Source: Hyphochytrium catenoides (Eukaryota > Protista > Hyphochytriomycota). Taken from it: a stretch of DNA of 50,991 nucleotides. The DNA lies in the NCBI GenBank assembly GCA_900088475.1, contig FLMG01002844.1:1-50991 (forward strand), read 5' to 3'. Shown here one piece after another: positions 1 to 50,991 of this stretch; within the stretch, counting starts at the first letter, position 1; every line of letters starts with the position of its first letter. Made by a program: the position numbers and the translations under genes. Below the pieces are notes generated by a model. It saw only the letters and a list, made by a program, of their open reading frames with translations, was not told the DNA's origin and made no database searches.

Positions 1-509
1 ATGACCGTTAGCGACTACCACGTGACCATGTACATACTCTGTTCACTAGTACAACAACAACGCACACTGGGAGGCGTGATGTTGTACGCTGTAACAGAAA
101 GCGTGACGGACCGACGTGATAGGAAAGTGCATTAGCCCCAAGAAATGACAGAGGTTTGAAGCTCGTCCAGTGTGCTGGCGTCTCTCAGTGTCTCTCCTAC
201 GACCATGTCCAGCCGCAATAACTTTATCCGGCCACTGTCTGGTCCTCGACCGCTGACGGTGTCTACGCTAACAAATCTTCTAGTGCAGTGGGAATTTTCG
301 AGGATGATGTTGAGCTTGGAGGTTCGATATAGCGCGACGCTTCGTTGTTCGGTCGTTGTTCGGTCACAAGCGATGATAGGTGAATGAAGGCATTTGGGAG
401 GAGACGGTAGCCTGAGGAGTTTGTAGTTCTAGTTGTTAATAACTTATAAGGAGATGAGACGAGCCCCTACAGAGATATGAGCTAAGCAGAGCATATACGG
501 AAGAGCTTT

Positions 510-1249
510 TCATCGCCTTCTCTTGGTGCCGCTGCCTTCTGTGGGGTCTTCATTCAGAAACTCGTCGTCATCTGAATCATCAATAGTGCCGACTCCTCTG
601 TTGAAATATCTGTGGGTCAGCACCGGCTCCTTGCCAGGTACTCTGAGATCCAACAGTACGTGCATCACGTTCCCTCCATCCTCCAAAGTCCTGGTGTCAT
701 AGAGCACAATCTTGTTCGGAAGGTTCGACACCGTGGACAGAGATGTAGGTAAGGCCGTAATCTTGATCTGTATACAGGAAATGGGAAAGGTGTGTCCGAA
801 GTTCAGAGAGACTAAGTCCTCTTCTTTCGTAGTGCTCAAGAGCGATAGTTACTATGCTACGTACCACAGCTGACTTGACAGTCACTTCCTGGTTAAAACG
901 GAGAGGCTTTGTCTCCTTGAAGATCTTGGTGCGACGGGTGATGTTGAACTCTGTCTCACTTTGCTGAATGAATACAATCAGGTTTAGCTTCTCTGCGGCC
1001 TGTCGTGCAATGAGAGGCAAGCCCTGGATGGCGCGAGTAGAGCAGAAAGAAGTGAGACGGGCGAGCATTCTGAGGGCTAGGATAGCTACTAAGTAAATCC
1101 ATCCTCAAGCTTACCATGGCTTCCAAATACTTGTCCGTGGACTCTGAGCGCGATCTATCTAGATACCATTTGCCTGTAAAGTTGGGGCAAGAGCCAGTGG
1201 AGACCACTGGCGCTGTTACCCCCTGCGTTTTCTTGTTAAAGGCCTTCAT
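510..1249 (-). CDS. FABP/lipocalin (calycin)-like protein, 3 exons, with acidic-then-basic C-terminal tail
   Basis: Exons ~1249-1114, 1023-865 and 767-510 join in frame through GT-AG introns. N-terminal PNFTGKWYLDRSRSESTDKYLEAMGLPLIARQAA matches the FABP/calycin GxW start and helix pair. Ends ...THRYFNR followed by DDSDDDEF...TKRRR. Confidence 0.65.
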
Positions 1250-2201
1250 CTAGCCTTCTTCAAAGCTAGTATTGGATTTAACGTCCGTAGTGCGGCTGAT
1301 GCTGGAAGGAAGAGAGTACCCTCTTCAAAATGTACTTGACAGGAGGTATAGGAAGAGCTAAGAGAGATTCTGAAGCACGGCGCAGGTTCTCAGATGACTC
1401 CTCCCGTGTTTAGACGTATGGGAAGCCAGGCTCAGTGAGAGATGGGACGCTTACAGAATCCAAAGGCACTAATGGTGGCAACTCCTTACGCAAAACTTCC
1501 AATCCCGTTGCCAGATGCTACGACTCTTTGACTCTTTGACTCTTTAGTCGAAGTAGAGAGATAAGAGGCAATGAGCCATCATTGAGCGCTGACGATGATG
1601 ATACTCTGCAATAATCTCCATCTGCCGGATGACCGTCATCTGATGACCCGAAACAATGTAAGAAAGACGGCGCACTGGCTCTGTCCTTCCGTCCTTCCTT
1701 TCCCCTCTGCTATCTCCTTCAAGTCACCTAACTACAACTATCCTATATAAAGGTTAATAGAACAGCTTCTATAAGGAAGAAGAAAAGCATCTATTCCTTA
1801 TCGGACGTGTTCTCTGATTCTACTTACCTTCAACTCCTGGAGGAGAGCTGGAGGCCGCGCTTGAAGCTGCTTCTCACAAGTCCAACAAATTTTCAGTCTT
1901 TCAATTTTCTCTAAAATCTCTGCTGAGCCTCTTCGTTCTTGAGCTCTTTATAGATGATAAAGCGCTCTAATCTACGGAGAGGACGGCCCGGGCTTTAGCT
2001 TGACGAGTCACCTCTTGTCAAGACTCTGTGTCGCCTTGCCATTGACCTTGTTGAGCTTCTTCGAGAGGAGAAGCTTGTTCAGCTGCAAACGGTGCCTATC
2101 GCCGACACTGAAGTTAGCGGTGCCTTTTGCTCGCTTGCCAAGAAGATCTGCGCTGCCAAGCGTTATATTCGACAGGTCGCGAAGTACGCGAGAGGATTCT
2201 T

Positions 2202-2672
2202 ATGGCGACCCCTGCAGCTCCAGCAGGCAGAATAGCTCTGGTGGTCAGTCTTACAGGAGCTAAGCACTTTTGTCTCGTGAACTATTTTGACACCTTCTGC
2301 ATGACAGGAACCCACAGAGGTATCCCTGCGACTTTCTTGGGCGGCAGACAAGACATTGCTATACACTGCGTACTACAAGGTAAGCTTGATGAGGGTCCTC
2401 CTATAGAGCTTGCCCGGCATCGCTCAAGCACTCTCCACTTGCAGCGACCTCATGAAGAGTGGGCGGCAGCGAGAACTGTTCCATTAGACAAAGCTGGAGT
2501 TGGAGAAGTCGAGCTTTTTGACTTAGAACCTTCTACGACCTACGAGGTGCGAGTCACAGCCCGAGACCCTACCAGCGGTCTTGAAAGCGAACCCAGTCAA
2601 GCATTTGCCTTCGACACTGCTCCAGTTGGCTGCACACCATCCCGCCGTTCCTGTCTGTGTTTATTGCTTTGA
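2202..2672 (+). CDS. Small single fibronectin type III domain protein with C-terminal CaaX box (~113 aa)
   Basis: Exons 2202-2243, 2308-2379 and 2445-2672 with phase-0 GT-AG introns. Translation: MATPAAPAGRIALV-EPTEVSLRLSWAADKTLLYTAYYK-RPHEEW...DLEPSTTYEVRVTA...DTAPVGCTPSRRSCLCLLL*. The SLxLSW, Y and LEPxTxYEVRVxA hallmarks of FN3 are present. Confidence 0.85.
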   Translation: MATPAAPAGRIALVVSLTGAKHFCLVNYFDTFCMTGTHRGIPATFLGGRQDIAIHCVLQGKLDEGPPIELARHRSSTLHLQRPHEEWAAARTVPLDKAGVGEVELFDLEPSTTYEVRVTARDPTSGLESEPSQAFAFDTAPVGCTPSRRSCLCLLL

Positions 2673-2990
2673 TGCCACCACAGAAGAAGAAAGCTGGGAA
2701 AAGCCCACATAGCGAGGCGCAGGACAGCAGAAACATAGCAGATGGCTTCACTTGCTGGTTTATTAACATCCTCTCGACAGCGGAGCTTGTACTTCCTGCT
2801 GCTTCAGCCATATCTGCAGTGCCACGTTGTCCTCTTCTTTCTCTCTCCCTGCCTTCCTTTTCTCCAGACGGGAGATTTTTTCTCCCTCCCCACCGCTTCG
2901 TTCTTATCAGAGGTCCATCTCTTCTCACGAGACATCTTTCTTTAAGAGAGAGGCCCCTCGCGCAAGGCGTGCCTACCCTAAGCTTCCGCC

Positions 2991-5900
2991 CTACAACTGT
3001 CCAGCGAAGTTTGCCTTATCCCCCGAGAAGCGAGTCAGATCGGCTGCCTGTCCTGGCCACCGCTGCGTAATCTTCCTGCGGCTAGTGAAGAACTCTAAGC
3101 ACCCATCGCCTATTGCAAAGAGACACGAAAAGTAGGGTTGTGAGCAAGGTGCGCACCGCAAGAATCCAGGTCTGAGTAGACAAGAGGATGTGGATTATCA
3201 GACCAAGCCAGAGTAGAAGACAGATAGGGAACAGGAGAAAGAGAGACATCGCCAAGACAAATGGAGGCCACCTCTGAGCGGAACTTCCGATGACAGATCT
3301 ATCTAACTAACAGAGTCTGACCTGTGATATCCATGTCGCCATACTTGCTTCTTGTCCCGTACAGTCCACCAAATGAGAATGGCTCTCTGCAACACGAATG
3401 GCAAACATCAGTTCAATAGAAGCTATCGAACTCAAGGAGAAAAAGTGGAGAGTTGGCCAAGGTGGTCCGCATCTAAGATCACTGACAATACGCCGACACA
3501 TCCTAGCTTTAGGAATTTAAAAGATACTGATAGCACCATAAGACGGGCACAACGGTAAAATGCGATGGGGACGACCTCCGCTCCACAATGGTTGGCGAGC
3601 GGATAGAAGACAGGGAAAACCTAAGGTAGCGTATCGCTAAAGATCGCGATGGCTAGGGTTTGCCCGTACCTGGGCACTGGGATGCCAATATTAACGCCAA
3701 TCATTGAGGCCCTGAACCTTGACTCGAAGTACTGAGCACTGCTCCCGTTGGTCGTGTAGATAGACGCGGCGTTGCCGTAGGGATTTGCGTTCTCAATGGC
3801 CAGTGCCTCGTCCGCAGTTTTCACCTACCAGGAAACGTCAGCCTCGTCTAGCTCAGGTCCTCATCACCCCGTCGGCTATTATCTTTCTCTTTGAGTCGGT
3901 CTGTTGGTAGATCTGTACTTGCCTTCAAGACGGAGAGAACGGGCCCAAAGATCTCCTCATGCAGAGCCTTATCTGTTTTCTGCTTATGTAGGATGACGGT
4001 GGGGCCAACCCATGTGCCAGGACTGCGTTTCGCCCAGCTCCGGCCGTCAACCAATATCTTAGCTCCTGCTTTCTCTGCCTCGTTGATATAATTCAATATC
4101 CTATGGGTGAGAATTGCTTAGTGCTAATGCTGACGCCATGGGAAGTACTAGAAGAGAGAGAATCACGTCGAACGACAGGCGGGCAGTGAGAGCATCCTGT
4201 GCCTAAAGAAAGAGGTCTGGGCCTATACGCAACCCTTTCAAGAGCCGCTAAACCACTTTCAAGCTTACCGTTCTTTGGACTGTTTGTCAATAACCGCGCC
4301 CACCTGACCCTTCTCAGTGCCAGGAGCCAGCTTGGAGGTAAGCTGCACAACTCTGTTAAGTAGTTGATCACCTCCCCCGACAAGAAGGAGAGCGGATGCG
4401 GCCATGCACCTGTTTGGGCGAAGGACGGGCGTAAAGGCAAAGTCGATCTCAGGCCAGTTTCTAGGATGAAGGAATGATTGCTTGGCAGTCTTACCGTTGG
4501 CCGGCGCAGCCCGCGAATGAAGCGACGATATCTGAAGCTGCGGTTTCCAAGTCTGCATCTGGGAGAGCGACAAGGTGATTTTTTGCGCCACCGAGGGCAA
4601 GGCAGCGCTTGTTCACTGCTCTACAGCGCTTCGAGACGATCTCAGCTACTCGACTACACAGCAAGAGTGTAACCAAATACAGATTGGATGATCGTGAGCC
4701 TTGCAGAGCCTAAAGATAGAACATAGGGGAAGTAAGCCAAACAAGCCATAGTCTACTCTACCTGGAGCCAACGAACGTCACAGCGGCAATGTCCTTATGG
4801 TCACACAGTGCGTTAACTGCATCCACTGTGCCATTCACAATCTGTGAGAGAGCGTAGGGAAAGAATGAGTGAGATTACGTAGATTAGGATCTCCCGTCTC
4901 ACAGGTGTGCTCTAGATAACGGTCATTGTACCTGGAAGACGCCGTCAGGCACTCCTGCCTCCTTCAACAACTGGCTGACTCTAAACATTGTGAGCGGCAC
5001 CTAGCACAAGCAGCGTGTACGAAGCAAGGATATAAGGAAGGCATACATGCTAACGGTGCGATATGACGTAGAGAGCGACAATGAAGAAGATTGAGGGCCG
5101 AACAGCCAGACTTGGAGGTTCAAGATGTACGAGTCCGTACTTTCTCGGAAGGCTTCAAGATAATGCAGTTCCCTGCAGTGAGAGCGATGGGCACCGTCCA
5201 CATTGGAACCATTATCGGGAAATTGAAAGGCACGATTGAGGCCACGACGCCCAGAGGGTCGCGCACCTCATGACAGGTGATCCCACGGCTAACCTGGAGA
5301 TACTTTCCCTATATACACGAGAGAGACCAGCCACAGCAGTAGTTAACATTAGAAAAGTAAGAAGTGAAGAAAAGATGGGCAAGAGTGGCCCCCGGAAGAG
5401 ATAGAGAGCGTGAGAGAGCGAGCAAGCGAGAGAGAGTTAGAGAGAGAGAGGAAAAGAGAGGTTGACTACAGTTCCCTCGGGTTGGTCGCCTCCAGTTCAA
5501 CCCTGAGAAGGCTATGGAAAAGGAAGAATTCTATCGGTACCTGGATTAATTGAGGAATGGAGCACGCCCATTCCACCGTCTCGTTTCCCTTAGCAACTGA
5601 TGCCAGAGCTTCCACCTTATTCTTGCCATTTTCCTTCACTACCAGGTCAGCCAGCTCATCTGTCATTAGGGATTTAAGAGAGCATAAAGGCACCGTAAGA
5701 GAGACATAAGTGGTTAATAACGCGATAATCCAGGACCCGAGACAGGCGAGGCCCGCACCTGCATGGGTCTCCATCAGGTGATGGAACCTAAACATAATTG
5801 CTGCCCGAGCCTTCACAGTCAGCCCGCTCCACTCTGGAAAGGCAGCTTTGGCAGCCGCCACAGCCGCGTCTACATCTGCGGCAGAAGAGACAGCAACTCG

Positions 5901-6133
5901 TCCAATGACCTCATCAGTGCACGGAGAGTGCACATCCAAGTACTTGCCGCTCTTCGGGGCTACCGTTCGGCCATTGATGACGTTGTCTGCCACAATGGTG
6001 CTGAGCTTTAGCCTGTAGATCAGTATTGCAAGACACTTAGTACTCAAAGCGCCAATCTAATGATGACCTTTCGGTGGCTGCACCTCTTATTAGGCGATTT
6101 AGGGGATGTTGGTCTCTCCGCAGTGCTGGACAT
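2991..6133 (-). CDS. ALDH6A1: Methylmalonate-semialdehyde dehydrogenase (acylating), ALDH6 family, multi-exon
   Basis: Spliced exons give [33 protein letters not shown], catalytic [34 protein letters not shown] and the end KANFAGQL* at 2991. The ATG at 6133 is inferred from in-frame splicing. Confidence 0.95.
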
Positions 6134-7293
6134 CTTGCCCTCGGTCAAAAAGGAACTTCGTTTTCAAGGACTTCTCGTGGTGTCGCTTATAGTAGTTGAA
6201 GACTGCGGCCAGACCGTGTCTTGGACGTAGAGCAGTGTTGATCGGAGAGACAGAGTGAGGGTGAGAGTTTGAGGCAGAGGCTTAGGGATTGTGCTGATCG
6301 GTCTGTGGGCGCGGCGGCAGGTGAAGCGTCAGGCTGATCACTGAGCCTCATCAGTGCCAAGATCCCAACAACATCACCAACTGGGAAACACAATGCAAGG
6401 ATGTTGGGCGACCATCGTGAAACTTACGAGACTGAAACCTTTCACTATTTAAACATGATGGGAATAAAGAAATTATGGAATGTTTCGTTCAAAGTTGCTA
6501 ACGATCTTGAAGTTCAAGAGTTGCTGCCTCTGAAGGGAGAAAGAGCTCTTGAAGTCTTGAGGTCTTTCTTCTTTGGAGAAGGGAAGGCAAGGACCACAAG
6601 TGGATCCTGCTTGCCTGCGTGAGATGGCCTGGCTCAGATTGCCAGCGCTGGAGTTTGCAGAGGAAAAGAAGTGATCGCCTTGGCAGATAGTGGAGGCTGC
6701 TGGCTATTCTGGCCTTTGCTTGAGGTGTAGCCAGCAGACCCATAGACTCTACCGCTCGAAAGATACTCCCGGCCTAGCCATGTCAGGTGGTCAAGTAGTG
6801 GCAGTGTGAGGAGCCGTTGTGTCGTGGTGATAGCAGGAAGATCATGCAGCTTGTTGAAGCTCGTCCTCTGCCTCTCGATCTACTAGGGACTAACGCTAGC
6901 AGAGTTAGCCATCCCGACAGTACTCGAAGCCCAAGGATGTCTGTCCGTTGACCTCAAAAGATAGAGGGAGTTCTACAGGCAGGCAACGCCTTCCCATGTT
7001 CACATTTATGAGACTTGACAGTGTGGCTCTTTCAAAGTGAAAAGAAACAAAGTTGTGCTCTATTCTGTGCCGAAAGCTTGGAAATCTCTATCTCTGTCTG
7101 CCACGACACCTCGGCCTATTCTCTTCTTCCTTCGCTTTTCGGGTGAATGTTTCGCCCTTCTTTTTTCTTCTAGGGTCACTTCCCATCCTCGTCTCCGCCC
7201 GCTCCGCTTGCGTCTATTTACACTCACTGCCGTACTCCCCTTCTTCGATACTCGTCATCCTATCCCTAATAGCTGTACTTTTCATCTCCTCGG

Positions 7294-7338
7294 TCTCTCT
7301 CTTTCCTCTCTCTCTCTCTCCCTCTCTCTCTGTGTGTG
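7294..7338. repeat. (CT)n/(GT)n microsatellite
   Basis: Interrupted CT run followed by TGTGTGTG. Confidence 0.85.
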
Positions 7339-8406
7339 TTACTCTCCTCTGTACGTAACTGCATGGCAAGAGTTCTCGGTACTAAGAATAGAGGCCAAGA
7401 GTCGGCCTGCCACCTGTCGGTAGACTAAAGCCAATGGGTTGGGCGCCGCAGGCATTCAGCGAAGGTTAAGAGGACCGAATTCGTGGAACCAGCATATGCG
7501 AGTCATATACCACTTAGCAGCTATTTGTCGAGCGACGGCAAGAAGAGTGGATAGACAGCGATTGACAACGGTTCTTGGTGAAGCTAGTAGCGATTAGAGG
7601 TGACAGCCCATAACAAAGAAGCTCTATTGCTTCTAGTTCTCCTGATTTAATAGACGTGCGGGACGACACCCATGAAGAAGATCCCGGCAATGCGGCGACG
7701 AGTGCCCCTGCTCATCGGTCCCCTTACCAACAGAAGGGACCTGAATGTGACCTACGTGGCTGCACATCTATGTCGAGCCCCATTCAGGGCTGCCGCGATG
7801 ACCTGGACGGATGAGCGTCTGGCTGGCGGCGGAGGAGGCCTCAGGACCTTGAGATTTTGATGATGGGCCAGCGCGGCCTCGTGTTCCTGTCGATGACCAG
7901 CGGCAGATGTTCCTGTCGATAAGCAGTGGCCATGTGACGAAGGATGGGCCAGCCATAAGAGATATGGACGGACGGATTCAGAATCCATAGTCTTATGGTA
8001 ATTCTTGTTTTGTGTTTGAGTGTGGGTTTGGAGGCTCTCCTAATGTATCAATGGGCTATTACACTCACGCACCATACCTGGGGGGCTTGGGTTTGTACGG
8101 TGGTGGAGTTGAAGTTCATTTGGGGAACAGCTTTCCAAGGTCTTCAGATCCATCATCGGGCGGGACCGGGCCCACAGCTCATAGGTCGGCGCACTCTTCA
8201 GACTCCAGACGAGCCTTTGGGCCGCTGCTGAGGCGAGGTGAAAGTCCTGCCCGGCTACGGAAGGGAAGCTCAGGAGCTCAGTTGCCTATAGCACGGGTAA
8301 AAGAGAGGCGGCCAGTGCCGGAGGAAGGTTGAGACTCAACGAGCCATCTATGACCTATCTCTTTTACGGGTCTATAGGCTGTGGCTAGCGAGGCAGAGGT
8401 GTCAAG

Positions 8407-11400
8407 ATGAGGATACATAAGCGGAGCACGAAGACGACGCAGAGGAATGCCTCCAGCGGGGCTAATGGAGAAGGTCAGGTGTTATCAGAGAAGATGCAGG
8501 GAGTTTGGGGGAAGACGTTCAGCGCTGCAAAGGACACAAGGGACCTTAAATCGGAACTTTCCGGAGCTCTCATGCTGTTCATGTTAGTACTAGGAATCTA
8601 TGTGAGAACTGCTTTCCCATCCATTCCTGGAGGCGACAGGTAAGCAACACATCTATGAGCATGTATCTCGAGCCAGTCTCTGAGCCACGAAGCTCTTGCT
8701 TGCTGCCGTTCTTGTCCTTTCACAGCGGCGAGCTTGTGGCGGAGTCCTGTCAGCTGGGGGTTGCTCACCCTCCAGGATATCCTCTCTACACGATGTTGCT
8801 CTACGTCTTTCATCGCATCATGGTCCAAGTGCCTTGGCCAGAGCATCTTACCCCTGGGTACTCTGCGAATGTATTCAGCTGCATCGTAGGCGCTGCTGCT
8901 GCAGCAGTGATTTTCCTGACGGTCCTCAGGTGTACTGAGGGGACTCCAATCTATAGGTAAATGGCTAGAGAGAATAGGCTGCCAGAACCTAGAAGCGGAG
9001 GATTCCTGCTCGTCATCTAATGATACTTTCATTTAGCTTACCTGCCGCGGCACTGGCAGCACTTCTCTTCGCCTTCTCGCCGCTTGTCTGGGAGTATTCG
9101 GTGGGAGCAGAGGTACGACCTGACTTGTTTGGTCAACCATCGGGATCATAGCAGTGACTGTTGCAGGACCAAGAGCTCACAGGCAATCTCTGTGTCTCTG
9201 TTTCTCTCTGTCTCTGACTATCTCTCTGTGGGGTGTCCCTTGCGTGCACTCCCCTTGGGATGTTAGGTATTTGCCCTTAACAACCTGTTGTGTGCACTGC
9301 TGGCGCTCCAATCTGTCCAATTCCTGGTCCGACGCTCTACATCCGTTCTTCTCTGGGGAGGCCTTGTCTGTGGCCTGGCTCTCAGCAATCAGCATACCAG
9401 TGGTAAAGTTTTCCTTAGATCCATGCCTCAAGATTGCAGACTTTGTTGTTCTCCCCCATGATCTGACGACGAGCTCCATCAGTCGACGACTGCGTCGATC
9501 TTTGCTCCCTCTCTTGTTCTTCTTTCTCCAGCAGATGCGCACTCTTTCTTTCTCTTTCTCTTCCTTCTCTTGGATACAATGCCATTCTGTCGCTTGTAGT
9601 GAGGCTGACTCTGAGTGTCTAAATATATGTGTCAAACCTCCTGTCGTTGCTCCTTCCCAACATCACGCACTCCTTTGTTGTCTTGCAGTCCTCTTCATCG
9701 TTCCTTTGGTCATCTGCATTCTCTATAGCGGGAGAAACATTATTTCACTCCGGCTACTGATAGGAATTGCAATCATGTATGTGGGCCTAGAGACCTCTTA
9801 ATCTGATCTGCCATTTGGCTGTTCTTTTCACCCTGCTATCGCTGGACGTTTTTCTTACTTGCGCCCTGAGCTCTTTCTTTGCCTCTATAGACCCTCGTGA
9901 ATTCGATGTGATCTGCCGTTCATCTTGCCATTTGTATGCGCTGACCATCCAGCCCAGCCGAAACATTTTTCTGAAACTTGCTGGGGTTTATTTTGATCAT
10001 CCTTCTTTAAATGACATGTCCTACGATCTACTGCCAATCTCCTGACACATGCAATTACCTCTCAGGGGAGCTATAGGGCTGAGCCCTTATCTGTATCTGA
10101 TACTAGCGGCGCGAACGCCGAAGACCGGCTCTTGGGGCGACACATCTAACCTACGAGGGTTTCTCCGCCACTTTCTTCGAGAGGAATATGGGACCTTGCA
10201 ACTCTCACCTTTGGACGGAGCTAGCGAGGTGAGAGCTTCTGGTCCGCTTCCCTCTTATTTCCCTCTATTCTGTATCTGTGTTAGTCTGAGTTCTAGCGCG
10301 ATGCAGGGCTTATCTGGTCTCTATGCAGAGTCTAACTTATTTAGCTGCTTTACAGGGCTTGTGGGCGAGGAATCTTGCCTTCGTTAAGGACTTGGTGTCG
10401 GAGATGCTACCTGTGGGACCCACGGCCTGCGTTGGTGCTTGGGTGATGGCAATCACTTGGAGTTCGGCACCCGCTCTGAGCCGTCTTAACCTCGCTGTCT
10501 TGGCTCTCTCTTTTACCCTTCTCTTCTACCTCACCGTCTTCCATTCTCTCTCCAACCTACCCCTATCTGAGGTAAGAGAGCCTCAATGTTGAAGAGCCCT
10601 GTCAGAATTAGAGTAATAGGTCCTCCTTCTGTCATTACAGCCCATGCCTCGCGCGGTGCACAGTAGGTTCTGGATGCAGCCCATGATTATAGGTAAGGGA
10701 CGAGCCTCTACCCACTTCTGGCGTTTACCATTGGTATTATTCTCCACCCACGCGTAGATTGTGTGACGTTTCTGGCGAGGAAGTCTGTCTTACACCTCAG
10801 GCTGTTAATTTTTGCATTTGTCGCTCTTCAAGTCGCGATCCTGTGCGGCGTCGGTGTCTCCTGGTGTCAGTACCTACCGCCAGGGAGTCATCAGACCCAA
10901 ACGTCTGAGAAGAAGATAAGCCAGGCCTATTCCAGTTACGTGCGACCTTCGCGTTCCCTCTTAGTCTGGGTTCTTGCCGCCGCCGCAGCCACCTTCCAGA
11001 TAGGCTCGAAGTTTCCAAAGATGGACCAGAGTAAGGTAAACAAGCTTAAACGTGTGAACATAAGCGTGTCCTATCTTCAGCTGCTGTATCCCCAACTACG
11101 CTCTCTCTGTCTTCCTTCGCACCATGACAATCGTCCGCGAGCAAAGCCCGTTTTTTCTAGGCAAAGCTTTCGCTTGACTACTTGCCCACTGGCTCTGTGT
11201 CCTTTGTGTCCTGGTTCACTAGAAGGGACCTGACGTATGCTACGACGTAGGCCGGTTCCAGTTTTTCAGACTTCGGAAGGGCTATGCTGGCTACTCTTCC
11301 TCATGGGGCTCTCTTACTCTCGCATACGGACATCAACTGGAATTCAATCAGATACCTTCAGGTCCCTTGCCGCTCGCTCTTGAATGTTAGATACTGTTCC

Positions 11401-13144
11401 GTCCTTTGTCCGCCATCTCCATTCTCTCTCGCCAAAGCTTAAAGCGTTGCCTGGGTATTGTCTGACTGCCCTCTCTTAAGCTTTGTTCTCTTCGTAGTCT
11501 TCTCACCTTTCTGTTCCTGTCCTTCCAGGTCTGTGAGGGGCAGCGACCTGATGTCACCCATCTCTCGGTACAGCTCATGCCCTACCCTTGGTTCGAGAGA
11601 CAGGTAGAGAAGACATACTAGATCACATTCCCAGTCTTTAACCCATATCTCACACTTCCCATTTCTTCTGGACGACAATCTGAGAGCAGAAAGTGCTCTA
11701 TCCGTTAGTCACTTTCCCTCCTCTCTTTGACGGTGTGACCACAAGCCGCTCCTCGCCGGGGAACACGAAGCTCATCCATGACTTCATGGAGGCAAACATT
11801 GGACGGCACCCAGAGATTTTCTTGGACTTGCACTCGCTGGTAAGGGAGCGGTCATTCTCTGCCTAGCAGTAGGATGTACGACAGTCTATGGAGACACACA
11901 AAAATTAGAGCATCTGCACCAAGGGGAGAGAAGCGGCAAAAGAGTGCATCTGCGGGAGCATGACTCGAACAGGGAGCGAGAGGGAGATAGTGGCCGTGGA
12001 GAAGAGACCTTCTCCCCCGTTAGGTGTTTAGACCGGGCATATGGAAGGGGACAACTCCCCGCCGAGCCTACAGCTTTCCAGGCATGCAGCCCATTCTCTA
12101 CTCAAACTGAGCGCTTTGCTGTTTACCCTTCGTTTCTCGAACCTTTCACTCTTTCCCTTTTGTTGTCTTTCTAGCATGACCCGGACATCAAGGATGAAGG
12201 ACGATGGTTTAGGTTCCGGGTGGTTCCGTACGGGTTGCTATGGAAAGTCACACGCGGAGATGCCTTAAGAAAGAAGCCGCAGCTCTATATTCGCCGCTGG
12301 CTGGAAAGCAATGCCCGGGCTTTCGAGGTCTTTGCGTCCTTGTTACCTTTTCTCCTTCAACTCTCTCTGGTCGTTTAGCTCGTTCTCTATCGTCTTGCCA
12401 AACACCGGGTTGGCCGTCTCTCTCTAACTCTAGCTTGCCCCTTGACGTCGTTGCGCGGCACCTTCTCAGACCATCAACAAGCACTTTCGCCCAGCTTTAG
12501 CCGGTAGGGCCCCTTTCTCCTCTGTCCATTGGCCACAGCTCTTGTTATCACCCTTTCTAACCTCCGCACAGAGAAATACGCCGCCGGAAGCTGGGAGAGG
12601 GCGGCGCTTAAAATCTACACGGACGGACGTTACCAGGCCGGGATCTTTATTCTGGGACTGGCGATGAAGAACCGACCAGCAACCGGTGAAGCTGCGACTC
12701 TCACTCTGTACTATAACATGCTCAAAGAGGCAGTCCAGGGGACACAAGAGGCCCTGAGAGGTAGTGACAAGGTACGCAGGCTGCGGATTTCTTTCCTTAT
12801 CAAAGGCTCTACTCTCTCCTACGACTAGAACTTTTGGACTGTCCCACTCAGAATGTCTAACAATCGCCTTTCTCCATCCTCAGGGCGCCATTACGGCTCT
12901 CCGCTACGACGTCTTGAAGAACGCAGCCTTGGCGCTCACTCAGCTCGAAGGCTTTCTGCGAGTGCTGCAAAAGTTTGATCACGTTCTTCCATCAGAGACA
13001 GAGAGTGCCGATGTACGGAACTACACTGTCGTGCAAAGGCGAATGGAAGAGGTGATTGAACAGTTCATCTCTGAGGCCCCGGGAGACAAAGATATTGGCG
13101 CTTTCCGCCGGATGGTCGCGCAATCGAGAGCGGGAGCGAGCTGA
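8407..13144 (+). CDS. TMEM260: TMEM260 / DUF2723 protein O-mannosyltransferase (GT-C fold, multi-pass), multi-exon
   Basis: PSIPGGD|SGELVAESCQLGVAHPPGYPLY joins across intron 1. Later exons give WEYSVGAE|VFALNN, LSNQHTS, SWGDTSNLRGFLRHFLREEYGT, RFWMQP and NSIRYLQ|VCEGQRPDV. The start could be 8407 or the next ATG. Confidence 0.92.
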
Positions 13145-13871
13145 GATAACCGCAAAGGAGCTTAACAGGGCCATTCGATGTCAGTATCAACTGGTGTCAG
13201 GGCCTAACAGACCTGCCTCGTATCTGTCGGGGATAAACATATATGCATTAAGCTGTCATTTCGTGAACAGTTGTCTCTTTCATTAGCCCCATCATCCAAT
13301 GGACAGGCAATCGCTCATTACAAGGTGTTCTGGAAGATCTCCGGCCGCAGCGAGCGCTATCGCTTCCATGACCTGCTGTCATGAACAACTCGATCCCTCA
13401 TCGCCTATTGTTCTATCAGCTTGCTAGTAGTAGGTCTCAAGATCTTTGCCTAGCACAGCTCTTCGCACTATAAAGATAATGTTGGCGGACTTCATTGATG
13501 CTGTTCTGCCTGCTTGCAAGGCCAGAGTCCGGTCCGAGAAGCTTTCTCTTCTGTTGACTCGACGGTGCCACTGCAGGCGGGGACGCGGCAGCTCAATCCA
13601 GCTGTCCAAACATCTCAAACTTTACGGTCCTTATGGCGAATTTAGCCTCATGTCTCCTATTTCAAGCTTACAATTGACCGATTTTGACATCAAGTACCGT
13701 TGGTTGGATAGCCTTACTTTGGGCTTACTGTATTCAACGAGAATAGCAAGTAATCCCAATCTGAATATAGCCGTTAGAGGCGCTTTAGCTTTGGAGGTGA
13801 GGTGAGCTTCACCTCTGACGATGAGAAGAGGAAGTGAAAAGAGCGGCGGACCAAAAATGTAACCTCAATGC

Positions 13872-13872
<1 letters not shown>

Positions 13873-13949
<77 letters not shown>

Positions 13950-13950
13950 T
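13873..13950. repeat. (CT)n microsatellite
   Basis: Long near-perfect CT dinucleotide run ending just before TTTTCTAG. Confidence 0.97.
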
Positions 13951-14336
13951 TTCTAGTTCCCCTGCTCCCATGCTGCTCTCTTCGACACCAGGCGATGAGA
14001 GTCCATTAGCCAGAGCTACAAGCGTGTCAAAAAGCCGTGGGGAAACTCTCCGCCCCAGACCTTTTGGTCCTGTCCCAAACCCGCCAAAGGTTCAATCCTT
14101 TTCCTTCCTCTTCCTCTACCCAGAAGCCAGACCCAAGGATCGACTCGCGCTCTTATCCACGACGTTCGCCTCCTTCAAACTTCCTCCTTTGCCAGAGGTT
14201 GACTGGCTCGATCTCCCTCAGTGTGCCACGCTTTGTCGTCAGTCCCAGACGAGCTTCAGCAGGATGATTGTCATTGGCAAAGATACCGAGGCAATAAACG
14301 CAAAGAGCGCCAGGATATTGCGTCGAGAGAAGCGCG

Positions 14337-15073
14337 ATGGGTTCCACTAGGGCACCGAGGGCCACAGGCTCCAGATCAGCGGTACGACCATCACCCGCCG
14401 CGGGGCGCTCTTCTCCCGCGAGAGATTTCAAGACTCAGAGACCAAGATCAAGGCCCCAGCCCGGCAACCGAAGGCAATTCAGTGCGACAAGCAGAAAGCC
14501 GCAGCTGGGTGAGATGAAGGTAGGCAGCTCTTCACGGAGTACTTACATAAAAGAGAGAGAGAGAGAAAAGGAGTGGCAGGACCCTTATTGTTATGAACAT
14601 AAAAGTCCACGGAGAGGCAAAGATGTGTACTGAAAGGGCAGCGGCTAATGGTCTGCGCCGGTGAAAGAATGCAGAGCTCCAGTCTCTTTCTCTATCCAAG
14701 CTCTAACATCCTGTCTTCTACTCTCCAGCCGCTGCCCAGCAATCCGTATAGTCATAGGCAGAGCAGTGGGGCCAGCGCACAGGAAAATAGGCCGGTTCAA
14801 CTCGTTCTCTGCGCTGTGCTGGCCATCCTGCTGCTAACAATCAGCCAGAGGGTCGGCCATCTACTGGGCCTGCCTGTCCCGCACTTCATCTCCGACTTTG
14901 GCCTGACGAACACGGGTTCGGCCAGTCTGCCAGTGCTCATGGTAGCGCTCTACCTTTTGCTCTTCAGGGATCAGGCGGGGCTACGGCGATGGCTGCGGTC
15001 CCGTCACGACAGGAGGAGGACGCGATCAAGAAGAAGTTCTTTCTCAATGGTGGCACGAGGACGGCACAGATGA
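14337..15073 (+). CDS. Hypothetical membrane protein (two hydrophobic segments, Arg-rich tail); 5' end uncertain
   Basis: Intron 14520-14728 (GTAGGC...CTAAC...CTCCAG) joins two ORFs in phase 0: ...GEMK|PLPSNPY...VQLVLCAVLAILLLTI...LPVLMVALYLLLF...RRRTRSRR. No family recognised. Confidence 0.5.
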
Positions 15074-15490
15074 TGGACCAGACGAGGAAGAGAGAAGCTT
15101 TCACTTTCTCCATATCTTTATTTGCGTTCCGCCTCCTGCACTTACTGATCCGCGGAGGCCAGTTATCAGCTCTCCAGTCCATTTTTCTCTGTGGAGAGGA
15201 GGCCAAGGAGAAAGCAAGGCCCATCCAGCGACATCTACTCCCTTCCTACTTGTGCTACCTCTCACGTGGACTGCCTCTCTAGCCCTCTTCCTGCCCTTTC
15301 GTATCAACAGGACATTGTACTTCGGCATTCTACGCTTGATCGTGACGTAAGACCTCCCGCCACGGTTCTAGAAGACGGCCCTTGTGGTTGCTGGCATATC
15401 GCTTGCGCCTTGGCGGCAGGCACGGATGAAAAGGGAGAGAGCACAACGTGATGAGACCAAGAAAGACCCAGCGTTATGCGCTTGGTGCTC

Positions 15491-18400
15491 TCATTCTCCA
15501 CCCCTTCTCCGCGCCAGAGCACGGGCAAGCTCACTGTTCATGCCGCTATCTGCAGCAACCGTAGCCTTCTCTCCAAACTTTCGAGCGCTACTATCACGAG
15601 ATTTCTATGTAGTAGGGACAAGGAAGAGAGAGCGAGAGCGTGAGAGAAATAGATAGTACACAGAGTAAGGAGAGGAATAGCAACCGTATCTGCCAATGCC
15701 ACAACTCCTTTTTTGCTTGCATCAGGAATGAAGGCGAGAAAAGGTGTCCGCACGGTGTAGAGGAAGAAGACGGTAATGGCGTGAGGGACCTGTTGGGTGC
15801 TAGAGAGGCGCGACTCTCGTTCTGCGGCTTTTTTGGCTTTCTTCTCCGCAACGCGCTGGCGGCGTAGTTCCTCTCTCTTAGCGTCTCTCTGCATTTGTAC
15901 ATGCAAGCTATCAGCTCATAATAAGACAGCAGCCACGCTGTAGTGCAAAGCCTAGGATTGTCTCTGTCTTCCCTCTCTCTATCTTCTCATCCTTACACTA
16001 ACAATCATCGTCGACCTCTTCTTACCATTGCCTGACGGCGCTCGCGCTCCTCTGCAGCTTTTCTCCGCTCTTCTTCCATCTTTTTCCGTCGTATCTTCTC
16101 TCTCTTTCGTCGCGCCCTCACAGCAGACTCTGGTACACCTAGTGAGAGGAAGGCTCTTCTGCATATCATCTTTTCCCAAACCGCAAGGACGAAGAGCTTT
16201 TCTACCTGCACTAGCAGCAACTTGGACTATATCTCCGGCACCGCTGAGGGTGATGTCAAGCTTTTTTCCCGTCTTGTTGAACATTATAGGTCCCGCTGGG
16301 GTGAGCGCTAACTGTGGACAAATCGAATATCAGCTGGTTAGAGCTTCTCTCACATCGTGACATTCTGCTCTCTTCTATTCGAGACCTCTGGTATCGGGTG
16401 CCGTCGCAGCTGTATCTCGTTGCCGAAGTCCACTGTCAGCTCCCTACCGCTTGTCTTCAGCACAGCATCTGATAAAACCCCTAATGGAGAGAGAGATGTC
16501 AGTCAACAAGTAGCTTTCTAACAGTAAGAGGAGCTTGAAAGAGGGAGAAGCTGCCATCGAACCGTAGCTGCATGTGCGGGTGAGCGAAGAAGAGAGAGAC
16601 AGAGGAAGCGGAAGAGAACGAAGCTGGAGAGAGCATGACGAAATATAAAACGAGAGTTGCACAGCACACAGCAAGAGACTGTCATCCTCTGTCGACCTAG
16701 TATTTCTGACTTCTTATCTGTTGAGAGGATCTGATCCTCAAGAACTTCAGTGGAGAAGAACCCAACGACCTCGTCCCAAACTGCAGGAGGACAGACTCAG
16801 ATCGCTGCTTGCAAGGACCGCAAACCATCAAACGAAGGAGGAAGAAGAAGAAGAGGTAACGCGGAGAAGTGACGCGACGCAGAGAAAGGGTACTGGATGA
16901 CACCTCTAACAGGACTATAAAAGCCCTTATCAGGGACGCAGAATGTCTGAGCACAGACGGCATCGCAGAATATCTTCCCCGTGACTCTGCAGTGGTGCCG
17001 ACGCCTGAACATCGTAAAGGGCTGCTGGGTTCCCATGCAGACAGGAGCCTGTAGAGGAGAGAGACGAAGCGGTCACTTTGAAGGGTAAAGGGCCAGTAAG
17101 TAAAGGCTTGAGAAAGATGAAGATTAATCAGCGCTGAAGGAGCGGACAAGACAGGAGGAGCAACCCAATGCACCTGCTTGTTATCGAGCCAGTTCGACGT
17201 GTCAGGCTTCTCCATGCGTTCTGGAACCTTGACGTTTACAATGATGACACTATCTGCCAGCTGGGAGAGCTTCAGACCTTCCACCTCAGAGATGAGGATA
17301 CGACGGCGCAGGAAGACCAATGGTTGAGTCTAGAACATGGTGTCAAAAGAAGAGATGTGCCCAACGTCAGCTCCGATGGTCTATCTAACGCCATGACACT
17401 GCTTTGTTTGTTCTCTCTACTTTGTCTCTCTCTCTCTCTCCCTTCTCTTTGAGTCTCCTTATACATCTCCGTCTCCCCGTCCCTACCCAACTTGCGTTCT
17501 TCGCCTTAGGGTCTGGCGCTGAACGGGGAACGGTCTGCATCAGATAGAGAGCGGAAGGGGTGATGGCCAGCAACCGACATACCCGCCGCGGTGGAGAATT
17601 TGCCTCTTCTCCCTTAACCACTCTGTCAACCTGCAGACAAGGATGGGTTCTTAACAAATGGACGAAGTTTCAGAACTTCTGGTAAGAGTCGCAACGCTGA
17701 CCCAAAAAAGCTCAGTCGAGCGCAGAAATGCAGGCGAGAGAGGGGCTGCTACTCGCAGGATGGGAGGAATAGTCAGAGGCGACTGCAGACCAATGGAAAA
17801 GAAGTGACGGAGAGAGCTGACCGGACCTTGTCAAGAAAGAGAATGCGTTCATCTTCCCCATAGTAGTCAATGATATCTCGCACTGCATCCTTCTCCTCAC
17901 CGTCATGCACATAATCACCGTCAAAAGGTCTGAATATAGAGGCAGCCCGCCTCTCCTTCCTGTCAGAGGGCAAAGCCGAGACGGAAAGAGAAAGGGCTTA
18001 GTAATCGTCCTGCCTCTCACTTCCCTGTGCACGAGCCACTTGATTATTCATGGCATTCGCGCTCTGAACGTCCAATCCTCCCATTTCCTATCTCCATTCT
18101 GTCACTGGCAGCCTCCCATCCAAGCTCCTTTCTGATATCGCCCCACAGTACATATAGGCAGCAGATCCCTTACGAGTGACTGGCATAGAGCTTGGCTATG
18201 CGCTGCTGCAGCAGAAGGTAGTGACGCCGACCAATAAACTTCCTCCACGCGCGCTGGATCCTTGTCACATAGCTTCCGACTGTTTTCTCTCTCAGCCTAA
18301 CAGGAAGGTAGAAGCCCAACAAGGTTGAGATGCAAGTGAGAGTGCTCAAGCGGAGAGAGAGACGCGCAGCCACGTGACCCTTGCACTTTCTTACCTTTCT

Positions 18401-21400
18401 AGGTTGAAGTACGTTTCTGGAGTTCTGATAAAGATCATCGTCTTTCCCAGCTGCACCTCGTGCTCCAACTCAGGCAGAGATTTTGTTGCAGATCTAAGAA
18501 TCGCCTTTGTACCTTTAGGAGCAGGTGAAGTCAGCCCCAATGGAATGGAAAAACCATTCTAGAGTGATTAGGAAGAGAAGAAGGTCGGACTGGAGATAGG
18601 CTAGTGGTAGCGTGAAGCAGGAGTTGGAGAAGCCGAGCGAACAGAGGGGTTTCTCCGAAGCCATGCCCCAAGGTCAGAAGGATCTGAGAGGGAATCCCGG
18701 TTCCGCATTAGCTGCGATGTTAATCAGTCGGACCTCTCTTATCTCCATGTTTCCACTCCGGGTAAGTCTCTTTTGACAGAATACGGAAGCGGTCAAGAAA
18801 CCGTCCATACTCCGTGCGATATGCAAACCCTGCGCGCCGCACCTAGAGCGTCGGAGTTAGTCTTTAGTCGGCTGAACATCTGTCCGTTTCCCAGCTCCGA
18901 CAAGGAAAGCTTCCGGTCTCGTCTTTATCTCACTAAAAGTTGGACTCCATAGCTTCTATCCTACGCTCATGCGACGGCCCTTTTGCTTTCTTGGTCCTGC
19001 GGCGCCTCCTACCTTGATATTCTCCAACAGCCCTAAGTATTGGATTTGGTGCAACACCCTTTGATCGTCGATGACACCTGCTTTCTTCTTCTCGTTACTC
19101 TTGATACATCGCACATAGTGAGGACTGCAGCCCATTAGCGCTGCCACCAACTCGTTGCATTGGGTCCGAATTTTCCACCTGTCAGGATTGTAAATGGGCA
19201 CGAGGCACGGAGGAGGTCAACCTGGGAGGAAAGCCCTTAACTTAGAAGATCCAGACGAGGAGGACGACGATGGAGTGTCCAAGACGACGCAAACGGCCCA
19301 CAAAGCCACCTTGCAAACAGCAGCATTGTAGAGCTTAGTTGCCATCCTCTGTCTTTCTTACCCCGCAGTCTTGGGCATTTGTTTGTCGTTGAGATCCACC
19401 ACTTCGGGATACAAATGCTGCAGCAATTTATTAGAGGATCCCTTGACGACCAAGGTGATATCCTTGGCCAGAAAGTCCTTGAATGGGGAAGGGCATTGGG
19501 ATGGGGCAGGAGGGCGTACTAATGAGCCAGACGTGCTATCGGCTGATGATGCAGTCAGGAGCAACAATAGCATGGTCTAAGGCGGCAGTAAATCCTAATC
19601 CTCTGTGAGAGTACCCGAGGAGTCCCAAAAGAAGAGGCTTCATAGCCGCTTCGGCACCCCGCTTTGCGAAACGATCATCTTATCTCTTACCTTGGTAGCA
19701 TCAGAGAAGCCTGAGATATTGTACTGGACCTGGCCTGCATAGTGGCGGATTTCGAAAACTCTGCCTCTTTTGCCAAAGTGAGGATGAGACCGATGGAAGC
19801 CTGCCACTTTATCTAAAAAGCTGCAAAGCAACATGCGCAAGCCCTTAGACAGTCATATTTGCAAAAGGCTCATGGAAGTCGCAGGTCACGCTGGAGGCAG
19901 AGCTTAATAGCGTAAGAGCCCTACGTGTCGTCAACTCTGTCTCCTCCAAGACTATGAGCTGTCTTTATCGTGTCATCCAGAATGAGGAAGACTCCAGGTG
20001 GCTGGCGGCCTTCGATAAGCTCGCAAACAATCTATGGTAAGTGTAGGGTTAGTTTGGGCAGCAGTGAGAGAAGCGCAAAGCAAAGCTGGGTCCTCTTAAT
20101 GCGCCCTTTGGAGGGACTATAAGAAGAAGGACAAACGATAAGGAAGAAGGGAAGCAAGATTTGCACCTTATTGTTGAAGAACGGGATGGGCTTCCAAGCA
20201 ATGCCCTCCCGGGCATATTCTTCCTGCAGGCGGAAGATCAGTGCACAAAATCATGTCTCGCTTTGACAACTGGCTGGCCCCTCCCTTTTTCCCGCCCATA
20301 CTTTCTACCTTTTAACATATAATCAGCACTAATTACGCATTCACCTGTTCTGCATTGAGCGTTAGCTCTATGAAAATTTGTTGGAGCTTCTCGTTGACAT
20401 AGTTGATGCAAAACTGCTCAAAACCGTTGTTGTCAAAGATCTCAAAGCCATAAATGTCCAGGACGCCTAAATAATGAGTCACTGGAGTTAGTGAAGGTCA
20501 CATCGATGTGTCCTTTAGACTTAGTATCGTAGGTTTACCGATGGAATAAAGCGAATCCTCATTGATCTCTTCTCCCATATCCCTTCTCTTCTCAATATCC
20601 AGCGCACTGTTAACTCTCGCCACCAGGAAGTCAAAGATCCTCTCGTATAGACTCTTTGCCAAACCGTCGCGCGAAGCAGCTGCCTGGATTGGGTTCTGCG
20701 GGACCTGGTAAGTCTCAACCTTTCCTCCGGGGGCCATGGTCTGCAGCGTTCGGCTCGTGAGCGAGGCTGAAAGAGAAGAGGCATCCATTCCCAGGAGGTT
20801 GCAGAAAAGTTGAAGAGAATCTCCTGAGGAAACAGCAGACCCTTCTGCGTCTCCAACCTACCGGCAAACAATCAGGAATGGGTGGGGTGAGACGGGGTAA
20901 GACATGCTAGCATACGATACGAGTAAGCAGAGGAAACCAACAGCAGAGCTGAAGAACAATATCGCTCAGTCGCTGGCTGGTAGGCAACAACAAGTGGCAC
21001 ACAGTTGCTAGTGTAAACAGGCACGATCGCCTCAGTAATCCATGCAAGAGGTCCATTTATCGAGAACGAAGGTTCGTAAGGTCAGAAGTAAGTTGACAAA
21101 GACGGAGGTGAAAGGCAGGCATACCTGTTTTGGACTAAATTTTACGTTTCCAAGGTGTAGGATCGCTGCGATGGCTTGCAAGACGAGTTCCATCTGCTTC
21201 TTCTTTAGACCCACGCTACGCATTGCGTGCAGCGTCTCATTAAATTCCTGGACAAAACATACGATCGCAGAGAAGAGGACGTAAGAGAGAAAGAAAGAGA
21301 TAGGGATGCCATGTGCGTCAGACTCCCTAAGCAGTAGATAACGCTGTATTTGGTGGGAGAGGATAATGGCGGTTAAACAAACGGTCGATAATCTAAAAGT

Positions 21401-23100
21401 CTACCTCGGCATCATCCACTCCTTCTACTTGGTAACAACCGCTCTGGGAAAGGTAGTGGAACTCTTCGTTGCGCTTTAAGAAGAAAGCATCTCTGGCAGG
21501 CAAAACAATAAGATGGACATCAAACCTTATTGATGGAGGCAGATGCCTTCAGTAGTAGGTGAAGTGCCGCACAACAGGAATGAGGGATAAGAGAAGAGAA
21601 TCTGGAAGAGCCTAGCGTGTGAGGCAAAAAGAGAGAGAGAGACAGGGAGAGAGATGAAGGGAAAAGAGCTATCACTACCTAACTTTGGCGGGAGCTCCAG
21701 CCAGAAGCTGGTGAAATATGTGAAAATTCCTCTCTCCTGGTCCTGGTTTCACCACGCGCGACTTCTCTAGCAGGTAGTTTGTCACCTTGCCGCCCTGCGG
21801 ACGGCCAGATGCGTCAAACTTAAGCTCGAAGTACTTTCCGAATCTGCTGCTATTATTGTTCCTCAAAGTCTTTGCATTGCCAAAAGCCTCAAGGAGAGGG
21901 TTGCTGTCTAGAAAGACTCTCTTTACCTGTGATTGAGGGTAGGGCCAAGGGCAAGCGTCAGAGGGAACAAAACCTAGTCACTGCCGAGAGAGAGAGAATA
22001 AAGGGAGGGCGTAACGAAGCAAGAGGAGGCCAAGAGCTGAATATCCACTCAACTAACTTTTTCCACATCCTCTCCACCTCCGCTGATAGAGGCAATGTAG
22101 TTCTGGATTTGCTTTGAAGCTTCAGTTTTCCCAGCTCCACTCTCTCCTGCCATAGTGATGCAGCAGAAAGTCACGAAGATCAGAATCTAATGGATGTGAT
22201 GACGGCGAGCCCGATGGAGCCACAGGCTAACACCGGACTAGGATCCGAGCGTGGTGTTATCAATGGAAAAAGACCATTTGGGAGAAGGCATAAGGCAGAG
22301 GCACTGAGCGGGAGAAAGCTGAGCACTAACGCAGAGGCACTGAGCTGGTCGCCATGACGGGTAGTAGGGAGGAAGTGTCAATAAGGGCACTGTGTTAGGG
22401 CTCCTAACTAGTAGCCTCACCACTAATGATGATGCACTGATTTTCCTCCTCATTTAGCATGGCGCGGTAGGAGGCCTCAGCAATAGCGAACACATGAGGA
22501 GGGCAGTCAATGCGCGCCTTTCTGACGTACTTCTTTATAGTGCGGTCGTCATAGATGGTCAGCCATTTGTACGGATTGACTGCGGATGGTGAAGGTTAGA
22601 GAGTGGACATGGCATTTGACTAGAAAAACATGGGAAAAGGAGTGCAGGAGGAGGTTGCTGCCCTTGGACCGGAAAGAGGCAAAGGAGCACTCATAAGATG
22701 GAAGGGAACGGAGGCGGGGCGGGAGGATCGAGGCCTTCAAGCGCCAGCGATCCAATCGCTCTAACAGAAGGAAACGAGCGCAGTGACATAGCAATTAAAA
22801 TGGTGGACATTCCATTTCATGGAAGGGAAGAGCCAAGAGATAAGCAAAGGAGGATTGAGAGAGATAAGTGCGAGAGAGGATGAGCTAATGAATACCAACG
22901 ACAAGCACGTGTCCGATGAAGGTGTAGATCTGGTCAGCCGCGTGCCTCATTTTTAAATTTTCTAGGATTCCCTTCTCTGACAGCTCTCTGATCAGCACCA
23001 TGTCCTCCACGCCGATCACGGCTCTCTCCACGGCAAAGGACTCATCGTCTCCTTTAGGACCGGCCCTTGGCCTCCCAGTCGTTTTGCTCCTAGAGCCCAT
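15491..23100 (-). CDS. MYO1: Class I myosin: motor, one IQ, TH1 with FYVE-like insert, charged helix, short C-terminal motif; roughly 25+ exons
   Basis: [24 protein letters not shown]-loop [54 protein letters not shown] motif [12 protein letters not shown] and TH1 motif [10 protein letters not shown]. The last exon ends [16 protein letters not shown] at 15491. Confidence 0.93.
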
Positions 23101-23792
23101 CCTGGCTTGCGTTATTCAGAGAAGATGCAACTGGGAGGAAAAGGGCAGCTACTCAGACAATACTTGGAGGCGACAAATGATTGAGGAAGACACCAGACCC
23201 GCCAGCTTCCAACCAGCCTTCACTGCTCGGCTCCCGATGCTGCCTGGTGCATGCTCTGGTCCTTCTCTCGCTTAGAGTGTGTTGCGCGGCCGAGCGGTGA
23301 CCTGCTTGCTGCTCGAGGGCTTTTGTGCCTTTGCTTGAGTGATTGAAGACTTGAAGACAATCGCAAGGATAGAGGAAGATCAGAACCGGTCCAAAGTGAC
23401 GGTTAGCGGCTTAGCCGTCGGTTATTATCATGGCGCTAAAGAAAGAGAAGTAAGGCTATCAGGCTCTTGATGTTGGTTGCTAATGAGCTGTGAGGCTCCG
23501 CGTCGTGGTTGAGCCGGGAGATAACGACAGGTTGTTCACCGCAGCCATGTCATACACCTTGTCATAGGTAAACAGAAGAGGCAAGAAAGTCTGATAGCTG
23601 CGAGATAGTGCTGACTTAAAGGGTTTGCTTTCCGCAACAGCCCTTCTTTTGATAGTTATGTGGTCCACGTAAGCTCCTTCCCATGTCAAGGTTTTCCTTC
23701 CTATCCAGGTGATAATACATTTAGCGATCATCTCTCCTTATAAACAGTCAGGATTAAGTTATAACGACGATAACGAGAGAACTATTATTTTT

Positions 23793-24958
23793 CTATACGC
23801 CAAGCACCAGAGTGGAGCCCAAGAGCGTGATGGCTCCAAGAAGCATAGCTGCTGGAGTGACGTATTGCGTAACCGCGCTGGACTGACTGTTTGACTGATC
23901 GCTGGTGGATGGGGCCGGAGTGATCTTCTGTGTGAAGAGAGGGAGGCAAGGTTAAAGTTAGAAAAGTTCATCACTCCTTTCCAATTGATGTCCTACCGGA
24001 GCCGTAGCATTCTCTGGGCGGGTGGCTGGCCCAGAAGAGGAAGGTGTTGGGGAGATAGGCCCGCTAGTGCCTCCAGGAGTGGTGTTATCGCTAGGTGGAG
24101 AAGAGGGAGAGAGTCCTGACGTAGGTGTAGGAGAGCTGCTACCGCCATTAGCAGCTAATCGGCTTAGGCCAGTGGTAAACTCTAACTCACTTAGCCCACA
24201 ACATCTGCTGTTGACCTTTGTACAATCATCTCCTGAAGGTCGATCAGCGCTTGCAAGGACTGTTATCACGTCCTTGGTCACTGGGTCATTTTTGATGACG
24301 TCCAGGTTAGGCTGCTGGTCATCATAAAAGACAATATGTCCGTACGGCACACTCCAATAGGCCATGATATTCTTCATCATTTCATTCTTCGCCCGGGGCC
24401 CACACTGATATTGCCTTAGAGTCTTCGACTCTGATTCCTGCCACTCAGAAGTGTCGCTTGCAGGACTCCCTGTGGCTTTCGCAATCAGGTCTACCAACCA
24501 TCTAACAGGGGAAAGAGATCAAGTCAGTTCAAGGACGATTATGCAGGCAAGGAAATCATCATGAGGGCTTACTTGAACTTGCTAGCTTCACCGTTTAGCT
24601 GTCCAGTGCTGCAACCGGGTCCATGGGTTGCAATACTGATCCCATAACCCTTGGAAGCGCAACCTTGAAGAGCCCCTAACGCGAAGGTCCCTTGCACTAG
24701 AGACCGTCCGTTCCCGCCATACGCGTTGTCAACTGCGCTGGTCTTAGCTACGTTTGAACAACCACTTTCCTGTGCCGCAGTAAGAGTTCTATCCACATCA
24801 AAAACACATACATACTGGACGGCGCCAGCTGACGCCAGCTCACGCCGAGGGTGGATATGGAGCCAGTCTTCGGACCCTCGACGAATGGCGCCCTCTAGGG
24901 ATGCCGGACCGAGGGCAAAGAGGCAAAGAAATGCCCCTAGATGGAGACTCTTAACCAT
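23793..24958 (-). CDS. Secreted, probably GPI-anchored HAD-superfamily hydrolase with Ser/Pro/Thr stalk, 3 exons
   Basis: Exons 24958-24573, 24501-23997 and 23927-23793. Contains a signal peptide, HAD motif I CVFDVDRTL, motif II IAT, a motif III Lys (AKNEMM) and motif IV IVFYDD. The last exon encodes KITPAPSTSDQSNSQSSAVTQYVTPAAMLLGAITLLGSTLVLGV*. Confidence 0.82.
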
Positions 24959-26029
24959 GGTCTTGTTCTGGAAAGCTATTGTAGCAGCTGTCGTTCGAAG
25001 GCAAGAAGGGCAGATGTGGCCCTTCTGACAACGATATTACCCGCTTTGAGACTTTAGCTGTGCTGATGACGTTTTAGCGACAGTTGGGCAGCGAGACTCC
25101 CAGCAAGCTTGGCCCTGTAGGCGGCCGTGTCACTGTCTCACGAACAGTAAAGCTGAAGTCCCCCGTCCTCTCAATAACAGCGCGCTGCTACTGCCCTGGT
25201 TGTCGGCCCTGTTAGTTCTGGTCGCCCTTGGGTCACATCTCTGGCGCACGTGTGAGTTTGGACAGAGACTGGCAGACAGGCATAAACAGCAAGGCTGCAA
25301 CAATGGTGTCTGGTCTCAACAATCAGAGCTTCAGAAACACACGGCGACATCCTGTCAAGTAGGAAATAGATGATAGGAAATGCCAAACCCAATGTCCGCG
25401 TCAGGATTGACGAAATACGCCAAAAGGTGACCTATTTAGAGATCATCACTCTTTCTATCAACGCTTTCCCGCAGTGCTGCTTTCAAGCCCCTTCCTAGCT
25501 GACCCTGAAACTGTATATATTCTTCAGTCAAGGGGGAGGTCTGACCGAAACCAGGGAGTGCAGTCTGTACGATGTTATTAGATGTACCCTGAAAAGGGTG
25601 TTGTAGGTGTCGTCTGTACAACTATGGAAAGGAAAAAGACTCGGGCCCTTGTCTAACCCGACTCAGCTGTTACCACCACCACTGCATATGTGATATAGGA
25701 TAAAGTGATTCGAGTCAGGTTCTCAACCCGGGCTCCAAACGCTGGAAGGTTGAAGGAGACATGGAAATGAAAGGGCACGTCGCGCCGCTACGGCCTTCCC
25801 TTGAAAGCTTTGAGAACGCGCGTCAGAACTCTGCGTAAAGCTGTATCTATTTTCCCCCCAGGCTCGTAAGTGGCAGCACTGACAAGCATGCTTGACCTCT
25901 ACTATTCAGACATGGAGCTAACTCCGTACCAACATCCAAGCCTGGTGCCGCTCCTCTGGCACACAGGAGTGTCAATGTGAGGTTTCTTGCCAGAGCCTGG
26001 TCTTCTTTGCTAGTGTGGCTGCTGGCATA

Positions 26030-28382
26030 ATGTGGCGGCGGGCACTCATTTGTACGCCGTTGGTTCTGCTAGCTGGAGCTGTTGTTGCCTCTGGCGAAGA
26101 CAATCCTCCATTCATTGAGCTGACCGACCTTCCTGACCACCTTCTGGCGGATGCACCTCAGCTGGATTTGTCATGGCTTGAAGATGAGGAGCATCGCTTT
26201 CAGCTAGATCCAAAGAACCAGTTCGATCCCTCCTTGGGTTATTTTGTCCCAGAAAATCATGAGGCATTTTCTCGAATCGGCGAGACTCAGGGATCAGAGG
26301 ACGGGCAAGGTGAGTGTAGGGTCACATCGGACTTTTGATGTGTGGCGTACTCGTTTCCAGTGGCTGACTTAGCTCACTTTAGGTCCTGCCGACACCTGCT
26401 CTGCAGAGGGACCTAGCGACTTTACCGTCATTATCGAGGAGAAAGGCACTCTAGGAGTGTCATTGAGTGGCGAAAGTGTCATCACAGGCTTTCATCGAAA
26501 TGAAGATGGCAAAAAATATCCCTTGGAAGCCTCGGGGATTGTACAGGTATTGATCAAGTCCTGCGGTTGACAAGTTTGCGCTCCACATCTAATCAACCAT
26601 TCCTTGGCGGAACCGATCTATTGCCTGCTTCAGCTTGGAGACAGAATCGTTGGTGTGAACGGAAACGACCTCAGAGGGCTGTACCTGTCAGACGTTATCC
26701 AAGCTTTGAAGACAGCAGAAGCTCCCATTACTCTGGCTCTACACCCCGGGGATGGTCGATGTGTAGGTCTGCAGACAGTGTTACCGGCTGGAAAGGTATC
26801 ATACCTTCTACGCGTTTGAAAAGATACACACGCGGGATTAAAACAGATGTATGATAGGATGAGGCAAACAGTAGCGCCAGTCAGACAAAGCTCCTCCTCT
26901 TCCGAGGCATCATTTACGCTGAGACGATTCCGGTCATCCCAGCAGCTTACAGTGCAACGACAGCCTGTGCAGCGGCGCCTCTGTTTATTTCCACTCGTTC
27001 CAATGGCTGCGTTGGGCTTCCTATTGATGTCAACGGCAAGTTCGTGGCTGTGTGGGTAAGCTTTGATGTTATGGATTTAGTCCCCGCCGCTGCTGGCTCT
27101 CTGACCATCAGATAACCGCAGAGGAGTGGCTGTGACGTTTATACGAAGGCAACGAACGCGCAAAGTCTTGGGGCGGCAGGACTTCTCGTTGTCAGTGAGG
27201 AGAAATGGGAAGCGGTCGAGCTTCAGCTTCCTCCTACCACTGATAAGAACGAGGTGAACATCCCGGTGCTCATGGCTTCCTATTCCTCAGGTACTGCTCA
27301 TCGGTCGTCGTCGATTTTGCTGAGACATTAAGACCCTGTTCCTAGGGAATCCATTGATGACCTCAGTGCCTATGGATATGGCCGTAAAAGTGGCGCCCTA
27401 TCATGGGGCATGTGAAAAGCCCATGGGTGGGCAAGGCCCAGAATTGCCAGACATGTCACAATCTGGATCGATGGTGACTGAGGCAGCGAAGCTTACGGAT
27501 GGTAATCTGCCTATAGACGGGTATGGAGGACTCATGTCTGTCAGCGGCATCAACCAACAATTTGAGGTACTTTCTCGAGATGTATAAGGTATTTGTGATC
27601 AGCTCTGACCTCAGGATTGAGTAGTTTCTGAAGCTGGCCGGCAGTGGTGGACCGCTCGCGAGGACTGACCTTTATAGCATCACCGTGCGGAGCTCACTCT
27701 GCAGTGATGATAGCATGCAGCATGCGAAGCCAGGCTCTGCCGTGTTCGCTAGAGAGGGTGGCTGCACTTTGAAGCAAAAGGTACATACCTTTAATTAAAC
27801 ACCGGTTTAGTGGAAGCTAATTAGATTGCCATGCTACCAATGTAGATCTCTGTGGCGGCAAAAGGCGGGGCTGCACTTTTAGCTGTTAGCGCAGCCGACC
27901 ACGGAATGCCAAGCATCCCATGGGAAGAATCCGAAGGAAGCTCTGTCCCTGTTTTGTTGACGACTGCGAATGCATTCGAAAAGATTACGTAGGTTCCAAT
28001 CTCATGCTTTCTAGTGAGGTGTACTACCATCATTTGACGATCGTTGTGCTTTTAGCAATTACATAGAGGTAGAAAGGCCGGAACATGAACCCCATCTTAA
28101 TATCACTTTCGCTGGTAAGGGTTCACAGATCGAATGCGTTTCTACTTCCCTCTTCGTGAGACCGGTTATGAAGGGTTGTAACATAACTTGGCTGCAGGAC
28201 ACATTGCATCTTCGTGGGCGGAGCTGACCTCTCTCAGCAATGTTGAGCAATGGCCGACCTCTTCCAGCGATCGCCTGCGCTTATACAACAGGCTATACCT
28301 CGCTCACTCCCCTGAGCAATCAACCGGCTCTGATGAGCGGCTTGAATATCTTAGGCACATCTATCAAAAGCTACCTACATAG
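26030..28382 (+). CDS. Signal-peptide protein with a PDZ domain and two protease-associated (PA) domains, multi-exon
   Basis: Signal-like MWRRALICTPLVLLAGAVVASG. PDZ: KGTLGVSL...VQLGDRIVGVNGNDLRGLYLSDVIQALK. PA1: KFVAVWRSGCDVYTKATNAQSLGAAGLLVV...VNIPVLM. PA2: FAREGGCTLKQKISVAAKGGAALLAV...VPVLL. All joins are in frame with GT-AG introns. Confidence 0.82.
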
Positions 28383-28473
28383 TTTTAGCCCCTGCTATTA
28401 TGGCTGCCTGATTACACGGCTATGTACATTCATTAACAGTTCAGAAGCTAGTTGAACTAACACAATCTGTGGC

Positions 28474-29680
28474 TTACACTGCTTGATAACGGTTGTTGTT
28501 CAAAGGTTGCCGCTCGCTTGGCTGGTAGCCGTAAGGGTACTGCTGCATCTGCTGCGCCTGGTTCATTTGTCGCATCACCCGGAAGAGAAGGTAGAGCATT
28601 AATACCAGGTACACGATAAACAGGATGTTTCCATTGGGATCGACCCATTGTAGGAACATATGGACCAGACTGAAGAAAACGGACACTAGAAGAGTGAACA
28701 TGACAAGGCTGGATCTCCAGTGGTCAATAATGAAAGCGATGTCACGGTCACTGAATCGGTTGCTCCCGCTGTTATACGCTGCGATTTGTCTGCATTCCGC
28801 TATGACTTCGCTGGGCGTATACCATATGATTATAATAATTAGCAGAGGTAGGACCAGCATGACATCCAGGAATCCATGCCCTGGAATACGCGCAGGCATG
28901 AAGCTGATGGGCCACAACGCATAAAAAGCTGTGAAACCTGAGAGAAAACGCACGCCGAAGCCGGTGCGTGGATGCACCATCGCCAGGTAGAGGACGCTGC
29001 CGACGTAGCGAATGGCAGCTGGTATAGCACAGATTCCATGGCCCACAGCTCTAAGGACTTGCCTCGGCCCGTAACAGACGCCTCGTCGCTCTGGAGCAGT
29101 GTATGTTGCTTGAGTACCTCCTAGCCTTGTGCCTGCTGCATTCTGGACAGTCACGTTTGGTCTTGAAGTCCACTCAGGGCCAGACTGGTACTCGGACGAG
29201 CCCGAATAACCCAAGTACTGGCCACCGCCTGCTTGAGCGACAGGTTGCGTTGAAGCTGCACTAGATTGGCTGGAGACTAGATCACTAAAGGACATGGTGT
29301 TCCCAGGGGACCGAGCAGCTGTTCCAGACGGGGTTGCAGAGGGTCCGGGAGCAGGAGTTGTTGATGCCGCTCGTCCTTTGGTCAGGATCATCATTTTTGA
29401 GCCCTCAGTGACTCCAGCTTCGTCCATCCGCTCCCGGTTGGCCCTTTCCTTCCCTTTAAAGACTAGTCGCTGAACATTGACCGGGACCTGTAGCACAAGC
29501 ATTCAGAAGAATGAGGCTATTAGTACTCTCAGGCTGGTGGGGGTTAAAGGCATAGCCTTGTCATATCCTCAGACTCACCTTAGAGATCAAATAGATCTGC
29601 TCTTTTACCTGTCCGAACACGGCTGATGGGTCGATGTCGATGTCATGGGACTCTTTTCCAACGAAGACTACCACCCTCAT
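28474..29680 (-). CDS. N-terminal ubiquitin-like domain protein with ~4-5 C-terminal transmembrane segments, 2 exons
   Basis: Exon 1 (29680-29579, MRVVVFVGKESHDIDIDPSAVFGQVKEQIYLISK) joins across intron 29578-29488 to VPVNVQRLVFKGKE...GVTEGSKMMIL (UBL). A low-complexity linker and hydrophobic helices follow. Confidence 0.85.
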
Positions 29681-31279
29681 GGTTCCGTTCAATCTTGATT
29701 TTCTACTAGGTATAGGGGATGGTGGTTGTCTACCACCTTTGGCGGTAGACGCAGCGCAATCAGCGTTACCTCTAGATAGGCGATAATTGAGAGAACCTGT
29801 GCCTTGAAAAAAAGCTGAATGGCTGGGATTGGGCAGCAGTATTGGTTGATAAAGGAGAGCAGATCGGAGTAGCGCACGCGCAGGGTGCCGGGTGCCTCCT
29901 CCTGCAGCAGAATCATCTCAGGAGTTCAACTAGAAGCTTTCTCATGACACAAACAGACACGAAGATCCGTGTTCTATGATAAGTGAGATCGAGGGAGAAA
30001 GGGCTGATAGATAAAAGGAAGAAAGGGGGAAGCAGACCAGCTTCTCAATAAACGATAACTAATTGGTCATGGTTACAGTTATCAATTTGTGACTCCTCTC
30101 TCCTCAGATTCTCCTTTTCATGCTTGTTGAGAATTTGATGATGATGAGTGCAGGCGGCGTGAGGTCAACAATAAGAAGGTTATATATAGTAGTGCTGATT
30201 GATGGCTAGCTAATCGAGGCGACGGCTACTTCTTGACGTGGATCTCTTGGTCCGAGAGGATTTGCTGTTACCGTTGGTATCCTATCCCCAACAAGGCCGT
30301 GAGAGAATCAATTTTTTCAAGGAAGGAACAAGCGTGCATGGCTGCTATCCTTCTGCCTGTTCAACCCGAAGCAACAGCATTGCAAGGGTGCAATCCTTTA
30401 ATATCTTCTATAATTGAACATCGTTACGCTTTAACTTAGAACAGACGTTGAACTAGAAAGTACTTCAAGTGTGGCGACGCTTCTGATAGACGCAGATTGA
30501 CGCCGTTTGCTCTTCCTATAATCTAATCGCAAGCGGTATGTCTAGGGGACTTGTGCGGTGGTTAACGATTCGCCTAGAGATGGGAGTCATCGCTGAGCCA
30601 GCCGTTGGGTTACCCTAATGGCAGAATGGTCCTGCACCACCACGTAAGTAATCGCTGCAGAACGAAGAAGGGACACTGCAAAGGAGCGATCAGCGCTGCT
30701 TCCTCCTCTTTCTGCCGCCTTTGGCACCATTGCTCTAAAAAAAAAAGAAAAGGCACCACTTATCGCCTTGATTGAACGGGTAGGTTATCCGCGTGGGTTG
30801 TCGTTAGTTGTTCAATAGGTGCGGATCTACTGGTACACTACTGGTGACCACGCCTTTTTTATCTTATTTGCATCAGATGGATTAGCATTGTCTTGACAAA
30901 AGGAAGCTTTCAAAGTAGCGCCTTCAAAGCTACTTCCTCAAACGCTTAGTTCAAGATGTTCATAGCGAGTTTGATACCTCCTCGATGGTTATAGACCCTA
31001 GAGTACAACTGCACGTGGCTCCCATGCAGAAGCCCGCTGCTCAGATGAGGCCTACCTGCTCCTTTTTCCTTAAACCTCACCTCTGTCTCTTTCCCTGTGT
31101 TACGTTTTGAAAGCTCAAGGCATTGACGAGGCCGCTGCATTTGCAACGTCTGCCAATCCCTTGCTCAATACAATCTGGAGAGAGCCTGCTATTATCACGT
31201 CGCTTCTTGTTCTGTCTTTGAAAGAGAGGTTCGGGTTCGCGAGACTTGCTCCACTAGCCCAAAGCACTTTTACTCTTCT

Positions 31280-31873
31280 TTAAGCAGTCTCTTGCAGAAA
31301 CTTGCGTATCCGCGCAAGCAGTTCTGCCTTGATCTCGTCTGGCACCATGGCTTCATGCAGCAGAGCTCATCAGTTAGGTCTGACAGGTCGAGAGTCAACG
31401 CTAGGTCTCACCTCGGCCACGGGGGGTGATTTCAGCCACAAGATCTTCAACTGTGATCTTCTCAAGTCCTTTGTTTCGGATGACCTCTGAATGAAGAAGT
31501 GGAAGGGGTGGGTGAGGAGGGCAAATCCTGCTTTGAGCGATCGCTGTGATTAGGGTGATATGCCTACCTTTGCTATATTCCTTAAGTTGATCTCTCCATC
31601 CACATTCAACCAGCTTCTGTCTCAGGAGATCTTTTAGCCTATACGAGCAAGAAGTTAAAAGATGAGTTTCCCTTGAGATGGTGTAGGTTCTACAGATTCG
31701 CGACCTTTCTTTCTCTCCTGTTTCAATCAGCTTCTTGTTGATTTGATCCCTGACCTGCTCGTCTCGGCTTTTTCTCTCCTCGTGAGTCCTGCGGTAGTGA
31801 AAAGCAGACGGCATGAGCCTCTTATCCTTCATTGCATTCAGGTGAAGGGTCGTCGTATTACTCACTCGGGCAT
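31280..31873 (-). CDS. ENY2: Transcription and mRNA export factor ENY2/Sus1, 5 exons
   Basis: Spliced product: [102 protein letters not shown]. Confidence 0.95.
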
Positions 31874-32002
31874 GCTTCACTTCGCTTCAGCGTCTTCTTG
31901 AGAATGTCGACAGACTTTCACTAGTCAAACGTCCTGTCACCTCTCTGGAACGAATTGCTTTTATCGCCGCTATGGCCCTTTGGTAAGGAGTCCCTGTTGC
32001 TT

Positions 32003-34055
32003 ATGGCAGACGGGCGGCGGCACACAGTTCATCAGGAGCCTGCCGNNNNNNNNNNNNNNNNNNNNNNNNNNNNNNNNNNNNNNNNNNNNNNNNNNNNNNN
32101 NNNCGGTACAGCCTCAGACCTAAGGTTGGCGCAAATACGACCTACTTCTGTAAACCTTACGCAATTGCTTCCTTGCCAACTAATTATATTTTATAGGGTA
32201 AGGAAATAGACGAGGCATATAAATCGTATTCCTCCTTACCTTGTCGCAAAACCACTTTCTTCTCTTTACAAGGATGTTTGAAGCTTGACGTCACTAGAGC
32301 ACTCACTGTTCAAAGACAGCTGCTGGAGCTCTGCGCTCACTGTCCTGCCACCTGACCAGCATCCACCATCATCACCCTCCTCTCACCGCAGCAAGTGGCG
32401 CACTGGAAGCACTTCCTTGCCTGTGTCCATCAGCAGGTTGAAGATAACAGGTCTTTGCGACGGCTGTTTGAAGGAGATGAGGTGGCCGAGCTGGATTCAT
32501 GTCAACCTCTTCTCGCAAAAATCGAGTCTCGGTGAGCATACGTCTCTCTCGACAGCTCGCAGCACGATCTGACATCGGTTGACACAGGTCCTTCCTGTAA
32601 AGATCTCAAACTTTCGTGAGCTCTTTCTCAATAGTGAGCCAGACGCCCTCACGCTAACTAACACTGAGAACGATGGGTTGGAGCGATGCAGGTCTCGGCT
32701 TCGTTACTAGACTACTTTGTCACTCAACGAACTCCTCACCCCTCATTGCCATTTAGCATGGTTGATCTTAGAGTTCCAGTCCTCGTGGAGGCTATTGACC
32801 AGGCTATCAAAGACCATGCAACGCAAGACAGAGGCAACAATGAGCAGGAAGTTGATGACTTGTACGACAAGCTAGTCCGAGACCGAGAGAGCGCCCTGAA
32901 AACATCGCGGTGAGCTTGTCGTAAGACTTTGAAGAGTCAAAGACGCTGAAGTGGAGCTTCCTTTGTCAGGGCTGTGTTCAGGAAAAGGCCAGTCAGAGTG
33001 CTGGAAGTGGTTCCACAACCTTCGCAGAGGCTGCTGCAGCTTTGCAAGGTAGATTAAGGGAGCAGCTCCTTCTCACCTTATAACAAAGCGATACTGAGTA
33101 ATGCTGCTTTCAGCCTGCCTCGGATCCTAGCAATCAGGAACTGGCCCTACGAATCGCTGTCTTCCATCGCACTAAGGCATTAATCCATCAGGTGTCTACT
33201 AGATGTTTTTTGGTGAAGACGACGCTCCCTCTCCACACATTTAATTCACCCGTTCCAGCAGGAGTTTATAGTCCTCGGGAGCCAGAAGCTCGAGGTCCTG
33301 CGAGATAAATTGACCTGCCTCAATGATCAGCTCTTCGATGATGGTGAGTTCTTCGTGGTTGTAGGTCTCATGATAGGTTTCTCCGTCTCATGGTACGGCA
33401 TAGAATGTATCAAGGCCTTGGCATATTTTTACATTGGCGGCAAGATAGTGCATGACTCCAGAGATCCATCAGGTTTTAACTCGCCGGGACTGCTAAAGCA
33501 ATGGCTGGAGTCGGACAACAGGTCAGACCCTACCCTTAACTCGTAGTGCAGCCATAACAGACTAACACCGTCCGTGCAGGTCTGGTGCGAAAGAGCTGGG
33601 TCCACACGCCGACGTCACTATCCACAGCATGCAGACGGTGACCTTTGCTGATCTGGATGGGTTGCGATTAGGGGAGCAATACCTATTTTGCCATCAAGGG
33701 GACTGCGAGCACCTTTGGACAGTGCTTGATGTCCAACTAATCTCACTTGCAAACGGCACGGCCAGGTCTAACTTTCCTCTATGTCTACGTCATGAGCGCC
33801 CCCGGAGGATGAAGTGTGAGATCTGCCAGGTCTACATTGCAAAGTAAGACTGAAGCAACTAAGTCGCAGCCCCGTTTAGATTTGAAATTTCACATTGACA
33901 TTGACTTATGCCGTAGATTCTTCACCTTCGATGATGAGGAAGTCGACCAAGATCCGACATACTTTTGTGACGTCTGCTTGCACTACCTTCACTACAAGCC
34001 CAACGGTGAGCTGCGGCAACATAAGTTTACAGTCATCCCATTCTACCAGGAATAG
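32003..34055 (+). CDS. SNAPC3: snRNA-activating protein complex subunit 3 (SNAP50); 5' end uncertain because of an N gap
   Basis: QEFIVLGSQKLEVLRDKLTCLND, AYFYIGG, LRLGEQYLFCHQGDCEH, KCEIC and FCDVCLHYLHY are zf-SNAP50_C hallmarks. The start ATG at 32003 is a guess upstream of the gap. Confidence 0.88.
32046..32103. other. Assembly gap (N run)
   Basis: Run of N inside the probable SNAPC3 5' region. Confidence 1.
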
Positions 34056-34136
34056 GACGCATAGGGCTGGCCCGTCACGAAAGGAGGAGACTAGGCTTAG
34101 ATGACGCATATCTGGCAAATAATCTCCACTAGTTCA

Positions 34137-35466
34137 TTAGTCTGCATGAGGATGTTGCTCCTGGGGTTGTTCTTGCTGGACTTCAGCTTCTCCGGCTACA
34201 TCCTCCAAGACTGTGGGTTGATTAGCCTCACCTCGGCGAACTCCGAACACCATCTCTCTGTTTCAGGGGTGACGTGAGCAGAAATTGAGCAGTAAGATTG
34301 ATGGTGCGACTGGTAAGATGACAGCGGATTCGATAACATCAGCTACAGTGATAGCTAAGTAGGAGACGAAAAGGGCTGACACTCCAGAAAGAATGCAGAA
34401 GCAAGTGCTCAAGCTGTCCATAAAACTACATAGATAGGTCTCTCTAATTCTTGACTAGCTTGAGCTGGAGCAGCAGTAGAACGTACACTAGGGCAGGAGT
34501 CTTGAGAGGCCGTCGATACCGCCAACCGCGGATATCTGCGATTTGTGGGTAAACATCTGTGACACACCGTTCAGCACATGGTTCTTAGGGTTACTGGACG
34601 AATGCTAGACTTGGCTAGTAATGACCCTTACCTTCAAGAAAGTAGTACATATGCCCCACGACGATTCCGATTAGATCTATAGTGGCACTATTGCCCAAGA
34701 GGATAGAAAAGAAGAGCAAGACCCACGGAAGGTAGGGAGCCGTAAATGGGAAGAGACCTAGAAAGCTCATGCGGACACCATCATTCCTTCTGCCCCAGAC
34801 ATAGACCATCATGAAGGTAAGCGAGGAGCCTAGAAAGTGTACGCTGACAAACGGAGCTACCGCCTGTACATTATGTAAAGTGACCACAAAGCGCAAACAA
34901 GTTTATCAGCCACTCCTGCGAGAGAAGAGAGGATTTCCCATAGTAAAAGACCCTCTCACCGTCATGATGGTAGCGCCGAGGAACAGCATCCATACGAAGT
35001 CTACCGTCCTGCCTCGAAAAGATCCCTCTTCCAATAGTCGGCAGTACCGCACGCTACATCGAAGATACAAGAGTTAAGGAACTGGAAAGGTTTGATAAGT
35101 AATGGCGAACGATCAAGCCGGCAGCGCAGCGGAGCTCTGCCCTGACGGGTATATGGGGAAAGGATACAGAAAGTACAGGTGGAACAGGAAGTCCAGTGAG
35201 AAGAGGCCGAAGAACAGGAAGTTCGACACAAGCCTCCAGACCTGAGAAGGGCGAGAATGACCATGGTTAGAACATTATGTACGGCAAACAAAGTATCACA
35301 TTGAGGAGCCACTGACCTGTCCTTGCAGAATGAGTTTAAGGTTGAAATAGAGGGAGTAAGGAGAGACGATGTCAAGGGCACATGCAGCTGTAGTCAAGAA
35401 AGCTGCGGTCAAGTAGATCCTAGAGACTATAGGGATCTCCGTGTACCATTCTAAAGGGTCATTCAT
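34137..35466 (-). CDS. DERL2: Derlin (Der1/Derlin-2 type), ERAD component, 6 exons
   Basis: [28 protein letters not shown]|[49 protein letters not shown] and [12 protein letters not shown]|DVYP; ends QHPHAD*. Confidence 0.95.
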
Positions 35467-38400
35467 CGTTCGTGTGACCCGGCACACGCCAACCCAACAG
35501 GCAGTTTGCCCTGCAGCTAAAACCCTCTTCCCTTCTGACTGATCCCAGACAAGAGGGCTTGTCCGCAAAATATGAGGAGCACAGGATATTCGGTCAATGG
35601 GACAGAGAATGAGGCGATGCAGATGGCTTGGCACTCTCAGCGAGAGAGCATCAGGACCACTTGCTGAGTAAGAACGCGGCTCCTAAAGCCTGACTGCTCT
35701 ACAAGCTCAACCGTAGTTACTCTGTGGACGCTTGCATAGTTTAATAAGTCGGCGTGGACGAAGGCCTTCAGAAGGAAGGCTGCACCTTTGAGATCAGACG
35801 TAATAGAAGCAGGACTACTATCGGACGAGCCCGCCACAACGAACCGTCTGCCTTACAGTAACAAGTTCTATGGTGGTTCCGAAGATAGACTTACAAGGGC
35901 TTAGGGTTAGGTAGACCCAATACTGTAAAAAGAAACAGCTTGGAATAATATAAAGCTCCAACCCTCACAGAGCTGTACGACGAACATGTAAGCCTCTGTA
36001 CGCTTTGTACAGCTGTACGTGTTGAAGGGTGGTGGGATCTGATCTTGATATCTTCATATCTTCATCTTGGCCTCAAAATGATGACAAACAGAGAGCTTTT
36101 CGTCGGTCTGGGACCGTGCTCAGCTTGTCATCCCTGCTGAGTTGCTGGAGGAGCAACAGTCCGGGACTTTAGCATCACTTGATAGTAGAAGATTTTTGAT
36201 GTGTGTGCCTCTATCATGGTAGCGCCAGGGCTATGCAACCTTTGTATGGAGAGTTTTGTCTGTTTGGGAACCTGGCACGCTATGGTCTCGCGTTTGACAC
36301 ATCGTGCGTGACCCTTGGTCGTCATGATGGGAATAGCTACGAGAACATATGTACCTACGCACGAATAGGAGACTCGAGAGTAAATAGTCGGCCAGAAAGA
36401 AAGAAGACCAAGAAGGGAGCAGGGAGGCCCACCTAAGGGAGTTAATTATAGGGAAGTCGTCGTGGCAAGAAAGAGCGGCACCGAGCTGCCTGCAGGGACG
36501 ACGGCTTCATCTTCCCAATGAGGCGAGAGGCGAAATGTCTTCTTCTTACTCACAATCGTATTTCGGAGAGGATAAAGAAGCAGGAGCAGCGCGGATAGCA
36601 AGAGGATAAGAAGAAGTTGAAGAAAGAGTAGGGGGGGTTGAAGCAGCGACGAGAAGGGAGATATTATCATGGCACACGCGCGGTGAGGGAGAGCCCTAAG
36701 TGGGACAACTTGGAGGGGACAATTATTCAGGCAGCTCCGTCGTGCCGCACCAATGACACTTGTTTAGCCAAGCGAGACCGGTAGAGAAGACACACGTGGC
36801 ACTTTATAGTAATTGTCCGATTGTCTTGGGCAGCTCAACACATAACAACAATAACCTTCACGACGGCTGCAACCGTGGCAGAACCCCCCAAATCGATTTC
36901 CACACTAGAAAAAGAAGGAAGAACAAACAAGGCATCGTGGGGCGTGACAAGCAGCCAGATACTTATGATCCTCTCGATCCTCAAGAGCAGCCACTGCTAC
37001 TCAGACCGATCTGCTGCAAATGAGTGTTTATTGCGATTTAATGATGATGATGGATTCTAGCAACTAGAAGTAGAGGAACCCTAAGGAAAACAGGCTTACG
37101 AGATACAAAGTCTTTCATACGCCACACGGCTTTTTGTGATAGAGCGGTGTCAGAAGAAGAGAAGATCAAGAAAAGAAGAAAGAGCCAAGGGCTACGAATT
37201 TTGTCTCTCCAACCTCTCTACACTCTACCCTCATTCGGGAAAAAATAAAAGAATCATTTGAGTCATTGTCTCCCTGAGTAATGTAGTATGTATATAGAGC
37301 GAGGCATCAAGACTATCATCACTCTCTGCCAGCCAAGACCAAGAGAAGGCTCTAGCCTCTAACAAGGAAGACTTCAGGATATGAAGCTTTATTTCTTCGT
37401 GAATGGCTAAAGAAAGTGAGTGTGAACCGGTAAAGCCCTGCTGCCGGTGAGGCTTACCCAATGTCCCGTGCCGAGAAGCATCATCATGTGAAGACCAATT
37501 AAACTGAAGTTCCATAGTGCCTCCCAAACATTCCCACATTAGCTGGACAATGCAGCTCGACAGGCTGACAAGAGCGTCATACTTCGTCGTCATGTTCCCA
37601 GCTTTATCACTCCCTTAAGAACAACAGAGTTGTTCTATGAGGAGATTTCTGAAGGGAAAGGATGGACGACTGTTCAGAGAACAAAGAGAAGAAGTATGCA
37701 AGAAGGCCTTGCTCAGCCAAAGAAAACTGGGCCATAGTTACGGTCGGAGGGCCACGGAAGCCCAGGGACTTCCTTCTCCCAGTGATAATTATGAGCAAAG
37801 AAAATTCTTTTCTTATCCGTCCTCACATCAGACGATAGGAAAGGAAGAAGAAACGGGGGACAGCTAGAGCAGAAGATTGGAAAAGAGTCGAAGCAGGGAG
37901 CGGCGAGGGTTGAAAAGCGGTATAAGTAAGGTACGTAGTAGACGCTATGGCTTTTGTCCTTGAATCTATGCAGCAGACTGTGACGCTTCGAATCGATCGC
38001 TGGTCAATTGATCCTTCTCGCCATAAAGATATTGAAGTGGTCACAACTGGCGATGGCTTTGAGTCTTCATACCAGAGTCTCGTTGACCATTTATGGAAAA
38101 AATGCCCTTCAGATTCCGAAGCGTGTTCCTCTTCAGCACTTGGACCCCTTCTCTTACTTACGTGTTCGGGAGCGATGATCGTCTTGGTGCTTTGTCATTC
38201 CCTCCTACTGCTCCTAGCATTGTTTGTAGGGAAGTAAACGTAACTATGGTACTCTCCTTTCTGATATTGATGATGGAGGGAAGAGGATTGAAGAGACATA
38301 CTCGTAGCTCTTTTCCTTTCCCTATGAACAATATATTGCTCGCCTGTTGGGTTTATCTTCCCTCATACTCTCATAGCTCTGATCTGGACACCAAACTACT

Positions 38401-39672
38401 TTAGCCATCCGCCTGGGAGGGCTGTATGAGCTCGCGTGGGGTTCTTCCCTGCTGCTATCCTTTTTCTGTTGGTGCCTTCGCCATTTCAACTGCGCGCGCC
38501 CATTGCGTCTCCGGACGTCCAGATGTAGTTTCCACCCTTGGTCGTCGAGCTGCTCGACGCTTTCTTGGAAACAATGATGTCATCTTGTTCGAAGAAGAAG
38601 TGCGTCTGCCCTGTTTCCTCCTTCTCTCTAGAGAGCATTGATCATATCTCTCTAGATTTGTTTGGTTGACGTCTGCCTAGCTTGGGCGCTACTCCTCTTC
38701 TGCAGGCGGGGGATTACCTTCAGCCTGCTCCAATTCTATTCTTTCTATTTCTCTGGTCGGCACCGAGGTTTCTTCCCCTTTGAAGGTTTCTTCGGGTGAT
38801 GTTGTGGCGATTTGAGGTATCTATTCGTGCGCATTCCTGCTTCTTTCTGTCGGACCCGTGCCTGTCCAATTGGCTGCCCTTGGGGATCATGGCCCTGTCT
38901 GTCATCTTGGGGAAAGTGCTAATCCAAGTTACCACCATCACATCCAACAACTTTTCTTAATATGCTTCTCTGATTTTCAAGGTCTCCTCAACTCATCACC
39001 TCCCAGGCACCAATCAGAAGCCTGGAGATTTATTACTTCTTGGCTTCCTAACTTCTTTCCAGCACACGGCTTCTAATGTGTCCATCTCGGGCTCGTTGAT
39101 GCTATCCAGAACTCTTCCTTATGCAGCTGTCCCTGCCGACTACCAGAGTCGTCTTTCTGAGAATATCACGGTGAAGGAGTATTAGGCTCCCTATAAGGCT
39201 GCTGGGCTGCAAGCTGTCCCTCTACTGTGGGAGTCTTGGGTGGGGCTATGCCTTGGCGGGTCGTTGACTGTGTGCAACGACTTGTGGAGCTTCAATCTTA
39301 TCGCTTCTCGCTTGATGGCTCTTGGCACCATCGTGAACATTAACGATTGTAATCTCTTCTTTCATTGGCACCAGAAGAGGAGTCTCTTTATTAGCCTTTC
39401 ATAGAGAAAAATGCTCTCCAGTTTCTGATGAAGCGTATTTCTCTTCACCAGCTGGACCCTTCTCTAGCTTGTCGTTGTCGGGTCGAGTTGATGTCTTGGT
39501 GATCTCCCTTTTCCTATTGTTGCATTTCCCTTGATAGAACTACCGTTATAAAAAGGAAGATGAAAAAAGGAGAAAGAGGTGCCAACAGCGGGTAAATTTA
39601 CTAGGCGTTACTAAGCCCTAATAACAATAGAACTCTTGAATCTCGGTCCAAATAATAAAAACTGGCTTCCCT

Positions 39673-39697
39673 CTTCTTCTTCTTCTTCTTCTTCTTC
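39673..39697. repeat. (CTT)n microsatellite
   Basis: About eight CTT units. Confidence 0.9.
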
Positions 39698-40439
39698 TCA
39701 CTTTTATGGAGAGTCGGAGGTGAGTGATGGAAAGTACAATAGGATGCCGTTCAAGCTTCGAGCGACGGGTAGTTCTATTTGTAGCCTTCTTCCAGTTCTA
39801 CTCTGAGCTGGACCGTCTTCTTCTCTTGTTCTAAACTGATGATGAGCTCGTCCGCTCTTCGCTCGTCGGCTCTTTCTGCTGCGGCTTCTTGACGGTTCTT
39901 AGGTAGCTGATGGACCGAACCCCACGAATCTTGTATGGAAGACTCTTCTGGAAACGAAGCTATCAACCGTATAACAACCTGCATTCGTAGCGGAAACTGT
40001 AGTGTTACATGCAGCAGCCACCAGTTTGCTTCTCGTCCTTACTTGTCCACTGGGCTGCTGATGAGGTGAGCAGACCATCAGCCAGAAGTAACGTCGCTCA
40101 GCAGAGTTCCTTCCCATTTGCCAACGGTTCTAGGAGATGCAAGGCATGGGTAATGAAGAAGAACGGTGACACCATAGCCAAATGAGCCTATATATTTATA
40201 CGTGTAGGAGCGTCAGTACCGAACCTACTGCCCGCTCTACACTACTTGGTCCTGAAGTAATAGGCTTCGTCGAGACGGCAGAGCAGCGCTCACAGATCAC
40301 GGTTCACTCTTTCTACTTCTTGCGGATCTCAGTGCCAGATAAGCCAACATCATTGCGATGCACGTATTACTTGCAACAACACCAAAACGTAGGAAGGAAC
40401 CGAGCACCATAATCGCAAAAAGAACAGGCTGATTGTACA

Positions 40440-41897
40440 ATGAGTCAAAGCAAAAGGATCTCACCCTTTCCACCCTTCTTCTGCTTATTGGTGTTTATCC
40501 TGGTCCTACTCCAGACCGTGATACCAGCAGGTGGTGTCCGCTTTGGACCTCAGATTCCCACAGGTCTTGGACGCCCCAGAGGTCATGAAGGCAGACCGGT
40601 TATGTCTAACGCTCTCCGTGGTAGCGCTGCCTCCGGCGTGCCCCATATTATCGGGGCGGCGCCACGGCTTCCTCGCCACGTTTTAAAAGGGAAGGGCAAC
40701 AGCAAGGCTGCTTCTTCTAATAAGAAACTGGCTGCTTCTCTTAACCCGGAACCTCGCTCTGGAAGGGTCGTCATGGTGAAGGATGATTCTCCCTTCCTCC
40801 AATCCGCTGACAGATTACCTCCAGTGCCAGAATGGCTTAAGGAAGGAAGGGATCTTTCCCAACAGATAATTCTAGTGGGCAAGGGCGGGGAAAAACGAGT
40901 TCAGCAGATGCACTACTACGACAGCCTTCCTGGTGGTCGACTGGCTAACGGGGAGAAACCTTTACAAACGGTCCTATTTATCCCGGGCTTCATGGGAAAG
41001 GGAGGAGATCTCGTCTCCGTCGTTCGGCACCTCCTATTGCAGGATCCCGCTTATCTGGATAAACGTCGAATAATTATTGTCGAGCTGCCAGGACGCGGCA
41101 AGAGCCAAGATCCCCTCTCCATGGGTGAGTACTGGTGGCTATCACAAGAAGGCGTAAACGAGATCGCGAAGGGGTTTCTCAGCATCGACCAGATGAAGTC
41201 CGCTGTAGAACAGCTCATGGACAAGATAATACCCATGATGGATGGCTCTTCCAGCAGAGACGATGTGGTGGTCGTGGGTGAGTCGATGGGGGGCCATATC
41301 GCTGCATTGCTAGTCAAAGAAGACAAGAGCGGAAGCCCAGGTGGAGCTTTGCTTGTGAACCCATACGGCATCGCATCTCCAGAGCTAACAAAGGGGCAGA
41401 TTGCGTTCAAGGAAAGAGGAGAGAACTGGATGGCTCCTCTAAATCCTGCGCATTTTGTAGAGCTCGTTCGCGCTTTGGTTAGTGAGGAGTCCTTCGCTAG
41501 AATGAAGGAGCAGAAGAACAACGCCATCGGCAGAGTTGTGTCCGTCTTAGAGGAAAACTCCGACAATATCCTCTTGAAAGCCTTCTGGCCGCTTCTTCAT
41601 TGGCCTCTTCTGGGTCCCCAGAAAAAGCGGTTGGCTTACATGGAGGGCGCATTACAACGTACGCAGTTGACAGCGGACAGTTTCCAAGGTATACCCAAGA
41701 AGAAGAAGCTAGTGACGCTGAATGGAATGGAGGACGGAGTCTTTCACTGGAGCTCCGCTTATACCTTCCTCGAAGGCCATCCAAATGCAAAAGCCTATAT
41801 CTTGGAAAAGGCTGGGCACTTGTTGTTCAAAGAGCGGCCAGACATGGTAGCCAAGTATCTTCTTTCCTTGTCCCATGATCTTTATGATCAGGGATAA
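40440..41897 (+). CDS. Intronless secreted or N-anchored alpha/beta-hydrolase (lipase/esterase, ABHD6-like), copy 1
   Basis: 485-aa uninterrupted ORF with a hydrophobic N-terminus. Motifs: LFIPGFMG (oxyanion region), IIVELPGRGKS, nucleophile elbow GESMGG, acid EDG and His in AGHL. Confidence 0.9.
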   Translation: MSQSKRISPFPPFFCLLVFILVLLQTVIPAGGVRFGPQIPTGLGRPRGHEGRPVMSNALRGSAASGVPHIIGAAPRLPRHVLKGKGNSKAASSNKKLAASLNPEPRSGRVVMVKDDSPFLQSADRLPPVPEWLKEGRDLSQQIILVGKGGEKRVQQMHYYDSLPGGRLANGEKPLQTVLFIPGFMGKGGDLVSVVRHLLLQDPAYLDKRRIIIVELPGRGKSQDPLSMGEYWWLSQEGVNEIAKGFLSIDQMKSAVEQLMDKIIPMMDGSSSRDDVVVVGESMGGHIAALLVKEDKSGSPGGALLVNPYGIASPELTKGQIAFKERGENWMAPLNPAHFVELVRALVSEESFARMKEQKNNAIGRVVSVLEENSDNILLKAFWPLLHWPLLGPQKKRLAYMEGALQRTQLTADSFQGIPKKKKLVTLNGMEDGVFHWSSAYTFLEGHPNAKAYILEKAGHLLFKERPDMVAKYLLSLSHDLYDQG

Positions 41898-41957
41898 GAC
41901 AGGATTGAAAGCTATCATAATCCATAGAAGAAGAGGGCTAATCAATAGCATATAGGC

Positions 41958-42817
41958 TCAAACCGACCCATCTAAATCTAAAGCCAGGAGAGGAACGGAG
42001 CCAGCGAAAGCGCGCACGTAGGATATATAATTCTTCTTGGTACCTAGGAATGGTCCAGAATGAGCCGCGTCATTATTAGGAGGATAGTTCACTATCAGTC
42101 CTTCGTAATTCGTTGCTAGGTCGAGAAGCCTGCCGTTTTCATCTGCTGTTGAGCTGCCCACTAGATCTTCTGGCATGCGACCGACGGAGGAATAAGAAGT
42201 ACTATAATGTGATATGTCTGTACTGAAGAGGGAGAGGAGAGTACACCTAAGGTCTTCCTCATGAGGCGAGGAAAGATATTTTCTTCTCTCCTTCATACGA
42301 GCGATAGCCATCATCCTTCAGAGGTGCCGAACCTCGAATAATCGATTTAGACCTACCTCGTTGAAGCCTAGTTGGGGGTAACTCTAGAATAATAAAGCTA
42401 AGCTCCCAAGACAAATCCGTTACTGCTCCGCGTTTAGGTGGTCCTCTCTCAAAAGATCTGGCTGTTAGCGCTAAACCACGATCCAAACCCGTGAAGTAAA
42501 GGCATCCTCGTTGTTTGCCACTCTTGACGGTGGTAGTCCTTTGCCTGTGGAAGAAAACCACCACTGTAGAGCAGCTAAAAAGGCAAGGTAATTAAAGGTA
42601 TTGCTTCAGCTGTAATAGTTGAGCGATGGCCATAGCTCAGAGTCAAAAATGTCGCGTGGACGTTGCTAGTAGCTCCACCGCATGATGGGGTCACTAAACC
42701 TGCTGCAAAGGCAGGAAAAAGAACAGTCGCTAGAACCAGCACCGCTTGGCGGCTGCACACCAAAGCGCAAGGCCGGCTATAATAGGCAACCACCATCAAG
42801 CCCGCCCGGCCCGTCAC
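41958..42817 (-). pseudogene. Probable decayed, frameshifted alpha/beta-hydrolase relic in inverted orientation
   Basis: Motifs occur in order across frames: hydrophobic leader (AVLVLATVLFPAFAAG), LLHGFGS (~42499-42479), FIILELP...RGRS (~42396-42350), LVGSS (~42163-42149) and GLIVNYP. Spacing is close to that in the intact neighbours. Confidence 0.45.
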
Positions 42818-45262
42818 TTGACCACTACTACTAAAGCCATAACTATGCTAAACCTCCGTATCATGTGACATGCAAAACATCTGCCTACTGCTTATTCCTC
42901 CCTGCAGCAGCCGCAGCCAAAAATTCTGGAGATAAGGACGCAAGTTATGACCTTTCTAGGGATGATGAAAACGATATCCCTCTGGTCTGGGAGCCCTTTC
43001 GGCGAGCATCTTTTCACTCTTCTCTGCAAGTCCTCAACGTACTACCGCCTCTTCTGCAGCCCCTGCTGAGCGGCTTTTTACCACCCTCAGCAAGAGAGGC
43101 ACATCTTTGATCGTCATCGTCATCGCCTATCACCTAGGCTCTTTTGCCTCTCTCATGGTCCATAATCCTCTTTCTCCTCTTCTTCTGGAGTAACCGAGGG
43201 AGCAACCACCTTTGCTGTCTCCGGTCCTTTCTCATCACTCTACAGCTGCTACTACTGCTCTAACTGCTCTCTCACTTGCCACTGACGAACAAGACTTCAT
43301 CCTTCTTCTCTCGTAGTATTACTATTATAGGTGAGGAGTTAGCCTTGGAAATCTGAGGGCTTCGCTTGATTTGGTGGGGAGTTAGCCTTGCAGGTGGTTG
43401 TTTGAAGGGGTCATAGCCTGAGCGTCGAAGGAATGGATTGTACTAGCTTCATTTAGCGGAGCTACCTCCACGCGGTTAGATGCAACAGACACTACCTACG
43501 GGGGATTAGGTGGAGAACTTCGTGCGAGGAATCACCTTGCGTAAAGCTGTGGCTTGGAAATGGCCTCAGCCGGCCGGCAGGCGCTTAAAGCTTGATTGGA
43601 CTTCCTTCATGATCCCGGACTTCTTCCCTCAGAAGTTGTTAAAGAGCACGTACGCCCAGCATAGTTGTACGGGGCTTGGTTTGCTTGATAGTAGTAGCTA
43701 ATGGTGCTTTCAGTTGGCTGATTTCTAAGAATGCTAGACTCCAGACCGCTTCACGAGCTCCGAGGTCCAGAAGTGTCAGTCCGTTAAAAGCTACGTTGCT
43801 GCCATGCTCCTTGTTGACAGCCGTGTTTTTCGCTTGTCACTGGCCTTAATCAGGAACTGCCGGTCCTCCTGGAAGAGCTGGTGGGCTTTGTACTGAATGC
43901 ACTGTAAACTTGGCTTGGGTTAACCGGAGGACGATTGTCTGACCACGAACGAGGATGATAGCGGATACGGAGCAGCAGCGCACACAACACGGGAGAAACA
44001 GAGCAAAAGAGACGGAGCAGGAGGAGGGAGGAAAAGAAGAGGAAGAAGGAGAGCCGCATGGGAAAGCGAACGAAGAAGGCAGGAAGAAGCAGAGAAGTAT
44101 GAAGGACATATGATTGATCGGCCTAAACAACGTGCGGTGGCGTGGAGTGTGGGCCGGGACCTGCTGGTACCTATGTGGTGGTGGAAGGGGAAGACCGAGG
44201 AGGGAGGATGCGATGATAAAGTCCAGATGTTGATGAAGAGAGATTCTAGTCTCCTCCGTCGAGGCTCGTCTCTCGTCAATCCGTCAGCATCAGTCACGAC
44301 CAGCAGCCCGCCTACCTTTCTTTTTATCTCTTCGAGATCAACAAGTTTCTAATCTAATACCTGTAGCTACTAGTGTATACTAGCCTTGCCATGATGCGCC
44401 TCGTTTTCTTCTAAATATACCATAAGAAATAGATAGTAAAGCAGTAGAACTAACGAGCAACCGCTCGTCCTCGCTCGTCCGTCTCTTTGGCTCTTCTTGC
44501 TGGCGGTGCCCTTCCATTCCTTCTCTTCCTCTGCTGTCGCCTTCTTGAGTGTGATTTTTACCTTGTGTGGACTTCTTTATAAGTTAAGCCATTAGCTCCA
44601 CCCACAGCTCTCCTCCTAATCCAGATTACTTAGGACTATAAAGGGGAGAGTACGAGCTATTAGTAGGTGATCCATCTGTGTCCTTTTTACATGTTCTACC
44701 ACAAGCCGGACAATTTCCTTCGAGCCTGTCTTTCTGTTCAATTCTATAGTAGTTCTATAGTTCCTGGTAGACTGTAGAAGATGAACCGTACGAACGAAAT
44801 CGAGGAATCTTGTAGTTCGACAGTTGTAGAAACATTTCTGGGATCGATGATATGGCCCGTATATCTTTATTGCATGCAGCAGCAGCAAGGATAGGACATG
44901 TTCAGGTACACTGGGATGATGGTTAGTTAATGTGAGCGGGGCAGCGCAACGCAAGGACGACCTGGGCAGGAGAAGAAGAGTTTCTCCTCCATCAATGTTC
45001 ACCTTTCTCAAGGACCCCGATCATCACGGAGCACACATCATAAAGAGCCCCGGAACACGTAGACAAATGTTTGAGGTTACATAGGGGAAGTACTATCAAT
45101 AAGCCAAGCACTCTCTCCTCTTCTCTCTCTTCTCCATCATCCCACTTTCTGAAACTGGTAGCAGGCTCTCCTCAGACCGCCGGCGGCAGATCATCTTCTT
45201 CAGTGTAAATCAAGCCAACAAGCAGACGGACCTGTGACCAGCAGCAGCGAAGAGGAGAACCT

Positions 45263-46732
45263 ATGTGCACTAACGACGGGAGGAGAGTCGAGCTAATTAT
45301 GATGATGAATGGGGGCATCAACAGGAGAAGTTCCCCTCTACAACTCTTCTTCGCTCTTATTGTGTTGTCTGTTTTGATTCTCCTATATCAGACCTTGCCG
45401 TCAGCTGTCTCCATGCCCGTCCTGAGCCTCCACGCTCGTCTACACCCCAATTCCCCCGCGGGTCGTAGACTCGGATCACCAAGTCGCCCCGGTATACTAC
45501 AGGGGAGGAAGGGCAAGAACAGGGAGGCAAACACTGCTTCTTCTTCCCGATCCATGGGTACAAAAAGAACTGACACTTCAGAAGTTGTGAGGCATCCCCG
45601 TCCTTCTCACGCGGACGACAACGTTCCTCCTCTCCCTCCAGTGCCAAAATTTGTTGCAGAGAGGGGTTATTACAAGGAAGTAGTTCTAGGAAGAACTCAC
45701 AAAGAAGAAAGACGAATCCGGATGCACTATTATGACAGCCATCCTAGGGGTCGACTAGCTAACGGGGAGAAACCTCTACGAACGGTTGTGTTTATCCCCG
45801 GCTTTATGGGGAAAGGGGGAGATCTCGCCGCGGTTGTTCAGCACCTCTTACGGCTTGTTCCCACTTACCTGGACAACCATCGAACCATTATTGTCGAGTT
45901 GCCGGGACGCGGAAAGAGCCAAGATCCCCTCTCCATGTGGGAATACAACCGGCTATCACAAAAAGAACTAAATAAGATTGCGAAGGACTTTCTCAGCATT
46001 GAGCAGATGAAGTCCGCTGTAGAACAGCTCATGGACCAGATAATACCGATCAAGGGTGGCTCTTCTCCCAGCAGACACGATGTGGTGGTCGTTGGTGAGT
46101 CAATGGGAGGCCATATCGCCACATTGCTGGTGGCAGGGGACAAGAGTACAAGCCCAGGTGGAGCTTTGCTTGTAAACCCATACAACGTCGCATCTCGAAA
46201 GAAAACAAAGGGGCAACTGGCTTTTATAGAAAAGGGAGAGAACTGGTTGGCCCCTAAAACTCCGCGGGAATTTGTGAAGCTCATTCGCGCTGCATTTAGC
46301 TCAAAATTCTTAGCTAAAATGAAGACGCAGAGCTCCTTATTTGCTAGGATCATGTCCTTCCTGGAGATAAACGCTGGTAATCGTTGGTTAAAAGCTCTCT
46401 GGCCACTCCTTCATTGGCCACTTCTGGGTTCCCAAAAGAAGCGGATGGCTTACATGGCGGGTGCACTAGAGAGTAAGGAGCTCACAGCGGACAGTTTTAA
46501 GAAAGATATACCTGAAGGGAAGAAGATAGTGGCGCTCCTTGGAGAGGAGGACGGAATCTTCCACCCGAACTCGCGTATTACTATCCGTGGCCGTAAAGAG
46601 GCGGAAGTGCATATTATAAAAAAGGCTGGGCACTCGTTGTTTAAAGAGCGGCCTGACGTGGTAGCAAAGTATCTTCTATCCTTGATCCTCCGAACAGGGT
46701 CCCAAGGAAACAATGCTATCGAAGGCCATTAA
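45263..46732 (+). CDS. Intronless secreted or N-anchored alpha/beta-hydrolase, copy 2 (paralogue of 40440-41897)
   Basis: 489-aa ORF with the same motifs (FIPGFMGKGGDL, ELPGRGKSQDPLSM, GESMGG, EDG, AGHS) and long near-identical DNA stretches shared with copy 1. The true start may be one of the MMM codons near 45300. Confidence 0.9.
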   Translation: MCTNDGRRVELIMMMNGGINRRSSPLQLFFALIVLSVLILLYQTLPSAVSMPVLSLHARLHPNSPAGRRLGSPSRPGILQGRKGKNREANTASSSRSMGTKRTDTSEVVRHPRPSHADDNVPPLPPVPKFVAERGYYKEVVLGRTHKEERRIRMHYYDSHPRGRLANGEKPLRTVVFIPGFMGKGGDLAAVVQHLLRLVPTYLDNHRTIIVELPGRGKSQDPLSMWEYNRLSQKELNKIAKDFLSIEQMKSAVEQLMDQIIPIKGGSSPSRHDVVVVGESMGGHIATLLVAGDKSTSPGGALLVNPYNVASRKKTKGQLAFIEKGENWLAPKTPREFVKLIRAAFSSKFLAKMKTQSSLFARIMSFLEINAGNRWLKALWPLLHWPLLGSQKKRMAYMAGALESKELTADSFKKDIPEGKKIVALLGEEDGIFHPNSRITIRGRKEAEVHIIKKAGHSLFKERPDVVAKYLLSLILRTGSQGNNAIEGH

Positions 46733-47807
46733 ACAACGGCGCTAATTGCGTCAAGAGTTTATAGGCTTCAGATGACCCATCACCTTAAGGCAAATAGCGA
46801 GGCCGCAAAAGCACACACCTCGGACAACTCCCTCGTTCTTGTGGGTTTTAGTGGGCCCGAGATGACTGAAAGGATAAAGCTTCGAAAGCAGCCCTTTCTA
46901 GGCAAATCAAAGAGGTCGATGTCTGCTGAATGTTGGCGTGCCGACCGCAATTCTTTCAAATAGCCTATCGAGGGAGGAAGTAGTAGGAATATTAATGAGA
47001 TCTGATTTTTCTAATCCTAGAGGTAATGCCACTCCTCGGAAGGACCTAGAACCTACACTGCAGGGGGCGCCAGCAAGAAGCCTACTCGGCTGTAGTTGGC
47101 TCCCCAAGGACCTGGCCGTTGGCGCAGCTAATCAAAACTCGCCGTTCAGCAAAGACAGCCTTCGTGCCACTATTTATGACGGCGAAAACGTTTCTAGATG
47201 CGCAGATCTGATGGAAGAGCAGCTTGGGAAAGGGCAGGAAGGCAAAGGCGAACTTGATTCCCGACTCAGTTTCTGGCTGTGTGCGGTTCTAACCCAGGAT
47301 TTATTGTGTTCCGTAACTCTAGCCTAGGTCTCTTACGGTAGAGGACTCCAGGAAGATAGCCTGAGCCCAGCAGGGCTCATGCCGGAGGTCGTGGGTGTTA
47401 GCCATCTAAGTAGGAAAATGGATCTTTACTCGGGCTATTTATACTGAGCTTGAAGCTGTTCGTTGTGTATCTCGTATTACTGGCAAAGAGGAGCCTACCC
47501 AGGGAAGCTTGCGGAGGTAGGACAGAAGAAGCAAGTCAACATTTGTACTACCGGCTCCAGGTCAACGAAAATCCTGAAGACGAAAAGCGAGGGCAACCAT
47601 AATTATAGAAGAGGGACTGAAAGAGCCAATGCAATATAGATGTCCCTTCCCCCTCCGCAAAAGAAACAGTACTAGCTGCTGCTGCTGCAAGCAACAAGCT
47701 GTCATGGCAGCGCTCAGGGAGAGATTAGGAGTAGAGTAAGAGGGAGAGCATGAGAAGAATGGTAAGTTATAGGATGAGAGTGATCGCGATAAAGTAGGTG
47801 AGCTGCG

Positions 47808-48121
47808 GGTGAGAGCGCCATAATAGACCATCGATCTGACCAACTCGGATGACGGCACGTTCAAGAATAGGTGGAATATCCAGGGAGGGATATTAGGTTT
47901 TCCTGGCGCGGGTGTAGGATGGGGCTGACCTCCTCCGTCACTTCCAGATTTCCTCGGTCAGCCTCAGCCTCTGCCTCTGCCGCCTGCTCAAAATCTAGAC
48001 ACAGCAGCAACGGATAGAAGAAGCACAGCTGACTAGACCTATGCCTGCCGCAGAACACGGTGAGAGCGCCATAATAGACCATCGATCTGACCAACTCGGA
48101 TGACGGCACGTTCAAGAATAG
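47808..48121. repeat. Exact 63-bp direct repeat, two copies (47808-47870 and 48059-48121)
   Basis: GGTGAGAGCGCCATAATAGACCATCGATCTGACCAACTCGGATGACGGCACGTTCAAGAATAG occurs twice, with starts 251 bp apart. Confidence 0.95.
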
Positions 48122-48887
48122 ACTGGCAACATATGCAAATGACATCACAATCAGGTCTCGCTCTCTCCTTTGGTCGTCAGTCTAGATCCCATTCGCATTG
48201 AATTGAGGAAAAGTTTCCTGCTTGCAATCAGCCTCCTGCTTCAGTTTCCGCTTAGCTCTTCTTGTTAGTTATTTGAAGAGGAGTTAGGAGACGGGCATTA
48301 CTAACGGGGCCAAGAGCCTCCTCCCGCTTGACCCAGCTAGGCGACAAGGAGAGCTCACAGGGTAATAATGTCATGCGCCAGTTTGATCCCCCAGCCAGAG
48401 GCTTGTCATTCATCTGCATGCTCTGTCACGTCATCCGGGTGAGCAGATGGAAAGACTTCCTTTACGCACGCTCAACGAGACTCACCGAGTGTATAGGTAG
48501 GAAATCTCCTAGTGAGCAAGAGCGATCCTTTCTGAAAACGGTGGACATAACAACAATGAGAGAGAGAAATAAGAGGATAGAATGTAAATTTATTCCTAGA
48601 GGAGGCATCCGAGACAAGATAGAATATAAAACAAGAGCGAAGAGAGACAAAGAACAAAGAAAAAGTGTCACTAGCTGGCTGAGGATGCCAAGACTGGCAG
48701 CCCTCCATTTAATGAGGATGCGTTCGCTTCCAAGAACGCTATTGTCACAGTGAAGAAGACGAAGATGACGAAGTTTGAACGCAGAAGTCGTCCTCCTTCC
48801 CCAATCTCCCCTCCCCCCTTCTCTCTATCACTCTCTCTCTTTTTCTTTCTCTCTCCTTCTCGTTACCGCTCTCTCTCCACCTCTTTC

Positions 48888-48932
48888 NNNNNNNNNNNNN
48901 NNNNNNNNNNNNNNNNNNNNNNNNNNNNNNNN
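48888..48932. other. Assembly gap (N run) next to CT-rich low-complexity sequence
   Basis: Run of N. Confidence 1.
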
Positions 48933-50189
48933 CTTCGCAAAACCTTTGCCTGCCTCGCTGTTTGCTCGTCCTCTCTATCCGGTCGTCCCCTCTAGATCTC
49001 TCTGCAGTTTGTTTCATTCACTTTCATCTTTACAGAGCTCATTCTTATGCCTTCCGCTAGAACCCTTCTTTTATACTTCTCAAGCTCTTTGCTTTGATAC
49101 ACTCCTTTCTATATGGACTGACCAACAGTACATGATGATTTGCCTACATACCCCCATTCCCAGACGACTTGCCCTCTTCTTAGTTTGTTCAAAAGCTTAG
49201 TCAAGTATAAGTTTTTATACCTAGGTGGTAATATTCTCAGTCCTTGTTCCTTGCTAGGTTTTGTCTCTCTCTTTGCCTCTTCGTTCAATCTTCACAGTTG
49301 ACGACAGTCATGTTGTTCTTCTTCTGATTAGCGCTATTCTGATAATTTGAATGAGGTGTGGGACAGAGATCTGTGGAACGAGAGACGCAGAGAGAAAAGA
49401 ACGGACCCAGGAATGGGATGAAACGCTGCTGCTACGTGTAGGAGCATTTCGCAAGCAGAAGAGCAACAAAGGGGAACAGAAGGATGCCTCTTTTGCTAAC
49501 GCTTCTGGCAAAGCCCACCTCCAGCCTGTTTTCCTCTCGCTTCTTCTCCTTCTCTCTAAACTCGACTGCATTCTCTTCAAAAGGAACGAATGGATAGAAG
49601 GAACTTAGCTGTGCGGCTTGGCATGATGAGGAGAAAAATTGTAAACGAAGTGGGAGTGGAAGGACGAACAGGTGCCCCGAAAAATCTAACGGTTAGCATG
49701 CGATGAAGCGCAGCAAGGAGCACAGCTAATATGTATGGTCTATCAATTTTTGTATCAGGCGATAGCTCCGTAACAGCTGCTCGTTTCGTTTCAGTTGGCC
49801 ACCGCCTTCTCTGGTGTCCTGATCATTTAACGAGACTACTAGTCGATCCGCGAAGAAGATGTTCGGGCATCGGCTTCTTGGGGCAGAGCCATCGCATCGT
49901 GTAAAGGACTTTCCAACCTCAAGATTGTTGAGAACCCTTTTCTTCTGGGGTCTCTATAGCAAGGAATATTGTTATATGTGAATACTCCGCGTAGTAGTAC
50001 CATATACTCCTCTGAACTACAAGCTCTCGCTTTATCTCTTGGAGCTAGCGCTGGACCCAGGAGGTGGAGGATAGGAGAAGGCGCTGGCGAGAAGAAGGGC
50101 GGCCTTTAGAGGAACTAGCTTAGGAGGATGGGTAGTCCGAGTCTCCTGGGCCAATGGTGGGCTATCAGCGTAGCGCTTGCTACGAAGGA

Positions 50190-50236
50190 NNNNNNNNNNN
50201 NNNNNNNNNNNNNNNNNNNNNNNNNNNNNNNNNNNN
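50190..50236. other. Assembly gap (N run)
   Basis: Run of N. Confidence 1.
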
Positions 50237-50489
50237 CTTAGAGTCGCCTTAGAAGTCTTCCTCTGCAGAGCTTTGTCGGAGCTGAGGCCTGGCCAGCCGA
50301 AGTAAGCGAAGACTTAGCTAAACCCATTGACTCACTCTTCTTACATACTACATGGTAACTGAGCTCCACTTCGGTCTAGTGGTGGAATGATGTCAAGACT
50401 TTCTGCGTTTGTTTTGACGGTGAAGAGTTCGTCCGTGTTTCACAACATTATTGTTAAAAACCAACCTCTTGTTCGCATGCCATCTGCGC

Positions 50490-50895
50490 TGTGGCAAGCT
50501 TGTCGGGCTGACGACCAGCGGGTCGTTACGTCTCTCTCGTGTCGCTGTACAGTCAGGTTGTTCAGTGGGGGTCACGGAAAGGTTTGGTGGCTGCCCTGAC
50601 AGTGTTTGAGAAACATGACTGAGCTGAACCTACTCCTACCTCATCATCCGGATGATGAGTGTGGGCTAACGATCCTGGGGTTCGCTAGGTATCTCGCGTT
50701 GCTGTACAGTCGGATTATTCGGTCGGGGTCACGGAAAGGTTTGGTGACTGCCCTCATAGTGTTGGAAGAACATGGCTGAATTGAACCTACTATCTCATCT
50801 CGGTATGATGAGAACTTGGTCCTCTCTCTCCTAGTTGGAGTCACGGAACTGTTGGTGACTGCTGCTCGTGTTTATGAACATGTTTAGAAGATTGA
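50490..50895 (+). pseudogene. Degenerate tandem repeat (3 copies), possibly a decayed ribonuclease-inhibitor-type LRR gene
   Basis: GTCACGGAA anchors at 50571, 50728 and 50840. Copies 1 and 2 share GCTGTACAGTC, GTCACGGAAAGGTTTGGTG, TGAACCTACT and ATGATGAG. Fragments translate as ANDPGV, GVTEL(L)VTA and NMTELNL/NMAELNL, with stops and frameshifts. Confidence 0.45.
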
Positions 50896-50991
50896 TACTT
50901 ATCCAAGGGATAAGTGGGGGGAGGACTCCCTTATTCTCTGAAGAATGAAGGACGGGCAGCGCTGGCTGCTGGACGGACTCCTTCAAAGAGC

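Follow-up and report, generated by a model that had tools for sequence, protein, structure and literature searches.

Introduction

FYVE domains, the textbook readers of PI3P, are held to depend on two structural zinc ions. In Trypanosoma brucei, the class I myosin TbMyo1 carries a FYVE domain inserted in the TH1 domain of its tail and is needed for endocytic traffic (PMC2924389). Binding of PI3P by the TbMyo1 FYVE domain has been reported as unpublished data (PMC11581428), and the domain has been termed "putative zinc-binding" with no discussion of its cysteines (PMC2924389, PMC11581428). A diatom myosin with a FYVE domain in TH1 is also mentioned in the TbMyo1 paper.

Here, we analyzed a myosin gene on a stretch of 50,991 nucleotides of Hyphochytrium catenoides DNA (assembly GCA_900088475.1, contig FLMG01002844.1), referred to below as the window; the gene lies on the minus strand, as do all features described here, and coordinates are those of the window. 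Like TbMyo1 and its kinetoplastid orthologues, with which it was compared by description, the gene product joins a class I motor to a short tail in which a FYVE-type domain stands in the middle of TH1 and TH1 then resumes, with a charged C-terminal region after TH1 as in TbMyo1. TbMyo1 differs in having a WW domain at the start of its tail (a kinetoplastid trait); Pfam returned no WW match for those exons of the window that were scanned, nor for P0179, a relative of full length. The tail also resembles that of vertebrate myosin-1c (4R8G) in that, as judged from the model of a homologue, a PH-like fold is embedded in TH1, whereas myosin-1c carries no insertion at that loop and bears three IQ motifs.

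The FYVE-in-TH1 architecture is therefore known already, and the gene is a further member of that group. What we found no published account of is the cysteine loss described below: neither the literature searched nor the TbMyo1 paper mentions ligand loss in FYVE inserts of myosin TH1 domains, and no study of the relatives from Achlya, Saprolegnia, Aphanomyces, or Oxyrrhis was found in the literature. In the databases, these relatives bear automatic domain labels only (TH1, FYVE, or "FYVE zinc finger").

The gene model and its splice junctions

The gene extends over approximately 15497 to 23100 and is divided into more than 20 small exons, as delimited by tblastn and Pfam. Its product combines a motor and an IQ-like motif with a TH1 tail that holds the FYVE-like insert, a basic region, and a C-terminal motif that is conserved. 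Compared with the window by tblastn, the Achlya hypogyna myosin P0001 and the relative P0179 matched in 16 to 17 collinear pieces at about 55% identity, and the remaining full-length relatives gave the same collinear pattern as P0001. A myosin motor domain with P-loop, switch I, and switch II was recognized: individual exons matched the Pfam Myosin_head profile at 43 to 96 bits, and motor-domain motifs, including a 16-letter run and DIYGFE, could be read in the exon translations. The TH1 tail and the names of the relatives point to a class I myosin. Directly upstream of the gene, at 23958 to 24958, are two long open reading frames of 179 and 129 amino acids.

The IQ-like exon region lies at approximately 18167 to 18343 (Pfam IQ, 17.5 bits against a cut-off of 20.3) and is collinear with P0001 residues 693 to 751. 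The tail begins at approximately 17776 to 17997, which matches Myosin_TH1 positions 1 to 46 at 19.5 bits in Pfam and P0001 residues 736 to 794 by tblastn. The following exon (17487 to 17630), bounded by an AG acceptor and a GT donor, encodes the first strands of the PH-like part, and its translation aligns with the block that stands upstream of the LRRR motif in the relatives. After an intron with a purine-rich (GA)n low-complexity run at 17390 to 17470 (CT/GA runs are frequent in the introns of this gene), a further TH1 exon at 17174 to 17329 gives a weak Pfam match to Myosin_TH1 positions 83 to 116; it carries the Trp of the WxxD motif, which reads W-x-x-N in the window, and ends in phase 0 with the residues NKQ.

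The FYVE-like exon (16904 to 17048; 145 nt) starts in phase 0, ends in phase 1, and was identified by Pfam FYVE, by alignment to the FYVE domains of Vps27p and EEA1, and by its zinc-ligand positions. It is preceded by a GT-AG intron of 125 nt (17049 to 17173), over whose junction the homologues align gap-free, and followed by a second GT-AG intron of 123 nt (16781 to 16903), set by its splice signals, which contains an in-frame stop codon. By alignment with the relatives, the exon at 16697 to 16780 supplies the last FYVE strand, V-W-D-E-V-V-G, equivalent to V-C-D-x-C-x-G, after which TH1 resumes. The next TH1 exon (16400 to 16480, only its start being exact) has an AG acceptor and a fitting phase and is collinear with the relatives. 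The C-terminal motif of the family is found at 15503 to 15604 (tblastn; P0001 residues 1092 to 1125; 59% identity). This motif, N-S-E-L-A-x-A-L-A-R-R-R, follows a long stretch rich in Lys, Arg, and Glu and is also present in P0014, P0174, and P0175; it is common to the window gene and its Achlya and metagenome relatives.

All four introns inspected, namely the two flanking the FYVE exon and the next two outward, are GT-AG introns with pyrimidine-rich 3' ends. The three exons, kept as separate pieces, align gap-free over both junctions with P0001 (residues ~834 to 960) and with 21 other relatives. Homology and splice signals together thus appear to confirm the junctions around the FYVE exon, and they support the splice model of an initial annotation made from the DNA alone, which had placed the junctions near 17173-17049 and 16902-16783. 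The same annotation had recognized a FYVE-like domain nested inside TH1, and this arrangement is upheld by the exon order, by the alignment of the relatives, and by PH-fold matches on either side of the insert; all of the peptides that it quoted were found where it had put them, on the minus strand.

Since the domain is split over exons and the searches were run with single window exons, the TH1 exons score low one by one, at about 17 to 19.5 bits each against a Myosin_TH1 cut-off of 31.1, while the collinear relatives reach 46 to 58 bits. Between 16700 and 17329 one frame stays open for 210 codons over an exon, two introns, and the FYVE exon, so that this region was reported as a single 207-amino-acid open reading frame; it is no real coding unit. 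A pseudogene was ruled out, given more than 20 collinear exon pieces in stop-free frames and four GT-AG introns. We conclude that the gene is intact and belongs, as a member like any other, to a conserved class I myosin family with a FYVE-type module inserted in TH1.

Zinc-ligand positions of the FYVE-like exon

On its own, the FYVE exon matched the Pfam FYVE profile (PF01363) at 43.3 bits (gathering cut-off 27.8; profile positions 9 to 52 of 67). Its nearest solved structure is the FYVE domain of Vps27p, followed by those of endofin, RUFY1, and EEA1. The window domain shares with canonical FYVE domains (Vps27p, 1VFY; EEA1, 1JOC and 1HYI; Hrs, 1DVP) the Pfam match, RRHHCR, the R-V pair, and the Trp of WxxD; it is of equal length, aligns gap-free, and has a PD-G-Y-P-RV-D stretch like that of Vps27p. 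It departs from them in the metal ligands. Canonical domains have eight ligands for two zinc ions, whereas the window has three in register and its family two that are invariant.

The ligand register was set by alignment to solved FYVE domains and to canonical FYVE proteins among the search matches. In the window, ligand positions 1, 3 (within RRHHCR), and 5 are Cys, and positions 2 and 4 are both Thr. At position 6 a Val is followed directly by a Cys, giving C-x3-C, and Trp and Val occupy positions 7 and 8. With only ligands 1, 3, and 5 in register out of the eight zinc-coordinating cysteines that form two cross-braced sites, the domain is FYVE-like and no canonical FYVE zinc finger. The motifs around these positions have fared differently: RRHHCR is intact, RVC keeps its Arg and Val with Trp in place of the Cys, and WxxD keeps its Trp at the canonical distance from Cys 1 with Asn in place of the Asp.

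Divided between the two sites, these residues leave the second (pairs 2 and 4) with one ligand in four and the first (pairs 1 and 3) with two in register and one displaced. From the missing ligands we infer that the second zinc site is gone, and probably that it cannot exist, and that the first would be at best a three-thiolate remnant. The initial annotation had read the four Cys pairs as CMGT, CRVT, CDAVC, and WDEV, and the gap-free alignment with 22 relatives makes these true positional equivalents. It was also correct that the PI3P-binding core RRHHCR is intact and that the second site is lost, with Thr at ligand 4, Trp at 7, and Val at 8. Its count of four remaining ligands out of eight was close in spirit; strictly, no more than three Cys stand in register, the sixth being displaced. 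The first site is not intact either (Thr at ligand 2, ligand 6 displaced), and the term "partly zinc-free" in that annotation may therefore understate the loss.

Cysteine depletion across the family

We scanned the FYVE exon against 1.84 billion representative proteins. The best match was P0001, with 63 to 64% identity to the window over this exon. Among the best 150 matches, 21 proteins had the pattern of the window: a first pair C-x2-(T/S); RRHHCR-x-(T/S/D)-G, in which ligand 4 is never Cys; no final CxxC in members reaching that far; and R-V-x-D-x-x-(V/I)-G followed by the TH1 continuation. Among members with a source name, the oomycetes are represented by Achlya, Saprolegnia, Thraustotheca, and several Aphanomyces species and the dinoflagellates by Oxyrrhis marina; those that bear no source name are mostly metagenome proteins. 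The myosins of Achlya hypogyna (OQR90393.1), Saprolegnia diclina (SDRG_11661), and Aphanomyces astaci (H257_06448) and an Oxyrrhis marina MMETSP transcript share both architecture and cysteine depletion with the window gene, at about 55% overall identity to its exons.

Ligand positions were tabulated over 23 rows, comprising 22 relatives and the three exons of the window. Ligands 1 and 3 are Cys in all 23 rows and are the only invariant Cys ligands. Ligand 2 is Thr (20 rows) or Ser (3 rows), and ligand 4 is Thr (14 rows), Ser (8 rows), or Asp (1 row). Cys is found in 16 of 23 rows at ligand 5, in 17 of 23 one residue after ligand 6, and in none of the 23 at ligands 7 and 8. By comparison, RRHHCR is present in 22 of 23 rows, with RKHHCR in the remaining one; the Arg of RVC is invariant and the place of its Cys is variable. 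In the window, Asn takes the place of the Asp of WxxD, as it does in 11 of 23 rows. As read from this alignment, the cysteine depletion is a family-wide trait, shared by all 22 aligned relatives, and it is no peculiarity of one gene. The alignment with protist myosin I tails that the initial annotation had proposed as a check thus returned the same depletion in 22 relatives, with no gap at the junctions.

The tail alignment of 316 residues contains 14 near-invariant columns, 11 of which fall within the insert of about 60 residues. No other part of the tail is therefore as constrained as the insert, and this speaks against a relic in decay.

Other searches added no members. A word search with the Oxyrrhis tail returned the query itself as sole match, and a scan of metagenome loci with the FYVE exon returned two loci, both unrelated canonical FYVE genes, and no close relative. 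In the Atlas shape search, clusters with TH1 and clusters with FYVE+PH came up and none with TH1+FYVE, and the Atlas feature search gave ZFYVE21 clusters at 0.78, under the meaningful level.

Relatives that retain zinc sites

Four metagenome proteins share the TH1 continuation of the depleted family and retain more of the ligands. P0107 has TH1 and a FYVE match of 77 bits with all eight Cys. In P0010, P0015, and P0021, ligands 2 and 5 are lost and the second zinc site is complete; in P0015 the end of a myosin head is present as well.

We placed these proteins in a maximum-likelihood tree of 26 tails, unrooted and with an unresolved backbone, for which the ligand columns were kept in the alignment. 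P0010, P0015, and P0021 form a clade (support 99/95) that is nested, with moderate support (84/89), among the fully depleted P0055, P0013, and P0040. The oomycete members and P0179 form a clade set apart from these (93/94), and the window is most similar to that clade. A constraint that places all rows retaining site 2 together on one side of a branch lowers the log-likelihood by 27 units (AU test, P = 0.021, for a group that was defined after the tree was seen). If regain of three cysteines is excluded, the tree and the AU test together imply that the second site was lost at least twice. These data suggest that loss of the second zinc site occurred more than once.

Predicted fold of the tail

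With a homologue taken in place of the window protein, we modeled residues 734 to 1049 of P0001 with AlphaFold2 from an alignment of 25 rows. The model has a mean pLDDT of 87.9 and a pTM of 0.81. As a whole it matches the myosin-1c tail (4R8G; Z 16.4, 2.4 Å over 162 residues), and model residues 144 to 207 match the FYVE domain of EEA1 (1JOC; Z 9.5, 1.3 Å over 62 residues). The insert superposes on the FYVE domain of Vps27p (1VFY) at 0.9 Å over 58 columns, and across canonical FYVE domains the predicted fold of the homologue stays within 0.9 to 1.7 Å. These values concern the fold as predicted in a program that models no metal: stability without zinc is outside its reach, and a FYVE fold may follow from the sequence pattern alone.

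The matches of ordinary PH domains to the model begin near residue 27, end near residue 236, and so cover either side of the insert, and the module would accordingly sit in a loop of the PH-like core of TH1 in this model. The Pfam matches of the relatives have the same order, with TH1 profile positions 1 to 115 directly before the FYVE match and, in the alignment, TH1 resuming after the insert. The structure prediction envisaged in the initial annotation, carried out on the P0001 tail, thus gives a FYVE fold nested in a PH-like TH1 domain.

A candidate mechanism and its alternatives

Our preferred reading, to which we assign a probability of roughly 60%, is that in this family a FYVE-type module in a TH1 loop shed its zinc ligands and kept its phosphoinositide pocket. 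Under this reading, the second zinc site would no longer exist and the first would be a three-thiolate remnant at best; the fold would be held mainly by its own core and by the clamp that TH1 forms at either end. The head-group pocket for PI3P would still be formed by the invariant W, RRHHCR, and R-V residues, the hydrophobic loop ahead of RRHHCR would enter the bilayer, and the motor would thereby be directed to endosomal membranes rich in PI3P, where the insert would probably work jointly with the basic PH-like face of TH1. Like PI3P binding, the dual-lipid targeting suggested in the initial annotation would be a putative function. Such a mechanism fits TbMyo1, with its FYVE domain in TH1 and its part in endocytic traffic. 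Against it count the use of a homologue for the predicted fold and the chance that the program infers such a fold from the pattern even where the metal-free domain would not adopt it. Moreover, the window has Asn for the Asp of WxxD, and most members of its clade retain Cys 1, Cys 5, and the displaced Cys 6, so one zinc may remain there.

A more far-reaching version of the preferred reading is that the FYVE fold of the family is zinc-independent, that ligands were lost stepwise, from site 1 and then from site 2, the latter more than once, and that the pocket stayed under strong constraint, making the module a natural metal-free reader of PI3P. We offer this version tentatively, as an idea with somewhat less than even odds. 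Nesting in the PH-like TH1 domain possibly replaces the metal as a clamp.

Somewhat more doubtful still is the version of the initial annotation, a reader of PI3P with one zinc, in which site 1 would bind through Cys 1, Cys 5, the displaced Cys 6, and a non-Cys ligand or water. These three Cys are kept by the window, by P0179, and by most oomycete members, and the alignment with Vps27p shows that His can stand in for Cys at ligand 6. However, ligand 2 is Thr or Ser in every member, and the spacing is C-x3-C in place of the canonical C-x2-C. Moreover, Aphanomyces astaci and A. invadans have no displaced Cys and others have no Cys 5, and the domain is equally conserved in these members; for this reason we lean toward the clade of the window having either no zinc or a dispensable one.

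The insert could instead be a degenerate relic without lipid binding, serving only as a structural spacer or a protein-binding knob. We consider this quite improbable. Zinc ligands are normally essential to the FYVE fold, and half of the members have Asn for the Asp of WxxD; nevertheless, RRHHCR, the R of RVC, and the W are the most conserved residues of the tail, from oomycetes to a dinoflagellate.

The intronic VCGPCK stretch

The intron at 16781 to 16903 contains, in another frame, the letters VCGPCK (16808 to 16825), and the initial annotation had named restoration of RVCxxC by splicing into them as an outcome that would overturn its reading. No such restoration is supported. VCGPCK is preceded by GG and not by AG, its frame agrees with neither flanking exon, and translation continued from it runs into a stop ahead of the remaining TH1; the AG dinucleotides present in the intron give no open path. 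Relatives that have the last Cys pair show V-C-D-x-C-x-G exactly where the window has V-W-D-E-V-V-G. WDEV is thus already in the place equivalent to CDxC, so the homologous positions are filled. With no acceptor, the wrong frame, a stop, and WDEV in place, a relic or an alternative exon was ruled out.

VCGPCK does stand in the frame that a phase-1 donor would continue. Given the composition of this 41-codon intron, its phase-compatible frame would contain a VCxxC in about 0.3 to 0.8% of cases, so the match is an unlikely coincidence, noticed after the fact, and we treat it as a chance match outside the protein. A faulty splice model or assembly as the source of the depletion, with the mRNA restoring RVCxxC from VCGPCK, has next to no chance of being right: the low chance expectation favors it, and against it stand the missing AG acceptor, the frame mismatch, the stop downstream, and the relatives, all of which are without the pair and align gap-free against the GT-AG model.

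Implications

We regard the finding as real, conserved, and testable, its function being inferred. The TbMyo1-type tail is widespread in oomycete-related protists and occurs in one dinoflagellate. In this tail, conservation is highest at the putative lipid-binding residues, although six of the eight zinc ligands have been lost. The finding is relevant to the interpretation of PI3P probes and FYVE predictions in protists. Together with the living intermediates that have two zinc sites or one, the family would offer a series on how a zinc finger loses its metal and keeps its job.
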